DNA from: Escherichia coli | GTDB taxonomy: Bacteria; Pseudomonadota; Gammaproteobacteria; Enterobacterales; Enterobacteriaceae | Strand: one strand, 5' to 3' | Length of the DNA: 64,000 bases | Assembly (NCBI RefSeq): GCF_001677475.2 | Contig: NZ_CP015229.1 | Shown: one piece after another, positions 1-64,000 of the stretch | How positions within the stretch are numbered: the first letter of the stretch is position 1 | How the letters are laid out: each line of letters begins with the position of its first letter | The notes under the pieces: model-generated | What the model was told of the DNA's origin: nothing | Seen by the model: only the letters and a program-made list of their open reading frames with translations | The model's database searches: none | Program-made: the position numbers and the translations under genes

Positions 1-8730: not shown

Positions 8731-10954
8731 TTTCGGACTCCAGTTGCGCAACCTGTTCTGTGTTTAAACCTGCTTTGAGTAATAGTGATTGCATCGAAAC
8801 TTGTAATTCGCGTTGAATTGTCAGGACGCGATCCAACGTTTCCTGGCTGATAACGCCTTCGGTGACCAAAAACTTGCCGAGCGGCAGAGAACTGCGTTCA
8901 TGGCGCAATAACAACACGTTAATTGCTGAACGATTAATATGACCGAGCGTGGTCAGTATTTCGGCGAACAGGAACTGATGCGGCACATATTGCCGCCAGA
9001 TTTCACCGGCCTGCTGTTCCGTGAGCCACTGATGCTGAACCGCATTGTACAACATTGCCCGCGGATCGTGACCGCGTCGGCGTGCATACCAGTGACGTAA
9101 CCCCGTGACAATTTGTCCGCGCAGAACAATGACGTAACGCACTTTGCGTCCGACTTTACGCGTCAGGGCTGCCAGCGAAACCGGGTCAATACCATCTTCA
9201 CTGCCGACAATTAACTCATCATTTTCCAGACGCAGCGGCAGTACTGCATAATGCAGCGCCACGGAAGCCGGCATTTCGGCAATCAGTGATGAAGGGATCT
9301 GCCAGGCGTCGATGGATTCCCACGCCACGCCGTTTTGCTCTGCCAGCGCCTGTGCCAGTTGCTCGGCGCTAATCAGCCCCTGCATCAGCATTGAACCGCC
9401 CAGGCGTAGACCTTCGACGCGATTACGCAGTGCTGTATCGAGTTGTTCTTCAGTGATGACCTGATTTTCCAGCAGAATTTGGCCTAACGGGCGCAACGAG
9501 CGGGTATCGCCAGTCACGCTGGGGAAGTCATGCGTTGTTTTATCCCACGCGACGCGACGTGGATCGCCGTGTTGAAGTACCTGTTTTAACGCGCGCCAGT
9601 TGGCCATGAAGTTAATCAGGTTGCCCCAGAAAAGACGCAGGACAGATAGCAGCCCCTGCGTCAGACCGTAGTAGCCAGTGACAAAAATCACCCGCTGCAC
9701 GATGCGGTTAACCATCAAACCAAAGTTTAGCCACAGCAGGGTCATTAACCATGCGCTGCCGCTGAAAATAGAAAGGAAATGCCAGGCATCGGGCCACAAA
9801 CTTTCATACGCCAGTAACAGCAAAAGCTGGATCATCACCAGCATCGCGAGGAAGCTGACAAAGTTACTGATTGCCCCTTTGCGGTCGCGCCAGAGAAAGT
9901 AGTTCAGCGTCAGGCTGGAGGTCCATTTGTGGGTTTTAAAGCCCTGGAAAACAATGCCGATGATCCAGCGAGATTTTTGTCGAACCGCAGTCGAAAAGGT
10001 ATCGGGGAAATATTCGCGCACGCAGATCATGTTTGACGTCCGCGCGTGCTGTAAAAATTTACGCTGCTCGCGTTCTTTGGCTTCGTCCACCACCGGAAAA
10101 CGGACAAAAATTTCCGTCATACCTTTTTCTTTCAGGCGGAAACCAATGTCGTAATCTTCAGTAAGACTCTGCACGTCGAAAGCAATACCGTCACCGTCAG
10201 CTAACAGTGCGGTCACGGCGCGGCGGCTGAAACAGGTACCGACGCCTGCGCTGGGCACTTGTCCGGCGAGGGCTTCACGCACCGGAACATCTTTGCCATG
10301 CAGTTCTGAAAACTCATCAATGTAAGTCATGCTGGTGAAGTGCGTCCATTCGCGTTCGAACGGATACACCGGGATCTGAATCAGATCTTTACGCTCGACC
10401 AGATAGTTGAACAGACGCAATTCCATCGGTGAAATTACGTCTTCGGCGTCATGCAGAATAAAACCAGCAAAAGCGAAATTGGCGCTACGCTCAAACTGGG
10501 TGATGGCGTCCAGCACGTTGTTCAGGCAGTCGGCTTTGCTGGTGGGGCCAGGACGCGCGCAGACTACCTTATGCACATTCGGGAAGCGAGCGCACACTTC
10601 GTCAACATCACGCTGAGTATCGGGGTCGTTGGGGTAGGTGCCAACAAAGATATGATAGTTTTCGTAGTCGAGCGTGGTCGCCGCCAGCTCGGCCATATTG
10701 CCGATGACGCCCGTTTCATTCCACGCCGGAACCATAATCGCTAACGGTTTTTCATCTGGTTTATACAGTTCGCGGTAACTCATTCTCGGGTAGCGGCGAT
10801 AAACACTCAACTTGCGTTTAATGCGGCGTACCCAGTAGACGACATCAATAAAAAAATCGTCCAGCCCGCTGATGAACATGATGACCGCTAACGTTATCGC
10901 GATTACTTTTAAGCCGTAGAGCCAGGTAGCAAAAACATCAAGAAGCCAGTCCAC
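8717..10954 (-). CDS. nfrB: Bacteriophage N4 adsorption protein B (inner membrane glycosyltransferase-like)
   Basis: 745-aa ORF; membrane N-terminus; recalled NfrB; upstream of nfrA in same orientation. Confidence 0.9.
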   Translation of the reverse strand: MDWLLDVFATWLYGLKVIAITLAVIMFISGLDDFFIDVVYWVRRIKRKLSVYRRYPRMSYRELYKPDEKPLAIMVPAWNETGVIGNMAELAATTLDYENYHIFVGTYPNDPDTQRDVDEVCARFPNVHKVVCARPGPTSKADCLNNVLDAITQFERSANFAFAGFILHDAEDVISPMELRLFNYLVERKDLIQIPVYPFEREWTHFTSMTYIDEFSELHGKDVPVREALAGQVPSAGVGTCFSRRAVTALLADGDGIAFDVQSLTEDYDIGFRLKEKGMTEIFVRFPVVDEAKEREQRKFLQHARTSNMICVREYFPDTFSTAVRQKSRWIIGIVFQGFKTHKWTSSLTLNYFLWRDRKGAISNFVSFLAMLVMIQLLLLLAYESLWPDAWHFLSIFSGSAWLMTLLWLNFGLMVNRIVQRVIFVTGYYGLTQGLLSVLRLFWGNLINFMANWRALKQVLQHGDPRRVAWDKTTHDFPSVTGDTRSLRPLGQILLENQVITEEQLDTALRNRVEGLRLGGSMLMQGLISAEQLAQALAEQNGVAWESIDAWQIPSSLIAEMPASVALHYAVLPLRLENDELIVGSEDGIDPVSLAALTRKVGRKVRYVIVLRGQIVTGLRHWYARRRGHDPRAMLYNAVQHQWLTEQQAGEIWRQYVPHQFLFAEILTTLGHINRSAINVLLLRHERSSLPLGKFLVTEGVISQETLDRVLTIQRELQVSMQSLLLKAGLNTEQVAQLESENEGE

Positions 10955-11103
10955 ACAAAAACCTTACATTAACGCTGGTTATGTTTAGGGTGGCGTATAT
11001 TAAGGTTTTTTATGAATTGTGACAGCTTTTTACCATTAATAGGTATGACTATTGCGGCACGTTATTTTTACACTGGTTATAAAAGTTGCCGTTTGCTGAA
11101 TAA

Positions 11104-12546
11104 TTAAGCGGGTAATGTGATAATAAACCTTGTCCCCCGCGCATCTGACGTTACTGCAACCGTGCCTTTATGCGCGACAACTATCGATTTCACTATCGCC
11201 AGACCAATGCCGCTACCTTCGCCTTTTCGCTGACGGGAGGGGTCAACGCGGTAGAAACGGTCAAACAATCGCGGTAAGTGCTCGGGCGCAATGGGCGTAC
11301 CGGGGTTTTCGACGGTAACTTGCACCTGGTGATCGACCGTCTGGCAGCGCACTACAATTGCCTCTCCGGGTGGCGTATAACGCAGGGCATTAGAAAGCAG
11401 GTTGCTTAACGCCCGACGCAGCATCAGCGGATCGCCCGCAACCTGACATTCGTCGCCAACAAACCGCAACTCCACGCCGCGATCTTCCGCTAACGCCTCG
11501 AAAAAATCGAACACTTTGCCGACTTCATCTGCCAGGTTGAGCATTTTCTTTTCGGGGATTAACTGGTTGTTATCGGCCTGGGCGAGAAACAGCATATCGC
11601 TGACCATTTTCGCCATTCGCGTCAGCTCTTCGAGATTTGAGTAGAGCACATCTTCCAGCTCCTTCTGGCTGCGCGACTGGCTGAGGGCGATTTCCGTTTG
11701 CGTTATGAGATTTGTAATCGGTGTACGAATTTCGTGAGCGATATCGGCTGAGAAATTGGACTGGCGGGTAAAGACATCCTCAATACGCTCGATCATATGG
11801 TTGAACGACAGTACCAGCTGTTCCAGCTCAATTGGCACGGTCTGCGGGTCGAGGCGTACGTCGAGATCTTTCGAGGTGATATTCTGGATTTGACGGCTGA
11901 CGCTGCGGATCGGCGCGTGACCTTTATGTACCGCCAACAGTACGATAAAGACGATCAGGATGCTGATGATCGATGCGGTCATAATAAGTTTATTCATCAA
12001 ATCATTTATGTAATGAAGATGAAAATCGATCGAAAGTGCGATGTAGAGCGTATAAATCGGTTTGCCGTCCACCAACGGGCCAACCGGCATGTTAATCATC
12101 CGCCAGTTGCTGTGTTCCATATGCCCGTGACCGTGGCCTGGCATCATAATCGTCGGGCCGGAAAGGAGATACACCTCGCCGCCCCGCGCGTCTTTATCGG
12201 GTATGGCGTCACGCGTAAACTCGCGGATATCCGGCGCACCGGGGGAGTGATACACCGTTTTGCCGTGGCTATCTGCCAGGGAAATCAACACGTTGGAATA
12301 ACCACTGACAATATCTTCCAGCGTCATTAAGCGTCGGGCTTGTGTCTCTTCGGGATGATTAAGAACGCGCTTGAGTGTGGCGCTAATCTCTTTTAAATCA
12401 TTAATATCCTGCTCGGCAAAATGCACTTTTACTGAGTGGATCATGATCCATGCAAAGGCGAAAAACGCCGCGATGGTGGCCAGGCTGATAAAAAAGGTCA
12501 GGCGGGTTGCCAGCGAAAACGGGCGCTGAAATGGCTTACTGACCAT
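11104..12546 (-). CDS. cusS: Copper/silver-sensing histidine kinase CusS
   Basis: Start trimmed to [10 protein letters not shown] (cat at 12544..12546); HAMP/HisKA/HATPase layout; overlaps cusR by 11 nt. Confidence 0.9.
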
Positions 12547-13219
12547 CCGGCACCTCAAGCATGTAACCCACGCCGCGCACGGTTTGAATCAGCTTCGGCT
12601 CAAAGTCGTTGTCGATTTTGCCGCGTAGCCGCTTCACCGCCACATCAATGGCGTTAGTGTCGCTGTCGAAATTCATGTCCCATACCTGCGAGGCGATAAG
12701 CGAGCGGGGCAGCACTTCGCCCTGATGGCGAAGGAAAAACTCCAGCAGAGTAAATTCTTTACTGGTCAGAGTGATGCGCGTGCCGCTGCGGGTGACTTTG
12801 CGGCTGACGAGATCGACCATCAGGTCGGCAACCTGAAACTGACTTTCGATAATTACCGCCGCCCCGCGCCGCATTAAAGTGCGCACCCGCGCCAGCAGTT
12901 CAGCAAAAGCGAACGGCTTCACCAGATAGTCATCCGCCCCCAACTCCAGCCCCTTGACGCGATGTTCAATGGTGCCAAGCGCGGTAAGCAACAGAATCGG
13001 CATCCCTTTATTGGCGGAACGTAACATGCGCACGATATCCCAGCCGTTCACGTCCGGCAGCATAATATCGAGGATTATCAGATCATAATCACCGGTCATC
13101 GCCAGATGGTAGCCATTCAACCCGTTGTCGGCCAAATCGACCACAAAACCGGCTTCGGTTAACCCTTTGGTCAAGTATTCTCCGGTTTTCTTTTCATCTT
13201 CGACAATCAACAGTTTCAT
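12536..13219 (-). CDS. cusR: OmpR-family response regulator CusR
   Basis: 227-aa [19 protein letters not shown]...; receiver plus winged-helix domains. Confidence 0.95.
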
Positions 13220-13284
13220 ATTTCCTCCGCATGTTGCCCGGGCAATTCTAGAGTAGCGGGATCAGATGGCAATCGCTTATTGGC

Positions 13285-13306
13285 AAAATGACAATTTTGT
13301 CATTTT
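13285..13306. promoter_or_regulatory. CusR-box palindrome in cusR-cusC divergent promoter region
   Basis: Perfect inverted repeat AAAATGACAA-TT-TTGTCATTTT between cusR start (13219) and cusC start (13376). Confidence 0.7.
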
Positions 13307-13375
13307 CCTGTCACCGGAAAATCAGAGCCTGGCGAGTAAAGTTGGCGGCATAAAATCACCAGAAATTATGAGCCT

Positions 13376-14755
13376 ATGTCTCCTTGTAAACTTCTGCCAT
13401 TTTGTGTGGCCCTTGCGCTAACCGGTTGTTCACTGGCACCGGATTATCAGCACCCGGCAATGCCCGTGCCGCAGCAGTTCTCACTCAACCAGAACGGCCT
13501 GGTTAACGCAGCAGATAACTACCAGAACGCGGGCTGGCGCACCTTTTTTGTTGATAATCAGGTGAAGACGCTGATTAGCGAGGCGCTGGTGAATAACCGG
13601 GATTTGCGCATGGCGACGCTGAAAGTGCAGGAAGCGCGGGCGCAATATCGTCTGACCGATGCCGACCGCTACCCACAGCTCAATGGCGAGGGCAGCGGCA
13701 GCTGGAGCGGCAATCTTAAAGGCGATTCAGCCACGACGCGGGAGTTCTCGACTGGCCTTAACGCCAGCTTTGATCTCGATTTTTTCGGTCGCTTAAAGAA
13801 CATGAGCGAAGCCGAGCGACAAAATTATTTAGCCACTGAGGAAGCTCAGCGCGCGGTGCATATTCTGCTGGTTTCTAATGTCGCGCAAAGCTATTTCAAT
13901 CAGCAGCTGGCGTATGCGCAATTGCAAATAGCCGAAGAAACGCTGCGTAATTATCAGCAGTCATATGCGTTTGTCGAAAAACAACTGTTGACCGGTAGCA
14001 GCAATGTTCTGGCGCTGGAACAGGCTCGCGGGGTGATTGAAAGTACCCGCAGCGACATCGCTAAACGTCAGGGGGAACTGGCGCAGGCGAATAATGCATT
14101 GCAACTGTTATTGGGAAGCTACGGCAAGCTGCCGCAAGCGCAGATAGTAAACAGCGACAGCCTGCAAAGCGTTAAATTACCGGCGGGCTTGTCGTCGCAA
14201 ATCTTATTGCAGCGCCCGGATATTATGGAAGCTGAACACGCGTTAATGGCGGCTAATGCCAACATTGGCGCTGCGCGTGCGGCATTTTTCCCGTCTATAA
14301 GCCTGACCAGCGGAATATCGACCGCCAGCAGCGATCTGTCGTCATTATTTAACGCCAGCAGCGGGATGTGGAATTTTATTCCCAAAATTGAGATCCCCAT
14401 TTTTAATGCCGGACGCAACCAGGCCAATCTGGATATCGCCGAAATTCGCCAGCAGCAGTCGGTGGTGAATTATGAACAGAAAATCCAGAATGCTTTTAAA
14501 GAAGTGGCAAATGCGCTGGCATTACGTCAAAGCCTGAACGATCAAATCAGCGCCCAGCAGCGTTATCTGGCGTCGCTGCAAATTACCCTGCAACGGGCGC
14601 GGGCATTATATCAGCACGGCGCAGTAAGTTATCTGGAAGTGCTGGATGCCGAACGTTCTTTATTTGCAACCCGACAAACTTTACTTGACCTGAATTATGC
14701 CCGTCAGGTTAACGAAATTTCTTTATATGCCGCACTTGGTGGCGGTTGGCAGTAG
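13376..14755 (+). CDS. cusC: Outer membrane factor of Cus efflux system (TolC-like lipoprotein)
   Basis: ATG at 13376; lipobox LALTGCS; 459-aa ORF. Confidence 0.95.
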   Translation: MSPCKLLPFCVALALTGCSLAPDYQHPAMPVPQQFSLNQNGLVNAADNYQNAGWRTFFVDNQVKTLISEALVNNRDLRMATLKVQEARAQYRLTDADRYPQLNGEGSGSWSGNLKGDSATTREFSTGLNASFDLDFFGRLKNMSEAERQNYLATEEAQRAVHILLVSNVAQSYFNQQLAYAQLQIAEETLRNYQQSYAFVEKQLLTGSSNVLALEQARGVIESTRSDIAKRQGELAQANNALQLLLGSYGKLPQAQIVNSDSLQSVKLPAGLSSQILLQRPDIMEAEHALMAANANIGAARAAFFPSISLTSGISTASSDLSSLFNASSGMWNFIPKIEIPIFNAGRNQANLDIAEIRQQQSVVNYEQKIQNAFKEVANALALRQSLNDQISAQQRYLASLQITLQRARALYQHGAVSYLEVLDAERSLFATRQTLLDLNYARQVNEISLYAALGGGWQ

Positions 14756-14781
14756 TAATTTTTAACTCCAGGAGAGAATAA

Positions 14782-15114
14782 ATGAAAAAAGCACTGCAAG
14801 TCGCAATGTTCAGTCTGTTTACCGTTATTGGCTTTAATGCCCAGGCTAACGAACATCATCATGAAACCATGAGCGAAGCACAACCACAGGTTATTAGCGC
14901 CACTGGCGTGGTAAAAGGTATTGATCTGGAAAGCAAAAAAATCACCATCCATCACGATCCGATTGCTGCCGTGAACTGGCCGGAGATGACCATGCGCTTT
15001 ACCATCACCCCGCAGACGAAGATGGGCGAAATAAAAACCGGCGACAAAGTGGCGTTTAATTTTGTCCAGCAGGGCAACCTTTCTTTATTACAGGATATTA
15101 AAGTCAGCCAGTAA
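14782..15114 (+). CDS. cusF: Periplasmic copper/silver chaperone CusF
   Basis: 110-aa ORF with signal peptide; RBS aggaga upstream. Confidence 0.95.
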   Translation: MKKALQVAMFSLFTVIGFNAQANEHHHETMSEAQPQVISATGVVKGIDLESKKITIHHDPIAAVNWPEMTMRFTITPQTKMGEIKTGDKVAFNFVQQGNLSLLQDIKVSQ

Positions 15115-15129
15115 CCCAGGTTTAATGAG

Positions 15130-16353
15130 ATGAAAAAAATCGCGCTTATTATCGGCAGCATGATCGCGGGCGGTATTATTTCTGCGGCAGGTTTTACCTG
15201 GTTTGCAAAGGCTGAACCGCTAGTGGAAAAAACGCCGACCGCAGAACGTAAAATCTTATTCTGGTACGACCCGATGTATCCCAATACGCGGTTCGATAAA
15301 CCAGGTAAATCGCCGTTTATGGATATGGATCTGGTGCCGAAATATGCCGATGAAGAGAGTTCTGCGTCTGGTGTACGCATTGACCCGACCCAGACACAGA
15401 ATCTGGGGGTGAAAACGGCTACCGTCACGCGCGGGCCGCTGACTTTTGCCCAGAGTTTCCCGGCGAATGTCAGTTACAACGAGTATAAGTATGCCATTGT
15501 GCAGGCTCGCGCTGCCGGGTTTATCGATAAGGTGTATCCGCTTACCGTGGGCGATAAAGTACAAAAGGGCACACCGCTTCTCGACCTGACCATTCCCGAC
15601 TGGGTGGAAGCGCAGAGTGAGTATTTACTGCTGCGCGAAACCGGCGGTACGGCGACCCAGACTGAAGGCATTCTTGAGCGACTGCGACTGGCGGGAATGC
15701 CGGAAGCTGATATTCGCCGCCTGATCGCCACGCAAAAAATCCAGACTCGCTTTACGCTCAAATCGCCCATTGATGGCGTGATCACCGCGTTTGATCTGCG
15801 CGCGGGAATGAATATCGCCAAAGATAACGTGGTCGCGAAAATTCAGGGTATGGACCCGGTGTGGGTCACTGCTGCGATCCCGGAGTCCATCGCCTGGCTG
15901 GTGAAAGATGCCTCGCAGTTTACGCTCACCGTTCCGGCACGACCGGATAAAACACTCACCATCCGCAAATGGACGCTGCTACCCGGCGTGGATGCCGCAA
16001 CCCGCACGCTGCAGCTGCGCCTGGAAGTCGACAACACCGACGAGGCGCTAAAGCCGGGAATGAACGCCTGGTTGCAACTCAACACCGCCAGCGAACCGAT
16101 GCTGCTCATTCCGTCACAAGCGCTGATTGATACCGGCAGCGAACAGCGGGTGATTACCGTTGATGCCGACGGGCGCTTTGTACCGAAACGTGTTGCCGTT
16201 TTCCAGGCATCGCAAGGCGTCACCGCGTTACGCTCTGGTCTGGCGGAAGGTGAAAAGGTGGTTTCCAGCGGCCTGTTCCTGATCGATTCCGAAGCCAATA
16301 TTTCTGGCGCACTGGAGCGAATGCGCTCTGAAAGTGCTACCCATGCGCATTGA
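15130..16353 (+). CDS. cusB: Membrane fusion protein CusB
   Basis: 407-aa ORF. Confidence 0.95.
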   Translation: MKKIALIIGSMIAGGIISAAGFTWFAKAEPLVEKTPTAERKILFWYDPMYPNTRFDKPGKSPFMDMDLVPKYADEESSASGVRIDPTQTQNLGVKTATVTRGPLTFAQSFPANVSYNEYKYAIVQARAAGFIDKVYPLTVGDKVQKGTPLLDLTIPDWVEAQSEYLLLRETGGTATQTEGILERLRLAGMPEADIRRLIATQKIQTRFTLKSPIDGVITAFDLRAGMNIAKDNVVAKIQGMDPVWVTAAIPESIAWLVKDASQFTLTVPARPDKTLTIRKWTLLPGVDAATRTLQLRLEVDNTDEALKPGMNAWLQLNTASEPMLLIPSQALIDTGSEQRVITVDADGRFVPKRVAVFQASQGVTALRSGLAEGEKVVSSGLFLIDSEANISGALERMRSESATHAH

Positions 16354-16364
16354 GGGAATAGCCA

Positions 16365-19300
16365 ATGATTGAATGGATTATTCGTCGCTCGGTGGCGAAC
16401 CGTTTTCTGGTGCTGATGGGCGCGTTGTTTCTGAGTATCTGGGGCACCTGGACCATCATTAACACGCCAGTGGATGCACTGCCGGATCTCTCTGATGTAC
16501 AGGTGATTATTAAAACCAGCTATCCCGGTCAGGCACCGCAAATCGTTGAAAATCAGGTGACTTATCCGCTAACCACCACCATGTTGTCGGTGCCTGGCGC
16601 GAAGACTGTGCGCGGTTTCTCGCAGTTTGGCGACTCTTATGTGTATGTCATTTTCGAAGATGGCACCGATCCGTACTGGGCGCGCTCGCGGGTGCTGGAG
16701 TACCTCAACCAGGTACAGGGTAAGCTGCCTGCGGGAGTCAGCGCCGAGCTGGGGCCAGATGCCACGGGTGTTGGCTGGATCTATGAATATGCACTGGTGG
16801 ATCGCAGCGGTAAGCACGATCTGGCCGATTTACGCTCATTGCAGGACTGGTTTCTCAAATATGAGCTAAAAACCATCCCTGACGTTGCGGAAGTGGCGTC
16901 GGTGGGCGGTGTGGTGAAAGAGTATCAGGTGGTTATCGATCCTCAGCGCCTGGCGCAGTATGGCATCAGTCTCGCCGAAGTAAAAAGCGCGCTGGATGCT
17001 TCAAACCAGGAAGCGGGCGGTTCGTCGATCGAACTGGCGGAAGCGGAATATATGGTGCGCGCCAGCGGCTATCTGCAAACGCTTGACGACTTTAATCACA
17101 TCGTTTTAAAAGCCAGTGAAAATGGCGTGCCCGTTTATCTGTGTGATGTTGCGAAGGTCCAGATTGGCCCGGAGATGCGCCGGGGCATTGCCGAACTAAA
17201 CGGCGAAGGCGAAGTGGCGGGCGGGGTGGTGATCCTGCGCTCCGGCAAAAACGCCCGAGAAGTGATCGCCGCCGTGAAGGACAAACTGGAAACGCTGAAA
17301 AGTAGTCTGCCGGAAGGCGTGGAGATAGTTACAACATACGATCGCAGCCAGCTCATTGACCGCGCCATCGACAACCTCAGCGGCAAGTTGCTGGAAGAGT
17401 TTATTGTGGTGGCGGTAGTCTGTGCGCTGTTTCTCTGGCATGTGCGCTCGGCGCTGGTGGCGATTATTTCGTTGCCGCTGGGGTTGTGTATTGCTTTTAT
17501 TGTCATGCACTTTCAGGGACTGAACGCCAATATTATGTCGCTGGGCGGTATTGCGATTGCCGTCGGGGCGATGGTCGATGCTGCTATCGTCATGATCGAG
17601 AATGCGCATAAACGGCTGGAAGAGTGGCAGCACCAGCATCCTGACGCCACGCTGGATAATAAAACGCGCTGGCAGGTGATTACCGATGCGTCTGTTGAAG
17701 TGGGTCCGGCGCTGTTTATCAGTCTGCTGATTATCACACTGTCGTTTATCCCGATCTTCACCCTGGAAGGGCAGGAAGGGCGTCTGTTTGGCCCGCTGGC
17801 GTTCACCAAAACGTATGCGATGGCGGGCGCGGCGCTGCTGGCGATCGTGGTGATCCCGATCCTGATGGGCTACTGGATCCGTGGCAAAATTCCGCCAGAA
17901 AGCAGTAACCCGCTCAATCGCTTTTTGATTCGTGCTTATCATCCGCTGTTGCTGAAAGTACTGCACTGGCCAAAAACCACGCTGCTGGTGGCAGCGCTTT
18001 CGGTGCTGACGGTTCTCTGGCCGCTCAATAAAGTTGGCGGGGAATTTTTACCGCAGATCAATGAAGGCGACTTGTTGTATATGCCATCGACGCTGCCGGG
18101 GATTTCCGCAGCAGAGGCGGCGAGTATGCTGCAAAAAACCGACAAGCTGATTATGAGCGTACCTGAAGTGGCGCGGGTATTTGGCAAAACCGGGAAAGCG
18201 GAAACCGCCACCGATTCTGCTCCGCTGGAGATGGTAGAAACGACCATCCAGCTTAAGCCACAAGATCAGTGGCGGCCAGGCATGACGATGGGCAAAATCA
18301 TCGAGGAACTGGATAACACCGTGCGGCTGCCGGGGCTGGCGAATCTGTGGGTGCCGCCAATTCGTAACCGTATCGATATGCTCTCGACTGGCATTAAAAG
18401 CCCCATCGGCATTAAAGTTTCCGGCACTGTGCTGGCGGATATCGACGCGATGGCGGAGCAAATTGAAGAAGTGGCACGAACGGTGCCAGGCGTGGCTTCT
18501 GCGCTTGCTGAGCGTCTGGAAGGTGGGCGCTATATCAACGTTGAGATTAACCGTGAAAAAGCCGCGCGTTACGGTATGACGGTGGCGGATGTGCAATTGT
18601 TTGTGACTTCTGCGGTGGGCGGGGCGATGGTTGGCGAAACGGTGGAAGGGATTGCCCGTTATCCGATTAATCTGCGTTATCCGCAAAGCTGGCGCGATAG
18701 TCCGCAGGCACTGCGCCAGTTACCAATTTTGACGCCGATGAAGCAGCAAATTACCCTGGCAGATGTGGCCGACGTTAAAGTCTCTACCGGACCGTCGATG
18801 CTGAAAACCGAGAATGCGCGCCCGACGAGCTGGATTTATATCGATGCCCGCGATCGTGACATGGTGTCGGTGGTTCACGATTTGCAAAAAGCGATAGCTG
18901 AAAAAGTGCAGTTAAAACCGGGCACCAGCGTGGCATTCTCCGGGCAGTTCGAGCTACTGGAGCGCGCCAACCATAAGCTGAAACTCATGGTGCCGATGAC
19001 GTTGATGATCATCTTCGTGCTGTTGTATTTGGCGTTCCGTCGGGTGGGCGAAGCGTTGCTGATTATCAGCAGCGTACCGTTTGCGTTGGTGGGCGGCATC
19101 TGGTTGCTGTGGTGGATGGGCTTTCATCTTTCCGTGGCGACGGGCACTGGCTTTATCGCCCTTGCCGGAGTCGCCGCCGAATTTGGCGTGGTGATGCTGA
19201 TGTATTTACGTCACGCCATAGAGGCCGAGCCGTCGTTGAATAATCCGCAAACATTCAGTGAGCAGAAGCTGGATGAGGCGTTGTATCACGGCGCGGTACT

Positions 19301-19508
19301 GCGCGTGCGTCCGAAAGCAATGACGGTGGCAGTGATTATTGCCGGTCTGCTGCCGATTCTGTGGGGTACGGGAGCAGGTTCAGAGGTGATGAGCCGGATT
19401 GCCGCGCCGATGATTGGCGGCATGATCACCGCGCCTTTGCTGTCGCTGTTTATTATCCCGGCGGCGTATAAGCTGATGTGGCTGCACCGACATCGGGTAC
19501 GGAAATAA
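16365..19508 (+). CDS. cusA: RND heavy-metal efflux pump CusA
   Basis: 1047-aa ORF, RND transporter. Confidence 0.95.
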
Positions 19509-19609
19509 AAGCAGGATACCCCGTTTAACCGTGTGGATTGTGTCTTGCGACGATGGGCACTAAATGTTAAAAGGTGCCCCTCAACAAAAAAGACACACAG
19601 GGGAAAGGC

Positions 19610-20986
19610 GTGAAAAACGCGTCAACCGTATCGGAAGATACTGCGTCGAATCAAGAGCCGACGCTTCATCGCGGATTACATAACCGTCATATTCAACTGA
19701 TTGCGCTGGGTGGCGCAATTGGTACTGGTCTGTTTCTTGGCATTGGCCCGGCGATTCAGATGGCGGGTCCGGCTGTATTGCTGGGCTACGGCGTCGCCGG
19801 GATCATCGCTTTCCTGATTATGCGCCAGCTTGGCGAAATGGTGGTTGAGGAGCCGGTATCCGGTTCATTTGCCCACTTTGCCTATAAATACTGGGGACCG
19901 TTTGCGGGCTTCCTCTCTGGCTGGAACTACTGGGTAATGTTCGTGCTGGTGGGAATGGCAGAGCTGACCGCTGCGGGCATCTATATGCAGTACTGGTTCC
20001 CGGATGTTCCAACGTGGATTTGGGCTGCCGCCTTCTTTATTATCATCAACGCCGTTAACCTGGTGAACGTGCGCTTATATGGCGAAACCGAGTTCTGGTT
20101 TGCGCTGATTAAAGTGCTGGCGATCATCGGTATGATCGGCTTTGGCCTGTGGCTGCTGTTTTCTGGTCACGGCGGCGAGAAAGCCAGTATCGACAACCTC
20201 TGGCGCTACGGTGGTTTCTTCGCCACCGGCTGGAATGGGCTGATTTTGTCGCTGGCGGTAATTATGTTCTCCTTCGGCGGTCTGGAGCTGATTGGGATTA
20301 CAGCCGCTGAAGCGCGCGATCCGGAAAAAAGCATCCCGAAAGCAGTGAATCAGGTGGTGTATCGCATCCTGCTGTTTTATATCGGTTCACTGGTGGTTTT
20401 ACTGGCACTCTATCCGTGGGTGGAAGTGAAATCTAACAGTAGCCCGTTTGTGATGATTTTCCATAATCTCGACAGCAACGTGGTAGCTTCTGCGCTGAAC
20501 TTCGTCATTCTGGTAGCATCGCTGTCAGTGTATAACAGCGGGGTTTACTCTAACAGCCGCATGCTGTTTGGCCTTTCTGTGCAGGGTAATGCGCCGAAGT
20601 TTTTGACTCGCGTCAGCCGTCGCGGCGTGCCGATTAACTCGCTGATGCTTTCCGGAGCGATCACTTCGCTGGTGGTGTTAATCAACTATCTGCTGCCGCA
20701 AAAAGCGTTTGGTCTGCTGATGGCGCTGGTGGTAGCAACGCTGCTGTTGAACTGGATTATGATCTGTCTGGCGCATCTGCGTTTTCGTGCAGCGATGCGA
20801 CGTCAGGGGCGTGAAACACAGTTTAAGGCGCTGCTCTATCCGTTCGGCAACTATCTTTGCATCGCCTTCCTCGCCATGATTTTGCTGCTGATGTGCACGA
20901 TGGATGATATGCGCTTGTCAGCGATTCTGCTGCCGGTGTGGATTGTATTCCTGTTTGTGGCGTTTAAAACGCTGCGTCGGAAATAA
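19610..20986 (+). CDS. pheP: Phenylalanine-specific permease PheP
   Basis: GTG start at 19610 with aggggaaagg RBS; N-terminus VKNASTVSEDTASNQ matches recalled PheP; 458 aa; track ORF starts 36 nt upstream. Confidence 0.9.
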   Translation: MKNASTVSEDTASNQEPTLHRGLHNRHIQLIALGGAIGTGLFLGIGPAIQMAGPAVLLGYGVAGIIAFLIMRQLGEMVVEEPVSGSFAHFAYKYWGPFAGFLSGWNYWVMFVLVGMAELTAAGIYMQYWFPDVPTWIWAAAFFIIINAVNLVNVRLYGETEFWFALIKVLAIIGMIGFGLWLLFSGHGGEKASIDNLWRYGGFFATGWNGLILSLAVIMFSFGGLELIGITAAEARDPEKSIPKAVNQVVYRILLFYIGSLVVLLALYPWVEVKSNSSPFVMIFHNLDSNVVASALNFVILVASLSVYNSGVYSNSRMLFGLSVQGNAPKFLTRVSRRGVPINSLMLSGAITSLVVLINYLLPQKAFGLLMALVVATLLLNWIMICLAHLRFRAAMRRQGRETQFKALLYPFGNYLCIAFLAMILLLMCTMDDMRLSAILLPVWIVFLFVAFKTLRRK

Positions 20987-21017
20987 GGCATTCACGCTAC
21001 ATCCGACAAAACGATGT

Positions 21018-21051
21018 CCGCTCTCATCCATTCGATGAGAGCGGTTTTTTT
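21018..21051 (+). terminator. Rho-independent terminator after pheP
   Basis: Stem ccgctctcatc / gatgagagcgg followed by ttttttt, immediately after pheP stop and abutting convergent ybdG. Confidence 0.6.
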
Positions 21052-21053
21052 AA

Positions 21054-22349
<1,296 letters not shown>

Positions 22350-22408
22350 TTATGCAAATCAGGAGAATCTGAGGGGAAATAGCCGGGCAGATGCCCGGCA
22401 AGAGATAA

Positions 22409-23062
22409 TTACACTTCGGTTAAGGTGATGTTTTGCGGCAGACGAGATTTCGGCAGCGTAGCGTTAAAATCTTCAACGCTGTGATGACCCACCGGAACAA
22501 CCACCAGACTGGTGTAGCCTTTCTCTTTCAGACCAAACTCTGCATCGAGGATGGCGGCGTCAAAACCTTCGATGGGTACCGCGTCCAGACCCAGCGCCGC
22601 CACGCCCAGCAGGAAGTTACCGACGTTGAGATAAACCTGTTTTGCCATCCACTCTGCATCATCATGCAGATCTTTACGGTGCATATCGGCGAAGAACTTG
22701 CGACCTTTATCGTTCGCGGCTTTCGCTTCCGGCGTGGCAAAGCGGCCATCAGCATCTTCCTGGTCAACAACCAGCTTCAGCCAGGCATCGTCCATCGCGG
22801 TTTTTGCACAGAACACCACGACGTGCGAGGCATCAAGCATTTTACGCTCGTTGAACACGTAATTACCGGCAGCGGATTTGGCAACACGCGCTTTTCCTTC
22901 TTCCGTGCTGGCAACAATAAAATGCCACGGTTGGGAGTTGGTGCTGGATGGGCTGTATTGCAGTAGCGTTTTGATCTGCTCGGCCTGTTCCGGGGTAAGT
23001 TTTTTGCTGGCATCAAATGCCTTAGTGGAATGACGCTTTAAGGCGACAGAAATGATATCCAT
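22409..23062 (-). CDS. nfsB: Oxygen-insensitive NAD(P)H nitroreductase NfsB
   Basis: Start trimmed to [17 protein letters not shown] (cat at 23060..23062); 217 aa. Confidence 0.9.
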
Positions 23063-23155
23063 AAAGACTCCATGTGAAAGTAATTTTGCGTGCCAGCAGA
23101 TTACAAGGTTCAACAAGAAATGGTAAGCGAGAAAAATGCGCTATAGATTTCCGCT

Positions 23156-23524
23156 TTAGCCTGGACGCACTCTTTTTTGATCGCGTTTAGCCAGACCATC
23201 AACCACCAGATTCCACGAATCGTTGATCAGATCGCGAAGTAACGCTTCGGAGATTTCCTCGCCGGGATACACCGAAATCCAGTGCTTTTTATTCATGTGA
23301 TACCCTGGCTTAATGCTTGGGTATATTTGCTGATTTAACAGGGATTTTTGTGGATCGGACTTCAGATTGATAAAGGGGACGTCGCGCAGCTCCGACGACA
23401 GCATAAAAATTTTGCCGCCAATTTTAAAAACATCGAACTCCGGGCCAAAAGGCCAGCAAAGCTCGACAAAGGGTAACTCAAGGGCCAGGCGTTTCGCCGT
23501 TTCGTGCAGTGATTGCTTATCCAT
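23156..23524 (-). CDS. ybdF: Uncharacterised protein YbdF
   Basis: 122-aa ORF in conserved position. Confidence 0.85.
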
Positions 23525-23588
23525 AAACGTTCCTTTAGGCGAAGGAGAATAAGCAAAGTATGCCGCGAAGTTCGGCGATAATCGACGT

Positions 23589-23837
23589 TTAATCCGCTAG
23601 CGAGAACCAGCGTCGCCAGATAAAGCGCAGAACAAAATACTCAATAGCGCCCAGCACTAAAAACCACAGGCAAAACAATAAAGTGTAAAGCTGACTAAGA
23701 TCCATCAGATGAAACATGGTCACCAGTTTTTGTGCCAGCGTCAGCCCCAGTGCGGGGGCGGGCAGCAGCAGGCAAGAGAGGAAAGCCATCAGCAAAATGC
23801 CTGCTGCGGTGGTCAAGGTTTCTAAAGGGTGTTTCAT
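23589..23837 (-). CDS. ybdJ: Small membrane protein YbdJ
   Basis: 82-aa hydrophobic ORF. Confidence 0.8.
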
Positions 23838-23902
23838 AACATTGTTAAATGTAAGTTAAAACACCATTGTCAGGGATATTCTTCTGTAAGGCAATTCCCG
23901 GC

Positions 23903-25030
<1,128 letters not shown>

Positions 25031-25472
25031 TTATGTTGGCGTTTTCTATTCAGTATAGAAGTGGGAGCGACTGGGCGAGATGCGGAAGTTCTGGAATGTT
25101 TCTTTTTTTGGTGATGGTGAACTGATTGTGACTGAAGAAGTTTGGCTACTTTTGCAATGTGACAAGTTATGGCAGAGCTGGCTGGTGGCGAAGAATTTTG
25201 ACGATTGAGGCATGCAGAAAAAAACGGGTTCAGCTTCAGTTGATCAAATGAGGAGTGAGAAGTCTGAAACAGGACTAACTGTATAAATAAACAGCTATTT
25301 TGCTGAGGAAGGGTAAGATAACGGCGGGTGCCTGAAGCTTTCCGGTTTCAGGTTTACTCTGAGGTCTGGAAAGATGAAGCCCCAGGAGATATTTCTATCA
25401 ACCCTGGGGCTGCCACTCCAAACCCGAACAATTTGGATGGTAGTCCCTTCTTCGCATGGAGGCAATATAAAC

Positions 25473-25625
25473 ATGCTGACGAAATATGCCCTTGTGGCAG
25501 TCATAGTGCTGTGTTTGACGGTACTGGGATTTACGCTTCTGGTCGGAGACTCGCTGTGTGAGTTTACGGTGAAGGAACGTAATATTGAGTTTAAGGCTGT
25601 TCTCGCTTACGAACCGAAGAAGTAG
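25473..25625 (+). CDS. hokE: Hok-family membrane toxin, copy 1
   Basis: ATG at 25473; 50 aa [50 protein letters not shown], typical Hok single-TM toxin. Confidence 0.85.
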
Positions 25626-25876
25626 CCGTTGTGCGGGGAGTAATCCCCGCATATCCGGTTGTCAGGTCAGGGTGGTAAGGCACCTGCTTTACACTTTCGC
25701 CCGCGGTCAGCAATGGCTGCGGGCGATGTCGTTTTAAGGGCAATGATCAGTTTTGCCAACAGAAGTCCGAAACAGGATTCACTGTATAAATAAACAGCTA
25801 TTTTGCTGAGGAAGGGTAAGATAACGGCGGGTGCCTGAAGCTTTCCGGTTTCAGGTTAACTCTGAGGTCTGGAAAG

Positions 25877-26065
25877 ATGAAGCCCCAGGATGATATTTCT
25901 ATCAACCCTGGGGCTACCTACCCAAACCTGAACAATTTGGATGGTAGTCCCTTCTTCGCATGGAGGCAATATAAACATGCTGACGAAATATGCCCTTGTG
26001 GCAGTCATAGTGCTGTGTTTAACGGTGCTGGGATTTACGCTTCTGGTCGGAGACTCGCTGTGTGA
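25877..26065 (+). CDS. mok-like overlapping reading frame, copy 2
   Basis: 62-codon ORF ([12 protein letters not shown]...) starting upstream of and overlapping hok copy 2 in a different frame, the arrangement of mok in hok/sok systems; assignment rests on arrangement only. Confidence 0.45.
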
Positions 26066-26129
26066 GTTTACGGTGAAGGAACGTAATATTGAGTTTAAGG
26101 CTGTTCTCGCTTACGAACCGAAGAAGTAG
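25977..26129 (+). CDS. hokE: Hok-family membrane toxin, copy 2
   Basis: ATG at 25977; 50-aa product identical to copy 1. Confidence 0.85.
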
Positions 26130-26250
26130 CCGTTGTGCGGGGAGTAATCCCCGCATATCCGGTTGTCAGGTCAGGATGGTAAGGCACCTGCTTTACACTT
26201 TCGCCCGTGGTCAGTGATGGCTGCGGGCGAATCGTACCAGATGTTGTCAA

Positions 26251-26871
26251 TTAATCGTGTTGGCACAGCGTTATGACTATTTTTTCTTTTATCTGCCAGT
26301 GCACAGCAAACTGCTCATCCTCTAGTCGAATGATGATCTGCTGTTTATTCCAGCTAATTATCTGATAATCCAGAAAACCTTGAGCGGCCTGTATCTTGCT
26401 TGCCTTAAATGCGCTCTCTTTGGCGGAAAATGCCAGTGTCAGCGCCAGAGAAAAGGTTAAACCGCATTCTGCGAGTCGCTCGTGTTCTGCTGGTGTAATA
26501 ATGTTGTCTGTCAATTCTCTTGCGGTTTGTACAGAGAAAATCTCTTCGATATCAATGCCAATCGGTTGACGAGTTACCACGGCTAATGCCGTAGCCCCAC
26601 AGTGGCTAATACTGCCGTATACCTCCGCAGGCCACACAGGTTGGCGTAGCTCGCCGATTGCGGGCACACATTTATAGCCATATTCCCGCAGCGCATAAAC
26701 TGCAGCGATCCGTCCGGCTAAATGCTCTGTTTTACGTTTACGTCCAGCGTGTTGCAGTTGTGCGTAGTGCGGCAGCCAGAGTAAATCCTGCTCGCGAAAA
26801 CTCGCCGGATCAAACTCAACAAAATGCAGCGTATGTCCTGCAAAGGGGAGGGAGGTATGCGTAGTTTTCAT
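26251..26871 (-). CDS. entD: Enterobactin synthase 4'-phosphopantetheinyl transferase EntD
   Basis: Start trimmed to MKTTHTSLPFAGHTLHF (cat at 26869..26871); 206 aa. Confidence 0.9.
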   Translation of the reverse strand: MKTTHTSLPFAGHTLHFVEFDPASFREQDLLWLPHYAQLQHAGRKRKTEHLAGRIAAVYALREYGYKCVPAIGELRQPVWPAEVYGSISHCGATALAVVTRQPIGIDIEEIFSVQTARELTDNIITPAEHERLAECGLTFSLALTLAFSAKESAFKASKIQAAQGFLDYQIISWNKQQIIIRLEDEQFAVHWQIKEKIVITLCQHD

Positions 26872-26908
26872 GTCGACCATATTAGAGAATGATGACAAAC
26901 GCAAAACT

Positions 26909-27006
26909 GCCTGATGCGCTACGCTTATCAGGCCTACGTGGTCCTGCAATATATTGAATTGGCAAGATTTTGTAGGCCGGATAAGGCGTTCACGCCGCAT
27001 CCGGCA
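26909..27006. repeat. REP/BIME element (two inverted REP units) between entD and fepA
   Basis: gcctgatgcgctacgcttatcaggcctac ... tgtaggccggataaggcgttcacgccgcatccggca; classic enterobacterial REP sequences. Confidence 0.75.
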
Positions 27007-27044
27007 TGAACGACGCGCACTTTGTCAACAATCTGACGTTAGCA

Positions 27045-29285
27045 TCAGAAGTGAGTATTAACGCTCATATACCACGTACGTCCCGGCTCGTTATAGGTAT
27101 ACGCCCCGGCACCTGCGATATAGTTGGCTCCTGCCAGATCGCCCGTGGTCTGGGCATTGCCCGCACGCCACAAACGCTTATCGAATAGGTTGTCCACGCC
27201 GCCGGTCAGACTGACATTCTTCGTCACATCCCAGGTCGCGCTCAGGCCAACAATGCTGTAAGGACTAATTTCTTTGGTTTCCGGTCCAACCGCTGGCTGG
27301 CCTTTATAGTTGTACTTCTTCGGCTGCTGCTTGCCGTACCAGGTGAAGGTCGTTTGCATCGACAAATCTTCCCGTGCCTGCCAGCTCAGCGTTGAGTTCA
27401 ACGTATACTCCGGGATGATCGACAAACGGTCGCCCGTGGTTTTGTTTTCACTCTTCAGCATATAAGTGATGTTATTGGTCCACATCACCGTTTCGCTAAC
27501 CGGTACGTTTAACGATCCTTCCAGGCCTTCAACCACTGCTTTCGGCACGTTATCCCACTGATAGAGATCGGTGCCGACTGCGTTTTGTCCTACAGCCACA
27601 TAGCCCGCTTCAATCTTATTGCGATAATCGTTACGGAACCATGTGACGCCCGCCAGCCAGCCGTCGCGTTTGAACTCCAGACCAATCTCTTTGTTGATAC
27701 TGGTTTCCGCTTTCAGGTCATCGTTCCCTTGCAGATAGCAGCCGCCCGCGCTGGCATAGCAGCCCTGACCTTTACTGTAGAGAATGTAGTTCGGGTTAGT
27801 CTGGTACAGGCTCGGCGCTTTATAGGCGCGGGCAATGCCCATTTTCAGCGTGAAGTCATCGCCTAAACCTTGCGATATGTTCAGCGCCGGGCTCCAGTTA
27901 TTGCCGACAATACTGTGATGATCGAAACGCAGCCCCGGCGTTACGATGGTGCTGTCAGTCAGCTCCATGTTGTTTTCGGCAAACAGCGAGAAAATTTCTG
28001 CTTTTGAATACGGGCTACGGTCGGTGGCACTCACGCCATCAATAGCGCCACCGGTATTCGTTCCGGTCAGTGCCTGGGTGTTGGAACTTAAGTCCTTCAT
28101 CCGTTGCTGATTCCACTCCGTACCCAGCGTCAGCGTTTGGTTAACGAGGAAATCAATCGGCAGGTTAACTTCGCTGTGCAGCATCACGTCATCAAGATCG
28201 ATATCGACGAAATCCTGTGTCGCTTTTTCGTTAAATTTCCCTTCGGTACCACCCGCCAGACCTTCCGGAATACGCGAGTTACGGGTGTGTTCGTACTGCA
28301 CCCAGTTGCTGGTGGTCACGCCGTTATCCCAGCCACCGTTCCAGGTCAGCGAGTAGTTCTGGCGATACAGGCGGTTGGTTTCATCGCCATATTTCGAGCG
28401 AGTGTAAGCGTCAGAGTTGGTGTTCTGGGTATCGCCCGCATACAGGTTACCCTGGCGGCTGTAACCCGCTTCCAGTTCGAGTGATTGCAGAGGCGCGAAG
28501 TCCCAGCGCACCACGCCATTAATATCTTTGTTGATCACCCCTTCGCGCCCGGCTGGTAACGTCGTGGCATACGTTCCGGCACGCGCGGACTGATGACCCT
28601 GGTTGATATCCCACGCGTCAGCCTGGGTTTTGTCGAGGTTGCCATACAAGCGGAAGCTGAATTCGTCGCCCAGCGGACCGGTCAGGCTGAAGTTGGTGCG
28701 TTTAGTGGCACCTTCCTCTTTATGTTCTGGCGCATTGAAATAAGCGTCCCAGGAGCCGTGCCACTCACCGCTGCCTTTTTTGGTAATGATGTTAACCACG
28801 CCGCCCGCCGCGCCGTTGCCGTAACGCGCAGCTGCCGGACCACGCAGAACTTCAATACGTTCAATCATTTCAGGTGGCACCCAGGAAGTATCACCACGGG
28901 TATCGCGCTCTCCACGCCAGCCCTGACGCACCGAGTTACGGCTGCTGACCGGTTTGCCGTCAATTAAAATCAGCGTGTTTTCCGGACCCATGCCGCGAAT
29001 ATCAATCTGGCGGTTATTACCACGCTGACCACTGGTGGAGTTACCGGTCAGGTTAACGCCTGGCATGGTACGGATAATCTCCGACACATCGCGGGCAACC
29101 GGGTTTTTGCGGATTTCATCTGCGGTGATGGTCGAAACGCCAGGCGCCTGCAAGTTCTGCTCGGCGGCGGTAACGACAATAGTATCGTCATGTGAAACAG
29201 GAGTATCGGTCGGCTCTTGTGCCTGCGCTACCCCATAAATCCCCAGATTGACCAACAAGGCCAGGGAATGAATCTTCTTGTTCAT
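27045..29285 (-). CDS. fepA: TonB-dependent ferric enterobactin outer membrane receptor FepA
   Basis: Start trimmed to MNKKIHSLALLVNLGIYGVAQA (cat at 29283..29285); C-terminal ...YMSVNTHF. Confidence 0.95.
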   Translation of the reverse strand: MNKKIHSLALLVNLGIYGVAQAQEPTDTPVSHDDTIVVTAAEQNLQAPGVSTITADEIRKNPVARDVSEIIRTMPGVNLTGNSTSGQRGNNRQIDIRGMGPENTLILIDGKPVSSRNSVRQGWRGERDTRGDTSWVPPEMIERIEVLRGPAAARYGNGAAGGVVNIITKKGSGEWHGSWDAYFNAPEHKEEGATKRTNFSLTGPLGDEFSFRLYGNLDKTQADAWDINQGHQSARAGTYATTLPAGREGVINKDINGVVRWDFAPLQSLELEAGYSRQGNLYAGDTQNTNSDAYTRSKYGDETNRLYRQNYSLTWNGGWDNGVTTSNWVQYEHTRNSRIPEGLAGGTEGKFNEKATQDFVDIDLDDVMLHSEVNLPIDFLVNQTLTLGTEWNQQRMKDLSSNTQALTGTNTGGAIDGVSATDRSPYSKAEIFSLFAENNMELTDSTIVTPGLRFDHHSIVGNNWSPALNISQGLGDDFTLKMGIARAYKAPSLYQTNPNYILYSKGQGCYASAGGCYLQGNDDLKAETSINKEIGLEFKRDGWLAGVTWFRNDYRNKIEAGYVAVGQNAVGTDLYQWDNVPKAVVEGLEGSLNVPVSETVMWTNNITYMLKSENKTTGDRLSIIPEYTLNSTLSWQAREDLSMQTTFTWYGKQQPKKYNYKGQPAVGPETKEISPYSIVGLSATWDVTKNVSLTGGVDNLFDKRLWRAGNAQTTGDLAGANYIAGAGAYTYNEPGRTWYMSVNTHF

Positions 29286-29444
29286 TGTTTTATTCCTGCA
29301 TTTTTGCCACGAATTGCAACTGTCGGGCATGGTCGTCATCAACACGACGCATCCCGCTACCGCGAAAACCTTTGATCCTGAAAGACACGCAGTGCAGTTG
29401 GTTAATTAATGTCCGCGCTTCCCACGGCGCGCCATTACGCTATT

Positions 29445-29495
29445 GCAAATGCAAATAGTTATCAATAATATTATCAATATATTTCTGCAATCAAT
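29445..29495. promoter_or_regulatory. Fur-box region in fepA-fes divergent promoter
   Basis: AT-rich gcaaatgcaaatagttatcaataatattatcaatat resembling GATAATGATAATCATTATC iron-box repeats. Confidence 0.6.
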
Positions 29496-29527
29496 GAAAA
29501 ATTGCACAGTAAACATGGGGTTATGGT

Positions 29528-30730
29528 GTGGCGGCGTTAAAAGTAGGAAGTGAGAGCTGGTGGCAGTCGAAACATGGCCCGGAATGGCAGCGTCTGAATG
29601 ACGAAATGTTTGAGGTCACTTTCTGGTGGCGTGATCCCCAAGGTTCTGAAGAATACTCGACGATAAAGCGCGTATGGGTCTACATCACTGGTGTGACCGA
29701 TCACCATCAGAACAGCCAGCCCCAGTCGATGCAGCGAATTGCAGGCACCAACGTCTGGCAGTGGACGACACAACTCAATGCCAACTGGCGCGGCAGCTAC
29801 TGTTTTATTCCCACCGAACGCGATGACATTTTTTCTGCACCATCACCCGATTGCCTCGAATTGCGCGAAGGCTGGCGAAAACTATTACCCCAGGCGATAG
29901 CCGATCCGCTGAATCCACAAAGCTGGAAAGGCGGGCGAGGGCACGCTGTTTCTGCACTCGAAATGCCGCAAGCGCCTCTGCAACCGGGATGGGATTGTCC
30001 GCAAGCGCCAGAAATACCTGCCAAAGAAATTATCTGGAAAAGTGAACGGTTGAAAAATTCACGCCGTGTATGGATTTTTACCACCGGCGATGCAACAGCA
30101 GAAGAACGCCCGCTGGCAGTTTTGCTTGATGGCGAATTTTGGGCGCAGTGTATGCCCGTCTGGCCTGGGCTGACTTCGCTGACCCATCGTCAGCAACTTC
30201 CTCCCGCCGTGTATGTGTTGATCGACGCTATCGACACCACGCACCGCGCCCACGAACTGACGTGTAATGCGGATTTCTGGCTGGCAGTACAGCAAGAGTT
30301 ATTACCCCTGGTGAAAGCTATTGCCCCTTTTAGCGATCGCGCCGATCGCACCGTGGTCGCCGGGCAGAGTTTTGGTGGGCTTTCCGCGCTGTATGCCGGA
30401 CTGCACTGGCCTGAACGCTTTGGCTGTGTATTAAGCCAGTCAGGATCGTACTGGTGGCCGCATCGGGGCGGGCAGCAAGAGGGCGTGTTACTTGAAAAGC
30501 TAAAAGCTGGTGGAGTTAGCGCCGAAGGTCTGCGCATTGTGCTGGAAGCGGGTATTCGCGAGCCGATGATTATGCGGGCCAATCAGGCGCTGTATGCGCA
30601 ATTACACCCCATAAAAGAATCCATTTTCTGGCGTCAGGTTGACGGCGGACATGATGCGCTTTGTTGGCGCGGTGGCTTGATGCAGGGGCTAATCGACCTC
30701 TGGCAACCACTTTTCCATGACAGGAGTTGA
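29528..30730 (+). CDS. fes: Enterochelin esterase Fes
   Basis: 400-aa ORF with GTG start as on ORF track; recalled Fes N-terminus ..ALKVGSESWWQSKHGPEW. Confidence 0.9.
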   Translation: MAALKVGSESWWQSKHGPEWQRLNDEMFEVTFWWRDPQGSEEYSTIKRVWVYITGVTDHHQNSQPQSMQRIAGTNVWQWTTQLNANWRGSYCFIPTERDDIFSAPSPDCLELREGWRKLLPQAIADPLNPQSWKGGRGHAVSALEMPQAPLQPGWDCPQAPEIPAKEIIWKSERLKNSRRVWIFTTGDATAEERPLAVLLDGEFWAQCMPVWPGLTSLTHRQQLPPAVYVLIDAIDTTHRAHELTCNADFWLAVQQELLPLVKAIAPFSDRADRTVVAGQSFGGLSALYAGLHWPERFGCVLSQSGSYWWPHRGGQQEGVLLEKLKAGGVSAEGLRIVLEAGIREPMIMRANQALYAQLHPIKESIFWRQVDGGHDALCWRGGLMQGLIDLWQPLFHDRS

Positions 30731-30732
30731 AT

Positions 30733-30951
30733 ATGGCATTCAGTAATCCCTTCGATGATCCACAGGGAGCGTTTTACATTTTGCGCAATGCGCAGGGTCA
30801 ATTCAGTCTGTGGCCGCAACAATGCGCCTTACCGGCAGGCTGGGACATTGTGTGTCAGCCGCAGTCACAAGAGTCCTGCCAGCAGTGGCTTGAAGCCCAC
30901 TGGCGTACTCTGACACCGGCGAATTTCACCCAGTTGCAGGAGGCGCAATGA
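30733..30951 (+). CDS. ybdZ: MbtH-like protein YbdZ
   Basis: ATG at 30733 (MAFSNPFDDPQGAFYIL...); 72 aa; overlaps entF start. Confidence 0.9.
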   Translation: MAFSNPFDDPQGAFYILRNAQGQFSLWPQQCALPAGWDIVCQPQSQESCQQWLEAHWRTLTPANFTQLQEAQ

Positions 30952-33900
30952 GCCAGCATTTACCTTTGGTCGCCGCACAGCCCGGCATCTGGATGGCAGA
31001 AAAACTGTCGGATTTACCCTCCGCCTGGAGCGTGGCGCATTACGTTGAGTTAACCGGAGAGGTTGATGCGCCATTACTGGCCCGCGCGGTGGTTGCCGGA
31101 TTAGCGCAAGCAGATACGTTGCGGATGCGTTTTACGGAAGATAACGGCGAAGTCTGGCAATGGGTTGATGATGCGCTGATATTCGAACTACCAGAAATTA
31201 TCGACCTGCGAACCAATATTGATCCGCACGGTACTGCGCGGGCATTAATGCAGGCGGATTTGCAACAAGATTTGCGCGTCGATAGCGGTAAACCACTGGT
31301 CTTTCATCAGCTGATACAGGTGGCGGATAACCGCTGGTACTGGTATCAGCGTTATCACCATTTGCTGGTCGATGGCTTCAGTTTCCCGGCCATTACCCGC
31401 CAGATCACCAATATTTACTGCACATTGCTGCGTGGTGAACCAACGCCTGCTTCGCCGTTTACGCCTTTCGCTGATGTAGTGGAAGAGTACCAGCAATACC
31501 GCGAAAGCGAAGCCTGGCAGCGTGATGCGGCATTCTGGGCAGAACAGCGTCGTCAACTGCCGCCGCCCGCGTCACTTTCTCCGGCACCTTTACCGGGGCG
31601 CAGCGCTTCGGCAGATATTTTGCGTCTGAAAATGGAATTTACCGACGGGGAATTCCGCCAGTTGGCTACGCAACTTTCAGGTGTGCAGCGTACCGATTTA
31701 GCCCTTGCGCTGACGGCTTTGTGGCTGGGGCGATTGTGCAACCGCATGGACTACGCCGCCGGATTTATCTTTATGCGTCGACTGGGCTCGGCGGCGTTGA
31801 CGGCTACCGGACCCGTGCTCAACGTTTTGCCGCTGGGTATTCATATTGTGGCGCAAGAAACGCTGCCGGAACTGGCAACCCGACTGGCAGCACAACTGAA
31901 AAAAATGCGTCGCCATCAACGTTACGATGCCGAACAAATTGTCCGTGACAGCGGGCGAGCGGCAGGTGATGAACCGCTGTTTGGTCCGGTACTCAATATT
32001 AAGGTATTTGATTACCATCTGGATATTCCTGGTGTTCAGACGCAAACCCATACCCTGGCAACCGGTCCGGTTAATGACCTTGAACTGGCCCTGTTCCCGG
32101 ATGAACACGGTGATTTGAGTATTGAAATCCTCGCCAATAAACAGCGTTACGCTGAGCCAACGTTAATCCAGCATGCTGAACGCCTGAAAATGCTGATCGC
32201 CCAGTTTGCCGCGGATCCGGCGCTGTTGTGCGGCGATGTCGATATTATGCTGCCAGGTGAGTATGCGCAGCTGGCGCAGATCAACGCCACTCAGGTTGAG
32301 ATTCCAGAAACCACGCTGAGCGCGCTGGTGGCAGAACAAGCGGCAAAAACACCGGATGCTCCGGCGCTGGTTGATGCGAGTTACCAGTTTAGCTATCGGG
32401 AAATGCGCGAGCAGGTGGTGGCGCTGGCGAATCTGCTGCGTGAGCGCGGCGTTAAACCGGGGGACAGCGTGGCGGTGGCACTACCGCGCTCGGTCTTTTT
32501 GACCCTGGCGCTACATGCGATAGTTGAAGCTGGCGCGGCCTGGCTACCGCTGGATACCGGCTATCCGGACGATCGCCTGAAAATGATGCTGGAAGATGCG
32601 CGTCCGTCGCTGTTAATCACCACCGACGATCAACTGCCGCGCTTTGCCGATGTTCCAGATTTAACCAACCTTTGCTATAACGCCCCGCTTACACCGCAGG
32701 GCAGTGCGCCGCTGCAACTTTCACAACCGCATCACACGGCTTATATCATCTTTACCTCTGGCTCCACCGGCAGGCCGAAAGGGGTAATGGTCGGGCAGAC
32801 GGCTATCGTTAACCGCCTGTTGTGGATGCAAAATCATTATCCGCTTACAGGCGAAGATGTCGTTGCCCAAAAAACGCCGTGCAGTTTTGATGTCTCGGTG
32901 TGGGAGTTTTTCTGGCCGTTTATTGCCGGGGCTAAACTGGTGATGGCTGAACCGGAAGCGCACCGCGACCCGCTCGCTATGCAGCAATTCTTTGCCGAAT
33001 ATGGCGTAACGACCACGCACTTTGTTCCCTCAATGCTGGCGGCATTTGTTGCATCGCTGACGCCGCAAACCGCTCGCCAGAGTTGCGTGACGTTGAAACA
33101 GGTTTTCTGTAGTGGTGAGGCCTTACCGGCTGATTTATGCCGCGAATGGCAACAGTTAACCAGCGTGCCGTTGCATAATCTATATGGCCCAACGGAAGCG
33201 GCGGTAGATGTCAGCTGGTATCCGGCTTTTGGCGAGGAACTGGCACAGGTGCGCGGCAGCAGTGTGCCGATTGGTTATCCGGTATGGAATACGGGTCTGC
33301 GTATTCTTGATGCGATGATGCATCCGGTGCCGCCGGGTGTGGCGGGTGATCTCTATCTCACCGGCATTCAACTGGCGCAGGGGTATCTTGGACGACCCGA
33401 TCTGACCGCCAGCCGTTTTATTGCCGATCCTTTTGCCCCAGGTGAACGGATGTACCGTACCGGAGACGTTGCCCGCTGGCTGGATAACGGCGCGGTGGAG
33501 TACCTCGGGCGCAGTGACGATCAGCTAAAAATTCGCGGGCAGCGTATCGAACTGGGCGAAATCGATCGCGTGATGCAGGCGCTGCCGGATGTCGAACAAG
33601 CCGTTACCCACGCCTGTGTGATTAACCTGGCGGCAGCCACCGGTGGTGATGCGCGTCAGTTGGTGGGCTATCTGGTGTCGCAATCAGGTCTGCCGTTGGA
33701 TACCAGCGCATTACAGGCACAGCTTCGCGAAACATTGCCGCCGCATATGGTGCCGGTCGTTCTGATGCAACTGCCGCAGTTGCCACTTAGCGCCAACGGC
33801 AAGCTGGATCGCAAAGCCTTACCGTTGCCTGAACTGAAGGCACAAGCGCCGGGACGTGCGCCGAAAGCGGGCAGTGAAACGATTATCGCCGCGGCATTCG

Positions 33901-34829
33901 CATCGTTGCTGGGTTGTGACGTGCAGGATGCCGATGCTGATTTCTTCACGCTTGGCGGTCACTCGCTACTGGCAATGAAACTGGCAGCGCAGTTAAGTCG
34001 ACAGTTTGCTCGTCAGGTGACGCCGGGGCAGGTGATGGTCGCGTCAACCGTCGCCAAACTGGCAACGATTATTGATGGTGAAGAAGACAGCTCCCGGCGC
34101 ATGGGATTCGAAACCATTCTGCCGTTGCGTGAAGGTAATGGCCCGACGCTGTTTTGTTTCCATCCGGCGTCCGGTTTTGCCTGGCAGTTTAGTGTGCTCT
34201 CGCGTTATCTCGATCCACAATGGTCGATTATTGGCATTCAGTCGCCGCGCCCTCATGGACCCATGCAGACAGCGACAAACCTGGATGAAGTCTGCGAAGC
34301 GCATCTGGCAACGCTACTTGAGCAACAACCGCACGGTCCTTATTACCTGCTGGGGTATTCCCTTGGCGGTACGCTGGCGCAGGGTATTGCGGCGCGACTG
34401 CGTGCCCGTGGCGAACAGGTGGTATTTCTTGGCTTGCTGGATACCTGGCCGCCAGAAACGCAAAACTGGCAGGAAAAAGAGGCTAATGCTCTGGACCCGG
34501 AAGTGCTGGCGGAGATTAACCGCGAACGCGAGGCCTTCCTGGCGGCACAGCAGGGAAGTACTTCAACGGAGTTGTTTACCACCATTGAAGGCAACTACGC
34601 TGATGCTGTGCGCCTGCTGACGACTGCTCATAGCGTACCGTTTGACGGTAAAGCGACGCTGTTTGTTGCTGAACGCACGCTTCAGGAAGGTATGAGTCCC
34701 GAACGCGCCTGGTCGCCGTGGATAGCGGAGCTGGATATCTATCGTCAGGATTGTGCGCATGTGGATATTATCTCTCCAGGGGCGTTTGAAAAAATTGGGC
34801 CGATTATTCGCACTACGCTAAACAGGTAA
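30948..34829 (+). CDS. entF: Enterobactin NRPS component EntF (C-A-PCP-TE)
   Basis: 1293-aa ORF; start overlaps ybdZ stop (ATGA). Confidence 0.95.
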   Translation: MSQHLPLVAAQPGIWMAEKLSDLPSAWSVAHYVELTGEVDAPLLARAVVAGLAQADTLRMRFTEDNGEVWQWVDDALIFELPEIIDLRTNIDPHGTARALMQADLQQDLRVDSGKPLVFHQLIQVADNRWYWYQRYHHLLVDGFSFPAITRQITNIYCTLLRGEPTPASPFTPFADVVEEYQQYRESEAWQRDAAFWAEQRRQLPPPASLSPAPLPGRSASADILRLKMEFTDGEFRQLATQLSGVQRTDLALALTALWLGRLCNRMDYAAGFIFMRRLGSAALTATGPVLNVLPLGIHIVAQETLPELATRLAAQLKKMRRHQRYDAEQIVRDSGRAAGDEPLFGPVLNIKVFDYHLDIPGVQTQTHTLATGPVNDLELALFPDEHGDLSIEILANKQRYAEPTLIQHAERLKMLIAQFAADPALLCGDVDIMLPGEYAQLAQINATQVEIPETTLSALVAEQAAKTPDAPALVDASYQFSYREMREQVVALANLLRERGVKPGDSVAVALPRSVFLTLALHAIVEAGAAWLPLDTGYPDDRLKMMLEDARPSLLITTDDQLPRFADVPDLTNLCYNAPLTPQGSAPLQLSQPHHTAYIIFTSGSTGRPKGVMVGQTAIVNRLLWMQNHYPLTGEDVVAQKTPCSFDVSVWEFFWPFIAGAKLVMAEPEAHRDPLAMQQFFAEYGVTTTHFVPSMLAAFVASLTPQTARQSCVTLKQVFCSGEALPADLCREWQQLTSVPLHNLYGPTEAAVDVSWYPAFGEELAQVRGSSVPIGYPVWNTGLRILDAMMHPVPPGVAGDLYLTGIQLAQGYLGRPDLTASRFIADPFAPGERMYRTGDVARWLDNGAVEYLGRSDDQLKIRGQRIELGEIDRVMQALPDVEQAVTHACVINLAAATGGDARQLVGYLVSQSGLPLDTSALQAQLRETLPPHMVPVVLMQLPQLPLSANGKLDRKALPLPELKAQAPGRAPKAGSETIIAAAFASLLGCDVQDADADFFTLGGHSLLAMKLAAQLSRQFARQVTPGQVMVASTVAKLATIIDGEEDSSRRMGFETILPLREGNGPTLFCFHPASGFAWQFSVLSRYLDPQWSIIGIQSPRPHGPMQTATNLDEVCEAHLATLLEQQPHGPYYLLGYSLGGTLAQGIAARLRARGEQVVFLGLLDTWPPETQNWQEKEANALDPEVLAEINREREAFLAAQQGSTSTELFTTIEGNYADAVRLLTTAHSVPFDGKATLFVAERTLQEGMSPERAWSPWIAELDIYRQDCAHVDIISPGAFEKIGPIIRTTLNR

Positions 34830-34844
34830 ATTAATATTATCTAT

Positions 34845-34890
34845 AAACCCATAATTACAGAAAATAATTATGGGTTTGTTATTTATTTTA
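34845..34890 (+). terminator. Rho-independent terminator after entF
   Basis: Perfect 12-bp stem aaacccataatt / aattatgggttt with 9-nt loop, followed by T-rich tract. Confidence 0.6.
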
Positions 34891-35044
34891 TTTATAAGTT
34901 TAGTGGTTATTTCTCTTAAATAGAATGAATGTTGCATTCAGTGGAAGGAATTTACAAACTTCAGCTTCGGATAATTCTCACCAACTGGTAAAGTGAGCGC
35001 CGTGGAGATTTTCCCCTATTGGACTCATTTTCAGGTTATACCCC

Positions 35045-36178
35045 ATGTCATCACTGAATATTAAACAGGGAAGTGACGCTCATTTTCCTGAGTATCCTCT
35101 GGCGTCGCCCAGTAATAATGAAATTGATTTACTTAATCTAATCGAAGTTTTATGGCGGGCCAAAAAAACGGTCATGGCGGTCGTTTTTGCATTTGCCTGC
35201 GCAGGTTTACTGATCTCTTTCATCCTGCCGCAAAAATGGACCAGCTCAGCCGTTATTACTCCCGCCGAAGCCATTCAGTGGCAGGACCTGGAGAAAACCT
35301 TTACCAAACTCCGCGTTCTTGATCTCGATGTTAATATCGACCGTGGCGGTGCATTTAACCTGTTTATCAAGAAGTTTCAGTCGGTTAGCTTGCTGGAAGA
35401 GTACCTACGTTCATCACCTTATGTGATGGACCAATTAAAAGAGGCGAAAATCGACGAACTGGATTTGCATCGCGCAATTGTCGCATTGAGCGAAAAAATG
35501 AAAGCGGTTGATGACAATGCCAGTAAGAAAAAAGATGAACCGTCACTGTATACCTCCTGGACGCTAACTTTTACCGCACCAACCAGTGAAGAAGCGAAGA
35601 CCGTTTTGAGCGGGTATATCGATTATATCTCTGCGTTGGTGGTGAAAGAGTCGATAGAAAACGTCCGTAATAAACTGGAGATCAAAACCCAGTTTGAAAA
35701 AGAAAAACTGGCTCAGGATCGCATTAAAACGAAAAATCAACTTGATGCAAACATTCAGCGCCTCAATTATTCACTCGACATTGCCAACGCGGCAGGAATT
35801 AAAAAGCCCGTATACAGTAATGGTCAGGCCGTTAAAGATGACCCCGATTTCTCTATTTCTCTCGGCGCAGACGGTATTGAACGCAAACTGGAAATTGAAA
35901 AAGCGGTCACTGACGTTGCGGAACTGAACGGTGAATTACGTAATCGTCAGTATCTTGTTGAGCAGTTAACAAAAGCAAATATCAACGATGTGAATTTTAC
36001 GCCATTTAAATATCAGTTAAGCCCGTCATTGCCAGTGAAAAAAGACGGTCCGGGTAAGGCGATTATTGTGATCCTTTCCGCGTTGATCGGCGGAATGGTG
36101 GCTTGTGGTGGCGTGCTGTTGCGCCATGCGATGGCATCCAGAAAACAGGATGCCATGATGGCAGACCACTTAGTTTAA
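35045..36178 (+). CDS. fepE: Polysaccharide chain-length regulator (Wzz-like) FepE
   Basis: 377-aa ORF with N- and C-terminal TM segments. Confidence 0.9.
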   Translation: MSSLNIKQGSDAHFPEYPLASPSNNEIDLLNLIEVLWRAKKTVMAVVFAFACAGLLISFILPQKWTSSAVITPAEAIQWQDLEKTFTKLRVLDLDVNIDRGGAFNLFIKKFQSVSLLEEYLRSSPYVMDQLKEAKIDELDLHRAIVALSEKMKAVDDNASKKKDEPSLYTSWTLTFTAPTSEEAKTVLSGYIDYISALVVKESIENVRNKLEIKTQFEKEKLAQDRIKTKNQLDANIQRLNYSLDIANAAGIKKPVYSNGQAVKDDPDFSISLGADGIERKLEIEKAVTDVAELNGELRNRQYLVEQLTKANINDVNFTPFKYQLSPSLPVKKDGPGKAIIVILSALIGGMVACGGVLLRHAMASRKQDAMMADHLV

Positions 36179-36990
36179 ATATTTGCGGTTGAAGGTGCCG
36201 TTCGTCCGAGCGGCACCACGAGCGGCGTTCCGGCTACCGGATCGTCAATTATCATGCAGCGCAGACCATAAATGCGCTCGATCAATTCAGCAGTGACAAT
36301 CTCCTTCGGCGCTCCCTGAGCAATAATTTTCCCTTCCCGCAATGCAATCAAATGGCTGGCGTAACGACAGGCCTGGTTAAGATCGTGCAGCACTGCCGCC
36401 AGGGTATAGCCTTTCTCACGGTTCAGTTCGCTCAACAGTTCCAGTAGATCAATCTGATGACTGATATCCAGCCAGGTCGTTGGTTCGTCGAGCAGCATAA
36501 TTGCCGTTTCCTGGGCCAGCACCATCGCGATCCACGCTCGCTGGCGTTGTCCACCAGAAAGGGTATCCACGCTTTGATTTGCCAGATGAGTTATTCCCGT
36601 GGCCTGCATCGCTTTCGTTACCGCTTCTTCATCTTCTTTGCGCCAGCGGGTAAACAGCGGTTGATGCGGGTAACGTCCACGCGCCACCAGCTCCTGCACG
36701 GTGATATCGCCCGGCGTGGTAGCATTTTGCGCCAACAGACCAATCCGGCGTGCAACCTCTTTACTGGCGTAATGTTGAATGTGCTCACCATCCAGCCAGA
36801 CATGCCCGTGAGCAGGCGTCATCAGGCGGCTTAAAGTACGCAGTAAAGTGGATTTACCGCAGCCATTTGGCCCGATAATTGCCGTGAAGTGACCATCAGG
36901 TATTTCTACAGTCAGATTTTCCGCAACGGTATATTTGCCATATCCGAGGGTTAACTGTTCGCCGCGCAAACGGGCTACTGATTCGGTCAT
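36175..36990 (-). CDS. fepC: Ferric enterobactin ABC transporter ATPase FepC
   Basis: Start trimmed to MTESVARLRGEQL (cat at 36988..36990); Walker A GPNGCGKST; 271 aa. Confidence 0.95.
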   Translation of the reverse strand: MTESVARLRGEQLTLGYGKYTVAENLTVEIPDGHFTAIIGPNGCGKSTLLRTLSRLMTPAHGHVWLDGEHIQHYASKEVARRIGLLAQNATTPGDITVQELVARGRYPHQPLFTRWRKEDEEAVTKAMQATGITHLANQSVDTLSGGQRQRAWIAMVLAQETAIMLLDEPTTWLDISHQIDLLELLSELNREKGYTLAAVLHDLNQACRYASHLIALREGKIIAQGAPKEIVTAELIERIYGLRCMIIDDPVAGTPLVVPLGRTAPSTANI

Positions 36991-37979
36991 TTTTTGCGAG
37001 ACTCCTGAATTAACAAGACGATAAGGTAAATACCGCCGAGGCTGACGGTAACGACGCCAACCGGAAGTTGATACGGCATAAACAGTTGTTGGGCGCAGAG
37101 ATCGGCCGCCAGCAGTAACAGCGCCCCGCACAGCGCCGCCTGGGTCAGCCCCCAGCGAGCGGTGCCGCTAATGCGTCGGGCAATGTGCGGCGCGACTAAA
37201 GCAATAAAGGAAATCGGCCCGGCAAGCGCTGTTGCCGCAGCGGTAAGCACCACTGCAACCAGCATCATTAATAGACGCGAACGTTCGACGCTGACGCCCA
37301 GCGCACACGCGGTATCATCGCCCATCTCCAGCAAGCGCATTCGCCGCACCAGTAAGGCGGCGGCAATGAGCATCAATATAATGATGGGGGCGGAAGGCGA
37401 GGTTTTTGCCCACGTCAGGCCGTTGAGCGATCCGGCATTCCACAAACCTGCTGTTAGCGCCGTTTCTAAAGACGCTTTCAGCAACAGCCAGGTATTAAAG
37501 GCCACCAGCATGGCGCGAACACCGATACCGATAATAATCAACCGAAAGGTGTCGATGCCGTTACGCCAGGCGAGCAGCCAGACCAACAGCGAAGTGACAA
37601 TGCCGCCCATCATTGCTGCCAGCGCGATAGCCGTCAGGTCCTGACCAAACAGCACCATCGCCACCAGCACGCCGCTCCACGCCCCGGTGTTAAAACCCAT
37701 TACGTCAGGGCTGCCGAGCGGGTTACGCATCAGCGACTGAAAAATCGCGCCGCTGACGCCCAGCGCCGCGCCAATCAACAGCGCCATCAGCACGCGTGGT
37801 AAACGCCATTCGGTGACCACCATCGTCATACTGCGCGGCGCATCGCCCATCAGCGCGGCGAATACCTGCGAGGTTTCCAGCGTGACGGCACCGCTGCGTA
37901 ATCCCCAGATACCTGCAACCACACAGGCGGAAATCAGCAGCAAACAGGTGATGAGTAATCGGCGAGAGACGTAAATCAT
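36987..37979 (-). CDS. fepG: Ferric enterobactin ABC transporter permease FepG
   Basis: 330-aa ORF; 4-nt overlap with fepC start. Confidence 0.95.
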   Translation of the reverse strand: MIYVSRRLLITCLLLISACVVAGIWGLRSGAVTLETSQVFAALMGDAPRSMTMVVTEWRLPRVLMALLIGAALGVSGAIFQSLMRNPLGSPDVMGFNTGAWSGVLVAMVLFGQDLTAIALAAMMGGIVTSLLVWLLAWRNGIDTFRLIIIGIGVRAMLVAFNTWLLLKASLETALTAGLWNAGSLNGLTWAKTSPSAPIIILMLIAAALLVRRMRLLEMGDDTACALGVSVERSRLLMMLVAVVLTAAATALAGPISFIALVAPHIARRISGTARWGLTQAALCGALLLLAADLCAQQLFMPYQLPVGVVTVSLGGIYLIVLLIQESRKK

Positions 37980-38980
37980 GCACCACCTCGCGTTTTACGT
38001 CGCACGAGGAAGATTAGCACCGGTGCACCAATAAACGCACTGACCACAGAAACGCGCAACTCGCCGGGCACAATCACCCGCCCGATGATATCGGCAAACA
38101 GCAGCAGGGCAGGGGTGGCGAGTAGCGTGACGGGCAGCGACCAGCGATGATCGGCACCCACCAGCCAACGCGCCATATGCGGCATCATCAGGCCAATAAA
38201 GGCAATCGGGCCAACTACCGCTGTCGCACTACCACAAAGCACGGTAATCGCCAGCAGACCAATTAACTGTGTGCGCGCCACGCGACTGCCCAGCGCCGTC
38301 GCGGTGTCGCTGCCGAGGCTTAAACTGTTCAGTGCGCGGCTCAGTAATAGCGCGGTTGCTCCGGCGACCAGCACCGGGATCAGCACCACTTTTAAGGTAT
38401 GTAGATTGCGAATATCCAGCGAACCGGCTTGCCAGAAACGTAGTTGATCGTAGACGTCAGGATTAAGCAGGGCGATGCCGCTGGTCAGCCCTTCCAGCAC
38501 CGCCGCCAGCGCCACGCCCGCCAGGGTTAAACGCACCGGACTTAACTGCCCGCCGCCCTGGCTGCCGGTAAAGGCAACAATCAACGAGGCCACCAGCGCC
38601 CCGGCGAAGGCCATCGCCAGTTGTTCCTGTGCGGAAGAGTAACCAAACAGCGCCGCACCCAGCACAATGGCAAAGCTGGCTCCGGCGTTCACGCCAAGCA
38701 AGCCGGGGTCGGCAAGTGGATTTCGGGTGAGGGTTTGCATCAACGCCCCGGCAAGGCCAAGCGCGCCGCCTGCAAGTAAACCGGCAAGGGTGCGCGGCAG
38801 TCGCGCGTCGAGCACGATGGTGCAGTCGGCGCTCTGACAGGTGCCGGAGAGGGCCTCCAGCACTACGGAAGCGGGGAGTGATTTTGCCCCAATGAGCAGG
38901 CTTAATGCCGTCGCGATAATCAGTAATAACAGCAATCCGGGCACGGCAATGGCGCGTGTCACGGCAACAGAACCAGACAT
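37976..38980 (-). CDS. fepD: Ferric enterobactin ABC transporter permease FepD
   Basis: Start trimmed to MSGSVAVTRAIAV; 334 aa; 4-nt overlap with fepG start. Confidence 0.95.
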   Translation of the reverse strand: MSGSVAVTRAIAVPGLLLLLIIATALSLLIGAKSLPASVVLEALSGTCQSADCTIVLDARLPRTLAGLLAGGALGLAGALMQTLTRNPLADPGLLGVNAGASFAIVLGAALFGYSSAQEQLAMAFAGALVASLIVAFTGSQGGGQLSPVRLTLAGVALAAVLEGLTSGIALLNPDVYDQLRFWQAGSLDIRNLHTLKVVLIPVLVAGATALLLSRALNSLSLGSDTATALGSRVARTQLIGLLAITVLCGSATAVVGPIAFIGLMMPHMARWLVGADHRWSLPVTLLATPALLLFADIIGRVIVPGELRVSVVSAFIGAPVLIFLVRRKTRGGA

Positions 38981-38992
38981 ACGAACTTCCAT

Positions 38993-39017
38993 GATAATGA
39001 AATTAATTATCGTTATC
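38993..39017. promoter_or_regulatory. Putative Fur box in fepD-entS divergent promoter
   Basis: gataatgaaattaattatcgttatc between fepD start (38980) and entS start (39091). Confidence 0.5.
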
Positions 39018-39090
39018 GATCTTATTTGGATATGTTAGCATGTGCAGCCTAAGAATAGGTATTTAAAATATTTGATGGCAAGGCATTGTA

Positions 39091-40341
39091 ATGAATAAAC
39101 AATCCTGGCTGCTTAACCTCAGCCTGTTGAAAACGCACCCGGCGTTTCGCGCAGTATTCCTCGCTCGTTTTATCTCAATTGTGTCTCTGGGTTTGCTCGG
39201 CGTCGCGGTACCGGTGCAGATCCAGATGATGACGCATTCTACCTGGCAGGTGGGGCTTTCGGTGACGCTGACCGGCGGCGCGATGTTTGTTGGCCTGATG
39301 GTCGGCGGTGTGCTGGCGGATCGCTATGAGCGCAAAAAAGTGATTTTACTGGCGCGCGGCACCTGTGGCATTGGCTTCATTGGACTGTGCCTGAATGCGC
39401 TGCTGCCGGAGCCGTCATTGCTGGCAATCTATTCACTCGGTTTATGGGATGGTTTTTTCGCATCGCTTGGCGTTACGGCGCTACTGGCGGCGACACCTGC
39501 ACTGGTAGGGCGTGAAAACCTAATGCAGGCCGGGGCGATCACCATGTTGACCGTGCGTCTGGGATCGGTGATTTCGCCCATGATTGGCGGTTTACTGCTG
39601 GCGACTGGCGGCATAGCCTGGAACTACGGGCTGGCGGCGGCGGGCACGTTTATTACCTTGCTACCGTTGTTAAGCCTTCCGGCGTTGCCACCGCCACCGC
39701 AGCCGCGTGAGCATCCGTTGAAATCATTACTGGCAGGATTTCGTTTTCTGCTCGCCAGCCCGCTGGTAGGAGGGATTGCGCTGCTGGGTGGTTTATTGAC
39801 GATGGCGAGCGCGGTGCGGGTACTGTATCCGGCGCTGGCTGACAACTGGCAGATGTCGGCGGCACAGATTGGTTTTCTCTATGCGGCGATCCCGCTCGGT
39901 GCGGCTATTGGCGCGTTAACCAGCGGGAAGCTGGCACATAGCGCGCGACCAGGGTTATTGATGTTGCTCTCCACGCTGGGATCGTTCCTCGCCATTGGTC
40001 TGTTTGGCCTGATGCCGATGTGGATTTTAGGCGTGGTTTGTCTGGCGCTGTTCGGCTGGCTGAGCGCGGTTAGTTCGTTGCTGCAATATACAATGCTGCA
40101 AACGCAAACCCCGGAAGCGATGTTAGGGCGGATTAACGGTTTGTGGACGGCGCAAAATGTGACGGGAGATGCCATAGGCGCGGCGCTGCTGGGCGGTTTG
40201 GGAGCGATGATGACACCGGTTGCTTCCGCAAGCGCGAGCGGTTTTGGTTTGTTGATTATCGGCGTGTTGTTGTTGCTGGTGCTGGTGGAGTTGCGACGTT
40301 TTCGCCAGACGCCGCCGCAGGTGACAGCGTCCGACAGTTAG
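39091..40341 (+). CDS. entS: Enterobactin exporter (MFS) EntS
   Basis: 416-aa ORF, polytopic membrane protein. Confidence 0.95.
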
Positions 40342-40354
40342 CTAAAGGTGCATT

Positions 40355-40399
40355 TTCCCCTCACCCTAACCCTCTCCCCAAAGGGGCGAGGGGACTGTT
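40355..40399. repeat. GC-rich palindromic intergenic repeat, copy 1 (family name uncertain)
   Basis: ttcccctcaccctaaccctctccccaaaggggcgaggggactgtt; imperfect palindrome; near-identical element at 48749..48794. Confidence 0.6.
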
Positions 40400-40421
40400 A
40401 GTGCTCTAATTTTATGTTTTA

Positions 40422-41387
40422 TCAATCTTTTTTAAACAGTGAATTAAGTCTGTCCAGCACTTGCATGGCGCTGTAGTAATCCAGGCGGAACGTCTCGGTT
40501 CCCAGCGCATAAACCTGCTTGTTTTGTACTGCGGGCAGGTGTGCGAGCAGCGGATTAGCATAAATAGCATCGGCGTCTTTCTGATCACCGGCGAACAGGA
40601 ATAGTGACTCGCCATTTAACCCTGCAGCCAGATTTTCCCCACCAAGCTGAATGATGTCATGGCGTTTGCCCTGGCTTTGGCTGGCGTTTAAGCCTGCGGG
40701 CAACTTCGCCAGCGTAAAGCCGAGTTGTTCCAGCATCTGCCCTTGTGCTGATTCCGGCGTCCAGAGATTGGCACTGTGTGCAGCGGCAGTATAGACAATG
40801 GCAGTGATCGGCTGCGGCGGTAATTTGATTTGCTCTTTCGCCGCTGCCAGTTGCTTATCAAACTGTGCAATCCGCTTTGCCGCTTGTTTCTCATGCCCGG
40901 TAATTTCGCCAAGCTGCGTTAACAGCGACTGCCAGCTTTTGTCGTCGTAATTGATGATTAATGTCGGGGCGATGGTAGAGAGCTGATCATACAGCGCCAG
41001 CGCCGAATCACCGCCGGTTGCGCTAATTAAAATCAGATCCGGCATTTGCGCGGCAACGGCTTCTGCACTCGGTTCGCCGATATAGAGCCGTTGCAGTTTG
41101 CGTTCTGTCGCCACCTTGCTCCACTGGCGTAAAAAGCCCTGGTCATCCGCGACGCGGTTATTTGGCGTGGTCGCGCCGCTGGCGATCACCGGAGCATCAA
41201 TCGCCAGCAGTGAGCCGGTCAAGGTGACGCTGGTGGAAACAATACGCTGCGGCTGGCTTTCCAGGGTATGAGTGCCACGGCTGTCAGTAATCTGACGCGG
41301 CCAGTCGGCAGCCTGAACTACGGCTATTCCTGAAAGCAAAAGTCCTGTTAATAGAAGGGCGTTGCGGTAGAGCGAGGCGAGTCTCAC
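40422..41387 (-). CDS. fepB: Periplasmic ferric enterobactin-binding protein FepB
   Basis: 321-aa [29 protein letters not shown]... Confidence 0.95.
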
Positions 41388-41526
41388 AAATCAGCTTCCT
41401 GTTATTAATGAAGTTAATGCTTCTCATTTTCATTGTAACCACAACCAGATGCAACCCCGAGTTGCAGATTGCGTTACCTCAAGAGTTGACATAGTGCGCG
41501 TTTGCTTTTAGGTTAGCGACCGAAAA

Positions 41527-41547
41527 TATAAATGATAATCATTATTA
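41527..41547. promoter_or_regulatory. Fur box in fepB-entC divergent promoter
   Basis: ataaatgataatcattatt, close match to GATAATGATAATCATTATC. Confidence 0.65.
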
Positions 41548-41575
41548 AAGCCTTTATCATTTTGTGGAGGATGAT

Positions 41576-42751
41576 ATGGATACGTCACTGGCTGAGGAAG
41601 TACAGCAGACCATGGCAACACTTGCGCCCAATCGCTTTTTCTTTATGTCGCCGTACCGCAGTTTTACGACGTCAGGATGTTTCGCCCGCTTCGATGAACC
41701 GGCTGTGAACGGGGATTCGCCCGACAGTCCCTTTCAGCAAAAACTCGCCGCGCTGTTTGCCGATGCCAAAGCGCAGGGCATCAAAAATCCGGTGATGGTC
41801 GGGGCGATTCCCTTCGATCCACGTCAGCCTTCGTCGCTGTATATTCCTGAATCCTGGCAGTCGTTCTCCCGTCAGGAAAAACAAGCTTCCGCACGCCGCT
41901 TCACCCGCAGCCAGTCGCTGAACGTGGTGGAACGCCAGGCAATTCCGGAACAAACCACGTTTGAACAGATGGTTGCTCGCGCTGCCGCACTTACCGCCAC
42001 GCCGCAGGTCGACAAAGTGGTGTTGTCACGGTTGATTGATATCACCACTGACGCCGCCATTGATAGTGGCGTATTGCTGGAACGGTTGATTGCGCAAAAC
42101 CCGGTTAGTTACAACTTCCATGTCCCGCTGGCTGATGGTGGCGTCCTGCTGGGGGCCAGCCCGGAACTGCTGCTACGTAAAGACGGCGAGCGTTTTAGCT
42201 CCATTCCGTTAGCCGGTTCCGCGCGTCGTCAGCCGGATGAAGTGCTCGATCGCGAAGCGGGTAATCGTCTGCTGGCGTCAGAAAAAGATCGCCATGAACA
42301 TGAACTGGTGACTCAGGCGATGAAAGAGGTACTGCGCGAACGCAGTAGTGAGTTACACGTTCCCTCCTCTCCACAATTGATTACCACGCCGACGCTGTGG
42401 CATCTCGCAACTCCCTTTGAAGGTAAAGCGAATTCGCAAGAAAACGCACTGACTCTGGCCTGTCTGCTGCATCCGACCCCCGCGCTGAGCGGTTTCCCGC
42501 ATCAGGCCGCGACCCAGGTTATTGCTGAACTGGAGCCGTTCGACCGCGAACTGTTTGGAGGCATCGTGGGTTGGTGTGACAGCGAAGGTAACGGCGAATG
42601 GGTGGTGACCATCCGCTGCGCGAAGCTGCGGGAAAATCAGGTGCGTCTGTTTGCCGGAGCGGGGATTGTGCCTGCGTCGTCACCGTTGGGTGAGTGGCGC
42701 GAAACAGGCGTCAAACTTTCTACCATGTTGAACGTTTTTGGATTGCATTAA
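41576..42751 (+). CDS. entC: Isochorismate synthase EntC
   Basis: ATG at 41576 ([30 protein letters not shown]); 391 aa. Confidence 0.95.
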
Positions 42752-42760
42752 GGAGCGAGG

Positions 42761-44371
42761 ATGAGCATTCCATTCACCCGCTGGCCGGAAGAGTTTGCCC
42801 GTCGCTATCGGGAAAAAGGCTACTGGCAGGATTTGCCGCTGACCGACATTCTGACTCGCCACGCTGCGAGTGACAGCATCGCGGTTATCGACGGCGAGCG
42901 GCAGTTGAGTTATCGGGAGCTGAATCAGGCGGCGGATAACCTCGCGTGTAGTTTACGCCGTCAGGGCATTAAACCTGGTGAAACCGCGCTGGTACAATTG
43001 GGTAACGTCGCTGAACTTTACATTACCTTTTTCGCACTACTGAAACTGGGCGTTGCGCCGGTGCTGGCGCTGTTCAGCCATCAGCGTAGTGAACTGAACG
43101 CCTATGCCAGCCAGATTGAACCGGTGTTACTGATTGCCGATCGCCAACATGCGCTGTTTAGCGGAGATGATTTCCTTAATACTTTCGTCACAGAACATTC
43201 CTCCATTCGCGTGGTGCAACTGCTCAACGACGGCGGTGAGCATAACTTGCAGGATGCGATTAACCATCCGGCTGAGGATTTTACTGCCACGCCATCACCT
43301 GCTGATGAAGTGGCTTATTTCCAGCTTTCCGGCGGCACCACCGGCACACCGAAACTGATCCCGCGCACTCATAACGACTACTACTACAGCGTGCGTCGTA
43401 GCATCGAGATTTGTCAGTTCACACAACAGACACGCTACCTGTGTGCGATCCCGGCGGCTCATAACTATGCCATGAGTTCGCCAGGATCGCTGGGCGTCTT
43501 TCTTGCCGGAGGAACGGTTGTTCTGGCGGCCGATCCCAGCGCCACGCTTTGCTTCCCATTGATTGAAAAACATCAGGTGAACGTCACCGCGCTGGTGCCG
43601 CCAGCAGTCAGCCTGTGGTTGCAGGCACTGGCTGAAGGCGAAAGCCGAGCGCAGCTTGCCTCGCTGAAACTGTTACAGGTCGGTGGTGCACGTCTTTCTG
43701 CCACGCTTGCGGCGCGTATTCCCGCAGAGATTGGCTGCCAGTTACAGCAGGTGTTTGGCATGGCGGAAGGGCTGGTGAACTACACCCGTCTTGATGATAG
43801 CGCGGAGAAAATTATCCATACCCAGGGTTACCCAATGTGCCCGGACGATGAAGTGTGGGTTGCCGATACTGAAGGAAATCCACTGCCGCAAGGGGAAGTC
43901 GGACGCCTGATGACGCGCGGTCCGTACACCTTCCGTGGCTATTACAAAAGCCCGCAGCACAATGCCAGCGCCTTTGATGCCAACGGTTTTTACTGTTCCG
44001 GCGATCTGATCTCTATTGATCCCGACGGTTATATCACCGTGCAGGGGCGCGAGAAAGATCAGATCAACCGTGGCGGCGAGAAGATCGCAGCCGAAGAGAT
44101 CGAAAACCTGCTGCTGCGCCATCCGGCGGTGATCTACGCCGCACTGGTGAGCATGGAAGATGAGCTGATGGGCGAAAAAAGCTGTGCTTATCTGGTGGTA
44201 AAAGAGCCTCTACGCGCGGTGCAGGTGCGTCGTTTCTTGCGTGAACAGGGTATTGCCGAATTTAAATTACCGGATCGCGTGGAGTGTGTGGATTCACTTC
44301 CGCTGACGGCGGTCGGGAAAGTCGATAAAAAACAATTACGTCAGTGGCTGGCGTCACGCGCATCAGCCTGA
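42761..44371 (+). CDS. entE: 2,3-dihydroxybenzoate-AMP ligase EntE
   Basis: 536-aa ORF; adenylation-domain protein. Confidence 0.95.
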
Positions 44372-44384
44372 AGGAGAGAACACG

Positions 44385-45241
44385 ATGGCTATTCCAAAAT
44401 TACAGGCTTACGCACTGCCGGAGTCTCACGATATTCCGCAGAATAAAGTCGACTGGGCCTTTGAACCGCAACGTGCCGCGTTGTTAATCCATGATATGCA
44501 GGACTATTTTGTCAGCTTCTGGGGCGAGAACTGCCCGATGATGGAGCAGGTGATCGCGAATATTGCGGCACTACGCGACTACTGCAAACAGCACAATATC
44601 CCGGTTTATTACACCGCCCAGCCGAAAGAGCAGAGCGATGAAGATCGGGCGCTGTTGAATGATATGTGGGGACCGGGCCTGACCCGTTCGCCGGAACAGC
44701 AAAAGGTGGTGGATCGCCTGACGCCAGATGCCGACGACACGGTGCTGGTGAAGTGGCGCTACAGCGCGTTTCATCGTTCTCCGCTGGAGCAAATGCTCAA
44801 AGAGAGTGGACGTAACCAGCTGATTATTACCGGGGTATATGCCCACATTGGCTGTATGACCACCGCAACCGACGCATTTATGCGCGATATTAAACCGTTT
44901 ATGGTGGCGGATGCGCTGGCCGATTTCAGCCGTGACGAGCATTTGATGTCGCTGAAATATGTGGCTGGACGTTCTGGCCGGGTGGTGATGACCGAAGAAT
45001 TACTGCCAGCACCTATCCCCGCCAGCAAAGCGGCGCTGCGTGAGGTTATCCTGCCGTTGCTGGACGAGTCCGATGAACCGTTCGATGATGACAACCTGAT
45101 CGACTACGGTTTGGATTCGGTGCGCATGATGGCGCTGGCGGCGCGCTGGCGCAAAGTACATGGCGATATCGACTTTGTCATGCTGGCGAAAACCCCAACC
45201 ATTGATGCCTGGTGGAAACTGCTCTCCCGCGAGGTGAAATA

Positions 45242-45242
<1 letters not shown>
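44385..45242 (+). CDS. entB: Isochorismatase / aryl carrier protein EntB
   Basis: 285-aa ORF; stop overlaps entA start (TAATG). Confidence 0.95.
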
Positions 45243-46404
<1,162 letters not shown>

Positions 46405-46584
46405 GCCCGACAGAATTAAATGAGATTGCAGGAAAACTCGGTTAACGGAGTGATCGAGTTAACATTGTTAAGTTAAATATTGGTTTCAACTCCGATTTAC
46501 ATGGTTGCTGTGTTGTTAAATTGTACAAAGATGTTATAGAAACAAAATGTAACATCTCTATGGACACGCACACGGATAACAACT

Positions 46585-48690
46585 ATGAACAAATCAGGGA
46601 AATACCTCGTCTGGACAGTGCTCTCTGTAATGGGAGCATTTGCTCTGGGATACATTGCTTTAAATCGTGGGGAACAGATCAACGCGCTGTGGATTGTGGT
46701 GGCGTCGGTCTGTATCTATCTGATCGCTTATCGTTTTTATGGTCTGTATATCGCCAAAAATGTGCTGGCGGTTGACCCGACGCGTATGACGCCAGCGGTG
46801 CGCCATAACGACGGGCTGGATTATGTGCCGACGGACAAGAAAGTGCTGTTCGGTCACCATTTTGCGGCCATTGCCGGAGCTGGTCCGTTGGTGGGGCCGG
46901 TGCTGGCAGCGCAAATGGGCTACCTGCCGGGGATGATCTGGCTGCTTGCTGGGGTGGTTCTCGCCGGTGCGGTACAGGATTTCATGGTGCTGTTTGTTTC
47001 CACGCGCCGTGACGGTCGCTCGCTGGGTGAGCTGGTCAAAGAAGAGATGGGGCCAACCGCCGGGGTGATTGCGCTGGTTGCCTGCTTTATGATCATGGTC
47101 ATCATCCTTGCCGTGCTGGCGATGATCGTGGTGAAAGCCCTGACCCATAGCCCGTGGGGAACGTATACCGTTGCGTTCACCATTCCGCTGGCGCTGTTCA
47201 TGGGGATCTACCTGCGCTATCTGCGTCCAGGGCGTATTGGCGAAGTGTCGGTCATTGGCCTGGTGTTCCTGATTTTCGCCATTATCTCTGGCGGCTGGGT
47301 GGCAGAAAGTCCGACCTGGGCACCGTACTTTGACTTTACCGGCGTGCAGCTGACCTGGATGCTGGTGGGTTACGGCTTCGTGGCGGCGGTGCTGCCGGTG
47401 TGGTTGCTGCTGGCCCCGCGTGACTACCTCTCAACCTTCCTGAAAATCGGGACTATTGTCGGTCTGGCGGTAGGCATTCTGATTATGCGCCCGACGCTGA
47501 CCATGCCTGCTCTGACCAAATTTGTTGATGGCACTGGCCCGGTATGGACCGGTAACCTGTTCCCGTTCCTGTTTATTACTATCGCCTGTGGCGCGGTGTC
47601 TGGCTTCCATGCGCTGATCTCTTCTGGCACCACGCCGAAGATGCTGGCGAACGAAGGGCAGGCGTGCTTTATCGGCTACGGTGGGATGTTAATGGAATCC
47701 TTCGTGGCGATTATGGCGCTGGTTTCCGCCTGTATCATCGATCCGGGCGTTTACTTCGCAATGAACAGCCCAATGGCGGTGCTGGCTCCGGCAGGGACGG
47801 CGGATGTGGTTGCTTCTGCCGCGCAGGTGGTGAGTAGCTGGGGCTTTGCGATTACCCCGGATACGCTAAACCAGATTGCCAGCGAAGTGGGTGAACAGTC
47901 GATCATTTCCCGTGCGGGCGGTGCGCCGACCCTGGCGGTGGGGATGGCCTACATTCTGCACGGTGCGCTGGGCGGCATGATGGATGTGGCGTTCTGGTAT
48001 CACTTCGCCATTCTGTTTGAAGCACTGTTTATTCTGACGGCGGTGGATGCAGGTACGCGTGCTGCGCGCTTTATGTTGCAGGATCTGCTGGGCGTGGTGT
48101 CTCCGGGCCTGAAACGGACAGATTCTCTGCCTGCTAACCTGCTGGCAACGGCGCTGTGTGTGCTGGCGTGGGGCTACTTCCTGCATCAGGGCGTGGTCGA
48201 TCCGCTGGGCGGTATTAACACCCTGTGGCCGCTGTTTGGTATTGCCAACCAGATGCTGGCAGGGATGGCGCTGATGCTCTGTGCCGTAGTGCTGTTCAAG
48301 ATGAAACGTCAACGTTACGCCTGGGTGGCGCTGGTGCCAACGGCCTGGCTGCTGATTTGTACCCTGACCGCAGGCTGGCAGAAAGCGTTCAGCCCGGATG
48401 CGAAAGTGGGCTTCCTGGCCATTGCTAATAAGTTCCAGGCAATGATCGACAGCGGTAATATTCCGTCGCAGTATACTGAGTCACAACTGGCGCAACTGGT
48501 GTTCAACAACCGTCTGGATGCCGGGTTGACCATCTTCTTTATGGTGGTTGTGGTGGTTCTGGCGCTGTTCTCGATTAAGACGGCACTGGCGGCATTGAAA
48601 GAGCCGAAGCCAACGGCGAAAGAAACGCCGTATGAGCCAATGCCGGAAAATGTCGAGGAGATCGTGGCGCAGGCGAAAGGCGCGCACTAA
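46585..48690 (+). CDS. cstA: Carbon starvation protein A (peptide/pyruvate transporter)
   Basis: 701-aa polytopic membrane ORF. Confidence 0.95.
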   Translation: MNKSGKYLVWTVLSVMGAFALGYIALNRGEQINALWIVVASVCIYLIAYRFYGLYIAKNVLAVDPTRMTPAVRHNDGLDYVPTDKKVLFGHHFAAIAGAGPLVGPVLAAQMGYLPGMIWLLAGVVLAGAVQDFMVLFVSTRRDGRSLGELVKEEMGPTAGVIALVACFMIMVIILAVLAMIVVKALTHSPWGTYTVAFTIPLALFMGIYLRYLRPGRIGEVSVIGLVFLIFAIISGGWVAESPTWAPYFDFTGVQLTWMLVGYGFVAAVLPVWLLLAPRDYLSTFLKIGTIVGLAVGILIMRPTLTMPALTKFVDGTGPVWTGNLFPFLFITIACGAVSGFHALISSGTTPKMLANEGQACFIGYGGMLMESFVAIMALVSACIIDPGVYFAMNSPMAVLAPAGTADVVASAAQVVSSWGFAITPDTLNQIASEVGEQSIISRAGGAPTLAVGMAYILHGALGGMMDVAFWYHFAILFEALFILTAVDAGTRAARFMLQDLLGVVSPGLKRTDSLPANLLATALCVLAWGYFLHQGVVDPLGGINTLWPLFGIANQMLAGMALMLCAVVLFKMKRQRYAWVALVPTAWLLICTLTAGWQKAFSPDAKVGFLAIANKFQAMIDSGNIPSQYTESQLAQLVFNNRLDAGLTIFFMVVVVVLALFSIKTALAALKEPKPTAKETPYEPMPENVEEIVAQAKGAH

Positions 48691-48748
48691 AGTCAGAGTG
48701 AGGGGGGAATGTTGGCGAATGTTGGCGAAAGTTGGCATGGTGCCGAGG

Positions 48749-48794
48749 GTTCCCCCTCACCCTAACCCTCTCCCCGGTGGGGTGAGGGGACTGA
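48749..48794. repeat. GC-rich palindromic intergenic repeat, copy 2
   Basis: gttccccctcaccctaaccctctccccggtggggtgaggggactga; near-identical to 40355..40399; preceded by three 10-mer direct repeats (gaatgttggc) at 48718..48747. Confidence 0.6.
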
Positions 48795-48853
48795 CCGAGC
48801 GCGTTGATAGCTATTAATGCACTCTCTCAGCAATCTGATTACCGGAGGTATTG

Positions 48854-49051
48854 ATGTTTGATTCACTGGCAAAAGCCGGAAAATATTTAGGTCAGGCGGC
48901 GAAGCTGATGATTGGTATGCCTGATTACGACAACTATGTCGAACATATGCGGGTTAACCATCCCGATCAAACGCCGATGACCTACGAAGAGTTTTTCCGT
49001 GAGCGGCAGGACGCGCGCTACGGTGGAAAAGGTGGCGCGCGCTGCTGCTAA
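48854..49051 (+). CDS. ybdD: Small protein YbdD (DUF466)
   Basis: 65 aa [33 protein letters not shown]...; downstream of cstA. Confidence 0.85.
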
Positions 49052-49060
49052 ATTTGTACG

Positions 49061-50149
49061 TCAGGCTTTAAACGATTCCACTTTTTCGAACGCTGCACGC
49101 AACGTATCTGGTGTCAGCGTGACTGGCAGGTAATGAATGGACTCCACCGGACGTAAGGTGTGGGCAATCACTTTGTCGATCTCCGCCTGATTATTGATAT
49201 CCACTTCCAGCTCCGCCAGCGTAGTCGGCAGATGAAAACGTTGATACGCCCCGGTTAATTGCGCCAGCACATCATCCTGACCCAGCAAGGCGCTTTGCAC
49301 CAGAATGCCGTAGGCGACTTTGGTGCCGTGGAGAAACTTCTCGGTTTGCGGCAAAACGGTCAGACCGTTATGCACGGCATGGGCCGCCGCCACACGCGTA
49401 AAACGATCGCCCAGACCACCGACCATCCCACCACCAGCAATAATAGCATCCACCACATCGCAAAATGATTGCGTTAACTGTTGTTTTTGCTGATCGCTCA
49501 GCGCCTGTTCGCTACTGTTTAACAAGACGTCGCGAATGGCCTGCGCATTATTGATCCCCAGACGCACGGTTAGCGGCAAGGTTTCTGGTTGCGGAGCCAG
49601 CACCACCGCTTCATACCATTTCGCCAGCGTGTCACCGATCCCCGCCAGCAGATATTCTTGCGGCGCATTGAGGATAATCTCTGGCTCCACCAGCACCATA
49701 AAATTGGCGTCGTCGAAAATCTCATAATGCAGCGCCTGTCCGGCATCGTTATACCAGACGGAGAGCGGTGTCCAGGCGGCGCAGGTGGCGGCGATCGTCG
49801 GAACGGCAACAAACGGCAGACCGAGACGGCGGGCGAGGGCTTTCGCGGTGTCGAGCAGTGCGCCGCCGCCGACGCCAATCACCACGCTGCGATCGTCACC
49901 GGACTCAGCCGCCAGGTGCTGTACATCGCTTTCGCTGCAATGACCGCGAAACAAAATATGCTTTGCACCAGGCAGTTGAAACGCTGGTGGAAGTCTGATT
50001 TGCGCCGCAGCAATGGCGCGTTCGCCGTAGATCCACACCGCGCGAGAAAGCTGTTCATCAGTGAAAAAGTCGTGCAGGTGATTGAAACTTCCTGGATGTG
50101 AAAAGTAGTTAGCCGGGCCGACGACGACGCGGATAGGATTGTGAGGCAT
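49061..50149 (-). CDS. ybdH: Iron-containing (glycerol dehydrogenase-like) alcohol dehydrogenase family protein YbdH
   Basis: 362-aa ORF. Confidence 0.85.
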   Translation of the reverse strand: MPHNPIRVVVGPANYFSHPGSFNHLHDFFTDEQLSRAVWIYGERAIAAAQIRLPPAFQLPGAKHILFRGHCSESDVQHLAAESGDDRSVVIGVGGGALLDTAKALARRLGLPFVAVPTIAATCAAWTPLSVWYNDAGQALHYEIFDDANFMVLVEPEIILNAPQEYLLAGIGDTLAKWYEAVVLAPQPETLPLTVRLGINNAQAIRDVLLNSSEQALSDQQKQQLTQSFCDVVDAIIAGGGMVGGLGDRFTRVAAAHAVHNGLTVLPQTEKFLHGTKVAYGILVQSALLGQDDVLAQLTGAYQRFHLPTTLAELEVDINNQAEIDKVIAHTLRPVESIHYLPVTLTPDTLRAAFEKVESFKA

Positions 50150-50257
50150 GTTGTGTTGTCCTTATTGTTTTATTTAGACATCTAAACGTCTTGATTGCCA
50201 AATACTAGCATCGTGTTATAGTGCCTTCAACACGCAACTTCGTCAGGCACAATAAAA

Positions 50258-51418
50258 ATGACAAATAACCCTCTGATTCCACAAAGCAAACTTCCACAAC
50301 TTGGCACTACCATTTTCACCCAGATGAGCGCGCTGGCGCAGCAACACCAGGCGATTAACCTGTCGCAAGGCTTTCCTGATTTTGATGGTCCGCGCTATTT
50401 ACAGGAGCGGCTGGCGTACCACGTTGCCCAGGGGGCAAACCAATACGCGCCCATGACCGGCGTGCAGGCCTTGCGCGAGGCGATTGCTCAGAAAACGGAA
50501 CGTTTGTATGGCTATCAACCAGATGCCGATAGCGATATCACCGTAACGGCAGGGGCGACGGAAGCGTTATATGCAGCGATTACCGCATTGGTGCGCAATG
50601 GTGATGAAGTGATCTGCTTTGATCCCAGCTATGACAGTTACGCGCCCGCCATCGCGCTTTCGGGGGGAATAGTGAAACGTATTGCACTGCAACCACCGCA
50701 TTTTCGCGTGGACTGGCAGGAATTTGCCGCATTGTTAAGCGAGCGCACCCGACTGGTGATCCTCAACACCCCGCATAACCCCAGTGCAACTGTCTGGCAG
50801 CAGGCTGATTTCGCCGCTTTGTGGCAGGCAATTGCCGGGCACGAGATTTTTGTCATTAGCGATGAAGTTTACGAGCACATCAACTTTTCACAACAGGGCC
50901 ATGCCAGCGTGCTGTCGCATCCGCAGCTGCGTGAGCGGGCGGTGGCAGTTTCTTCATTTGGCAAGACTTATCATATGACCGGCTGGAAAGTGGGTTATTG
51001 CGTTGCGCCAGCGCCCATCAGTGCCGAAATTCGCAAGGTACATCAGTATCTGACCTTTTCGGTAAATACCCCGGCGCAACTGGCGCTTGCCGATATGCTA
51101 CGTGCAGAACCTGAGCATTATCTTGCGTTACCGGACTTTTATCGCCAGAAACGCGATATTCTGGTGAATGCCTTAAGTGAGAGTCGGCTGGAGATTTTAC
51201 CGTGCGAAGGTACATACTTTTTGCTGGTGGATTACAGCGCCGTGTCTACGCTGGATGACGTTGAGTTTTGCCAGTGGCTGACGCGGGAGCACGGTGTAGC
51301 GGCGATTCCGCTGTCGGTGTTTTGCGCCGATCCCTTCCCCCATAAACTGATTCGTCTCTGTTTTGCCAAGAAGGAATCGACGTTGCTGGCAGCAGCTGAA
51401 CGCCTGCGCCAGCTGTAG
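50258..51418 (+). CDS. ybdL: PLP-dependent methionine aminotransferase YbdL
   Basis: 386-aa ORF; class I aminotransferase. Confidence 0.9.
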   Translation: MTNNPLIPQSKLPQLGTTIFTQMSALAQQHQAINLSQGFPDFDGPRYLQERLAYHVAQGANQYAPMTGVQALREAIAQKTERLYGYQPDADSDITVTAGATEALYAAITALVRNGDEVICFDPSYDSYAPAIALSGGIVKRIALQPPHFRVDWQEFAALLSERTRLVILNTPHNPSATVWQQADFAALWQAIAGHEIFVISDEVYEHINFSQQGHASVLSHPQLRERAVAVSSFGKTYHMTGWKVGYCVAPAPISAEIRKVHQYLTFSVNTPAQLALADMLRAEPEHYLALPDFYRQKRDILVNALSESRLEILPCEGTYFLLVDYSAVSTLDDVEFCQWLTREHGVAAIPLSVFCADPFPHKLIRLCFAKKESTLLAAAERLRQL

Positions 51419-52048
51419 TTATTTAACCGTCCAGGCGCGGGAAAATTGACGGTCGGCAAACAGTTCTTGCAGGCCGTTAATTTGCTTCAGGCGCAGCACT
51501 TCGTCGCTGTCCATTCCCAGCTCTTTGCCGATTTTATGATCGTCCCATCCCAACTGGCTGAGTTCACGAACAATTTCGGACATGGCAGTGATTTGGTGGC
51601 GACCACGAGCGCGGTTATGACGAATAGTCGCGGCGATGCGTTGATTACGCGTACCTTCCAGACAGGTCACCGGCAAATAACCTTTTAAGCGTAATTTTAA
51701 CGATGATGAGCCTTTACCAATTTCATGGCGGTGAAAACCATCCACGATTTCCAGGGCATTTTTATCCGTATGCGTGACCACAATGGGTTGGGTAAAACCA
51801 TCTATTTCAATGGATTTTTTCAGCAGTTTTTTTTCGGGTGGTGCCACGTTGTTTGGGTTGTAATCATTAGGCATAAGTTGGCTGTTTTTAACCCACAGAA
51901 CGCAATCCACTGGCTCTTCTCGAAAGGGGCTAACCTGATGGATCGCCATGCGGATTTCATTAATCGCTTTGATGCGATCGTCTTCCGGCAAGCTGGCGAG
52001 AAATTGGGTTAAATCCTGCGTTAATCGTTGTTGCATAGTATCCCCCAT
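51419..52048 (-). CDS. ybdM: ParB/sulfiredoxin-like domain protein YbdM (IbrB-like)
   Basis: 209-aa ORF with DGFHRH motif (IVDGFHRHEIG); overlaps ybdN by 28 nt. Confidence 0.85.
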   Translation of the reverse strand: MGDTMQQRLTQDLTQFLASLPEDDRIKAINEIRMAIHQVSPFREEPVDCVLWVKNSQLMPNDYNPNNVAPPEKKLLKKSIEIDGFTQPIVVTHTDKNALEIVDGFHRHEIGKGSSSLKLRLKGYLPVTCLEGTRNQRIAATIRHNRARGRHQITAMSEIVRELSQLGWDDHKIGKELGMDSDEVLRLKQINGLQELFADRQFSRAWTVK

Positions 52049-53241
52049 TCCTGACGTTTTCCTTTTATTCGTTCGTTATAACGCTGATAGTTCTTCGCTT
52101 TGGTCGGGCTAAATGATAATGCCCGACACCAGTAATCGTTATTGAGTAAAACTTTGCATATTCGCCGCCAGGAGGGGATATCTTTCGCGCCAATGTCCCC
52201 TTGCTGGGTTTGTGGAACCTCGATGCCTTTTTTCTGATACCAGTGCAAATAAATGGCGATTTTATTGCGATAATGCTCAGCTGTTTTCTCCGGCATGCTG
52301 TTGAGTAGCAATAATGCATACTCCTGCCAGTCTAAATGTTCGGGCTTGAGGATTTTCCGATGACCATAAAAATGGTTGTCATGTCCGGCGTAAATGCCGC
52401 CACTTTTTACCCCGCTGACTCGTGCGCACATAGCAGCCCAGCGATCCGGTTCGATAACGTGATAGAGCCATAATCCTTGCCGTTGTTCCGGACCAAAAGG
52501 TTCGCAAATTCGCATATGACGCAGAGGAACGCCTGCCTGATACATTAGGTTATACAGTGGGTTGCAGAGACTTTGATGATTTGCATACCAGGTCCAGATA
52601 TCAGCCACTTTCCAGTCGTAGATGGGGTAAATGTACCAACTATGACCGCCTGGTGCGGCAGTAGTCCAGGGCTTATCATCGGCAAAACGTTGTTTATTTA
52701 AACTGGCGATGGCGACAAAACGGTTGTAGGACTCATCCGCACGGATGCCGATCATCATCGCCGCCGGACGTTTTTGCGAAAACCATTCGGCAAACTCACG
52801 CACAAATTGTTCGAAGGTCATGCCAGGCTGGTAAAAGGAGAAAAAGTCAGGATCGGTTATCGCATCTTGCGGGGGCTGACGTACCCATTCGACATCAGGT
52901 TCCCAGCACTGCCATTCGGGTTGGTATTGTGATAGGGAATTTTGCGTTGTAAGCGGGAGCGCAACCCAGTAAAACTCTTCGATGACATCGGTGTACAACT
53001 CGCGCAGAGACTGAACATAGTTAATGGTGCAAGAGAACTGAGCTTCCCAGTCGATAAATAAAACACAAATTTTTTTGCCCATTTGTCGGGCAAGTTCGGC
53101 GGTCAGATGCAGCATTAATCCGGAATCTTTACCACCCGAAAAAGAAACGCAGACGCGGGGTAGGGTGTTAAGTGTCCAGGTAATACGTTCTTTTGCAGCT
53201 TCCAGAATATTCAGTGGAAGCGGGATTTTATAAATAGACAT
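52021..53241 (-). CDS. ybdN: PAPS reductase-like PP-loop ATPase family protein YbdN (IbrA-like)
   Basis: 406-aa ORF with PP-loop motif SFSGGKDSG near N-terminus. Confidence 0.85.
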   Translation of the reverse strand: MSIYKIPLPLNILEAAKERITWTLNTLPRVCVSFSGGKDSGLMLHLTAELARQMGKKICVLFIDWEAQFSCTINYVQSLRELYTDVIEEFYWVALPLTTQNSLSQYQPEWQCWEPDVEWVRQPPQDAITDPDFFSFYQPGMTFEQFVREFAEWFSQKRPAAMMIGIRADESYNRFVAIASLNKQRFADDKPWTTAAPGGHSWYIYPIYDWKVADIWTWYANHQSLCNPLYNLMYQAGVPLRHMRICEPFGPEQRQGLWLYHVIEPDRWAAMCARVSGVKSGGIYAGHDNHFYGHRKILKPEHLDWQEYALLLLNSMPEKTAEHYRNKIAIYLHWYQKKGIEVPQTQQGDIGAKDIPSWRRICKVLLNNDYWCRALSFSPTKAKNYQRYNERIKGKRQEWGILCNND

Positions 53242-53387
53242 CTGAAAACGCTCTCTGAACGTTACGGGGTGATCAGTGAGATAAGACTGTTAATTATAAA
53301 GTAAACACTGTAAAGCAGAGTGTTTTATTTTTCATTCGCGCCGTGAATAAATAGATGAAAGTTATAGTAGCTGTCTGAAGTTATATA

Positions 53388-54290
53388 TCAAAAACTCTCA
53401 TTTAGGCGGTCAATAAATCGGGAGAACACCAGGTTATTTAAAGAAGATTTATTATAGGAAATGTAAAGCTTTATTGAAGGTAACGGATGCTCTAGTTTTA
53501 TCTCTTTTAAATTAAGAAAGTCACGGTGGGAGTTATAAAGTTCATAGGGAACTATTCCCAGTAAATCTGTAACTGCAATGCTATTAATGATTGTCAGCAA
53601 AGAGGAACCACGAAATGAAATTTTGCGATTCATAAACTTCTCATCTATTTCCATTTGAATATCATCAACCCCTGCTGATTTGGATATTAATTGGGTGAAC
53701 TCTTCTGCCATAATTTGCTCATAAGTGCTATTGTCAGTAATTCGCGGATGCTTATTACTACAAATTAGAGTATTGCGAATTGTATGCAATGGCATGCAAA
53801 TAACGGAACGGCTGATTACTGGCATTTGGGTGATCACCAGATCGGCTTTGCGGTGAACCAACAGTTCTTCAGCATTCTCTGCTGACATGAGGATATCATG
53901 GCACTCAATCTCGACAGAGGCATCTTGTCGTAGGCAGCGGATCAGCATACTATTATTAGAGCAAGAAATGAGCTGAGGGCCGTAGATAATAAAATTTTTC
54001 TTTAGTTCGGACTTATTGACTATATTAATTGTTTGTTCAAGGTCTCTGAGATTTTTCTCAAGATGGTGATGCAGATTTAACCCTGTCGTCGTCGGCGCGA
54101 TACCTTTTCCTGAGCGAATGAATAAAGGGTCATTAAATTGCGCACGTAAGCGTTGTAACGACTGGCTCACGGCTGATGGGGTGATATATAGTGATTCAGC
54201 AGCCTTGCTAATGCTTAAATGCTGATAAATACACTCAAATATGACAAGAAGATTTAAGTCGAACTTTTTCAAGTCGTAGAGATTGGCCAT
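53388..54290 (-). CDS. ybdO: LysR-family transcriptional regulator YbdO
   Basis: 300-aa ORF with N-terminal HTH (ISKAAESLYITPSAVSQSLQRLR). Confidence 0.85.
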   Translation of the reverse strand: MANLYDLKKFDLNLLVIFECIYQHLSISKAAESLYITPSAVSQSLQRLRAQFNDPLFIRSGKGIAPTTTGLNLHHHLEKNLRDLEQTINIVNKSELKKNFIIYGPQLISCSNNSMLIRCLRQDASVEIECHDILMSAENAEELLVHRKADLVITQMPVISRSVICMPLHTIRNTLICSNKHPRITDNSTYEQIMAEEFTQLISKSAGVDDIQMEIDEKFMNRKISFRGSSLLTIINSIAVTDLLGIVPYELYNSHRDFLNLKEIKLEHPLPSIKLYISYNKSSLNNLVFSRFIDRLNESF

Positions 54291-54499
54291 ACACTACTCC
54301 GGTTATATTTTTCTTCCATGGTATATTCACTTAATCAATGTTTTTTTGCGTATATATTTTTATTGATTATATTTTTTTGCTTAACTCAGGATTAAGTTTT
54401 TCTAAAATAGCACAGCCACTTAGGGCAGAGCGAGCAATTCATGCTTTTTTAGGATGGTTGAAAAGCAGGGATGTATTTCAACCATCCATGAATTATCTT

Positions 54500-55246
54500 T
54501 TATTTATTCCCCATAATGATATTAAGCGTTTTCTGATCGGGCAACCCCACGGCCTGTTGCAGCGTATTTTCCTTACTCATGTAATAGATAGCTGGTGTGA
54601 CATTTGCCCCCAGATCGTCCATGAGTTTTTCGTTGTCGCTTAACACTTTCATTTGCTCTGTACTTACGTTTGCAGGCACGTTTAGCTTAAGCTTGCCACC
54701 AGAGGATTCATATTCTTGCCAGGTTTTTGCGGGATCTTTGGAGGCAAGAATTGCCGCTGCTGTAGCCGGGCTTTCTGGCTTGATAACCCCAACCAACAAT
54801 GTTCTTAATTGCACTTTGCCAGAATCTACCCACGGGCGCGCCTGCTGCCAGAACTGTTTACAATATGGGCAGAACGGATCGGCGAAGACGTAGACAATGA
54901 CCGGCGCATCTTTTTTACCGTCGAGGAGCCAGTGGGATTGTTCCATCCGTTGCCACATTTCGCGTCCGGCTGGTGCGTAAATTTCTTTTTCGATAAGTGT
55001 GTTACTCAGGTTTTCACCTTTCTCGTTGTACATGTAACCGGATATGGCGTGCTTACCATCTGGAGTCAGGTAGATGGTGACGCCCATATCCTGATACTTT
55101 CCGAGATAACCTTTCATTCCTCCGGGGGCATCGAACGTTTTGATGATTGTAATGCCCTGTTTTTCAATCGCTTTTACTGGGGCAGGAAGTTCCTCTGCGA
55201 AGGCGATTGCTGGAAGCAGAGCCAGTAAAAGTATCTTTTTTAACAT
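54500..55246 (-). CDS. dsbG: Periplasmic thiol:disulfide oxidoreductase DsbG
   Basis: Start trimmed to [17 protein letters not shown] (cat at 55244..55246); CPYC active site; 248 aa. Confidence 0.95.
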
Positions 55247-55617
55247 TAATTTGTCCTTTTCAGTCAGTGCAAAAGTCGAGTAAAAGGCATAACCTATCAC
55301 TGTCATAGGTAAGAGCTTAGATCAGGTGATTGCCCTTTGTTTATGAGGGTGTTGTAATCCATGTCGTTGTTGCATTTGTAAGGGCAACACCTCAGCCTGC
55401 AGGCAGGCGCTGAAGATACCAAAGGGTAGTTCAGATTACACGGTCACCTGGAAAGGGGGCCATTTTACTTTTTATCGCCGCTGGCGGTGCAAAGTTCACA
55501 AAGTTGTCTTACGAAGGTTGTAAGGTAAAACTTATCGATTTGATAATGGAAACGCATTAGCCGAATCGGCAAAAATTGGTTACCTTACATCTCATCGAAA
55601 ACACGGAGGAAGTATAG

Positions 55618-56181
55618 ATGTCCTTGATTAACACCAAAATTAAACCTTTTAAAAACCAGGCATTCAAAAACGGCGAATTCATCGAAATCACCGAAAAAGA
55701 TACCGAAGGCCGCTGGAGCGTCTTCTTCTTCTACCCGGCTGACTTTACTTTCGTATGCCCGACCGAACTGGGTGACGTTGCTGACCACTACGAAGAACTG
55801 CAGAAACTGGGCGTAGACGTATACGCAGTATCTACCGATACTCACTTCACCCACAAAGCATGGCACAGCAGCTCTGAAACCATCGCTAAAATCAAATATG
55901 CGATGATCGGCGACCCGACTGGCGCCCTGACCCGTAACTTCGACAACATGCGTGAAGATGAAGGTCTGGCTGACCGTGCGACCTTCGTTGTTGACCCGCA
56001 GGGTATCATCCAGGCAATCGAAGTTACCGCTGAAGGCATTGGCCGTGACGCGTCTGACCTGCTGCGTAAAATCAAAGCAGCACAGTACGTAGCTTCTCAC
56101 CCAGGTGAAGTTTGCCCGGCTAAATGGAAAGAAGGTGAAGCAACTCTGGCTCCGTCTCTGGACCTGGTTGGTAAAATCTAA
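55618..56181 (+). CDS. ahpC: Alkyl hydroperoxide reductase peroxiredoxin subunit AhpC
   Basis: 187-aa [26 protein letters not shown]...; peroxidatic Cys motif FTFVCPTE. Confidence 0.97.
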
Positions 56182-56425
56182 ATTTCCTTCGTCTTTCACG
56201 CCATAGCGGCGTTGGCGTCGCCCGCTCACCCCGGTCACTTACTTGTGTAAGCTTCCGGGGATTCACAGGCTAGCCGCCTTGCTCTGGCGTGAAATACTTC
56301 GGAAATTCACCTAATTCTTCGGGTGCTGCGGCACCCGATTTTCTTCCCCGCATCATGATGCAAGCTGCATCCAGGTAGCCGCAGAGGCCGCTTGCATGAT
56401 GATGTTTAAAGCCCAGGAGATAAAC

Positions 56426-57991
56426 ATGCTCGACACAAATATGAAAACTCAACTCAAGGCTTACCTTGAGAAATTGACCAAGCCTGTTGAGTTAATTGCC
56501 ACGCTGGATGACAGCGCTAAATCGGCAGAAATCAAGGAACTGTTGGCTGAAATCGCAGAACTGTCAGACAAAGTCACCTTTAAAGAAGATAACAGCTTGC
56601 CGGTGCGTAAGCCGTCTTTCCTGATCACCAACCCAGGTTCCAACCAGGGGCCACGTTTTGCAGGCTCCCCGCTGGGCCACGAGTTCACCTCGCTAGTACT
56701 GGCGTTGCTGTGGACCGGTGGTCATCCGTCGAAAGAAGCGCAGTCTCTGCTGGAGCAGATTCGCCATATTGACGGTGATTTTGAATTCGAAACCTATTAC
56801 TCGCTCTCTTGCCACAACTGCCCGGACGTGGTGCAGGCGCTGAACCTGATGAGCGTACTGAACCCGCGCATCAAGCACACTGCAATTGACGGCGGCACCT
56901 TCCAGAACGAAATCACTGATCGCAACGTGATGGGCGTTCCGGCAGTGTTCGTAAACGGGAAAGAGTTTGGTCAGGGCCGCATGACGTTGACTGAAATCGT
57001 TGCCAAAATTGATACTGGCGCGGAAAAACGTGCGGCAGAAGAGCTGAACAAGCGTGATGCTTATGACGTATTAATCGTTGGTTCCGGCCCGGCGGGTGCA
57101 GCGGCAGCGATTTACTCCGCACGTAAAGGCATCCGTACCGGCCTGATGGGCGAACGTTTCGGTGGTCAGATCCTCGATACCGTTGATATCGAAAACTACA
57201 TTTCTGTACCGAAGACCGAAGGGCAGAAACTGGCAGGTGCGCTGAAAGTTCACGTTGATGAATACGACGTTGATGTGATCGACAGCCAGAGCGCCAGCAA
57301 ACTGATCCCGGCAGCGGTTGAAGGTGGTCTGCATCAGATTGAAACAGCTTCTGGCGCGGTACTGAAAGCACGCAGCATTGTCGTGGCGACCGGTGCAAAA
57401 TGGCGCAACATGAACGTTCCGGGCGAAGATCAGTATCGCACCAAAGGCGTGACCTACTGCCCGCACTGCGACGGCCCGCTGTTTAAAGGCAAACGCGTAG
57501 CGGTTATCGGCGGCGGTAACTCCGGCGTGGAAGCAGCAATCGACCTGGCGGGTATCGTTGAGCACGTAACTCTGCTGGAATTTGCGCCAGAAATGAAAGC
57601 CGACCAGGTTCTGCAGGACAAACTGCGCAGCCTGAAAAACGTCGACATTATTCTGAATGCGCAAACCACGGAAGTGAAAGGCGACGGCAGCAAAGTCGTT
57701 GGTCTGGAATATCGAGATCGTGTCAGCGGCGATATTCACAACATCGAACTGGCCGGTATTTTCGTCCAGATTGGTCTGCTGCCGAACACCAACTGGCTGG
57801 AAGGCGCAGTCGAACGTAACCGCATGGGCGAGATTATCATTGATGCGAAATGCGAAACCAACGTCAAAGGCGTGTTCGCAGCGGGTGACTGTACAACGGT
57901 TCCGTACAAGCAGATCATCATCGCCACTGGCGAAGGTGCCAAAGCCTCTCTGAGTGCTTTTGACTACCTGATTCGCACCAAAACAGCATAA
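56426..57991 (+). CDS. ahpF: Alkyl hydroperoxide reductase flavoprotein subunit AhpF
   Basis: ATG at 56426 ([17 protein letters not shown]); 521 aa; CHNC and CPHC redox motifs. Confidence 0.97.
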
Positions 57992-58020
57992 GAAGAAGTA
58001 AGATTCACCTGCAATTGCTT

Positions 58021-58052
58021 AGCCGCCGGGGTCAAACCTGGCGGCTTTTTTA
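58021..58052 (+). terminator. Rho-independent terminator after ahpF
   Basis: Stem agccgcc / ggcggct followed by tttttt; a second GC-rich hairpin follows that may terminate convergent uspG. Confidence 0.55.
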
Positions 58053-58112
58053 TTGCAATAAAAAGCCCCGCCGGGATGGCTCCGGGCAGGGCGGGATAAA
58101 TACTTTTATCTA

Positions 58113-58541
58113 TTAGCGAACGACCAGCACCGGCAGATTGGCGTGGCGGATAACGCTGGAGGCGTTAGAACCTAACAGATGGGTCGAAATCGATGGGTTG
58201 CGCGAACCGATAACGACAACATCAGCCCCCAGTTCTTCTGCCAACTCATTGACTTCATCCCGCACGCTACCAAAACGGACATGTTGTTTAATGCGGGAAG
58301 GATCGATGGTGAAGTGGCTGACCATCGTTTGCAGACGTTCTTCTGCTTCATGTTGCAGATGCTCTTCAAAACGACGCACATCAGCGGCAAAACGGTGCAG
58401 GCTCAGGCTGGCTGACCCCGGTAGTACGTGAAGTAGATGAATAACTCCGTCATCCTGGGCGAGGAATTCAGCGTGGCGAACAGCTTTGTCGCTCAATTCC
58501 ATTTCGAAAACATCCACTGGCATGATGATTGTTTTGTACAT
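58113..58541 (-). CDS. uspG: Universal stress protein G
   Basis: Start trimmed to [21 protein letters not shown] (cat at 58539..58541); 142 aa. Confidence 0.9.
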
Positions 58542-58896
58542 AAGCATTCTCTCCTTGTTTTTGCATGTATACATAACAGCACATTATTGGTTATGAATCT
58601 ATAATTTGCGAGGCTGATTTGATCTGAATTTGCTATTGAGCTGGAAAATAAATAAAACCAGGCGCTACCAGCGTTGTTCAAGGTATAGCACTGCAGCAAC
58701 AATAATTGCTGCTATGAATATATAAAATGCAGTGATACCGAGAGCTTCGCTCATATGAGGTTCCGCAGATGAATAACCAGTTCAGATTAGAATGCTGCGC
58801 TTAAGAGCAAAATGATAAATCTGGTTGATATTTGAGCGGAAAGAGGATGCGAGTGCATCCTCTGGGCAAAGCGAGTTATCGCTTGTGCAGATGGGA

Positions 58897-59307
58897 TTAA
58901 AGCAGGTAGTCGCCAGCAGCTTCTGGCTGGTATTCGAGTTCCAGCACTTCAAGGTGGGTTGCAACGCCGCCCGGAAGTTCCCAGTGAATGGAATCGCCAA
59001 CGCGCAGTCCCAGCAGTGCGGCACCTACCGGAGCCATAACGGAAAGCTGAGTATTGCTATCGGTCATTTTTGCCGGATACACCAGCGTGCGCACACGCAC
59101 TTCGCCATCGCTAAGATTGCGGAATTTAACCCGGCTGTTCATTGTCACCACGTCGTGTGGCATCTGTTCTGGCGAACACATTTGGGCGCGATCCAACTCT
59201 GCGTTTAACGCGTCGGCGATTGGCAAACCAGCATAGGCGGGTTGCTCCAGCAGAATATCGATGCGTTCGGCATCCAGGTCGTTAATGATGATAGTTGGTC
59301 TGGACAT
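58897..59307 (-). CDS. rnk: Regulator of nucleoside diphosphate kinase (GreA/GreB-like) Rnk
   Basis: Start trimmed to [22 protein letters not shown] (cat at 59305..59307); 136 aa. Confidence 0.9.
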
Positions 59308-59535
59308 TTTTACTCCATGTCGTCGGTACTGCGAGTGTCGCAGTAAACATACCCAAAAGAAAACCCTCACCGTCAGGCGGCGAGGGTTTAACTCACATGA
59401 TGATACTGACTGTTGCTCACTCTTTGAAGTGATTTGCGTCACATTCAGGGAATTCCTCAATGCAGCGCATTATGTATAATTCTTAATCGTCACGGTTTAT
59501 GGAAGACGAATTAGCGTGTTTTGTAAATCAGATGA

Positions 59536-60342
59536 TTAATAACCCACTTTATCAATCAGAAAGGTTTTGCCACAGTTGCCTGGGTGTGGTTGTGGCAAGA
59601 ATGAGTTTGCAGAAAGCGGAGCGTTGATGGCGTCAGCTTTGATCGAGATCTGAATTTCAGTCAAATACGCAGGGTTACCCTGGCACGTTAGCTTAACTGC
59701 TTTCACGTTCTCTTTTCCCCAGCTTTTGGCAAAGGCGGCATCAAAGTCACGGCGGCTCACTGTTTTACCGTAGTTATCCGCTAGGAATTTTCCGGCTTCG
59801 CTCTCTTTAATTTCTTGATTCAGGCGTACCATCGTGCCGAAGTATGCGTCTGGATCAAAACCAAAGCAGGCACCGTGTTTGGCATATTCGTAGCGTTCCA
59901 GGCAGGAACGTCCGCCAGCTCCTGGCATGACTTCACTTAGTTTAGCGGCCGTTTCCAGTGATAACCCGGTTTCCGGCGATGAACACATTCGGCTGGCGCG
60001 CGCTTCTGGTAGATTCGGGATTGGGCGAGTAGCGCAACCGAAGCGCATCCAGCGGCGTTCATCAACACCACGAGCAGCAACCGATTTAGGCAATCCTGGC
60101 CACAGACCATGTACGGTCAGAAAATCAGCTTTGTTGGTCGTTTCGGTTTGCAGGCGACATTCATCTCGTTCGTTACGATTTCGATCGTGTTGACTCTGGC
60201 AAAATCCGGTTTGCCAGGAGAGGGCCAGGACATAGCGATCAAAATCGCCATACTGTTTTGCCTGCAACGCCACGGCGTTGGCAGAAGAGAAGGGAAGCAG
60301 AGAAACCGCGAGCAACGCGGCGTTACGCCAGAATGCTTTCAT
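59536..60342 (-). CDS. rna: Periplasmic ribonuclease I (RNase T2 family)
   Basis: Start trimmed to MKAFWRNAALLAVSLLPFSSANA (cat at 60340..60342); 268 aa. Confidence 0.9.
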   Translation of the reverse strand: MKAFWRNAALLAVSLLPFSSANAVALQAKQYGDFDRYVLALSWQTGFCQSQHDRNRNERDECRLQTETTNKADFLTVHGLWPGLPKSVAARGVDERRWMRFGCATRPIPNLPEARASRMCSSPETGLSLETAAKLSEVMPGAGGRSCLERYEYAKHGACFGFDPDAYFGTMVRLNQEIKESEAGKFLADNYGKTVSRRDFDAAFAKSWGKENVKAVKLTCQGNPAYLTEIQISIKADAINAPLSANSFLPQPHPGNCGKTFLIDKVGY

Positions 60343-60390
60343 AATGGGTGTGGAACTCATACATACACTGAATACTATCTATTAAATCAT

Positions 60391-60424
60391 AAAAAAGCCC
60401 GCCAGGTGGGCTTACCTGGCGGGC
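60391..60424 (-). terminator. Rho-independent terminator after citT
   Basis: Perfect 11-bp stem gcccgccaggt / acctggcgggc with 6-nt loop; on the minus strand it is followed by a U-tract (aaaaaa on + strand at 60391..60396). Confidence 0.65.
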
Positions 60425-60455
60425 GTGATGATTTATTCAGCGTTTGGCGAACGTA

Positions 60456-61919
60456 TTAGTTCCACATGGCGAGAATCGGCCAGCCAACCAACAGCAACAT
60501 AGAGATGTAAATCACCCCGAAGATTGCGCCAAGTCGCCAGTAATCTTTTGATTTCACATAGCCACAGCCGTAAATAATCACCCCAGGACCGGTTGCATAC
60601 GGCGTCAGACAGCCCATGATACCGATAGACAGCACCAGCAGGATACACAGTTGTTCCATTGGTACGCCCGGAATACCTTTACCGACGGCCAGAATAACCG
60701 GCAGCATGGTTGCAGTGTGCGCAGACAGGCTGGCAAACAGGTAGTGTGCAAAGTAGAACACCAGAACCAGTACAATCACCGTTGCGTTTGGTGAGAATCC
60801 TTCCAGGTGCGTACTCATGGTACCGGCGAACCAGTCAATAAAACCAGAACGAGTCAGGCCGTTAGCCATCACAACCAGAGTTGCCAGGTTGACCAGCGTG
60901 TTCCATGCGCTGTTATAGCGGGTAATGTCTTTCCACGGCACAACGTGCAGGGCCAGCATTAGCGAAACTGCCAGCAGACCAACCGCAGTAGCATTAATGA
61001 CTTCACTGCCAAATACCCACAAACCTAAGCTGAGCAATACAAGGCCAATCAGCGTCCACTCTCTGCGTGTCAGCGCACCCATGGTTTTTAGTTCATCACC
61101 CGCCCAGGTTGCCACTTCTTCACTGTGTGTGATTTCCGGTTTGTACAACACGTAGGAAAGCCACGGCGCAATGATAAGCAAGATAACCCCAACCGGCAGG
61201 AAGCAGAGGAACCACTGCAACCAGCTAATCTGGATACCGGCAATTTTGCTGACGAACTCCAGACCCAGCACGTTTGGTGCCGCACCGGTGACAAACATGG
61301 ACGAACTCAGACTGGTACTAATGACCATCATCCACATCAAATAGCCGCCAATACGACGCGCGGACGGATCGTTCGGGAATGATTTAAACAACGGCGGCAG
61401 GTTTTTAATGACCGGAAAAACCGTACCCCCGGTACGCGCGGTGTTGGACGGTGTAAACGGTGCCAGCAGAATGTCGATAATGACAATCGCATAACCCAAC
61501 GTCAGCGTGCGTTTGCCCATGAATTTCACCAGGAAAAGGGCAATGCGACGACCTAACCCGGAAACTTCATACCCTAATGCAAAAATAAATGCGCCAAATA
61601 CCAGCCATACCGTGGTGCTGGAAAAACCAGCCAGACCCCATTTCAGCGCCTGTTTTTGCGCATTAAACGCTGGGTCAGCTAATTCTTTGGCATCAAAGAG
61701 CAGGTAATTACTGCCAATAACGCAAATAGTAACCGCAATAAAACTGATCGCTGTTGCCGGAATTGGCTCGAGGATCATGCCGACAATCATTGCCACAAAC
61801 ACAGCGAAGTAATGCCATGCCTGCGGCGGCATACCGTCGGGGACAGGGATAAGAAACATGACACCCATCACCACCAGTGGGGCCAATAGTTTCCATATAT
61901 TATCTTTTGCTAAAGACAT
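60456..61919 (-). CDS. citT: Citrate:succinate antiporter CitT
   Basis: 487-aa polytopic membrane ORF. Confidence 0.9.
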   Translation of the reverse strand: MSLAKDNIWKLLAPLVVMGVMFLIPVPDGMPPQAWHYFAVFVAMIVGMILEPIPATAISFIAVTICVIGSNYLLFDAKELADPAFNAQKQALKWGLAGFSSTTVWLVFGAFIFALGYEVSGLGRRIALFLVKFMGKRTLTLGYAIVIIDILLAPFTPSNTARTGGTVFPVIKNLPPLFKSFPNDPSARRIGGYLMWMMVISTSLSSSMFVTGAAPNVLGLEFVSKIAGIQISWLQWFLCFLPVGVILLIIAPWLSYVLYKPEITHSEEVATWAGDELKTMGALTRREWTLIGLVLLSLGLWVFGSEVINATAVGLLAVSLMLALHVVPWKDITRYNSAWNTLVNLATLVVMANGLTRSGFIDWFAGTMSTHLEGFSPNATVIVLVLVFYFAHYLFASLSAHTATMLPVILAVGKGIPGVPMEQLCILLVLSIGIMGCLTPYATGPGVIIYGCGYVKSKDYWRLGAIFGVIYISMLLLVGWPILAMWN

Positions 61920-61969
61920 ACGAGTTCTCCGAAAATTAATATTTCCAAATTTATCAAGTGCTTAAATAA

Positions 61970-63374
<1,405 letters not shown>

Positions 63375-63377
63375 GGC

Positions 63378-64000
63378 TTATTCCTTCACCTGATGCACAA
63401 CATCGATCACCGAGCCATCGCGGTAACGCACAACGGCAACGACGCGGTCGGTGAATTCAATCGGCTGTGGTTCACCGGTCAGCAGACGCGCACGTTCGCG
63501 CAGCCACTCAATAGAAACCACTTTGATACCTGCTTCCTGCAGACGTTCTGCCAGCTCCGGACGTGCCGGGTTAACAGCGATACCGTGGTCGGTAACCAGG
63601 ATATCGACGCTGGAACCCGGGGTGATGCAGGTCAGCACGTTATCCACCAGAGTCGGAATACGACCGCGTACCAGCGGTGCGACGATGATGGAAAGGGCGG
63701 ATGCAATCGCGGTATCGCAGTGACCGCCGGAAGCGCCACGCAGTACGCCGTCAGAGCCAGTCAGCACGTTGACGTTGAACTGGGTGTCAATTTCCAGCGC
63801 GCTCAGTACCACCACGTCGAGACGATCAACCGATGCACCTTTCGAACCCCAGTTGGCGTACTGGTTGGCGCTGATTTCGATATGATTCGGGTTACGAGCC
63901 AGCGATTGCGCAGCGTGGCTGTCAAAGCTCTGCACATCCAGCAGTTTGCGGATCAGACCTTTTTCGTGCAGGTCAACCATCGTCGCGGTAATACCGCCAA
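63378..64000 (-). CDS. citF: Citrate lyase alpha subunit, C-terminal portion (gene continues beyond window end)
   Basis: Frame remains open to the window edge; C-terminus ...SVIDVVHQVKE; position upstream of citX. Confidence 0.85.
   Translation of the reverse strand, partial: GGITATMVDLHEKGLIRKLLDVQSFDSHAAQSLARNPNHIEISANQYANWGSKGASVDRLDVVVLSALEIDTQFNVNVLTGSDGVLRGASGGHCDTAIASALSIIVAPLVRGRIPTLVDNVLTCITPGSSVDILVTDHGIAVNPARPELAERLQEAGIKVVSIEWLRERARLLTGEPQPIEFTDRVVAVVRYRDGSVIDVVHQVKE

Follow-up and report, generated by a model that had tools for sequence, protein, structure and literature searches.

We identify the 25-mer GATAATGAAATTAATTATCGTTATC, located at positions 38993–39017 on the plus strand of the 64-kb stretch of Escherichia coli DNA analysed here (the window), as belonging to the Fur operator of the bidirectional fepDGC–entS promoter in the enterobactin cluster, a reading to which we assign a probability of about 97%. 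The original prediction had described a putative Fur box in the fepD–entS divergent promoter. A Fur box is indeed present, as judged from sequence statistics, promoter position, recovery of the site in 79 of 80 species, and K-12 footprint, gel-shift, ChIP-exo and Δfur data, whereas ‘putative’ proved too cautious, since the fepD–entS Fur operator is already known and was experimentally characterised in 2001–2002. In the present analysis we observed the sequence match, its register, its position relative to published transcription start sites (TSSs), and its conservation.

The predicted position between the divergent fepD and entS genes was correct, with the located string and the gene coordinates in agreement. 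The 25-mer is made up of four head-to-tail GATAAT-like hexamers (GATAAT, GAAATT, AATTAT and CGTTAT) followed by a C, and the flanking features are as follows.

37976–38980, minus strand: fepD coding sequence, from the 334-codon RefSeq annotation of the orthologous fepD, with the start codon at 38978–38980.
38985–38989, minus strand: likely fepD ribosome-binding site (GGAAG), as read from the leader, adjoining the Fur cluster.
39091–40341, plus strand: entS coding sequence (enterobactin exporter), from the ORF list and annotation.

Both neighbours are iron-acquisition genes, with fepDGC encoding the ferric-enterobactin ABC permease and entS the enterobactin exporter. A 1.1-kb query taken round the site found matches in 5,416 of 5,426 complete E. 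coli genomes, and the flanking genes in the genomes matched are annotated fepD and entS. The enterobactin cluster is complete, with its gene order in the window the same as in the annotated regions of ABWA45 and K-12 MG1655.

An alternative fepD start at 38992, with which the coding sequence would begin right beside the box, was dropped in favour of the start at 38980. The mechanical ORF list places the fepD ORF at 37976–38992, beginning from an in-frame ATG at 38990–38992 that lies 12 nt upstream of the annotated start and abuts the Fur box. This start was rejected because the upstream ATG is missing in most genera and has no ribosome-binding site; in the alignment, the CAT at 38990–38992 is CTT in most genera, making the ATG there specific to Escherichia, while the start at 38980 is conserved.

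Compared with the classical 19-bp Fur consensus (GATAATGATAATCATTATC), positions 38993–39011 match at 16 of 19 bases, and nowhere else in the 64 kb, on either strand, is there a site with at most three mismatches (0.01 expected from dinucleotide shuffles). A second register, at 38999–39017, matches at 15 of 19. We also scored the window using a palindromic 19-bp (9-1-9) position weight matrix (PWM) built from 18 footprinted or gel-shifted K-12 Fur sites, for which the coordinates were taken from Chen et al. 2007 (PMC2189734) and from which the fepD–entS site was left out. The scores closely follow those published (entC, 23.3 versus 23.1 bits; fepA–fes, 18.7 versus 18.7 bits), although the entC, fepB and fepA–fes orthologues are in the training set and their window scores are therefore partly by construction, which is not the case for fepD–entS.

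A PWM scan had been proposed as a check on the original prediction, and it returned the left-out fepD–entS core (38996–39014) at 19.2 bits, ranking second of about 64,000 positions, with entC first. Scores of at least 19.2 bits have a probability of 1e-7 per position, giving 0.006 expected per 64 kb, and were reached in one of 2,000 dinucleotide shuffles of the 110-bp intergenic region and in none of 100 whole-window shuffles. The fepD–entS Fur match is far above chance. Using TGATAATnATTATCA as the 7-1-7 core for matching, the sites that make up the cluster (all unstranded) are as follows.

38996–39014: strongest single-dimer (9-1-9) Fur site, AATGAAATTAATTATCGTT, centred at 39005, with 19.2 bits and a 7-1-7 match of 11/14.
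38990–39008: left-hand Fur site, shifted by 6 bp and overlapping the strongest one, centred at 38999, with 10.2 bits and a 7-1-7 match of 10/14.
39002–39020: right-hand Fur site, likewise shifted by 6 bp and overlapping the strongest one, centred at 39011, with 13.7 bits and a 7-1-7 match of 10/14.
38990–39026: full Fur-site cluster, comprising all overlapping 19-mers with a positive score, 37 bp in length.

Within this cluster, the PWM gives 10.2, 0.6, 19.2, 13.7 and 4.0 bits for sites centred at 38999, 39002, 39005, 39011 and 39017, respectively. Four of these centres (38999, 39005, 39011 and 39017) are offset by exactly 6 bp, forming an array spaced as Chen et al. 2007 (PMC2189734) report for Fur clusters elsewhere in E. 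coli, and the left half-site of the 38990–39008 site (TGATAAT) is perfect. The site had also been predicted to be a weaker match than that at entC, a comparison that depends on the yardstick. It holds by the PWM (19.2 versus 23.3 bits; 19.4–20.1 versus 23.1 bits as published, PMC2189734) and by the best 7-1-7 core (11/14 versus 13/14), but is reversed by the raw classical 19-mer, for which fepD–entS matches at 16/19 and entC at 15/19. By the measures that matter, the statement is right.

The position of the cluster was compared with the promoter elements and TSSs of both operons, mapped onto the window as follows.

39013–39018, plus strand: entS −35 element (TTATCG), from the NAR 2026 Table S2 fragment and the −35 mutation (PMC12825309), inside the Fur cluster.
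39036–39041, plus strand: entS −10 element (TAGCAT), from NAR 2026 (PMC12825309), 8 nt upstream of the mapped TSS.
39049, plus strand: entS TSS, from Cappable-seq (U00096.2 621481 (+)) and SMRT-Cappable-seq (NC_000913.3 622258 forward, b0591).
39055–39060, minus strand: fepDGC −35 element (ACCTAT), at the position of the bottom-strand TTGACA ‘up’ mutation (PMC12825309), with a 17-bp spacer.
39032–39037, minus strand: fepDGC −10 element (TAACAT), from PMC12825309, overlapping the entS −10 element by 2 bp.
39025, minus strand: fepDGC TSS, from SMRT-Cappable-seq (NC_000913.3 622234 reverse, transcripts b0590/b0589/b0588).

The entS −35 and −10 elements are separated by 17 bp, and the fepD/entS core fragment used in the NAR 2026 study (PMC12825309) corresponds to 39013–39060. 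The Fur cluster (38990–39026) extends from −59 to −23 relative to the entS TSS, including the entS −35 element, and from −1 to +36 relative to the fepD TSS; one operator would therefore block both promoters. A consensus promoter scan missed the real entS promoter and gave a minus-strand match inside the box, and the architecture was therefore defined independently of that scan.

In the plain-text version of Table S2 of PMC12825309, the mutation labelled ‘entS up’ introduces TTGACA into the fepD-driving strand, and ‘fepD down’ destroys the −35 element that drives entS, as judged from genome orientation and TSS data. The labels may be swapped, or may be an artefact of lost formatting. Given this conflict, the direction of each TSS was taken from SMRT-Cappable-seq.

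The Fur site was followed across the Enterobacteriaceae at 80 loci, using one genome per species with EntS and covering Escherichia, Salmonella, Citrobacter, Enterobacter, Klebsiella, Raoultella, Kluyvera, Kosakonia, Erwinia and other genera. In 79 of the 80 species, the orthologous site gives the best PWM match in the 260 bp preceding entS, with a score of 17.6–25 bits, and is mostly positioned at −79 to −87 from the entS ATG (farther in a few, through insertions). An alignment of 72 unique Enterobacteriaceae sequences places the Fur block as the most conserved part of the spacer, with a mean column conservation of 0.976 for the 25-mer and 0.974 for the shared −10 block (39032–39041), compared with 76% for the fepD coding sequence, 88% for the entS coding sequence and 69–84% for the remaining spacer.

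The commonest enterobacterial form of the site, AATGATAGTAATTATCGTT, scores 21.5 bits, and the Escherichia form, AATGAAATTAATTATCGTT, differs from it at two positions and scores 19.2 bits. The Escherichia change from CTT to CAT creates the extra in-frame ATG at 38992 that abuts the box. It is conceivable, though we think it improbable, that the Escherichia operator is a derived and slightly weakened form that, together with this change, retunes the iron threshold or the fepD/entS ratio, as opposed to having arisen by neutral drift.

The window is identical to K-12 across 38852–39170, and no longer run free of differences occurs within 4.3 kb of sequence that elsewhere differs by 2.7%. Among 5,416 E. 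coli genomes, 5,278 carry the 110-bp spacer at 99% identity or more. Window coordinates were obtained by subtracting 582432 from the K-12 (.2) coordinate. For the K-12 site, Table 4 of Chen et al. 2007 (PMC2189734) lists a 37-bp Fur cluster of four walkers, centred at 621437 (window 39005) with 19.4–20.1 bits, and the same study found a positive gel shift at 150 nM Fur. The region protected by Fur is as follows.

38962–39030, unstranded: DNase I footprint of Fur, from Lavrrar et al. 2002 as relayed by Chen et al. 2007 (NC_000913.2 621394–621462).

As relayed there, the part of the footprint to the left of 38990 is secondary and of low affinity, with no recognisable site. In vivo, ChIP-exo peaks in MG1655 at 621437–621459 and 621447–621465 map to window 39005–39033, and a peak in W3110 lies at 621435–621447. 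Both fepD and entS are included in the nine-strain core Fur regulon and are derepressed in Δfur strains, with log2 fold changes across the nine E. coli strains of 2.0–7.1 for fepD and 1.8–7.4 for entS. A separate study found fepDGC and entS to be strongly Fur-repressed, and a 2016 paper describes the enterobactin cluster as six operons with three Fur-controlled bidirectional regions, one of which is between fepD and entS.

On the other side, Chen et al. 2007 (PMC2189734) saw the cluster fall outside any strong sigma-70 promoter predicted by their model, noted that early microarrays gave no significant Fur repression of the flanking genes, and considered that repression was perhaps weak. This weak-repression reading is contradicted by later RNA-seq, and the RNA-seq and ChIP-exo data outweigh it. 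Published work on the identical K-12 sequence supplies the evidence that Fur binds in vitro and in vivo and that Δfur strains are derepressed; by that identity, these findings would be expected to apply to the strain from which the window derives.

Three other explanations were weighed against, or alongside, a Fur operator. That an unbound, AT-rich spacer resembles a Fur box by chance is extremely improbable. The intergenic region is 69% A+T, Fur-like strings are commoner in AT-rich DNA, and the AT-rich segment at 2912–2930 reaches 15.2 bits with no obvious iron connection; however, even against a background this rich in A+T, the fepD–entS spacer is expected to hold only 0.0005 sites scoring 19.2 bits or more, the most conserved part of that spacer in 72 distinct sequences is the Fur block, and a footprint, gel shift and ChIP-exo have been published for the identical sequence. 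A chance match was accordingly rejected on the shuffle statistics of the AT-rich spacer. Scarcely more probable is that the block serves mainly another protein (a metalloregulator, CRP, or H-NS/Fis) or an UP-element-like feature, with Fur incidental. Its location at −59 to −23 of entS is the usual zone for UP elements and activators, and AT-rich tracts are typical H-NS and Fis targets, yet conservation falls exactly on the bases of the Fur 9-1-9 motif, in its 6-bp register, the variation among genera holds the score at 17.6–25 bits, and both genes are derepressed when fur is deleted. Any additional overlapping regulator site would add to the Fur function and would not replace it.

The remaining explanation, that the box also holds a secondary fepD promoter on the minus strand, starting about 4–8 nt upstream of the fepD ATG, is less remote than these two but still unlikely. 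It arises from the match given by the consensus scan.

39019–39014 and 38996–38991, minus strand: TCGATA and TATCAT, separated by 17 bp, a candidate secondary fepD promoter.

This candidate matches the consensus at 9 of 12 positions, and a 2001 study reportedly saw secondary promoters once the primary ones had been inactivated. The scan found two promoter-like matches against 0.7 expected in shuffles, however, which is weak evidence; the Fur half-sites (GATAAT/ATTATC) resemble −10 hexamers by composition, and SMRT-Cappable-seq gives only the start at 39025 for fepDGC.

For the Fur operator itself, we propose that when iron is plentiful, Fe2+-loaded Fur dimers would bind the three main overlapping 9-1-9 inverted repeats (centred at 38999, 39005 and 39011) at 6-bp offsets within an array spanning about 38990–39026, with protection extending left to about 38962 at higher Fur concentration. 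The two back-to-back promoters fire from the shared −10 region (39032–39041), and the single Fur array lies over the −35 element and upstream contacts of entS as well as the start and early transcribed region of fepD. RNA polymerase would be excluded from both promoters at once, presumably through steric occlusion, in agreement with the observation of Chen et al. 2007 (PMC2189734) that the promoter lies on one side of the cluster and the translational start on the other. When iron is scarce, Fur would dissociate, and the FepDGC permease and EntS exporter would be expressed. Papers from the McIntosh laboratory are said to describe a single Fur site that coordinates two overlapping, competing promoters, which agrees with the architecture here.

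The fepD–entS region is one of three textbook Fur-controlled bidirectional regions of the enterobactin cluster, and its operator lets iron switch siderophore export (EntS) and ferric-siderophore import (FepDGC) together. The value of the assignment lies in correct annotation, with a genuine operator recognised from sequence alone and no new biology, while the cross-species footprint, with the site recovered in 79 of 80 species and two conserved blocks (operator and shared −10), is an independent confirmation of the published architecture.

Several other features of the window were recorded. The ent cluster (26140–48691) differs from both K-12 and ABWA45 by about 3.2%. Over the 1.1-kb query, the best of the 5,426 E. 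coli genomes is only 98.6% identical. Identities of 93–94% were obtained for E. albertii, E. whittamii and one more Escherichia species. The window therefore comes either from an E. coli lineage that has diverged somewhat or from a recombinant ent region, and the fepD–entS control region is invariant despite this divergence.

Just downstream of entD is an intact ORF for a Hok/Gef-family toxin (25977–26129, 50 aa; Pfam HOK_GEF, E = 2e-8), flanked by direct repeats of about 107 bp at 25620–25726 and 26125–26231. K-12 aligns with just one copy of the repeat, adjoining IS186, so that the hokE-type locus seems to have stayed undisrupted in the window. Between the convergent entS and fepB stop codons, at 40342–40430, lies a GC-rich palindromic insert of 89 bp (containing CCCTCACCCTAACCCTCTCCCCAAAGGGGCGAGGGGAC), where the gap is only 3 bp in K-12 and ABWA45. 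The insert is a dispersed repeat found at a median of seven places per E. coli genome, and the full 89 bp is present at the entS–fepB locus in only 38 of 5,426 E. coli genomes. In the fepB–entC spacer, about 183 bp of K-12 sequence is missing (16541–16725 of the K-12 locus, against a junction at 41415–41417 in the window), which gives the two Fur operators of that spacer a different spacing from that in K-12.

Two further places give Fur-like scores. At 2912–2930 (AATTATAATTAATATTATA), well away from the ent cluster in a highly AT-rich segment separating two ORFs, the Fur PWM score of 15.2 bits is borderline, with about 0.3 sites of at least 13.7 bits expected per 64 kb. At the start of fepE (35111–35135; AGTAATAATGAAATTGATTTACTTA), two overlapping weak sites 6 bp apart score 9.8 and 10.8 bits and resemble the left half of the fepD–entS box; these are at chance level, with about 2–3 sites of at least 10 bits expected per 64 kb. 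According to SMRT-Cappable-seq, fepE is co-transcribed with fes–entF.

The closest known system is the K-12 fepDGC–entS (formerly fepD–ybdA) operator itself (Christoffersen et al. 2001, J Bacteriol 183:2059; Lavrrar et al. 2002, J Mol Biol 322:983; Chen et al. 2007, PMC2189734). The two have the same sequence across 38852–39170 and share gene arrangement, cluster size, centre and score; the operator and promoter are without difference, whereas the surrounding coding DNA differs by about 2.7–3.2%. The element in the window is thus the K-12 operator itself, carried by another E. coli-like genome.

Among the other enterobactin regions, fepB–entC (Brickman et al. 1990) likewise comprises divergent iron-regulated operons with overlapping Fur sites spaced at 6 bp, and its sites in the window are as follows.

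41416–41434: Fur site on the fepB side.
41525–41549: Fur site on the entC side.

It differs in that each promoter has an operator of its own, the two lying more than 100 bp apart, where fepD–entS has one compact operator for both, and in the greater strength of its entC site by the PWM and the 7-1-7 core, as given above. The fepA–fes region (Hunt et al. 1994) is similar to fepD–entS in having one Fur cluster common to two divergent promoters and in its strength (18.7 bits at 29448–29466), but its spacer is longer, with about 240 bp between the start codons and the site at −172/−149 from them. Lastly, fepD/entS is among the five model pairs of symmetrical bidirectional promoters (Warman et al. 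2021; NAR 2026, PMC12825309), with divergent TSSs 24 bp apart and a shared −10 block at 39032–39041. That work (PMC12825309) concerns RNA-polymerase competition and not Fur, and the Fur array is placed beside the shared −10 block and not on it.

Follow-up and report, generated by a model that had tools for sequence, protein, structure and literature searches.

BoxC intergenic repeats downstream of entS and cstA in Escherichia coli and the association of their family with DUF559 nuclease-like genes

The analyzed window, a 64-kb stretch of Escherichia coli DNA, contains two short GC-rich palindromic repeats, each located just downstream of a plus-strand gene. The first copy (40353..40403) lies between the stop codons of the convergent genes entS (CDS 39091..40341, plus strand) and fepB (CDS 40422..41378, minus strand), 11 nt downstream of the entS stop and with its tail 18 nt from the fepB stop. 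The second copy (48749..48799) is located between cstA (CDS 46585..48690, plus strand), whose stop is 58 nt upstream, and the downstream ybdD (48854-49051). The window has only two exact matches to a 22-nt core (CCCTCACCCTAACCCTCTCCCC), one in each copy (40358-40379 and 48754-48775) and both on the plus strand, and no chance match to it was obtained in 100 dinucleotide-preserving shuffles even when three mismatches were allowed. Alignment of the two sites revealed similarity over 51 nt (~40353-40403 and 48749-48799) that is gone in the flanks, and a scan of the entire window for the generic three-block architecture described below found these two copies and no others. A sequence-only reading of the window had reported two near-identical GC-rich palindromes 3' of plus-strand genes, at 40355-40399 and 48749-48794. 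The shared core, the site alignment and the preceding stops of entS (40341) and cstA (48690) bear this out, and the coordinates were essentially right except that they left off a conserved 10-nt tail (ACTGTTAGTG in copy 1 and ACTGACCGAG in copy 2).

Read on the C-rich plus strand, both copies are built in the same way: two C-rich blocks, A and B, are separated by the spacer TAA, and block B is followed by a 3-nt loop, the G-rich block C and the 10-nt tail. In copy 1, a T-run (40353-40356) is followed by block A (CCCCTCACCC, 40357-40366), the spacer (40367-40369), block B (CCCTCTCCCC, 40370-40379), the loop AAA (40380-40382), block C (GGGGCGAGGGG, 40383-40393) and the tail (40394-40403). Copy 2 comprises block A (CCCCCTCACCC, 48752-48762), the spacer (48763-48765), the same block B (48766-48775), the loop GGT (48776-48778), block C (GGGGTGAGGGG, 48779-48789) and the tail (48790-48799). 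Block C may pair with either block A or block B. In copy 1 one mismatch is left either way, while block C of copy 2 is the perfect complement of its block A. The inverted arms of both copies are 10–11 nt long, 91–100% complementary and 17 nt apart. We rejected an element that would reach ~30 nt further in the 3' direction: the entS copy and the PCN033 gldA-yijF copy share GCNCT..TTTTAT..TTATCA in this extension, but it is absent from the cstA copy and from other family members and was therefore excluded.

Judged by their sequences, both copies are ordinary members of an already known repeat, BoxC (Bergler 1992; Bachellier 1996/1999), whose members were listed by Petrillo et al. (2008, PMC2267715). 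A tentative assignment to a Box C-like family, made in the sequence-only reading, was correct, as both copies align over ~50 nt and nearly base for base to the 22 K-12 members in the supplementary FASTA file of that study. Members eco:5, 11 and 14 have exactly the core of copy 1, and copy 2 differs at two positions from eco:7, its orthologue. BoxC elements are GC-rich imperfect palindromes of ~50–56 bp that occur in intergenic regions as 20–30 dispersed copies per genome. Both copies in the window agree with this description in sequence, length, palindromic structure and intergenic, dispersed location, and nothing essential sets them apart, although the entS/fepB copy occupies a rare, strain-specific site that is missing from K-12.

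The same element has since been re-described three times. Hoyne et al. (2000) and Hoyne and Maher (2002) described it as the PIT element, Holder et al. (2015, PMC4666352) as the TMECO intrastrand triplex motif and Kaplan et al. (2016, PMC5100583) as the HPG1/HPG2 G-quadruplex-hairpin-duplex switch. Copy 1 has the one pyrimidine and two purine blocks and the type A loop TTA of PIT/TMECO elements, and its minus strand (CCCTCGCCCCTTTGGGGAGAGGGTTAGGGTGAGGGG) is identical to TMECO 7, 11 and 15 (Table 1 in PMC4666352), which belong to type A and contain one mismatched triplet; we refer to this as the ‘mismatch’ subtype. Copy 2 is also of type A, with TTA as second loop, but in this copy the perfect partner of the single pyrimidine block is the third block and not the second. 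The invariant HPG1 core GGGAGAGGGTTAGGGTGAGGG is present in both copies. Their minus strands (40357..40379 in copy 1 and 48752-48775 in copy 2) carry the G-quadruplex/purine-triplex motif GGGGAGAGGGTTAGGGTGAGGGG with four runs of at least three G and the loops AGA, TTA and TGA, a motif that Kaplan et al. (PMC5100583) tie neither to BoxC nor to any gene. Rfam covariance models, applied to positions 38000-51000 with a permissive E-value, yielded only chance-level matches (E 0.18–6, far below the gathering scores). The repeats had also been held to be distinct from REP elements, and indeed their sequence differs: the only match to the REP consensus (CGYCTTATCMGGCCTAC) in the window is at 26972-26988 on the minus strand, and the REP/BIME pattern (..GCCGGATGCGGCG..CGCCTTATCCGGCCTAC) occurs at neither BoxC site. 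This single REP match is presumably the element between entD and fepA that the sequence-only reading had mentioned.

With the 47-nt element as query, BoxC was detected in 5425 of 5426 complete E. coli genomes at a median of 19 places per genome (range 1–34). Hence, the motif is not confined to two sites per genome but constitutes a dispersed family. According to our tally of Table S2 of Holder et al. (PMC4666352), the 18 K-12 loci comprise seven convergent, nine tandem and two divergent intergenic regions. Sixteen of the 18 are located 3' of at least one gene end, mostly 11–53 nt past the stop codon, and in the tandem regions the element usually follows the upstream stop at this distance. The placement at gene 3' ends noted in the window is thus typical of the family in K-12, with an orientation relative to the nearest gene end of ~50:50. 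Plasmids carried 365 of the ~95,000 BoxC places in E. coli assemblies. Holder et al. (PMC4666352) reported no association with mobile elements or plasmids.

The ent/fep region of the window (38000-44000) showed a best identity of 97.6% over 6 kb among the 5426 complete E. coli genomes. This value is low for E. coli, and on this comparison the window probably stems from a somewhat divergent Escherichia lineage or from a relative outside this genome collection. In K-12, the stops of entS and fepB are only 3 bp apart and no BoxC follows entS, whereas the window contains at this site a strain-variable segment of ~86 nt (40342..40428) that holds copy 1. The segment also lengthens FepB by three residues (..RLNSLFKKD* in the window, encoded by the fepB 3' end at 40422-40433, versus ..RLKALF* in K-12). 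The entS/fepB copy with its flanks was found in 38 of the 5426 genomes, which formed groups at 97.2–98.3% and at 90.1% identity to the window. In practice, this copy is thus a rare lineage marker that in addition alters the C-terminus of FepB. The insert includes ~35 nt of extra non-BoxC sequence, which fits recombination better than precise transposition.

Two further BoxC sites in this stretch also differ between the window and K-12. In K-12, the Fur-regulated divergent control region between fepB and entC is enlarged by an insert of 177 bp, in which BoxC copies of types A and B form an inverted doublet (TMECO 7/8). The window is devoid of this insert, and its intergenic region measures 197 bp (41379-41575) versus 374 bp in K-12 (positions 4512-4885 of the K-12 segment L001). 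Between cstA and ybdD, BoxC is present in both, but K-12 has an additional REP (TGTAGGCCGGATAAGGCGTTCACGCCGCATCCGGCA) directly after the BoxC (L001 12100-12182), and unrelated AT-rich sequence occupies the corresponding position in the window (48800-48853). Thus, three BoxC-associated length polymorphisms occur within 10 kb. In the filled/empty alignments of the window and K-12 at entS/fepB and fepB-entC, no target-site duplication was definable, as the boundaries were ambiguous and showed only short TTAA/TAA-like repeats. Upstream of copy 2, a 10-bp tandem repeat (GAATGTTGGC; 48707-48736, between the cstA stop and the BoxC) has three copies in the window and two in K-12. The preceding stretch GTCAGAGTGAGGGGG (48692..48706, plus strand), 45 nt upstream of copy 2, is 87% complementary to block A of this copy. 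By analogy with the doublet layout at other BoxC loci, it is possibly the remnant of an inverted partner, which would make the copy 2 site a decayed doublet.

Comparing E. coli strains, Holder et al. (PMC4666352) observed that BoxC loci are more rearranged than control intergenic regions, and the differences around the BoxC sites of the window fit this unusual variability. One explanation would be that the G-rich strand adopts a triplex or G-quadruplex structure, or acts as a hairpin-G4-duplex switch, and thereby causes local instability or regulates the neighboring genes. Besides the rearrangements seen among strains and the three length polymorphisms in 10 kb, this explanation draws on the exact TMECO type A/HPG1 motif in both copies and on the formation of triplex and G-quadruplex structures in vitro (CD and NMR in Holder et al. 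2015, PMC4666352; CD in Kaplan et al. 2016, PMC5100583). We nevertheless regard it as unlikely, because in vivo footprinting did not support a stable triplex (discussion in Holder et al. 2015, PMC4666352), the same study found no link of the motif to gene function, distance or orientation, and instability is predicted equally well by a mobile or nuclease-targeted repeat. In addition, the repeats that flank DUF559 genes in other organisms (see below) change their sequence (for example CCTTCCCC/GGGGAAGG) yet retain the hairpin, so that some of these lineage variants lose the canonical runs of at least three G.

REP elements protect upstream mRNA in some operons. The sequence-only reading had proposed that the repeats in the window may act as mRNA stabilizers or terminators, in which case the hairpin would shield the entS, fepB and cstA mRNAs from 3' exonucleases or terminate transcription. 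The location of both copies 11–58 nt past stop codons is compatible with such punctuation of the RNA, as are the 16 of 18 K-12 loci downstream of at least one gene end and the closeness to 3' ends that was also observed by Kaplan et al. (PMC5100583). A transcribed copy would fold into a G/C stem of 10–11 bp in either orientation, and the predicted RNA hairpins are stable both ways (−22 to −32 kcal/mol), but the folding z-score of the entS copy is modest (−1.4 versus shuffles) and the commonest subtype retains a mismatch in both alternative stems. The terminator function did not hold up. A scan of both strands found no site with a hairpin and a T-run at either copy: on the plus strand the T-run lies 5' of the hairpin, and on the minus strand an A-run follows it, so that the GC-rich hairpin directly followed by a U-tract of an intrinsic (Rho-independent) terminator is absent. 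A promoter consensus scan of both sites revealed nothing relevant. Reporter tests by Hoyne and Maher (2002), as cited in PMC4666352, showed neither promoter or terminator activity nor an effect on RNA polymerase in vivo. As the U-tract is absent and the published tests were negative, the terminator reading is not supported. The predicted hairpin may still stabilize mRNA. As an account of the family, we find RNA punctuation improbable, since some copies are located in promoter regions, such as the K-12 fepB-entC doublet, and since it leaves unaccounted for both the identical 22-mer across phyla and the bracket around DUF559 genes that are described in the following.

The exact 22-mer was found on at least 120 stretches when one genome per species was considered. 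Among the matches listed, the hosts represented Gamma-, Alpha-, Beta- and Deltaproteobacteria, Verrucomicrobia, Chloroflexi, Firmicutes and archaeal metagenome-assembled genomes (MAGs). In these listed matches, the core was always followed by a variable loop and then by GGGG[AC]GAGGG, which indicates that the B:C hairpin is kept while the loop varies, and two or more copies, nearly always inverted, were present at 64 of 120 loci. A unit from Pseudomonas sp. dw_612 is an inverted doublet of type A and type B of ~200 nt and has the tail ACTGACCGAG in common with E. coli. The only ORFs inside larger Pseudomonas doublets were spurious, repeat-encoded ones. The exact core was also seen on two archaeal MAG contigs (L048 and L066, binned as Methanomicrobiaceae and Micrarchaeota, respectively), the second of which contains a BoxC-bracketed DUF559 gene as well. 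These contigs reflect either cross-domain transfer or mis-binning.

Inspection of the space between paired copies at BoxC-selected loci identified, in five unrelated genomes (L016, L053, L066, L067 and L107), a small ORF tightly bracketed by BoxC. All five ORFs encode proteins of the family PF04480 (DUF559; E 1e-31 to 1e-43). Using a DUF559 core profile from which the repeat-encoded termini had been trimmed, we retrieved ~8000 homologues. Among the best 106 non-E. coli homologues of this set, 21 had a C-terminus of exactly PSP, which corresponds to CCC TCA CCC TAA and thus to block A and the spacer, the latter serving as the stop codon. In the same 106 proteins, BoxC-type peptides were present in the last 25 residues of 51 versus five in the core. 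When ten proteins, eight of which had mostly been picked for the absence of the PSP/BoxC-peptide signature, were traced to their contigs, nine had BoxC-like elements at their flanks. Where the host was richer in AT, the flanking repeat was a diverged variant of the same architecture. The one traced locus that has no BoxC-like flank (L135, 210-1872) is immediately preceded by a transposase gene of the ISL3 family.

The association was quantified at 80 metagenome loci, which were chosen solely by the core peptides IRFWNNE and [IV][IV]E[LVI]DG[GS]QH, taken from a ten-sequence core alignment, with BoxC content ignored, and which were scanned with a generic three-block detector. A three-block element was found within 250 nt of the DUF559 gene at 70 of the 80 loci and on both sides of the gene at 50. 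Per kb, there were 3.7 elements on the upstream and 4.3 on the downstream side of the gene, none within the gene and 0.039 in the far flanks (233 kb in total), which is a 104-fold enrichment near the gene over the far flank (binomial p = 9e-118). The elements also showed polarity, with 59 in the minus (G-rich) versus 13 in the plus orientation upstream and 57 in the plus (C-rich) versus 24 in the minus orientation downstream of the gene, and this arrangement matches that of four of the five K-12 doublets. Both ends of a DUF559 gene carry the same lineage-specific repeat variant. As a statistical association, the inverted BoxC bracket around DUF559 genes is essentially certain.

The DUF559 gene of E. 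coli K-12 is ycjD, whose stop codon (..RSPSP*) falls inside a shortened BoxC. It is followed by a duplicated fragment of the ycjD 3' end and then by an inverted full BoxC, which is TMECO 9 and adjoins fabI/envM, the gene where BoxC was first noticed. The duplicate (~60 nt, GGAGACGGTGCTGGAGAATATTC..CTGAACCG..) between the truncated and the full BoxC (K-12 segment L123, 1541-1907, minus strand) looks like the footprint of a rearrangement at the repeat. In E. coli, ycjD has BoxC on its 3' side only. In an enterobacterial orthologue (L217), all three blocks of BoxC are preserved and the stop codon lies in the loop of the repeat. The gene occurs in phylogroups A, B1 and C, and eefRABCD is found instead in B2, D, E, F and G (PMC12817139). 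A chimeric ycjD-BoxC query detected ycjD in 3377 of the 5426 genomes. Among 58 E. coli chromosomes that were sampled evenly, the ycjD-positive strains had a median of 21 BoxC places (13–30) and the ycjD-negative strains 5.5 (2–20), a comparison that is confounded by phylogeny. B2-type strains had 2–8 BoxC places and O157:H7, which is devoid of ycjD, had 14, showing that BoxC copies persist without the gene. The correlation is suggestive and agrees with a nuclease-driven element, but it is confounded by phylogroup and we do not rely on it.

NCBIfam names the protein merely ‘DUF559 domain-containing protein’. In PDB, the core profile matched 3hrl, an endonuclease-like protein (E 3e-37), and, with E 2e-5, 3r3p, which is the catalytic domain of a homing endonuclease from a mobile intron. 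The match to Vsr (1cw0) was weak. That members of the DUF559 family can be active nucleases follows from the Caulobacter DUF559 protein VsrA, which is induced in the SOS response and damages DNA in vivo (PMC12907096). YcjD-type proteins have the same fold and E/D...H active-site region as Vsr endonuclease and the I-Bth0305I homing endonuclease family. They differ from these in that they are encoded by free-standing genes for ~110–130 amino acids, which are located neither inside introns nor beside a cytosine methyltransferase. Vsr enzymes recognize T/G mismatches. As a speculation, this may be relevant to the commonest BoxC subtype, in which pairing of the outer blocks on the G-rich strand would leave a G-T mismatch.

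With moderate confidence, we favor the interpretation that BoxC copies are non-coding, non-autonomous pieces of a family of selfish DUF559-nuclease elements. The full-length unit would be a small gene for a YcjD-type DUF559 endonuclease with a Vsr-like PD-(D/E)XK fold, placed between inverted BoxC copies. Doublets, in which inverted copies are 15–140 nt apart, would represent gene-less derivatives, and singletons, including both copies in the window, would be solo ends; we infer that these solo copies descend from full elements. The DUF559 nuclease would act on BoxC DNA and drive or maintain its spread. Copies may accumulate just past stop codons, where insertions are tolerated, and their gain and loss would make intergenic regions differ between strains. 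Several observations count against such a selfish unit, namely the absence of a definable target-site duplication, the ~35 nt of non-BoxC sequence in the entS insert, genomes that have BoxC copies without ycjD, the 3'-only BoxC of ycjD, the repeat-free locus L135 and the absence of a mobile-element association in Holder et al. (2015, PMC4666352). We hold the joint claim that a YcjD-type nuclease acts on BoxC DNA and that this link was previously undescribed with slightly less confidence, at little better than an even chance. No earlier report of a link between BoxC and DUF559 or ycjD was found in our literature search, which included papers citing Holder et al. (2015) and had most subscription journals outside its coverage, and the novelty of the link is probable rather than certain.

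The converse scenario, in which older BoxC doublets were the insertion targets of free-standing, homing-endonuclease-like DUF559 genes, would account for genes that lie exactly between two inverted copies with their start and stop embedded in them, for the relationship of DUF559 to a mobile-intron homing endonuclease and for gene-less doublets of the same polarity in E. coli and elsewhere, but it is the least probable of the explanations considered here, as it leaves the origin and the cross-phylum spread of BoxC unexplained and as the lineage variant shared by both ends suits a single unit, although homing into a local doublet predicts the latter likewise.

The selfish-element interpretation has its closest parallel in REP/BIME elements, REPINs and their RAYT proteins. 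These, too, are short palindromes scattered behind genes and frequently paired as inverted doublets, their sequence co-varies with the lineage, and in the REPIN-RAYT system the same repeats flank a small, usually single-copy gene of nuclease type, as three-block elements do at 70 of the 80 DUF559 loci with the 104-fold enrichment reported above. The differences are that the repeat sequences are unlike, that the partner of BoxC is a PF04480 DUF559 protein with a Vsr-like PD-(D/E)XK domain and not a Y1 (HUH) transposase of the IS200/IS605 type, and that the exact BoxC core is common to many phyla, which is not the case for REPs. Because of the different sequence, the different protein class and the cross-phylum core, BoxC is an analogue and not a member of the REP/RAYT system. 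The gene-less doublets also resemble MITEs in having inverted ends with the end polarity of the gene-bearing unit, but no target-site duplication was identified at the alignable sites, and neither a DDE nor another known transposase is involved.

BoxC is a classic E. coli intergenic repeat that has been unexplained since 1992 and has been described four times, each time under another name and solely as a structural DNA motif. Its bracketing of DUF559 genes supplies a candidate enzyme, which makes the 30-year-old question of its nature directly testable, and likewise offers a testable function for the very large DUF559 protein family, which has no known function. If the interpretation is true, BoxC and DUF559 would form a second repeat-enzyme system of the REP/RAYT kind, in which a Vsr-like PD-(D/E)XK nuclease takes the place of the HUH transposase. 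A link to a nuclease could also explain why BoxC loci are hotspots of intergenic strain variation and why E. coli of phylogroup B2, which lack ycjD, have few BoxC copies. A DUF559 gene with a BoxC bracket (L129, 2001-2324; L131, 1501-1830) is located inside a DMSO-reductase-type operon of two related metagenomic organisms, between the genes for the catalytic (molybdopterin) subunit and the Fe-S/DmsC subunit, and looks like a selfish insertion within this operon.

Follow-up and report, generated by a model that had tools for sequence, protein, structure and literature searches.

Does the AT-rich near-palindrome at positions 41527–41547 of the window (the whole 64-kb stretch of E. coli DNA analysed here) constitute the Fur operator of entC, and does it act on entC alone or also on the divergently transcribed fepB? 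These 21 bp read TATAAATGATAATCATTATTA, and the initial annotation had taken them for a Fur box in the fepB–entC divergent promoter. The sequence that it quoted is indeed present: the classical 19-bp Fur box, ATAAATGATAATCATTATT, occupies 41528–41546, and the 21-bp interval merely adds one base on each side (no strand is assigned to this box, to its core, to the extended operator or to the downstream hexamer described below). The location between the two genes was also correctly recognised, the box being flanked by entC (41576–42751, plus strand), which encodes isochorismate synthase and is the first gene of entCEBAH, and by the divergent fepB (40422–41387, minus strand, GTG start at 41387), which encodes the periplasmic ferric-enterobactin binding protein. 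The downstream gene is thus a gene of iron homeostasis: NCBIfam model NF011591 (EntC) matches it over 1–391/391 with 864.5 bits, and the divergent neighbour is likewise named by NCBIfam (NF008200, FepB, 519.4 bits); both assignments agree with the RefSeq annotation. The fur gene itself lies outside the window.

In the list of open reading frames entC begins at an in-frame GTG at 41564; we took the ATG at 41576 as its start because the protein beginning MDTSLAEE... aligns with the EntC model over its full length of 391/391. A Shine–Dalgarno sequence, GGAGG, can be read at 41566–41570 (plus strand) and is conserved. The distance from the end of the 19-mer to the ATG is 30 bp, as the initial annotation had estimated. 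The gap between fepB and entC measures 188 bp, with a GC content of 36.7% versus 52.1% for the whole window. The arrangement is practically universal in the species: the 401 bp around the site are found at ≥95% identity in 5417 of the 5426 complete E. coli genomes, and the annotation is always fepB on one side and entC on the other.

The site was said to follow the Fur consensus at most positions, and it does, with 15 of 19 positions identical to GATAATGATAATCATTATC and mismatches confined to positions 1, 2, 3 and 19. Positions 4–18 of the box, AATGATAATCATTAT, are a perfect consensus match over 15 bp. The best core for a single Fur dimer is the 7-1-7 inverted repeat TGATAAT-C-ATTATTA at 41533–41547 (TGATAATCATTATTA), centred on C41540, which agrees with the 7-1-7 motif TGATAATnATTATCA at 13 of 14 positions and is the top match in the 64-kb window in a full Hamming scan. 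When the whole window was searched with the 19-bp consensus at up to three mismatches, the entC box was not returned, because it has four, and the fepD–entS box was returned instead. At the lower threshold of at least 15 matches there are five 19-mers in the window, and every one lies in a gap between ent-cluster genes that is under Fur control (fepD–entS, fepB and entC). Simulated 64-kb windows, drawn from first-order Markov models of the window (n = 300), contain on average 0.17 hits with ≥15/19 matches, and 38 of the 300 (~13%) have at least one. The raw count of 15/19 is therefore modestly unusual and weak evidence; the strength of the match comes from the perfect 15-bp core.

For a measure that weights the positions, we built a symmetrised 23-bp log-odds weight matrix (PWM) from ten E. 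coli K-12 Fur sites (gpmA, sufA, cir, bfd, ryhB, sodA, fhuF, yoeA, mntH and fecI), leaving out entC. Their centre coordinates were those of Chen et al. 2007 (Table 4, PMC2189734), converted to NC_000913.3; seven of the ten have footprint or gel-shift evidence in the same table. The ten sites align in register as aaTGATAATnATTATCAtt, while fur, tonB and fecA were excluded as their footprint centres are out of register. The highest PWM score of the 64-kb window, 23.8 bits, belongs to the entC site, centred at 41540, and this value was reached in 0 of 200 simulated windows (mean of the maxima 12.5 ± 2.6, largest 20.5), although the matrix is not fully independent of entC, since the published model behind the ranking of the training coordinates had itself been trained with entC included. 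A PWM scan was the check that the initial annotation had itself named, and its outcome is strongly positive. The training sites score 23.9–30.4 bits, and we count the entC score as lying within that range. Overlapping hits surround the main one, with centres at 41534 (17.0 bits), 41552 (11.7 bits) and 41537 (8.0 bits); the three stronger hits, at 41534, 41540 and 41552, stand at −6, 0 and +12 relative to the main centre and together cover 41525–41561, or 37 bp.

The sequence, moreover, is one that has been published. Two Fur boxes are described for the fepB–entC region, "Fur box 2 (5'-ATAAATGATAATCATTAT-3')" for entCEBAH and "Fur box 1 (5'-AAAATGAGAAGCATTATT-3')" for fepB, which do not overlap; the +1, −10 and −35 that belong to box 2 all precede it, and plasmid constructs carrying the fepB–entC region show iron-controlled expression (PMC5020551). 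The window 19-mer ATAAATGATAATCATTATT is identical to Fur box 2 (PMC5020551). Brickman et al. 1990 reported two distinct DNase I footprints, fepB at 623939–623969 and entC at 624054–624102 of NC_000913.2 (PMC2189734, Table 3); we took these footprint limits, and the promoter elements of the same study, from secondary sources and placed the footprints on the window through the K-12 annotation and a window/K-12 alignment. The 49-bp entC footprint maps to 41522–41570, which we treat as the extended entC operator. In the ranking of Chen et al. 2007 the strongest entC site has 23.1 bits at 624072, −36 from entC, within a cluster of four sites over 37 bp, and entC is tied sixth among the clusters of Table 4 (PMC2189734). 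Position 624072 maps to 41540, the centre of our top PWM hit, so that the two scans agree in centre and in the 37-bp span, and nearly in score (23.8 versus 23.1 bits).

The 5' edge of the mapped footprint falls exactly at GAAAAT, from which a series of in-phase hexamers runs on: GAAAAT ATAAAT GATAAT C ATTATT AAAGCC TTTATC ATTTTG. This array fits the binding of several Fur dimers. One member of it, TTTATC at 41553–41558, agrees with ATTATC at five of six positions, has an invariant TTAT (n = 75, see below) and lies under the 11.7-bit hit centred at 41552; it is a likely contact for an additional Fur dimer. ChIP and transcriptome work counts both entCEBAH and fepB among the direct Fur targets of E. 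coli CFT073 and MG1655 (PMC7157518). Fur binding and iron-dependent expression are thus taken from the literature, while the sequence match, its statistical strength, the position and the conservation were computed here.

The counterpart in E. coli K-12 is not merely similar: from 41415 to 41620 the window is base-for-base identical to the K-12 entC operator region (Fur box 2), a stretch that takes in the box, the footprinted region, the putative −35 and −10, the Shine–Dalgarno sequence and the ATG. There is no difference between the two strains at the entC operator; they differ in the length of the intergenic gap, which is 374 bp in K-12 and 188 bp in the window. Within E. coli as a whole, the 81 bp at 41500–41580 are identical in 5258 of 5416 genomes.

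Conservation beyond the species was followed with a scan anchored on the EntC protein, one genome per species, which gave 80 Enterobacteriaceae loci from Escherichia, Citrobacter, Salmonella, Enterobacter, Lelliottia, Leclercia, Kosakonia, Klebsiella, Kluyvera, Pluralibacter and Pantoea. In 80/80 species the orthologous box, at 17.1–30.2 bits, outscores every other PWM hit in the 400 bp upstream of entC, and a divergent fepB lies within 1200 bp of entC in every one of these loci. The centre of the box is 32–40 bp from the ATG in 75/80 species; in two of the five exceptions residue 21 is the first one covered by the protein match, and the other three have insertions.

An alignment of the 75 distinct orthologous entC upstream sequences shows conserved islands split by variable sequence. 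From the promoter toward the gene these are TTGACA (41486–41491), which is invariant, a variable 17-bp spacer (41492–41508, conservation 0.60), TAGGTT (41509–41514, 0.94), the 19-bp Fur box (41528–41546, 0.93, with AATGATAAT invariant), the hexamer TTTATC already mentioned, the Shine–Dalgarno region (41563–41575, 0.92), and the ATG with the next 6 bp (41576–41584, 0.95). Further upstream of the promoter the mean column conservation is 0.69, versus 0.93 in the box. The identity with the published sequence, the footprint, the PWM score and the conservation in 80 species all support the reading of the site as the Fur box of the entC promoter, and we regard it as practically certain that this is the entC Fur operator, a site already known, described in 1990 and experimentally characterised.

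The conserved islands also point to the promoter on which the operator would act. TTGACA at 41486–41491 (plus strand) is a perfect consensus −35 hexamer, and its invariance and position are consistent with the promoter arrangement described for the region (PMC5020551). TAGGTT at 41509–41514 (plus strand), separated from it by the 17-bp spacer and standing out at 94% conservation beside the 60% of that spacer, is the putative −10, although it matches the consensus at only 3/6 positions; the pair ends 14 bp upstream of the box. A simple sigma-70 scan of the region missed TTGACA-17-TAGGTT, with its 3/6 match at −10, and returned hexamer pairs only inside the AT-rich box; these pairs were dropped as promoters in favour of the conserved one. 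Transcription of entC would then start near 41521–41523, with the Fur box just downstream, so that the operator would cover roughly +1 to +49. We infer the exact −35, −10 and +1, and likewise the step of initiation that is blocked.

We read the site as the primary Fur operator of the entC promoter, from which the enterobactin operon entCEBAH is expressed. When iron is sufficient, Fe2+-loaded Fur dimers nucleate on the 7-1-7 inverted repeat around 41540, and further dimers occupy overlapping or adjacent hexamers, for a total cover of ~41522–41570, a stretch that begins at the putative start, includes the 5' leader and reaches the ribosome-binding site. Fur bound in this way would occlude the start site and the initial transcribed region and so block transcription of entCEBAH from TTGACA-17-TAGGTT. 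When iron is scarce, Fur loses its metal and dissociates, and entCEBAH is transcribed. On the other strand, fepB is controlled by its own, weaker Fur site ~85 bp away.

Three other explanations of the palindrome deserve to be weighed against this one. It might have arisen by chance in a gap rich in A and T and play no part in regulation, a suspicion that the GC content of the gap (36.7% against 52.1%) invites and that the 38 of 300 simulated windows with a 15/19 match would seem to encourage; but none of the 200 simulations attained the 23.8-bit PWM score, nearby spacer columns vary among the 80 species but the core does not, and both footprint and reporter data have been published for the site (PMC2189734, PMC5020551), all of which makes coincidence extremely improbable. 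Nor do we see any real prospect that the palindrome works in the RNA of the entC 5' leader, by forming a hairpin or being targeted by an sRNA, instead of as a DNA operator. The box does lie downstream of the putative +1 and would hence be transcribed into the leader; however, the fold of that leader is unremarkable (−11.7 kcal/mol, z = −1.16, with 27 of 200 shuffles folding as well or better), and the 1-nt centre of the inverted repeat cannot form a hairpin loop. A search of the entC leader against Rfam gave no family match, the sole hit being spurious at E = 0.69. With this z-score, this 1-nt centre and no credible Rfam hit, the RNA-structure reading was rejected.

The remaining alternative concerns not whether the site is an operator but how far it reaches, namely that the entC box is one shared operator repressing both fepB and entC. 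Such an arrangement is suggested by the "divergent promoter" in the title of the initial annotation and by a whole gap of only 188 bp in this strain, and Fur can polymerise along DNA. Against it stand the two distinct protected regions and the two non-overlapping Fur boxes of the literature (PMC2189734, PMC5020551). The window itself carries a separate fepB box, GAAAATGAGAAGCATTAAC (the published "Fur box 1"), at 41413–41431 on the minus strand, with 15/19 consensus matches and PWM hits of 11.7 and 10.0 bits centred at 41425 and 41419, and over 95 bp separate it from the entC box, which lies beyond the entC −35. We therefore consider a single shared operator very unlikely. Of the earlier wording, the placement in the fepB–entC gap stands, and the implication of one operator for both genes does not, since fepB has its own footprinted Fur site. 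The palindrome at 41528–41546 is best read as the operator of entC.

Comparable sites exist elsewhere in the window. Both fepD–entS and fepA–fes are likewise divergent promoters of enterobactin genes with Fur boxes, and they supply the other top PWM hits of the window (21.5 and 20.6 bits). Each has one footprinted cluster of Fur sites between its genes, whereas fepB–entC has two separate operators (PMC2189734, Table 3); the published Ri values (PMC2189734) and our PWM both rank the entC site first among the three regions. The fepD–entS cluster at 38993–39017 contains GATAATGAAATTAATTATC, whose 16/19 is the highest raw consensus count anywhere in the window, and gives PWM scores of 21.5 bits (centre 39005) and 13.9 bits (at 39011) in a known footprint (PMC2189734). 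The fepA–fes cluster, a known operator at 29446–29480, contains CAAATGCAAATAGTTATCAATAA (20.6 bits) and a further hit of 12.0 bits at 29458–29480; the flanking genes fes and fepA are confirmed by the RefSeq annotation. Outside E. coli, a close parallel is entC of Klebsiella pneumoniae NTUH-K2044, where a Fur DNase I footprint of ~29 bases and co-regulation by RcsAB have been reported (PMC7298118). In Klebsiella-group loci of our scan, TAAATGATAATTATTCGTAAT is found at an equal distance from the entC ATG, and the right half-site diverges, reading ATTCGTA where the window has ATTATTA.

The entC site is a textbook operator through which iron status governs enterobactin synthesis, and its recognition here changes nothing in that picture. 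It can anchor the annotation of the E. coli ent/fep cluster in the window, and it serves as a positive control, showing that real regulatory sites can be recognised from sequence alone. The fepB–entC region has, for its part, already found practical use as a bidirectional cassette for iron-controlled expression (PMC5020551).

A weaker group of PWM hits (15.1, 11.7 and 9.0 bits) falls in AT-rich sequence at 2894–2944, in the sfmF–fimZ intergenic region. The 15.1-bit hit, at 2910–2932, was set aside as a Fur site, its score lying inside the simulated maxima (12.5 ± 2.6, largest 20.5), and the group probably reflects just AT-richness; we know of no Fur control of fimZ or sfm. The sfm/fimZ fimbrial genes themselves (window 1–5000) are only ~26 kb from fepA–fes. 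In K-12 the two are separated further by the DLP12 prophage and other genes, and the window strain probably lacks that prophage.

On the fepB side of the gap the window departs from K-12. The fepB footprint, 623939–623969, maps to ~41407–41437 of the window, and the end of the fepB box reads ...CATTAAC here and ...CATTATT in K-12. K-12 MG1655 has a GC-rich insertion of ~186 bp in the fepB leader, adjoining the fepB Fur box, which the window does not have; the insertion site corresponds to window positions 41405–41416, with the junction near 41414/41415, and the insertion itself to ~4039–4224 of the K-12 alignment record. It contains two inverted repeats of the type GGGAGAGGG...GGGTGAGGGG. The intergenic length is 374 bp in K-12 and 188 bp in the window because of this insertion, and of 5426 complete E. 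coli genomes 2755, or about half, have the K-12-type junction. The compact 188-bp allele of the window looks ancestral, because a fepB–entC gap of 187–188 bp is the modal length across the 80 Enterobacteriaceae species.

In the compact allele only ~26 bp separate the fepB operator from the start codon of fepB, and ~85 bp separate it from the operator of entC. With such a spacing, Fur on one operator might contact Fur on the other, through a DNA loop or through polymerisation, or the fepB leader might behave unlike that of the well-studied K-12 allele; we hold either effect to be improbable. Were it real, the two alleles, which are about equally common in E. coli, would differ in how iron controls fepB and possibly in how fepB is coupled to entC, and the entC Fur box itself would still be the known operator.

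The K-12 insertion has relatives in the window. The 3' ends of the convergent genes entS and fepB are separated by a segment of ~80 bp at 40342–40421, which K-12 lacks, the two genes there being 3 bp apart. The core of this segment, CCCCTTTGGGGAGAGGGTTAGGGTGAGGGG (40357–40386, minus strand), is identical to the core of the insertion in the K-12 fepB leader, and a second copy of it with three mismatches is found at 48753–48782, also on the minus strand. The repeat looks like a small mobile or recombinogenic intergenic element, and we take it to resemble boxC. FepB has 321 residues in the window versus 318 in K-12 (...LDRLKALF*), with a differing C-terminus encoded at 40422–40450 (the translation was read by eye), and this difference coincides with the repeat element just downstream of fepB.

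What the first reader, a model, noticed from the sequence alone, without database searches (positions are those of the whole stretch)
48707..48794. Composite structure after cstA: three tandem 10-mers nested inside a larger inverted repeat, then the palindromic element
Immediately after the cstA stop, gtgagggggg (48709..) is followed by gaatgttggc, gaatgttggc, gaaagttggc (48718..48747), then ccccctcac and the palindromic element. The 10-mer array is therefore bracketed by complementary arms. It lies in the cstA-ybdD spacer; from recall ybdD is co-transcribed with cstA, so this structure could affect readthrough or coupling, and 10-mer copy number could vary between strains.
Basis: seen in the sequence. 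Interest (0 to 1): 0.3.

Follow-up and report, generated by a model that had tools for sequence, protein, structure and literature searches.

The report
BoxC repeat plus variable-loop hairpin after cstA
The structure is real but ordinary: a conserved stem-loop just after the cstA gene, whose loop carries a strain-variable 10-base tandem duplication (0-3 copies), is fused to a catalogued copy of the E. coli "BoxC" repeat, and together they most likely form a structured RNA 3' end for cstA rather than a new kind of regulator.

Summary
The left arm is 48692-48706. The array (GAATGTTGGC x2, then GAAAGTTGGC) is 48707-48736. The right arm is 48752-66.

The "palindromic element" is a BoxC repeat at 48749-48799, also published as the HPG1 G-quadruplex/hairpin motif. 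Its K-12 orthologue is listed as eco:7_BoxC and as HPGQ no. 19. The right arm of the large inverted repeat is the 5' end of this BoxC copy.

10-mer copy number varies from 0 to 3 among complete E. coli genomes:
- About 68% carry 2 copies.
- About 23% carry 0 copies; the three checked are B2-type strains (UTI89, Nissle).
- The window's 3-copy allele occurs in 50 of 5,426 genomes.
- No 4-copy allele was found.

In silico, 0-6 copies leave the outer stem intact, so the array looks like neutral slippage in the apical loop.

Published K-12 Term-seq places a stationary-phase RNA 3' end at 632098. That is 10 nt past the BoxC G arm, at the foot of the composite, and corresponds to window 48799. No U-tract or promoter consensus is present. 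Nearly all Enterobacteriaceae carry some GC-rich palindrome in this spacer, but of different families.

Best reading: a protective, partly attenuating intercistronic RNA structure. Interest is low.

The parts
48688..48690 (+). cstA stop codon (TAA). The left arm of the hairpin starts 2 nt later.
   Evidence: ORF 46585..48690, 701 aa. Annotated as cstA, pyruvate/proton symporter, in all matching E. coli records.
48692..48706 (+). Left (G-rich) arm of hairpin A, GTCAGAGTGAGGGGG. It is unique sequence, not part of BoxC. Its first 5 nt (GUCAG) can instead close the whole composite by pairing with CUGAC at 48791-48795.
   Evidence: Inverted repeat I2. MFE helices. Conserved in all 19 Escherichia alleles examined.
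48707..48736 (+). 10-bp tandem array GAATGTTGGC, GAATGTTGGC, GAAAGTTGGC in the apical part of hairpin A. It is a strain-variable duplication with 0-3 copies.
   Evidence: TRF score 53. Alleles with 0/1/2/3 copies. 3-copy allele in 50 of 5,426 genomes. No 4-copy allele.
48737..48751 (+). Rest of the apical region (ATGGTGCCGAGGGTT). It pairs with parts of the array to form inner helices 48712-17/48741-46 and 48719-26/48731-38.
   Evidence: MFE helices.
48749..48799 (+). BoxC repeat element, also known as the HPG1 G-quadruplex/hairpin motif on the minus strand. Its parts are: 5' C-tract 1 (48752-48762), which is the right arm of hairpin A; C-tract 2 (48766-48775); G arm (48779-48789); tail ACTGACCGAG (48790-48799).
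   Evidence: nhmmer with an HMM of 21 K-12 BoxC copies, orthologue excluded: 48750-48798, E = 1.6e-13, model positions 2-50 of 51. The K-12 orthologue is listed as eco:7_BoxC and as HPGQ no. 19. Exact HPG1 21-mer reverse complement at 48754-48774.
48766..48788 (+). Hairpin B, inside BoxC: CCCUC.CCCC / GGGG.GAGGG.
   Evidence: MFE helices 48766-70/48784-88 and 48772-75/48779-82.
48799..48799 (+). Position equivalent to the Term-seq RNA 3' end of K-12 MG1655 632098 (...GGGGACTGACCGAG^). It lies 10 nt after the BoxC G arm and 4 nt after the CUGAC closing helix.
   Evidence: Adams et al. 2021, Supplementary file 1, sheet LB 2.0: 632098 +, mean 1,686 reads, 84 nt upstream of ybdD. Mapped to the window by sequence identity of CTGACCGAG, 48791-48799. 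Not measured in the window's own strain.
48800..48830 (+). Third, AT-richer stem-loop (GCGUUGAU / AUUAAUGC). Other E. coli lineages, including K-12 and O157, carry a REP element at this place, and B2 strains carry a terminator-like hairpin.
   Evidence: Palindrome I1. Helix 48801-08/48813-20. Allele comparison. Terminator-like site in UTI89, L011 501-521.
48844..48856 (+). ybdD ribosome-binding site (GGAGG, 48844-48848) and ATG start codon (48854-48856).
   Evidence: Sequence. ybdD annotation in all matched records, with protein WP_000460431.1 identical in the 14 E. coli loci fetched.

Best explanation
The region is a compound intercistronic RNA structure built from three things.

1. A genus-conserved stem-loop (hairpin A) starts 2 nt after the cstA stop codon.
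2. A 10-bp slippage duplication sits in the apical loop of that hairpin. It varies from 0 to 3 copies between strains and is structurally inert.
3. A BoxC repeat supplies the 3' arm of hairpin A and adds a second hairpin.

RNA polymerase is not stopped here by a classical terminator, because no U-tract follows either hairpin. Transcripts that end or are cut further downstream are trimmed back by 3'-to-5' exonucleases until they meet the roughly -59 kcal/mol two-hairpin block. This leaves a stable, structured 3' end on cstA mRNA. It also probably lowers the amount of message that reaches ybdD, which encodes the small partner protein of CstA.

The element therefore works like an intercistronic REP element, as a stabiliser and partial attenuator.

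Shown: the anatomy, the family membership, the polymorphism and the K-12 3' end.

Inferred: exonuclease trimming, the effect on cstA mRNA half-life, and the effect on the CstA:YbdD ratio.
For: Anatomy:
- Hairpin A has an 11-bp stem and folds at -37.4 kcal/mol on its own. The segment 48692-48795 folds at -59.0 kcal/mol into two hairpins closed by GUCAG/CUGAC. The spacer fold has z = -5.2.

BoxC membership:
- Profile hit with E = 1.6e-13. The orthologue is catalogued.

3' end mapping:
- K-12 Term-seq places a 3' end at 632098, exactly at the catalogued 3' boundary of the BoxC copy. It appears only in the LB OD 2.0 sheet. cstA is induced in late exponential and stationary phase (PMC7730263).
- Three other K-12 BoxC copies also carry curated 3' ends 3-11 nt past the G arm, all in the same RNA orientation: 3781065+, 4231270- and 624567-. 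My rough chance expectation is 0.1-1 of 22 copies.

No classical signals:
- No terminator or promoter consensus is found in the window or K-12 spacer.

Published framework:
- Steady-state 3' ends of Rho-dependent E. coli transcripts sit just downstream of stable stem-loops without U-tracts that block PNPase and RNase II (PMC6061677).
- REP325 acts as both terminator and stabiliser inside the yjdMN operon (bioRxiv 10.64898/2026.03.23.713779).

Conservation of a structured spacer:
- Of the 74 of 77 species whose spacer is at least 30 nt long, 70 have a hairpin of at least 7 pairs, and the median fold z is -3.4. The palindromes belong to different families: simple hairpins, REP and BoxC.
- The paralogous btsT-yjiX pair also has an intercistronic GC hairpin.
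- Hairpin A is kept in E. albertii through a two-sided change, A-U to U.G.

The array is inert in silico:
- The probability of the outer stem stays at or above 0.96 for 0-6 copies.

Why stoichiometry could matter:
- CstA and YbdD are both needed for pyruvate uptake (PMC5847655).
Against: - The 3' end was mapped in K-12, which has 2 copies plus a downstream REP, not in this strain. It was seen in one condition at modest read depth (mean 1,686) and was classed 'orphan'.
- No half-life, exonuclease-mutant or bicyclomycin data exist for this site on the plus strand.
- The spacer is extremely plastic. BoxC is absent from the B2-type strains checked and from all four outgroup Escherichia species. 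REP is present or absent depending on lineage. That pattern is also what neutral accumulation of selfish palindromes would give.
- In K-12 a REP lies downstream of the mapped end. Simple trimming from far downstream should have stopped at the REP first. An endonucleolytic cut or a true termination event between BoxC and REP is therefore needed.
- Covariation support for the stem is a single event.
Confidence: 0.55

Rival explanations
1. It is neutral genomic debris. The spacer is a permissive landing pad where small palindromic repeats (BoxC, REP) insert and are lost, and where replication slippage duplicates a 10-mer. The hairpins have no selected role, and the RNA 3' end is an incidental exonuclease stall with no consequence for expression.
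For: - There is strong presence/absence polymorphism. Spacers of 112-182 nt occur in E. coli, with 0-3 copies of the 10-mer, with or without BoxC, and with or without REP.
- The B2-type strains checked lack both the array and the BoxC core yet keep an identical YbdD protein.
- Three species have 14-20 nt spacers with no hairpin at all.
- Copy number has no predicted structural effect.
Against: - Nearly every lineage that loses one palindrome has another in its place.
- The hairpin A stem is retained across the genus, with one compensatory change.
- The paralogous btsT-yjiX operon has the same gene-hairpin-gene layout.
- Any structure this stable at an mRNA 3' end is expected to affect decay (PMC6061677).
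Confidence: 0.3
2. It is a genuine transcription attenuator. RNA polymerase actually terminates just past BoxC, either Rho-dependently or with hairpin assistance. The very C-rich, G-free stretch CCCCCUCACCCUAACCCUCUCCCC would serve as a Rho loading site when it is not paired. The element would then directly set how much transcription enters ybdD.
For: - The 3' end lies upstream of the K-12 REP, which is hard to explain by trimming from far downstream alone.
- The segment 48752-48775 is 24 nt long with no G.
- On the opposite strand, a significant Rho termination region peaks at K-12 631994, just past the complement of hairpin A (Rho score 4.5, p = 8e-6).
- REP325 shows partly Rho-dependent attenuation in a comparable position.
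Against: - The C-rich tract is predicted to be almost fully base-paired.
- No bicyclomycin data exist for the plus strand here in stationary phase.
- There is no U-tract.
- ybdD has no recognisable promoter of its own, yet it is needed for CstA function. Strong termination would therefore be counter-productive.
Confidence: 0.2
3. It is a DNA-level G-quadruplex/hairpin/duplex switch, as proposed by Kaplan et al. 2016. The minus-strand HPG1 sequence GGGAGAGGGTTAGGGTGAGGG would fold into a G-quadruplex that blocks or modulates polymerases between cstA and ybdD.
For: - The exact HPG1 21-mer is on the minus strand at 48774-48754.
- The K-12 copy is in the paper's Table 1.
- The authors report circular dichroism evidence for a quadruplex/hairpin transition in vitro.
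Against: - The quadruplex-forming strand is the template strand for cstA, so cstA mRNA carries the C-rich complement.
- The upstream arm of hairpin A competes for the same C-tract.
- There is no in vivo evidence, and the authors themselves decline to assign a role.
- 3' ends at BoxC copies were found only on RNAs in the C-to-G orientation.
Confidence: 0.05
4. The 10-bp array is an iteron-like protein-binding array, with sites phased one helical turn apart, or a contingency locus whose copy number switches expression of ybdD.
For: - The 10-bp period equals one DNA turn.
- Copy number differs between strains that share the same downstream haplotype: L001/L002/L006 have 3/2/1 copies and L003/L005 have 3/2.
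Against: - There are only 0-3 copies, and about a quarter of E. coli have none.
- The unit occurs nowhere else in the window.
- No promoter elements flank it.
- It is not in a coding frame or in a promoter spacer.
- The array is absent from the outgroup species.
Confidence: 0.03

Closest known systems
BoxC repeats of E. coli and enterobacteria. From my own recollection, they were named by Bergler et al. 1992 and surveyed by Bachellier et al. The 22 K-12 copies are listed by Petrillo et al. 2008, PMC2267715.
   Same: Window 48749-48799 matches the family profile end to end (E = 1.6e-13). The K-12 orthologue is literally member eco:7_BoxC. It is intergenic, GC-rich and an imperfect palindrome. 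A second copy lies in the window at 40353-40402.
   Different: Here the otherwise unpaired 5' C-tract of BoxC is paired with a unique upstream G-rich arm, giving a two-hairpin composite. The loop of that extra hairpin carries a variable tandem duplication. This window's copy has GGGGTGAGGGG where the other alleles and nearly all K-12 copies have GGGGCGAGGGG.
HPG1 'G-quadruplex-hairpin-duplex switch' motif (Kaplan et al. 2016, PMC5100583)
   Same: It is the same sequence family under another name. The 21-mer GGGAGAGGGTTAGGGTGAGGG is present exactly on the minus strand, and the cstA>>>ybdD copy is HPGQ no. 19 in their Table 1.
   Different: That paper treats it as a DNA quadruplex and did not link it to BoxC. 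Its motif comparison (CollecTF transcription-factor sites) found no associated known motif. The evidence gathered here points to an RNA hairpin at transcript 3' ends.
REP/BIME elements acting between genes of an operon, such as REP325 in yjdMN (Harris et al. 2026 bioRxiv) and, from my own knowledge, the classical malE-malF case
   Same: Works like: a stable palindromic repeat without a U-tract sits between a highly needed upstream gene and a downstream gene, and an RNA 3' end lies at its foot. Location varies between strains. K-12 even carries a true REP 15 nt further downstream in the same spacer.
   Different: The sequence family is different. The window itself has no REP. Stabilisation and attenuation have not been measured here.
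Protective 3' stem-loops of Rho-dependent transcripts (Dar & Sorek 2018, PMC6061677)
   Same: An energetically stable stem-loop is not followed by U residues, and the steady-state 3' end lies a few nt downstream.
   Different: Rho dependence of the cstA plus-strand end has not been tested. The site is intercistronic rather than at the end of an operon.
Slipped-strand tandem repeats (VNTR or contingency loci)
   Same: The units are head to tail and nearly perfect. Copy number differs between strains, including strains that share the flanking haplotype.
   Different: Copy number is very low (0-3). The array is not in a reading frame or a promoter spacer. There is no predicted structural or regulatory consequence.
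btsT-yjiX intercistronic hairpin (paralogous transporter and small-protein pair in K-12)
   Same: The architecture is the same: a CstA-family transporter gene, then a GC-rich stem-loop, then a YbdD/YjiX-family gene.
   Different: That one is a simple 8-bp stem with a UUCG loop and a U-rich tail, so it is terminator-like. It is not a repeat-family member and has no tandem array.

Membership tests
BoxC repeat family | Full-length sequence match to the family profile (about 50-56 bp) | tested here: met
   nhmmer with an HMM built from 21 published K-12 copies, orthologue eco:7 left out: window 48750-48798, score 46.6, E = 1.6e-13, model positions 2-50 of 51.
BoxC repeat family | Two C-rich tracts (CCCCTCACCC, CCCTCTCCCC) followed by one G-rich arm (GGGGCGAGGGG), forming an imperfect palindrome | tested here: met
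   Tracts at 48753-62 and 48766-75, G arm at 48779-89. Inverted repeat I3 is 100% complementary. Hairpin seen in the MFE.
BoxC repeat family | Dispersed, multi-copy and intergenic | tested here: met
   A second copy lies at 40353-40402 between the convergent genes entS and fepB. A query containing that copy hits a median of 8 places per E. coli genome. The orthologous K-12 copy is catalogued.
REP/BIME elements | REP consensus palindrome (GCCGGATAAGGCG...CGCCGCATCCGGC) | tested here: not met
   Absent from the window spacer. Present in the same spacer of K-12, O157 and the outgroup species.
Intrinsic (Rho-independent) terminator | GC-rich stem-loop immediately followed by a U-tract | tested here: not met
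   The scan found none in 48300-49300 or in the K-12 spacer. The sequences after the stems are CCCUAACC and ACUGACCG. B2 strains do have such a site elsewhere in the spacer.
Variable-number tandem repeat (slippage locus) | Head-to-tail near-identical units whose number differs among strains | tested here: met
   TRF gives 3.0 copies at 95% match. Alleles with 0, 1, 2 and 3 copies exist. 50 of 5,426 genomes have 3 copies and none has 4.
Variable-number tandem repeat (slippage locus) | Copy number changes a phenotype or expression state (contingency behaviour) | not testable with these tools
   There is only an in silico indication of no structural effect.
HPG1 G-quadruplex motif | GGGAGAGGGTTAGGGTGAGGG, or a variant with one mismatch | tested here: met
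   The exact reverse complement is at 48754-48774.
HPG1 G-quadruplex motif | Forms a G-quadruplex in vivo | not testable with these tools
   Only the authors' in vitro circular dichroism data exist.
Protective 3' stem-loop / intercistronic stabiliser (function class) | RNA 3' end mapped a few nt downstream of a stable stem-loop | tested here: met
   Met for the K-12 orthologue only: 632098, 10 nt past the G arm. Not measured in this strain.
Protective 3' stem-loop / intercistronic stabiliser (function class) | Removal shortens the upstream mRNA half-life, or exonuclease mutants extend the 3' end | not testable with these tools
   No such data were found for cstA.
Rfam RNA families | Match at gathering score | tested here: not met
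   The best hit is mir-423 at 25 bits against a gathering score of 71. It is a generic hairpin resemblance only.

The most novel reading that the evidence does not exclude
BoxC repeats, whose function I did not find established in the papers read here, may be orientation-specific RNA 3'-end-forming modules. At cstA-ybdD the host would have paired the free C-tract of BoxC with a pre-existing arm, making an unusually strong block that sets the CstA:YbdD ratio. The lineage-specific spacer types would then give heritable differences in pyruvate uptake. These types are: no BoxC but a terminator-like hairpin in B2; BoxC plus REP in K-12; and BoxC with a 3-copy loop in this lineage. A related point is that the ancestral hairpin arm (GTTCCCCTCACTCTCAGC) matches the BoxC 5' end at 15 of 18 positions. 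That would be the first hint of a target or homology preference for BoxC insertion.
Probability: 0.12. Interest if true: 0.5.

Novelty: already known. Interest (0 to 1): 0.2.

Why it matters
It matters little as a discovery. The palindromic element is a catalogued BoxC/HPG1 copy, and the 10-mer array is a low-copy slippage polymorphism with no predicted effect.

Two things are modestly useful:
- It gives a clean, checkable example of how an intergenic spacer between a transporter gene and its small partner gene is repeatedly rebuilt from different palindromes while always staying structured.
- It links BoxC copies to mapped RNA 3' ends at 4 of 22 K-12 copies, all in one orientation. That suggests a simple, testable role for a repeat family whose function I did not find established in the papers I read.

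If spacer type does alter the CstA:YbdD ratio, it would be a source of strain differences in pyruvate scavenging that leaves the proteins unchanged.

Tried and rejected
- **Rfam at permissive E-value.** Only sub-threshold microRNA-like and frameshift-element-like hits appeared, reflecting a generic GC hairpin. Rejected.
- **Sigma-70 promoter and intrinsic terminator scans of the window and K-12 spacer.** Nothing was found, so a classical terminator and an obvious ybdD promoter are rejected. B2 strains do have a terminator-like site.
- **Synthetic 4-copy query against 5,426 E. coli genomes.** Every top hit spans only 51 nt, which is the 3-copy locus. No allele with 4 or more copies was found.
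- **Alternative pairing of the shared C-tract with the downstream G arm, as a possible switch.** The partition function gives P of about 0.000 at every copy number. Rejected as an equilibrium feature. A terminating ribosome could still transiently free it.
- **Other 3'-end datasets.** No supplements are held for Dar & Sorek 2018 or Choe 2022, and the TERMITe supplements have no cstA or ybdD entry.
- **Literature search for the original BoxC description or a BoxC function.** Nothing usable turned up beyond Petrillo 2008. Attribution of the name to Bergler and Bachellier rests on my memory.
- **Gasperotti 2020.** It says nothing about ybdD or the spacer.
- **Order of events in the spacer's evolution.** I tried to work out the order of BoxC insertion, B2-type deletion and recombination from the alleles. 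Outgroups show that hairpin plus REP is ancestral and that BoxC is E. coli-specific. The B2 allele mixes ancestral and BoxC-flank sequence, and I could not resolve its origin.

Full report
**1. Observation**

- The window carries cstA (46585-48690) followed by ybdD (ATG at 48854), with a 163-nt spacer between them.
  - GTGAGGGGGG is at 48698-48707.
  - The three 10-mers are at 48707-48736. TRF gives period 10, 3.0 copies and score 53.
  - CCCCCTCAC is at 48752-48760.
- The repeat finder reports 15-nt arms at 48692-48706 and 48752-48766, 87% complementary. It also reports a second, perfect 10-nt inverted repeat at 48753-62 and 48780-89.
- The array is the best tandem repeat in the whole window.
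- The spacer RNA folds far better than shuffled controls: -78.5 against -56.8 +/- 4.2 kcal/mol, z = -5.2.

**2. What the palindromic element is**

- Window 48754-48774 is the exact reverse complement of the 21-mer GGGAGAGGGTTAGGGTGAGGG. Kaplan et al. 2016 call this HPG1. Their Table 1 lists the K-12 cstA>>>ybdD copy as HPGQ no. 19.
- The same K-12 sequence is member eco:7_BoxC in the BoxC family file of Petrillo et al. 2008.
- A profile HMM built from the other 21 published BoxC copies hits the window twice.
  - 48750-48798, E = 1.6e-13, essentially full length.
  - 40353-40402, E = 7e-18, which lies between the convergent genes entS and fepB.
- The element is therefore a BoxC repeat.
- The BoxC consensus begins (T)GTTCCCCTCACCC. 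Only the left arm (48692-48706) and the loop are unique sequence.

**3. Variation within E. coli**

- The locus is present in 5,419 of 5,426 complete genomes, but the matched span varies in length.
- Fourteen representative loci give spacers of 112 to 182 nt. The classes are:

| Class | Example strains | 10-mer copies |
|---|---|---|
| No array, no BoxC core, terminator-like hairpin instead | B2-type: UTI89, Nissle | 0 |
| One copy | L006, L009, L012 | 1 |
| Two copies, usually with a REP inserted after BoxC | K-12, O157 | 2 |
| Three copies | this window, GF43, TL20 | 3 |

- In an evenly spaced sample of 60 hits, classified by span length, about 68% have 2 copies, 23% have 0, 5% have 1 and 3% have 3.
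- A junction-specific query finds the 3-copy allele in 50 of 5,426 genomes.
- A synthetic 4-copy query finds only 3-copy loci.
- Strains sharing the same downstream haplotype differ in copy number: L001/L002/L006 have 3/2/1 and L003/L005 have 3/2. Changes are therefore recurrent, or the haplotypes have been shuffled by recombination.
- The window itself is only about 96.5% identical to the nearest complete E. coli genome over 6 kb. It therefore comes from a divergent Escherichia lineage that shares the rare 3-copy form.

**4. Variation beyond E. coli**

- I fetched ybdD loci from 80 species and extracted 77 cstA-ybdD spacers.
- Four other Escherichia species have hairpin A followed by a REP, no BoxC, and 0-1 copy of the 10-mer. 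So hairpin plus REP is ancestral. BoxC and the expansion of the 10-mer are E. coli events.
- E. albertii keeps one stem position through a two-sided change, A-U to U.G.
- Further out, the spacer nearly always holds a GC-rich palindrome, but of different kinds:
  - simple GCCCTCTCC/GGAGAGGGC hairpins in Citrobacter and Salmonella;
  - REP-like units in Enterobacter and Lelliottia;
  - single or paired BoxC-like units in Enterobacter, Leclercia, Pseudocitrobacter, Phytobacter and others.
- 74 of the 77 spacers are at least 30 nt long. Of these 74:
  - 70 have a hairpin of at least 7 pairs;
  - 60 fold with z of -2 or lower (median -3.4);
  - only 24 have a U-rich tail.
- Three species have 14-20 nt spacers, which implies co-transcription in those species.
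- The paralogous K-12 pair btsT-yjiX also has an intercistronic GC hairpin.

**5. Structure**

- In the MFE fold, hairpin A has an 11-bp stem (48698-48708 with 48750-48760).
- The 10-mers lie in its apical part and pair weakly with each other and with the remaining loop.
- The BoxC G arm pairs with the second C-tract (48766-75 with 48779-88).
- An RNA ending near the mapped 3' end (48692-48795) folds at -59 kcal/mol, as two hairpins closed by GUCAG/CUGAC.
- Changing the array from 0 to 6 copies in silico leaves the probability of the outer stem at 0.96 or higher. The alternative pairing of the shared C-tract with the downstream G arm stays at about 0.
- The array is therefore structurally inert, which fits its free variation.

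**6. Transcript ends**

- Adams et al. 2021 (Term-seq, MG1655) list a curated 3' end at 632098 (+), with a mean of 1,686 reads, in the LB OD 2.0 sheet only. It lies 84 nt upstream of ybdD.
- That position is the 99th nt of the K-12 spacer (...GGGGCGAGGGGACTGACCGAG^). It is 10 nt past the BoxC G arm, coincides with the catalogued end of eco:7_BoxC, and corresponds to window 48799.
- cstA is induced in late exponential and stationary phase, which matches the condition.
- No 3' end is listed at hairpin A.
- On the opposite strand, a Rho termination region peaks at 631994, just past the complement of hairpin A. That RNA comes from the hcxA direction, antisense to ybdD.
- No U-tract terminator and no sigma-70-like promoter is found in the window or K-12 spacers.
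- Three further K-12 BoxC copies carry curated 3' ends 3-11 nt past the G arm, all in the C-to-G RNA orientation: 3781065+, 4231270- and 624567-. The opposite-orientation motifs have none.

**7. Mechanism**

- The best-supported reading is a protective, partly attenuating intercistronic RNA structure. [quoted passage not shown]
- Shown: the anatomy, family membership, polymorphism, the K-12 3' end, and conservation of a structured spacer.
- Inferred: exonuclease trimming or a nearby cut or termination event, stabilisation of cstA mRNA, and reduced ybdD message.
- CstA and YbdD are both required for constitutive pyruvate uptake and are predicted to form a complex. Their ratio could therefore matter.
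- The main rival is that the whole arrangement is neutral accumulation of selfish palindromes plus slippage. The plasticity of the spacer supports that. The near-universal replacement of one palindrome by another argues against it.
- A DNA G-quadruplex switch and an iteron or contingency role for the 10-mers have little support.

**8. Verdict**

- The parts are known kinds. One part is a catalogued repeat copy.
- The tandem 10-mers appear to be a neutral polymorphism.
- Interest is low. The only modestly new lead is the association of BoxC copies with RNA 3' ends.

Noticed in passing
window 40353-40402: A second BoxC copy (E = 7e-18 against the family profile) lies in the gap between the convergent genes entS (stop at 40341) and fepB (ends at 40422). 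A query containing it hits a median of 8 places per E. coli genome.
   Followed up: partly
K-12 MG1655 632098+, 3781065+, 4231270-, 624567- (Adams et al. 2021 Supplementary file 1); window equivalent of the first is 48799: Four of the 22 catalogued K-12 BoxC copies carry a curated Term-seq 3' end 3-11 nt past the G arm. All are on RNAs in the C-rich-to-G-rich orientation, and none is in the opposite orientation. The rough chance expectation is 0.1-1. This suggests BoxC hairpins mark RNA 3' ends. I did not see this stated in the papers I read.
   Followed up: partly
window 49049-49063: ybdD (+, stop codon at 49049-49051) and hcxA (-, stop codon at 49061-49063) converge with only 9 nt between their stop codons, and no terminator-like site was found. 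Each transcript must therefore run antisense into the other gene. In K-12, a Rho termination region on the minus strand peaks at 631994, just beyond the cstA-proximal hairpin. The spacer structures may thus also bound hcxA transcripts.
   Followed up: partly
L011 (UTI89) 501-521; also L010 and L013: B2-type strains lack the 10-mer array, the BoxC core and the REP. They instead carry a terminator-like hairpin, GCCCTCTTAATTCAGGAGGGC followed by ATTTGTATTA, just upstream of the ybdD ribosome-binding site. About 23% of sampled complete genomes have this 112-nt spacer.
   Followed up: partly
window 45000-51000: The window is only about 96.3-96.5% identical to the closest of 5,426 complete E. coli genomes over 6 kb of core genes (entA, entH, cstA, ybdD, hcxA, ybdL). 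It appears to come from a divergent Escherichia lineage rather than a typical E. coli strain.
   Followed up: no
window 48783: The BoxC G arm reads GGGGTGAGGGG in this window. All 14 E. coli alleles examined, and nearly all K-12 BoxC copies, have GGGGCGAGGGG. The T makes the arm a perfect complement of the first C-tract (CCCCTCACCC).
   Followed up: partly
L016-L019 and L012, right arm of hairpin A: In alleles without BoxC, the 3' arm of the hairpin (GTTCCCCTCACTCTCAGC) already matches the BoxC 5' end (GTTCCCCTCACCCTAACC) at 15 of 18 positions. BoxC may therefore have entered by homology with, or targeting of, a sequence resembling its own terminus. Alternatively, the hairpin is itself an old BoxC remnant.
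   Followed up: partly
L096 (K-12 4589080-4589128, minus strand): The paralogous btsT-yjiX pair has a 49-nt spacer with an AGCCCCGC-TTCG-GCGGGGCT hairpin followed by a U-rich tail. This is the same transporter-hairpin-small-protein layout.
   Followed up: no
window 29454-29483: This is the only other tandem repeat in the window with TRF score of at least 40: AATATTATCAAT, period 12, 2.5 copies, score 44.
   Followed up: no

Follow-up and report, generated by a model that had tools for sequence, protein, structure and literature searches.

At one locus of Escherichia coli, the stop codon of ybdL is followed directly by the stop codon of ybdM on the opposite strand. This raises the question whether the missing spacer is an error in a gene end, an ordinary compact layout or a device through which the two transcription units regulate each other. 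The junction was analysed in a stretch of 64,000 nucleotides of contig NZ_CP015229.1 (assembly GCF_001677475.2), referred to below as the window, and compared with orthologous loci and published transcriptome data.

Results

Gene ends at the ybdL/ybdM junction

The ybdL coding sequence, encoding a methionine aminotransferase of 386 aa, occupies positions 50258..51418 of the plus strand and ends with the stop TAG at 51416-51418. The ybdM coding sequence (51419..52048, minus strand) encodes a ParB-N/IbrB-like protein of 209 aa, and its stop TAA appears on the plus strand as TTA at 51419-51421. As read from the sequence and the list of open reading frames, the plus strand at the junction (51416..51421, assigned to neither strand) is ...CAG CTG TAG/TTA TTT AAC CGT..., with 0 intergenic bases between the abutting stops. 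The original prediction of a convergent pair with zero intergenic bases was thereby borne out, and the span 51405-51432 reported in it does bracket the junction. With an intergenic distance of 0, the genes are an abutting or overlapping convergent pair of coding sequences (distance ≤0), and they are adjacent genes on opposite strands, as is asked of a convergent excludon.

Since convergent ends are stop codons, the gene ends are fixed once the reading frames are right. Residues 1-386 of YbdL aligned with residues 1-386 of the crystallised E. coli YbdL (PDB 1U08, E = 4e-261), and the match to the NCBIfam methionine aminotransferase model NF006569 (1.4e-213) extended up to residue 386 of 386; a match to Pfam Aminotran_1_2 was also obtained. 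The C-terminus ...AWTVK of YbdM was conserved in more than 30 orthologues. The similarity of YbdM to Pfam ParB_N was 24.6 bits, just under the cut-off of 26.3 bits, and in RefSeq the product, with the same gene end, is named 'IbrB-like domain-containing protein'. The RefSeq/PGAP annotation of a K-12-type strain has the same abutment (ybdL 2859..4019, plus; ybdM 4020..4649, minus), and that of the closest E. coli is identical. In an alignment of 32 orthologous junctions, variation at third codon positions reached both stops. Corrected gene ends with a spacer between them were looked for and were not found; wrong ends are ruled out by the full-length 1U08 and NF006569 matches together with the C-termini of the orthologues.

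Frequency of convergent pairs lacking a spacer

The base rate was determined in six 50-kb stretches (300 kb) of the K-12-type annotation, which contained 43 convergent pairs. The spacer was ≤0 in five of these and ≤10 nt in ten. The five pairs were ybdL-ybdM (0), fepC-fepE, rfaH-tatD and yfcJ-flk (-4 each) and ynfK(bioD)-clcB (-48); a spacer of exactly 0 was found for ybdL-ybdM only. When the region chosen for holding the target was set aside, the spacer was ≤0 in 3 of 35 pairs. With 704 convergent pairs in E. coli, the number given in a preprint, the sampled rate predicts several dozen pairs without a spacer in the whole genome. Abutting or overlapping ends thus occur in roughly one convergent pair in ten, and a spacer of exactly 0 is one point along a continuous range.

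The four overlapping pairs and ynfC-speG (+2 nt) belong to the same structural class as ybdL-ybdM: in all of them a terminator cannot fit between the genes, and 3' extensions are necessarily antisense. They differ in that those pairs share or nearly share stop bases, whereas the stops of ybdL and ybdM are exactly adjacent and the two frames are consequently in codon register. The 4-nt overlap of fepE and fepC is present in this same window.

Conservation of the zero spacer

A scan with YbdM, using one genome per species, gave 58 loci, and ybdM and ybdL were adjacent and convergent in 34 species-level genomes from eight genera (Escherichia, Citrobacter, Enterobacter, Lelliottia, Huaxiibacter, Klebsiella, Superficieibacter and one enterobacterial MAG). 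Salmonella, not recovered by the pattern-based genome scan, stands outside this count. The spacing was exactly 0 in 32 of the 34; the same 13-nt insert was present in the other two, both Citrobacter (L008 and L014). The junction alignment (32 sequences, 120 columns, eight genera) was gapless while the stop codons changed repeatedly, being TAG, TGA or TAA in ybdL and TAA or TAG in ybdM, and the identity of YbdM in Klebsiella and Enterobacter was 63-70%. Within E. coli, 29 full-length matches were taken at regular intervals from the ranked list of 5,419 matching genomes, and all 29 spanned exactly 1,001 bases, which shows no net insertion or deletion in this 1-kb region.

Other close-set junctions nearby, examined as controls, proved not to be stable. 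The ybdD-hcxA spacer was 8-9 nt in Escherichia and 11, 98, 144 and 191 nt in Citrobacter, and the entS-fepB spacer was 3 nt in K-12 versus 80 nt in this window, due to the insertion of a GC-rich repeat. As a third control, in Citrobacter and Trabulsiella species which do not carry ybdL-hcxA, the distance between ybdM and ybdD, which then face each other, was 10 to about 870 nt. The ybdL/ybdM abutment is at least as old as the common ancestor of Escherichia, Citrobacter, Enterobacter and Klebsiella.

Search for terminators and structures

In a terminator scan of 5.5 kb, the junction was free of sites, as was the whole minus strand. The number of terminator-like sites in the region, 3, was lower than the 7.1 expected from shuffled sequences; hairpins followed by a T-tract were located on the plus strand at 51296-51314 and 52386-52399. 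Folding of the junction in 51- and 91-nt windows on either strand was no better than that of shuffled sequences (z = +0.24 to -1.14), and no inverted repeat was found there. Across the junction, a weak stem of 6-8 bp is possible (CGCCTG...CAGGCG, z = -0.8 to -0.9, with a loop of about 25 nt), and a U-tract follows it on neither strand. Its arms are the codons for Arg-Leu in ybdL and Ala-Trp in ybdM, the variants CAGACG, AAGGCG and CAAACG in the 32 orthologous junctions showed no compensatory change, and RNAalifold on the same junctions predicted no pair across alignment columns 44-89 and did not recover the stem. This small stem is a by-product of conserved codons.

No Rfam family was detected at the junction when positions 48500-54500 were searched with covariance models at E up to 1. 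The sole hit in this region, a mir-423 match at 48687-48771, was spurious; it lies in the cstA-ybdD spacer, beside a repeat copy at 48754-48775.

At synonymous sites, the last 20 codons of ybdL were as variable (1.19 bits) as the gene as a whole (0.80-1.35 bits), which indicates that no hidden element is located there. In the last 20 codons of ybdM, a dip to 0.81 from 1.27 bits was determined (n = 7, one-sided p = 0.03); the statistic is uncorrected for relatedness and codon degeneracy and was judged not robust. A GC-rich hairpin with a U-tract or A-tract across the gene ends, as in intrinsic and bidirectional terminators, was absent from the junction, and a terminator or hairpin was rejected at this position by the consensus scan, folding, inverted repeats, Rfam and RNAalifold. 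That the genes leave no room for separate terminators, as had been proposed, is therefore supported by the zero spacer and by all of these searches.

Overlap of the transcripts

As each mRNA must include its own stop codon and the spacer is 0, any 3' extension is antisense to the opposing gene. The original prediction had stated that the transcripts must run into each other and that antisense interference between the aminotransferase gene and the ybdNM module could result. The first part holds, there being neither room nor a site for a terminator; the interference is unsupported, and the citR-deletion study described below does not name ybdL anywhere in its main text.

The K-12 counterpart is among the 165 MG1655 convergent excludons listed by ExcludonFinder (Sanmartin et al., NAR 2025, PMC12288877, Table 1), for which overlapping transcripts were detected in at least 50% of 58 RNA-seq samples. 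The neighbouring pair ybdD-hcxA is also listed, and synteny was reported to be higher for excludon pairs than for other neighbours (PMC12288877). All pairs of the catalogue are, like ybdL-ybdM, adjacent genes on opposite strands; their mean spacer is 95 nt compared with 0 here. The catalogue shows overlap and not reciprocal regulation, so ybdL-ybdM is a convergent excludon by transcript overlap only, and at a zero spacer the overlap criterion of the tool is satisfied almost automatically.

Overlapping 3' ends are frequent in E. coli. Of 370 convergent operons, 276 (about 75%) overlapped by a mean of 286 nt (Conway et al. 2014, PMC4161252). Those operons share complementary 3' ends with ybdL-ybdM; their overlaps usually arise from leaky terminators, in contrast to ybdL-ybdM, where the absence of any place for an intergenic terminator makes the overlap inevitable. 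The bidirectional terminators of Ju et al. 2019, as they are described in a later preprint (bioRxiv 10.1101/2022.10.23.513370), are intergenic hairpin-encoding sequences which fix the site of polymerase collision. Head-on polymerases in vitro gave heterogeneous collision sites and ends when a positioning hairpin was lacking (bioRxiv 10.1101/2022.10.23.513370). Judged by that description, ybdL-ybdM shares convergent transcription with these sites, which makes head-on encounters a plausible contributor to its transcript ends, but it carries no hairpin element of that kind and is not a bidirectional terminator site.

Two C-rich, G-poor stretches were found in the possible extensions. One lies on the plus strand at 51497..51574 (C/G 2.0), +79..156 after the ybdL stop and antisense to ybdM; the other lies on the minus strand at 51133..51314 (C/G 1.5-1.9), +105..286 after the ybdM stop and antisense to ybdL. 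Both are candidate Rho-loading regions on untranslated extensions by their composition; such windows are common, and the evidence is weak. No 3'-end map covering ybdL, ybdM and ybdN was found in a literature search.

Regulators on the two sides

A sigma-70 promoter of ybdL (TTGCCA-16-TATAGT with an extended -10 TG, 10/12 by consensus only) was predicted at 50195..50222 on the plus strand. Just upstream of its -35 element, the motif search revealed tandem octamers resembling a MetJ box, AGACATCTAAACGTCT, at 50176..50191 (plus strand). With 2 mismatches to the double met-box, this was the sole match in the window, where 0.10 would be expected by chance. MetJ control of the ybdL cluster has been predicted previously, and Salmonella ybdL, ybdH (hcxA), ybdD and ybdM have been reported to follow the met regulon (PMC11481890). 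These four are the two divergent genes flanking the MetJ-like box and their two convergent neighbours; ybdN is absent from the set. The composition of this gene set suggests read-through, the strandedness of the data being unstated in PMC11481890.

On the other side, ybdN (52021..53241, minus strand; 406 aa) is the upstream gene of the ybdNM operon and overlaps ybdM by 28 nt, an overlap kept in all measurable loci except one (L025). The ybdNM module is IbrA/IbrB-like, YbdN being PAPS-reductase-like with DUF3440 and YbdM ParB-N-like. A PADLOC scan of the two proteins for a defence system gave only sub-threshold similarities to DndC, BrxP and MTase. The operon is repressed by CitR and has low base means of 36 and 20; deletion of citR increased ybdN by log2 5.5 and ybdM by log2 2.5 (PMC9068703). 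The main text of that study, including the table of differential expression, does not mention ybdL. This speaks against a strong influence on ybdL, in an experiment not designed to detect it. In a rough back-calculation from the published means and fold changes, the induced ybdM counts were comparable with the length-scaled ybdN level, with no indication that signal drops across the distal gene, and the uninduced background was higher on ybdM. This pattern would be consistent with steady antisense read-through from ybdL, provided that the counting was not strand-aware; strandedness is unstated in PMC9068703.

Discussion

The abutment of ybdL and ybdM is real and was correctly read; it was already known from standard annotation and from the excludon catalogue, and it is an ordinary layout. 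The new observation is that the exact zero spacer is deeply conserved while the stop codons vary. It is a modest addition and is best explained by constraint. We consider it probable, with fairly high confidence, that the junction is an ordinary, maximally compact convergent junction frozen by constraint, with no dedicated regulatory device.

The constraint can be derived from the reading frames. Loss of the ybdL stop would lead to the next in-frame stop after 89 codons, and loss of the ybdM stop after 73. At a spacer of 0 both frames are in codon register, and a stop in one of them corresponds to TTA, CTA or TCA in the other. Since these are rare sense codons, the ybdL frame continues into an 80-aa shadow ORF, present in the ORF list at 51446..51688 (plus strand), which is antisense to ybdM and is not a gene. 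The spacer cannot shrink further because the loss of either stop would add 89 or 73 residues; deletions and stop-loss substitutions would presumably be purged by selection. Growth of the spacer would be possible solely by insertion at a single position and seems to have happened once, with the 13 nt of the Citrobacter freundii group. For a target of one site, roughly one insertion would be expected under neutrality; this estimate was reasoned loosely from general rates of indels and substitutions and not calculated. Selection for the overlap itself is unnecessary to explain the conservation, although the exact conservation over eight genera could also reflect it.

For the transcripts, a frozen junction would mean that all ybdL mRNAs end in a 3' extension antisense to ybdM, and all ybdNM mRNAs in one antisense to ybdL. 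Termination would probably be diffuse, with a possible role for Rho on the untranslated extensions and perhaps for polymerases meeting head-on. With ybdNM kept near silent by CitR/H-NS and ybdL probably under MetJ, the overlap would likely have little effect on expression in most conditions.

The explanations which compete with a frozen junction differ in what they require of the locus. An artefact of annotation or sequence, with one gene end wrong and an ordinary spacer present, is hardly conceivable: the stop positions are set by reading frames which are supported to the last residue, third-position variation continues right up to both stops, and the RefSeq ends are identical. Alternatively, intrinsic or bidirectional terminators might be hidden inside the 3' coding ends, limiting the overlap of the transcripts to a few tens of bases. 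The catalogue lends this some plausibility, as TransTermHP terminators lie within the neighbouring transcription unit in 146 of the 165 convergent excludons, a count which does not specify this pair, and the weak stem across the junction and the two hairpins on the plus strand point in the same direction. We nevertheless regard such terminators as quite improbable. The stem at the junction encloses about 25 nt, lacks a U-tract, has uncompensated variants and is not recovered by RNAalifold. Use of the site at 51296, 100 nt upstream of the ybdL stop, would produce a non-stop mRNA. In addition, terminator-like sites are fewer than in shuffled sequences and synonymous variability in ybdL is not reduced.

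A further alternative is a selected excludon, in which the zero spacer would be kept so that the aminotransferase gene, controlled by MetJ, and ybdNM, silenced by CitR/H-NS, are expressed in a mutually exclusive manner, because polymerases collide, because RNase III cuts the RNA duplex, or both. Its listing as an excludon in at least half of the MG1655 samples, the greater synteny of excludon pairs, the abutment in 32 of 34 genomes while neighbouring junctions vary, the different predicted regulators on the two sides and the weak synonymous dip at the ybdM 3' end are all in its favour. Against it, ybdL is absent from the main text and table of the citR-deletion study despite the strong induction of ybdN, and the rough estimate for induced ybdM reveals no distal loss. 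Moreover, the overlap criterion is near-automatic at this spacing, both the 13-nt insert and the complete loss of ybdL occur in nature, and constraint on the two stop codons accounts for the conservation. Such selection is thus unlikely, though less so than hidden terminators. In the strongest form, the stop-to-stop abutment would itself be under selection as a transcriptional interlock: derepression of the MetJ-controlled ybdL could send antisense transcription through ybdM and keep the horizontally spread IbrA/IbrB-like ybdNM silent, and the reverse could also occur. We find this form doubtful, somewhat more so than the selected excludon in general; if it were true, methionine and sulfur status would be coupled to a module of unknown function. 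Regulatory interference between ybdL and ybdNM is unproven.

The junction is of practical interest for the reading of expression data. RNA-seq which is not strand-specific would score read-through from ybdL as ybdM and read-through from hcxA as ybdD, and such miscounting may explain the published met-regulon-like behaviour of ybdM and ybdD. The two sides appear to be separately regulated, CitR control being published for ybdNM and MetJ control predicted for ybdL, and natural variants are at hand in the Citrobacter with a 13-nt spacer, such as Citrobacter youngae, and in the lineages without ybdL. The locus is therefore a clean natural case for asking whether an obligatory 3' overlap has a regulatory cost.

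Gene junctions of ybdL, ybdM and ybdN

The convergent ybdL and ybdM stop codons abut without a spacer, and the sole departure from this zero spacing among the 34 species-level genomes was a 13-nt insert between the two stops in the genomes of Citrobacter sp. Cu233 and of C. youngae. The insert occupies positions 3631-3643 at both loci (L008, CGAAATCACGTCA; L014, CGAAATCGCGTCA) and contains no hairpin. The end of ybdN and the start of ybdM, which are transcribed together from the minus strand, overlap by 28 nt (52021-52048). The same overlap of exactly 28 nt was determined at every measurable locus except L025 of the YbdM scan, where it was 40 nt.

Expression of ybdM and its neighbours

Upon deletion of citR in K-12, ybdN was elevated by a log2 value of 5.5 and the co-operonic ybdM by only 2.5 (PMC9068703). 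In Salmonella, the met regulon was tracked by ybdM, ybdD, ybdL and ybdH and not by ybdN (PMC11481890). Such patterns would arise in both cases if reads from antisense read-through of ybdL and hcxA had been attributed to the expression of ybdM and ybdD. A genomic SELEX peak of a minor-sigma RNA polymerase holoenzyme has been reported inside ybdL, at K-12 coordinate 633930 (PMC5493296).

The divergent spacer between hcxA and ybdL contains a predicted MetJ-box-like tandem sequence, AGACATCTAAACGTCT, at 50176-50191 on the plus strand. The window contains no second match of this kind, compared with 0.10 matches expected by chance, and the -35 element of the predicted ybdL promoter (50195-50222) lies directly downstream of it.

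Other tight convergent junctions

The coding ends of fepE (+) and fepC (-) overlap by 4 nt at 36175-36178, and the layout is the same in K-12. The K-12 spacers of two further convergent pairs in this region, yldA-ybdR and ybdD-hcxA, are 3 and 9 nt long, respectively. Tight convergent junctions are unusually dense in this part of the genome. The ybdD-hcxA spacer of the window is also 9 nt (49052-49060) and varies from 8 to 191 nt across Escherichia and Citrobacter; this pair is also contained in the published MG1655 list of excludons, opposite-strand neighbours with overlapping transcripts (PMC12288877). In the Enterobacter and Klebsiella loci, no hcxA was found beside ybdL.

Dispersed repeat and origin of the window

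A dispersed repeat that is palindromic and rich in GC, CCCTCACCCTAACCCTCTCCCC...GGGGCGAGGGGAC, is present in two copies in the window. The copy at 40358-40379 fills the entS-fepB spacer (40342-40421), which is 80 nt long compared with 3 nt in K-12; the fepB stop also differs from that of K-12. The other copy (48754-48775) lies in the cstA-ybdD spacer, where an adjacent Rfam match to mir-423 was rejected as spurious.

In three 1-kb test stretches (46600-47600, 50900-51900 and 52100-53100), the identity to most of the 5,400 complete E. coli genomes was about 96-97%, and the top matches, strain ECA64 and a marmot isolate, reached 97.3-99.7%. Judged by these identities, the window likely originates from a divergent Escherichia lineage and not from typical E. 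coli.

YbdM/YbdN pairs in distant taxa

Two database hits, a 259-bp contig assigned to Alkalicoccobacillus (L049) and a 2.5-kb contig of a Bacteroides MAG (L060), probably represent contamination or mis-binning: their protein segments are 98-100% identical to the window's Escherichia YbdM and to its YbdM, YbdN and CitR, respectively, although neither taxon is related to Escherichia. YbdM/YbdN-like pairs with identities of 41-58% and 29-51% were found at L041-L045, L050-L054 and L056-L059, in Clostridia, Treponema, Pacearchaeota, Dactylosporangium, Vibrio, Shewanella, Enterococcus and Finegoldia. Among these pairs the two genes occur in either order, and ybdL adjoins none of the pairs. The distant distribution, the two gene orders and the absence of an adjacent ybdL together suggest that ybdM and ybdN form a horizontally mobile two-gene module.

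Follow-up and report, generated by a model that had tools for sequence, protein, structure and literature searches.

ybdN-ybdM, a core Escherichia coli operon of the IbrA/IbrB family: a PP-loop enzyme paired with a ParB-like protein, and its possible action on nucleic acid

What do the proteins encoded by ybdN and ybdM do? The two genes form a known E. coli operon and their family has already been described, but they are core genes without an assigned function, and phage and plasmid genomes abound in their relatives. YbdM was still termed "completely uncharacterized" in 2022 (PMC8764527), and no functional study of ybdN or ybdM was found in the literature searched, in agreement with an earlier reading of the locus made from the letters alone (the sequence-only reading), which regarded their biochemical function as not established. 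That reading likened the pair to DndC/DndB and IbrA/IbrB and suggested a role in nucleic-acid modification or sensing. Here we analyzed the locus, which lies in a window of 64,000 nucleotides, at the level of motifs, protein families, relatives and genomic context.

The landmarks named earlier, i.e., SGGKDS in YbdN, DGFHR in YbdM, the 28-nt gene overlap and the LysR-type neighbour ybdO (citR), are all present (Table 1), and the overlap is kept in orthologues and paralogues, at 28 nt in ybdNM and 16 nt in the paralogues on islands and plasmids. The operon is core in E. coli (5420 of 5426 genomes) and syntenic in 60+ Enterobacteriaceae species, with ybdL, citR, dsbG and ahpCF as neighbours; a contig scan with one protein query, informative for synteny, returned Enterobacteriaceae orthologues only. 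Given its core status, its synteny and strong purifying selection, the chromosomal copy is not a relic, and an association with defence islands, which had been raised for it, was not found, nor was any mobile context at this locus. CitR represses ybdNM (PMC9068703), and H-NS repression is reported at the ybdO/citR locus (PMC4720273). Within the gap between ybdO and ybdN, a promoter-like site (53391..53364) gave a scan score not above chance, and a putative LysR-type dyad, ATTCA-N5-TGAAT with one mismatch, lies at 53334-53348. A perfect 7-bp inverted repeat at 53303-53325 was rejected as an operator because even the E. coli representative does not conserve it. No operator or parS-like repeat upstream of ybdN proved to be conserved across genera, the sequences there being AT-rich and divergent.

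Table 1. Features of the ybdM-ybdN-ybdO locus (positions are those of the window)
Feature	Position	Strand	Description	Basis
ybdM CDS	51419..52048	-	209 aa; ParB/Srx N-domain and HTH protein, IbrB family	
C-terminal helix-turn-helix, YbdM ~residues 151-196	51461..51598	-		
ParB/sulfiredoxin-type nucleotide-binding domain, YbdM ~residues 46-150	51599..51913	-		Alignment A1; HMM alignment to ParB/Noc
DGFHR motif, YbdM residues 103-107	51728..51742	-		Translation
ybdN/ybdM overlap	52021..52048	-	28 nt; translational coupling	
ybdN CDS	52021..53241	-	406 aa; PP-loop ATP pyrophosphatase/adenylyltransferase-type enzyme, IbrA family	
DUF3440 region, YbdN residues 237-383	52093..52533	-		Pfam; phrog_15645, 290 bits; secondary structure
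PAPS-reductase-fold catalytic domain, YbdN residues 30-234	52540..53154	-		Pfam; invariant residues; alignments to FAD synthase, CysD and CysH
PP-loop motif SGGKDS, YbdN residues 35-40	53122..53139	-		Translation and alignments
ybdO-ybdN intergenic region	53242..53387	-	AT-rich; putative promoter-like site and candidate LysR-type dyad	
ybdO (citR)	53388..54290	-	LysR-type repressor of ybdNM; 37-39% GC	NF047710, 465 bits

YbdN qualifies for the PP-loop ATP pyrophosphatase superfamily by an SGGxDS P-loop on an adenine-nucleotide alpha-hydrolase fold. Pfam detects PAPS_reduct (1.2e-13) followed by DUF3440 (5e-23), and phrog_2302 matches the protein over its full length (260 bits), so that the earlier placement of YbdN in the PP-loop/PAPS-reductase superfamily holds at the level of both domain models and motif residues. 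Across 88 diverse homologues, S35, G37, K38, D39 and S40 are invariant, as is G36 in alignments A2/A3; the catalytic domain further carries the motifs GIRADESxNR (165-174) and PIYDWxxxD (206-214), with R167, E170, S171, R174, P206, D209 and D214 as additional invariants. This fully conserved catalytic apparatus implies that YbdN is probably enzymatically competent. Among enzymes of this fold, the catalytic domain comes closest to the adenylyl-transferring CysD and FAD synthase (FMN adenylyltransferase). In the CysD/CysN pair the reaction is gated by a partner NTPase, whereas YbdN is partnered by an HTH-bearing ParB/Srx protein rather than by a translational-type GTPase.

A Trp-rich insert (W110, W113 and W119) and the DUF3440 tail are specific to the YbdN family. 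The DUF3440 region is all-helical and basic, with a pI of 9.4 for residues 237-406; charge and weak Pfam hints suggest that the tail may bind DNA. No cysteine is invariant in the YbdN family, whether 54 or 88 homologues are considered. C112, C246, C362 and C372 were considered as a family-wide metal site or cluster and rejected because the Cys/Ala pattern among the 88 homologues is mosaic and not all-or-none; a clade-specific metal site in enterobacterial YbdN is possible.

The N-terminal domain of YbdM contains the motifs NDYNPN, DGFHR and RHNRARG, with N64, N66, D103, G104, R107, N145 and G149 invariant in the family (alignment A1), and DGxHR recurs in nearly all family representatives. Together with the HMM alignment to ParB/Noc, alignment A1 confirms the ParB/sulfiredoxin-like domain that had been proposed from the DGxHR motif. 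Pfam reports ParB_N only, and NCBIfam reports only Noc and ParB, both under cut-off (ParB model TIGR00180: 15.8 bits, below the cut-off of 58.45). The top structural match is KorB, with VirB also matched, and YbdM shares the layout of an N-terminal ParB domain plus HTH with the CTP-dependent DNA-binding regulators KorB, VirB and Noc. It differs from them in that DGFHR faces and replaces the GERR of ParB box II, so that GERRxRA is lacking while its G-x-x-R is kept (G104 and R107); in that the chain stops after the HTH, without the ParB C-terminal dimerization domain; and in that it always accompanies an enzyme. A His appears to replace the catalytic Glu of ParB box III, and because this alignment is manual, NTP hydrolysis by YbdM is uncertain. 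The catalytic Cys of sulfiredoxin sits in a GCHR motif. In YbdM this position is held by Phe105, and across the family by F, Y, E or A, with a single DGCHR among ~80 representatives. A sulfiredoxin-AhpC link to the neighbouring peroxiredoxin was therefore rejected, given the lack of the Srx Cys and the mobile paralogues without such linkage.

IbrA and IbrB are reportedly immunoglobulin-binding regulators of E. coli ECOR-9 that together activate prophage (eib) genes. Kinship of YbdNM to this pair, as claimed in the sequence-only reading, is borne out by E. coli island paralogues that are ~58% identical to YbdN, by a common architecture (PAPS_reduct plus DUF3440 in ~405 aa; ParB-N plus HTH, with the small-subunit motifs, in ~210 aa) and by adjacent, overlapping genes on one strand, the comparison being made to proteins so named in databases. 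These include a Trabulsiella protein (74% identical) named "IbrA family prophage gene co-activator", an Edwardsiella protein (58% identical) named "Co-activator of p..." among the matches listed, and an S. thermophilus phage IbrA/IbrB (36% identical), while RefSeq names YbdM "IbrB-like domain-containing protein". The pair has homologues in 224 phage records and 855 plasmid records, dedicated phage families exist (phrog_2302 and phrog_2159), and the pairing is obligate, the two genes being almost always adjacent (73 of 80 and 77 of 79 viral loci). In contrast to ibrAB, which is accessory and carried on islands, prophages and plasmids, ybdNM is core, flanked by ahpCF and ybdL, and governed by a LysR repressor of its own. 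The chromosomal operon is best read as a silenced copy of the IbrA/IbrB module that Enterobacteriaceae have inherited vertically.

Our preferred, still tentative, account of how the pair works is that DNA-targeted YbdM recruits an ATP-dependent, adenylylating YbdN onto nucleic acid and that silenced genes are switched on as a result. The overlapping genes would cause both proteins to be made together, and we infer that they form one complex. The HTH would place YbdM on DNA and thus choose the site, and YbdM may control the reaction through nucleotide binding or hydrolysis, as CysN acts on CysD or DpdB with DpdA. The branch to which YbdN belongs moves AMP from ATP to an oxygen of the substrate; YbdN would accordingly adenylylate a nucleic-acid group, DNA being the likeliest target, and so activate that group for substitution. 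The predicted read-out is de-silenced expression of horizontally acquired genes, as reported for IbrAB, with CitR and H-NS normally keeping the chromosomal operon silent. A precedent for coupling a ParB-like NTPase to a DNA-modifying enzyme exists in DpdA/DpdB (7-deazaguanine DNA modification) and in ParB-methyltransferase fusions, often with SNF2-type helicases nearby (PMC12839542), although the partner enzyme in YbdNM is of the PP-loop adenylyltransferase type, not a transglycosylase or methyltransferase. The role in nucleic-acid modification or sensing suggested earlier is plausible and finds support in the context, but the analysis revealed no substrate, and no DNA modification is known for the pair, nor any in E. 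coli that is attributable to ybdNM. In addition, a core, silenced copy without defence or mobile context is equally compatible with a regulator and a modifier, and methyltransferase genes near the module say little, as phages have many of these in any case. A broader proposition, which we hold as doubtful, is that IbrA/IbrB-type pairs including ybdNM constitute an undescribed class of ATP-dependent nucleic-acid modification systems, in which a ParB-like nucleotide switch targets a PP-loop adenylyltransferase to DNA; the class would have spread via phages and plasmids and been domesticated as a silenced core operon in Enterobacteriaceae and, apparently, Listeria, its mark either activating silenced foreign genes or protecting mobile DNA.

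The strongest competitor, in our view rather unlikely, is a pure transcription switch without covalent change to DNA, in which YbdM/IbrB would be a VirB/KorB-like, nucleotide-dependent clamp that counters H-NS silencing of foreign DNA and YbdN/IbrA an obligatory cofactor, e.g., a loader or a maker or consumer of the nucleotide ligand. The structural matches of YbdM to KorB and VirB point this way, as do the database names recording IbrAB as co-activators, the location of paralogues in AT-rich adhesin, fimbria and siderophore islands, the AT-rich, H-NS- and CitR-controlled ybdNM locus, and the pleiotropic transcriptome of a citR deletion (PMC9068703), with 86 differentially expressed genes, flagella, cys and cit genes among them. 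However, strictly lytic phages and DNA-metabolism modules often contain the pair, and co-activation of a prophage has no obvious meaning in such settings; the fully conserved YbdN catalytic residues imply real chemistry on some substrate; and no operator conserved across genera was found upstream of ybdN. We rejected a general role as phage late-gene activator in the Q/RinA position, since in one lambdoid prophage the pair lies next to that prophage's own Q but is encoded on the other strand.

Less likely still is a role in conflict between mobile elements and hosts, as anti-restriction or anti-defence DNA marking or as defence, with ybdNM as a domesticated or relic copy. The abundance of the pair on phages and plasmids and its dedicated families are in line with this, and so are moron-like phage positions (behind the lysin gene, or within the nin region but in opposite orientation) and neighbouring SNF2 helicase and methyltransferase genes. 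Inteins are also present in IbrB-like genes, an observation that has been counted on the same side. Against it, PADLOC-DB v2 gives only weak, partial matches at the superfamily level (E values of 1.9e-5 for DndC, 1.2e-4 for BrxP and 8.4e-4 for MTase_II), by which YbdNM would not be a member of any known anti-phage system in that collection; no conserved nuclease or effector partner recurs at the viral loci; and the chromosomal copy, as described above, is not a relic. Candidate fusions were uninformative: Pfam and PHROG gave no match for the extra C-terminal segment seen in long IbrB-like proteins (P0128) or for the N-terminal part of an 872-aa ORF (L101), and the apparent HNH "fusion" L149 probably reflects an error in ORF calling. 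A toxin-antitoxin reading (TASmania) was likewise set aside as guilt by association only.

We consider it quite improbable that YbdN works on an RNA base in the manner of TilS, TtuA or ThiI with YbdM as an accessory, because its nearest kin lie in the PAPS-reductase branch and not among tRNA enzymes, its partner is a predicted DNA-binding ParB/HTH protein, and it has no Fe-S cysteines for thiolation. A Dnd-like phosphorothioation system, with YbdN as DndC and YbdM as DndB, is very improbable and already largely refuted. The resemblance drawn in the sequence-only reading stands at the superfamily level, a PP-loop PAPS-reductase-superfamily enzyme lying beside a ParB-superfamily, DGxHR-type protein, and fails at the family level. 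The DndC model TIGR03183 scores 22.3 bits on YbdN against a cut-off of 290.4, over residues 145-223 only, the PADLOC DndC model scores 21.9 bits, and YbdN is at least as close to CysH, CysD and FAD synthase as it is to DndC. DndC needs [4Fe-4S] cysteines, with Cys280 essential (PMC11662687), whereas YbdN has no conserved Cys. The DGxHR motif of YbdM is superfamily-wide; searches of Pfam, NCBIfam and PADLOC yielded no DndB or DGQHR match for YbdM, the PADLOC match being to a ParB-fused MTase_II only. No dndA/D/E-like genes lie near ybdNM or recur in viral loci, and the cysteine desulfurase, DndD/E and the restriction partner DndFGH are all missing.

CysH-like PAPS reduction in sulfate assimilation, the "viral cysH auxiliary metabolic gene" label, deserves next to no credence despite RefSeq and phage annotations as phosphoadenosine phosphosulfate reductase and a cys regulon that is up in the citR mutant (PMC9068703), because the CysH models (35.5 versus 254, 34.3 versus 154 and 25.1 versus 165 bits) and the NCBIfam CysD model score far under their cut-offs, the YbdN-CysH alignment stops before the catalytic C-terminal Cys motif of CysH, YbdN has no invariant Cys and a canonical ATP-type P-loop where that of CysH is degenerate, and sulfite production would have no use for an obligate ParB/HTH partner.

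If YbdNM is a DNA-directed enzyme, it would represent new chemistry for DNA or epigenetic modification, and the pleiotropy of ybdO/citR mutants (flagella, capsule, oxidative stress and virulence) could be an indirect effect of ybdNM de-repression. It would also correct the routine sulfate-assimilation "cysH" annotation of this clade in virome studies, and a corollary of the modification-class proposition would be that the DUF3440 clade of "viral cysH" auxiliary genes is unrelated to sulfur metabolism. If it is a regulator pair only, it would still usefully illustrate how a ParB-family switch can depend on a partner enzyme.

The three open reading frames ybdM, ybdN and ybdO (citR) lie on the minus strand where the sequence-only reading had placed them, and the motifs it had named in YbdN and YbdM are both confirmed (see the table). 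The 28-nt overlap it had described between ybdN and ybdM holds from the annotated ybdM ATG, which sits within the EWG codons of the ybdN end (...EWGILCNND-TAA); with an alternative ATG 12 nt further downstream, the overlap is 16 nt. The start of ibrB, the YbdM counterpart in the accessory two-gene module ibrAB, is homologous to the first ATG and not to the second, and an AAGGAGG Shine-Dalgarno sequence stands at the ibrB start in paralogues. An overlap is kept everywhere: Escherichia, Citrobacter and Enterobacter share the length of 28 nt, S. arizonae has 40 nt, and in ibrAB it measures 16 nt.

Features of the ybdNM locus in the window, and examples of the SNF2-related gene in retrieved loci (L-numbers)
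Feature	Position	Strand	Remark
ybdM	51419-52048	-	ORF
ybdN	52021-53241	-	ORF
ybdO (citR)	53388-54290	-	ORF
SGGKDS	53122-53139	-	YbdN residues 35-40
DGFHR	51728-51742	-	YbdM residues 103-107
AAACACT-N9-AGTGTTT	53303-53325		perfect 7-bp inverted repeat, ybdO-ybdN spacer
ATTCA-N5-TGAAT	53334-53348		LysR-type dyad (T-N11-A), 1 mismatch, ~95 nt upstream of ybdN
ATTCA-N5-TGAAT	54325-54339		LysR-type dyad, 1 mismatch, ~35-50 nt upstream of citR start
SNF2-related gene	L116:4778-5989		
SNF2-related gene	L089:3800-4951		
SNF2-related gene	L009:3833-4999		

Judged by its sequence, YbdN belongs to the adenylyl-transfer branch of the PP-loop enzymes and has its catalytic apparatus intact. When the family profile is compared with solved sequences, FAD synthase is nearest (2.7e-10), followed by CysD (2.7e-9) and, behind both, CysH (2.5e-7); FAD synthase and CysD transfer adenylyl groups and have a canonical P-loop, whereas that of CysH is degenerate. 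Among 88 homologues, whose range extends from E. coli to actinophages, R19, S35, G37, K38, D39, S40, D64, E66, R167, E170, S171, R174, P206, D209, D214, Y230, R244 and Y284 are invariant, as is G36 in two smaller alignments; these include the SGGKDS residues of the PP loop. The same 88 homologues share no invariant cysteine, and in five Cys-rich columns Cys and Ala swap independently, not all-or-none. The C-terminal 170 residues are basic (pI 9.4) and all-helical.

YbdM is a predicted DNA-binding partner of the ParB/KorB type, from a family of 1934 clusters at 50% identity in which N64, N66, L76, S79, D103, G104, R107, P126, N145 and G149 are invariant. Its kind of ParB-N domain is also fused to phage DNA methyltransferases (phrog_498, PADLOC MTase_II). 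In some IbrB-like proteins (P0138, P0140) the conserved DG[FY] and TQPIV motifs are separated, precisely at their junction, by what looks like an intein, and others (P0219, P0223, P0249) have a Cys-rich insertion directly after TQP[VC]V. In a third group (P0121, P0152, P0155) the whole IbrB unit is tandemly duplicated within a single chain, a hint that it may work as a dimer. The two genes are translationally coupled, and pairing of the two families is essentially obligate: a YbdM-family gene is adjacent on the same strand, in either order, in 73 of 80 viral loci retrieved with YbdN, and YbdN is found in 78 of 79 retrieved with YbdM (adjacent in 77). In 20 of the 80 viral loci (L079-L158) the pair is joined by a SNF2-related helicase-like gene of ~400 aa (phrog_62; Pfam SNF2-rel, 1.8e-7), which lies directly upstream in 15 and whose product may be a third component in some phages.

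Kinship of ybdNM with IbrA/IbrB, suspected from the outset, is solid. Paralogues in E. coli, Salmonella, Yersinia and Edwardsiella are 57-60% identical, some being named IbrA co-activators by their sources; RefSeq calls YbdM "IbrB-like", and each protein has a full-length match to a phage family of its own (phrog_2302, 260 bits, for YbdN; phrog_2159, 233 bits, for YbdM). Reportedly, and as database names also have it, IbrAB de-silences foreign genes, a phenotype said to go back to Sandt and colleagues in 2002. Existing annotation already covers the genes, their domain content and the kinship with IbrAB; besides the argument below on "viral cysH" genes, the present analysis adds the family memberships tested and rejected (DndC, DndB, CysH and Srx), the absence of conserved cysteines, the core, syntenic status in Enterobacteriaceae, the viral pairing counts and the recurrent SNF2-like third gene.

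We tentatively favor, with less than even confidence, a mechanism in which YbdM-targeted YbdN adenylylates nucleic acid. YbdN and YbdM would assemble as a complex on DNA, YbdM would choose the site and possibly gate the reaction in a nucleotide-dependent manner, YbdN would adenylylate a group on the nucleic acid, and foreign genes would end up de-silenced, as with IbrAB. Models for such gating are CysN, which gates CysD by nucleotide, and DpdB, which gates DpdA (PMC12839542). The main rival, which we consider rather unlikely, is that the pair acts purely as a VirB/KorB-like switch and modifies nothing covalently; the ParB/KorB character of YbdM speaks for it, the intact catalytic residues of YbdN against it. 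A conflict role for mobile elements is less probable still.

On mobile elements, homologues occur in 224 records of phages (Flavobacterium, Mycobacterium, Streptococcus, Arthrobacter and Bacillus, among others) and in 855 of plasmids (Klebsiella, E. coli, Ralstonia, Shigella). Phage copies are set in DNA-metabolism contexts. The positions recorded are directly ahead of terminase, at times as ParB-enzyme-ParB-methyltransferase, ahead of the portal gene, between RecE/RecT and a methyltransferase, in the nin region on the opposite strand beside HNH, RusA and Q, or, in lactic-acid-bacteria phages, after the lysin. Plasmid cassettes have siderophore operons (iro or iuc), hok genes and IS elements as neighbors, and an E. 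coli island copy near purHD adjoins the gene for an AIDA-type autotransporter as well as a fimbrial operon of the PapB/FaeA kind. The association with defence islands raised earlier was not found for chromosomal ybdNM, a core pair present in 5420/5426 complete E. coli genomes. The order ahpF-ahpC-(dsbG)-(ybdO)-ybdN-ybdM-ybdL is kept in >60 Enterobacteriaceae species, with identities of 72-86% for YbdN, 62-81% for YbdM and merely 50-60% for YbdO, which is at times missing. The pair is under purifying selection (dN/dS of both genes 0.04-0.09, similar to ybdL). In Listeria monocytogenes, the ParB + DUF3440 pair lmo1309-lmo1310 is listed among core-gene loci, its TASmania toxin-antitoxin label resting solely on guilt by association (PMC7020466); Listeria would then be another lineage, the second, whose chromosomal copy is core.

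RNA modification by the pair appears improbable, and Dnd-type phosphorothioation highly so. No NCBIfam curated model reaches its cut-off for either protein: YbdN scores 22.3 bits with the DndC model TIGR03183 (cut-off 290.4), and YbdM scores 15.8 with ParB (cut-off 58.45) and matches no DndB or DGQHR model in NCBIfam, PADLOC or Pfam; PADLOC yields partial, weak matches only. DndC requires its [4Fe-4S] cysteines (PMC11662687), whereas the YbdN family conserves none. Because the models are missed and the cysteines are absent, the proposed likeness to DndC/DndB stands at superfamily level and closer kinship does not; DndC and DndB identities are rejected, as is sulfiredoxin (Srx) membership of YbdM. 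CysH-type sulfate assimilation is least credible of all, YbdN scoring far below the CysH (and CysD) cut-offs and lacking an invariant Cys, and it is very unlikely that a sulfonucleotide reductase is what the DUF3440 clade encodes among the auxiliary metabolic genes labeled "viral cysH" (bioRxiv 10.1101/2021.01.05.425418).

CitR, the repressor of ybdNM, binds upstream of citR, and its deletion raises ybdN by log2 5.5 and ybdM by log2 2.5, together with the entire cys regulon (cysDNC, cysJI, cysAWU) and the flagellar regulon, while lrhA goes down (PMC9068703). CitR occupies only two ChIP-exo sites, yet 86 genes change on deletion (PMC9068703); this pleiotropy, equaled in other ybdO phenotypes, could be mediated by de-repressed YbdNM. 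YbdM, termed "completely uncharacterized", is 29-fold up at the protein level in MG1655 with the multiresistance plasmid pUUH239.2, an increase linked to blaCTX-M-15, and overexpression of YbdM costs 10% of growth rate (PMC8764527). Two copies of an ATTCA-N5-TGAAT dyad bracket citR and are candidate CitR operators; the window holds 7 such dyads against 2.4 expected, and in the E. coli representative the copy nearer ybdN is perfect (ATTCA-TTATG-TGAAT). The inverted repeat in the ybdO-ybdN spacer, conserved neither in that representative nor in other genera, may terminate ybdO weakly or may have arisen by chance.

The region is AT-rich, with GC of 37-39% in ybdO and 46-50% in ybdNM against 53-59% in the flanks. 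Within E. coli, citR falls into deeply divergent allele classes (3557 records 95-99%, 173 records 80-90% and 1616 records just 60-80% identical to the window's), beside ybdNM that is 95-99% identical in nearly all genomes. Measured against the E. coli representative, the window has a dS of 2.7 for ybdO, 0.6-0.7 for ybdNM and 0.09 for ahpC. The divergence and high dS are consistent with the fast diversification proposed for ybdO, which is H-NS-bound and H-NS-repressed (PMC4720273). The window looks mosaic when 50258-53241 is set against 55618-57991: its ybdNM is 99.8% identical to one strain and ~96% to most, and for its ahpCF no complete E. coli genome exceeds 99.1% identity. At species level, Escherichia sp. 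MOD1-EC7003 (98%) and E. whittamii (97%) come closest, and the window probably reflects an atypical Escherichia lineage or recombination at the locus. Two short contigs (L010, L071) from MAGs labeled "uncultured Bacteroides sp." and "Lachnospiraceae bacterium" carry YbdN 100% and 99% and YbdO 97% and 99% identical to the window's, and are almost certainly mis-binned Escherichia DNA.

Follow-up and report, generated by a model that had tools for sequence, protein, structure and literature searches.

A two-allele polymorphism with and without ybdR at the uspG–rnk locus of Escherichia coli

The uspG–rnk interval in the window and in K-12

The locus of interest lies within a 64,000-nucleotide stretch of Escherichia coli DNA (assembly GCF_001677475.2, contig NZ_CP015229.1), hereafter the window. 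Two minus-strand genes border it: (i) uspG (58113..58541), encoding the 142-aa universal stress protein UspG, and (ii) rnk (58897..59307), encoding a 136-aa nucleoside diphosphate kinase regulator. Identification of uspG is based on the list of open reading frames (ORFs), on RefSeq annotation in matching genomes, and on a full-length match to the NCBIfam equivalog NF012000 (312 bits, cutoff 189; aligned 1–142 of 142). That of rnk is based on its ORF and a full-length match to equivalog NF004396 (201 bits, cutoff 109), and the window protein is 99% identical to Rnk of the WP_000089731.1 type. The uspG start codon (ATG) occupies 58541..58539 and the rnk stop codon (TAA) 58899..58897, both on the minus strand, and hence the genes are separated by a spacer of 355 bp (58542..58896). 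The initial annotation had given this same spacer, and ORF coordinates together with NCBIfam identities bear it out exactly.

The spacer had also been described as free of any sizeable ORF. This stands for the long ORFs (55–127 codons) that overlap the spacer, which are out-of-frame overlaps of uspG or rnk, but a real gene of 29 codons was overlooked: yldA (58665..58754, minus strand), encoding the 29-aa small membrane protein YldA (MSEALGITAFYIFIAAIIVAAVLYLEQRW). Identification of yldA is based on its ORF, on RefSeq annotation, and on a match to the NCBIfam equivalog NF041476 (59 bits, cutoff 45; aligned 1–29 of 29, E = 3.2e-16); K-12 YldA also exceeds the cutoff of this model (57.9 bits). 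The gene starts 142 bp past the rnk stop codon, on the same strand, and its product consists of one hydrophobic helix with a conserved C-terminal AVLYLE motif. Read along the minus strand, the order in the window is rnk, two rnk 3' hairpins, the yldA upstream region, yldA, a 123-bp spacer and uspG. A seemingly empty spacer may, in other words, hide a genuine 29-codon gene.

No YbdR-like sequence was found in the spacer or in the whole 64-kb window by tblastn with K-12 YbdR (best E = 1.0, over 61 aa), and the same search recovered no ybdR remnant in the spacer. The absence of a ybdR-like gene reported by the initial annotation is thus correct, as is its statement that K-12 carries a ybdR of roughly 412 aa between uspG and rnk: the annotated MG1655 record (L001) has the order uspG (minus strand), ybdR (plus), yldA (minus), rnk (minus), with yldA beside ybdR. 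In L001 coordinates, uspG lies at 1444–1872, ybdR (1239 bp, 412 aa, annotated as a "zinc-dependent alcohol dehydrogenase") at 2093–3331, yldA at 3335–3424 and rnk at 3562–3972. Hereafter, the ybdR-less arrangement of the window is called the short allele and that of K-12 the long allele.

The K-12 locus (b0607–b0610 region) and the window have in common the flanking genes, the rnk 3' hairpins, the uspG ribosome-binding site, and a gene for a 29-aa YldA directly downstream of rnk. The long allele differs in that ybdR is convergent with yldA, with 3 bp between them, and in that uspG and ybdR diverge from a 220-bp promoter region. Breakpoints defined by blastn against K-12 delimit an allele-specific segment of 276 bp in the window (58560..58835): on the uspG side, homology extends to 18 nt upstream of the ATG, at 58559, and it resumes at 58836, 61 nt past the rnk stop codon and just ahead of the rnk 3' hairpins, a region that is 99.1% identical to K-12. 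In K-12, the place of the 276-bp segment is taken by 1,611 bp comprising the uspG–ybdR intergenic region, ybdR, yldA and the yldA upstream region.

Comparison of the two versions of the segment revealed little resemblance outside the yldA gene itself. The noncoding parts upstream of uspG and of yldA align with their K-12 counterparts no better than shuffled sequence does (z = 1.5 and -0.2, respectively; the shared ribosome-binding site and hairpins were taken out before the test), and window yldA shares 58% protein identity and 55% DNA identity with K-12 yldA. A search of the window and K-12 for boundary repeats, insertion sequences (IS), REP sequences or other mobile-element marks returned only chance-level 10–20-mers. 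The combination of unalignable noncoding DNA, yldA identity of only 55%, and a lack of remnants and repeats argues for allele replacement rather than tidy excision; on the evidence of the alignments, the short and long alleles are related by replacement with unalignable sequence, and not by a clean excision of ybdR. Excision mediated by a mobile element or by repeats was considered as a cause of the length difference and rejected, since no repeats, IS or REP sequences lie at the segment boundaries.

K-12 does contain an imperfect 16-nt direct repeat (CACTGAACACCAGGAA at L001 1987–2002 and CAGTGAGAACCAGGAA at L001 3471–3486; 81% identity) that flanks ybdR and yldA. This repeat is probably a product of chance, and recombination between its two copies would leave rnk and uspG without yldA, unlike the arrangement in the window.

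The short-allele yldA evolves as a coding sequence. Among eight Escherichia short-allele sequences, the gene has 10 variable sites, all of which are third codon positions; nine of the changes are synonymous and the tenth is a conservative I-to-M replacement, a pattern that points to purifying selection. All short-allele genomes that we opened, including CFT073, carry the RefSeq annotation "small membrane protein YldA" (WP_001287361.1); the accession is listed for CFT073, DETEC-P666 and FDAARGOS_1288, and YldA of strain WP4-S18-ESBL-07 is 100% identical to that of the window. For the K-12 allele, and for that allele only, YldA has been detected as a chromosomally tagged protein (VanOrsdel et al. 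2018, PMC6001520). The window protein is thus a non-K-12 member of the YldA family, whose position after rnk recurs in ~35 of the sampled enterobacterial species. The YoaI model (NF041475) is also matched by both YldA alleles, though below threshold (30 and 22.5 bits, cutoff 45), and hence these two tiny membrane proteins may be distant paralogues.

Frequencies of the two alleles in E. coli

A set of 5,426 complete E. coli genomes was searched to determine the distribution of the two alleles. The whole 1.4-kb uspG–yldA–rnk stretch is present, unbroken, in 1,820 of these, while the 276-bp window-type segment is found in 1,817 (in 1,565 of them at no less than 99% identity). Both ybdR and the K-12-type yldA segment are found in 3,605 genomes, in each case at 3,616 places, two of which are on plasmids. 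The short-allele and long-allele genomes (1,817 and 3,605, respectively) add up to 5,422, the full number of genomes in which the locus was matched at all. In E. coli, the uspG–rnk locus is therefore a clean two-allele polymorphism, with shares of 33.5% (short) and 66.4% (long).

Genomes with the short allele include CFT073, JJ1886 and ABU 83972, and those with the long allele include K-12, O157, O104:H4, E24377A, a B-strain derivative and also B1 strains. In CFT073 (NZ_CP051263.1), JJ1886 and WP4-S18-ESBL-07, the whole 1.4 kb is collinear with the window and has the same uspG–yldA–rnk order. Loci of this type are 96.6–99.1% identical to the window overall, and the allele-specific 276 bp are 99.3–100% identical in most genomes. 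Over this stretch, such loci differ from the window by point differences only. These are massed in the ahpF–uspG intergenic region and the 3' half of uspG, where the divergence from CFT073 is 7.5–11.5%.

The identical counts of ybdR and K-12-type yldA indicate that ybdR travels with the long allele. By the same counts, ybdR is never apart from K-12-type yldA, which argues against a close ybdR copy elsewhere in short-allele genomes. For the strain from which the window derives, of which 64 kb of DNA was inspected, the case that ybdR is not carried elsewhere is made by these population counts alone.

These frequencies bear on the suggestion, made from the window by itself, of a strain-specific presence/absence polymorphism. 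The polymorphism is real, but it is not specific to the strain, with the short allele occurring in a third of E. coli genomes as well as in three other Escherichia (see below). The gene order of K-12 is not, at this site, the norm for the species. The 355-bp interval is very probably an intact short allele of a two-allele uspG/rnk locus and not a lesion particular to this strain.

Judged mostly by title and abstract, none of the papers that mention ybdR deals with a presence/absence polymorphism of the gene. As a matter of gene content, the polymorphism is ordinary and already annotated in RefSeq genomes.

The interval in other species and the origin of the alleles

Eighty loci from ~80 enterobacterial species were compared with the window. 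Non-coli Escherichia are represented among them by three genomes, and the set excludes E. fergusonii, S. enterica subsp. enterica, and other Escherichia or cryptic-clade type strains. A collinear short allele of 359–362 bp is present in E. albertii, in Escherichia sp. MOD1-EC7003, and in SCPM-O-B-8794. The last of these is labelled "E. coli" but, at only 92.9% identity to the window, probably belongs to another Escherichia species. Identities to the window in the allele-specific segment and in the flanks are, respectively, 86.0% and 89.4% for E. albertii, 91.7% and 93.9% for MOD1-EC7003, and 93.5% and 92.9% for SCPM-O-B-8794. Segment identity thus roughly tracks flank identity, as though the short allele had been vertically inherited within Escherichia.

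Outside Escherichia, other Enterobacteriaceae (Salmonella, Citrobacter, Enterobacter and Kluyvera, among others) have the same conserved flanks as the window, ahpF–uspG on one side and rnk–rna on the other. The content of the interval varies: all four combinations of ybdR presence or absence with yldA presence or absence are seen across the ~80 species, and presence of either gene is patchy within Citrobacter, Enterobacter and Lelliottia. The Salmonella subspecies sampled carry ybdR without yldA, the reverse of the window, and both genes are missing from the C. freundii group, Kluyvera and most Kosakonia. In the other enterobacterial species sampled, the interval more often lacks ybdR than has it; uspG–rnk without ybdR, the configuration that the initial annotation had asked about as possibly the common one, is hence common among those species and a minority state in E. 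coli. Our own reading is that ybdR and yldA may be old residents of the interval that have been lost repeatedly.

Two arrangements seen in this comparison deserve mention. In Salmonella enterica subsp. arizonae and diarizonae, ybdR begins ~90 bp after rnk, leaving no room for yldA. In the Citrobacter freundii group (L006–L010), uspG directly follows rnk, ahpF is ~4.4 kb further off than usual and rna is 1.2–2.6 kb from rnk, distances that indicate extra genes inserted on both sides.

The two yldA lineages of E. coli have different relatives. Window yldA and its upstream region are 72–73% identical to four ybdR-less Citrobacter loci (L012, L013, L018 and L024), and bootstrapped neighbour-joining (NJ) trees built from yldA coding sequences place the short-allele genes of Escherichia with four Citrobacter alleles at 86% support; window-type yldA grouped with K-12 yldA in 0 of 500 trees. 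The nearest relatives of K-12 yldA are other Citrobacter alleles (63–70% identity), with support of 44% for the K-type clade; nucleotide identity of the K-12 type to C. koseri, C. amalonaticus AUH and HRGM66 is 68–70%. K-12 ybdR is 81% identical to that of Salmonella and 80% to that of C. sedlakii, as compared with 81.6% for rnk and 79% for uspG. As ybdR is about as distant as its neighbours, there is no sign of a recent, identifiable donor.

On these comparisons, the two E. coli alleles would have split at or before the divergence of Escherichia and Citrobacter, or else one of them would have been imported from another lineage, an age estimate that rests on a 29-codon gene and short noncoding stretches. 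The apparent depth of the alleles could be inflated if, after a deletion, so small a transmembrane peptide had evolved rapidly. The alleles may have been swapped among lineages through homologous recombination in the conserved flanks.

Several explanations of the missing ybdR can be weighed against a standing two-allele polymorphism. An assembly artefact, in which a collapsed or mis-joined contig dropped the gene, has a negligible probability, given that the same 1.4-kb stretch is unbroken in 1,820 complete genomes from independent projects. We give hardly any chance to a recent deletion private to this strain or clone. Such a deletion would fit the presence of ybdR at this site in K-12 and two thirds of complete genomes, and the divergence of the neighbouring 18 kb from all complete genomes (97.0% identity at best) makes a private event conceivable; against it, the same junction recurs at a minimum of 99% identity in 1,565 genomes (1,817 matching) and in the three other Escherichia, and this strain has no clonal relationship with CFT073, JJ1886 or E. 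albertii. Moreover, the window retains no ybdR remnant and no boundary repeats, and the replacing sequence is unlike what excision from a K-12-type locus would leave. Relocation of ybdR within the genome, as opposed to its loss, is also very improbable: the inspectable part of this genome is limited to 64 kb, in which there is no YbdR homologue (best E = 1), but across the species the genome and place counts of ybdR equal those of K-12-type yldA.

How E. coli came to carry both alleles is a separate matter. One possibility, which we regard as open to doubt, is that the short allele is the native one of Escherichia, with the long allele imported into E. coli from a different enterobacterial lineage by homologous recombination; alternatively, a common ancestor had both, and they have persisted side by side since. 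Import is favoured by the short allele in three of three non-coli Escherichia genomes, with divergence that roughly tracks the flanks, by breakpoints that fall exactly at the edges of conserved sequence, and by the closeness of K-type yldA to Citrobacter alleles (68–70%). However, none of the sampled genera is closer to K-12 in ybdR than in the vertically inherited rnk and uspG; the values look vertical and point to no donor; K-12 uspG nests within Escherichia; and the diversity of ybdR within E. coli (98.1–100% identity) is that of a long-resident gene.

Differences between the alleles extend to ybdR content, all cis-regulatory DNA of uspG and yldA, and 45% of yldA bases, and each yldA lineage goes with different Citrobacter species. 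We tentatively raise the idea of a long-lived dimorphism, with a rather modest chance of being right: it could be either a trans-species polymorphism under selection or the outcome of repeated allele replacement between genera via the flanks, and the wiring of uspG could be the selected difference. Should the age implied by the yldA comparison be right, the locus would represent a small case of ancient allelic dimorphism in enterobacterial core-genome neighbourhoods; their apparent antiquity is perhaps a minor curiosity.

Regulatory sequences and neighbouring divergence

The 60 nt upstream of the uspG start (58542..58601, minus strand), which include the ribosome-binding site AAGGAGAG, are conserved: among the eight Escherichia short-allele sequences, 6.3% of columns are variable, versus 48% in the distal, fast-evolving part of the yldA–uspG spacer (58602..58664, minus strand). 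Only the last ~18 nt of this block (58542..58559) can be aligned with K-12. The block probably carries the uspG promoter and 5' UTR, and the allele-specific yldA upstream region (58755..58835, minus strand), which cannot be aligned to its K-12 equivalent, presumably holds the yldA promoter and ribosome-binding site. A consensus scan called no sigma-70 site between uspG and rnk, and so we infer these promoter positions. The scan also called no canonical terminator between the two genes. In particular, none was called after yldA (58602..58664), where the predicted fold has weak local pairing only.

Two hairpins lie 3' of rnk on the minus strand. The first, a 9-bp GC-rich hairpin (AGAGGATGC-ACUC-GCAUCCUCU; 58842..58863), is predicted by both the minimum free energy (MFE) and centroid folds and is common to both alleles; its stem is invariant, while its loop varies, in the three other Escherichia genomes. 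It has a short U-tract and drew no terminator call from the scan; a role as the rnk terminator, or as a 3'-end stabiliser, is probable from the modelled structure. The second, smaller hairpin (AAGCGA-UAAC-UCGCUU; 58869..58884) is predicted just past the rnk stop codon and is also present in K-12. No Rfam family exceeds its threshold within the spacer, a snoZ223 match of 27 bits being sub-threshold noise. Outside the polymorphism, the rnk leader RNA element (Rfam RF01771, "Enterobacteria rnk leader") lies at 59352..59460 on the minus strand as a full-length match (124.9 bits versus a gathering score of 50, E = 1.3e-24), and a terminator-like hairpin (59389..59361) is situated directly upstream of rnk, within this leader.

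The uspG-upstream block shares only 18 nt with K-12, and uspG would hence be driven by different cis-regulatory DNA in the short and long alleles. As no convincing terminator follows yldA, yldA and uspG may be co-transcribed in the short allele. In K-12, ybdR–yldA has been listed as a convergent excludon (PMC12288877); this convergent overlap would be lost in the short allele, which would also lack YbdR, an uncharacterized Zn-dependent dehydrogenase. The best NCBIfam match of YbdR is to glutathione-independent formaldehyde dehydrogenase, at 195 bits and far under the cutoff of 637. The absence of ybdR as such matters little: the gene encodes an accessory, uncharacterized dehydrogenase, and that B2-type and other E. 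coli lack it can already be seen from thousands of annotated genomes. Of more practical weight is that the DNA upstream of uspG is wholly different between alleles, so that regulatory results obtained for uspG or yldA in K-12 may not transfer to CFT073 or ST131.

The neighbourhood of the locus displays further variation. Within-species divergence is unusually high in a patch comprising the 3' half of uspG and the ahpF–uspG intergenic region (57926..58325), which is 7.5–11.5% diverged from CFT073 and 8% from DETEC-P666; divergence is 0–1.5% beside the patch, in the 5' half of uspG and in the yldA segment. Across E. coli, uspG divergence reaches 7.5%, most of it synonymous, given that the UspG protein is 97–99% conserved within Escherichia. 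E. coli is not monophyletic in the uspG tree: Escherichia sp. MOD1 clusters with CFT073 and DETEC-P666, and the K-12 and window set takes in "E. coli" SCPM. These patterns suggest that 57926..58325 is a mosaic segment, either old or introgressed, with no connection to the ybdR dimorphism. Hitch-hiking of the uspG divergence with that dimorphism was rejected because the divergent patch lies at the far 3' end of uspG, and the part nearest the polymorphism is 0–1.5% diverged.

Further from the locus, an 18-kb stretch from fepB through ahpF (40000..58100) has a best identity of 97.0% among the 5,426 complete E. coli genomes. In 500-bp bins, identity ranges from 87.7% to 100%, with the lowest bin near 48500, at about the cstA–ybdD boundary by coordinate mapping onto L087. 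On the other side, from rnk to citT, identity to K-12 and WP4-S18 is 98.4–98.6%. From these values, it seems that the source strain belongs to a poorly sampled lineage, or that 40000..58100 is mosaic.

The ahpC–ahpF spacer (56202..56281) is likewise variable, measuring 244 bp in the window and WP4-S18-ESBL-07, and 170 bp in CFT073, DETEC-P666, FDAARGOS_1288 and VREC0864. The extra ~75 bp form an imperfect palindrome, and match what we take to be the ERIC primer sequences: the reverse complement of ERIC2 with one mismatch in 22, and ERIC1R with three in 22. The insert looks like a short ERIC/IRU element, present in some strains as an insertion polymorphism.
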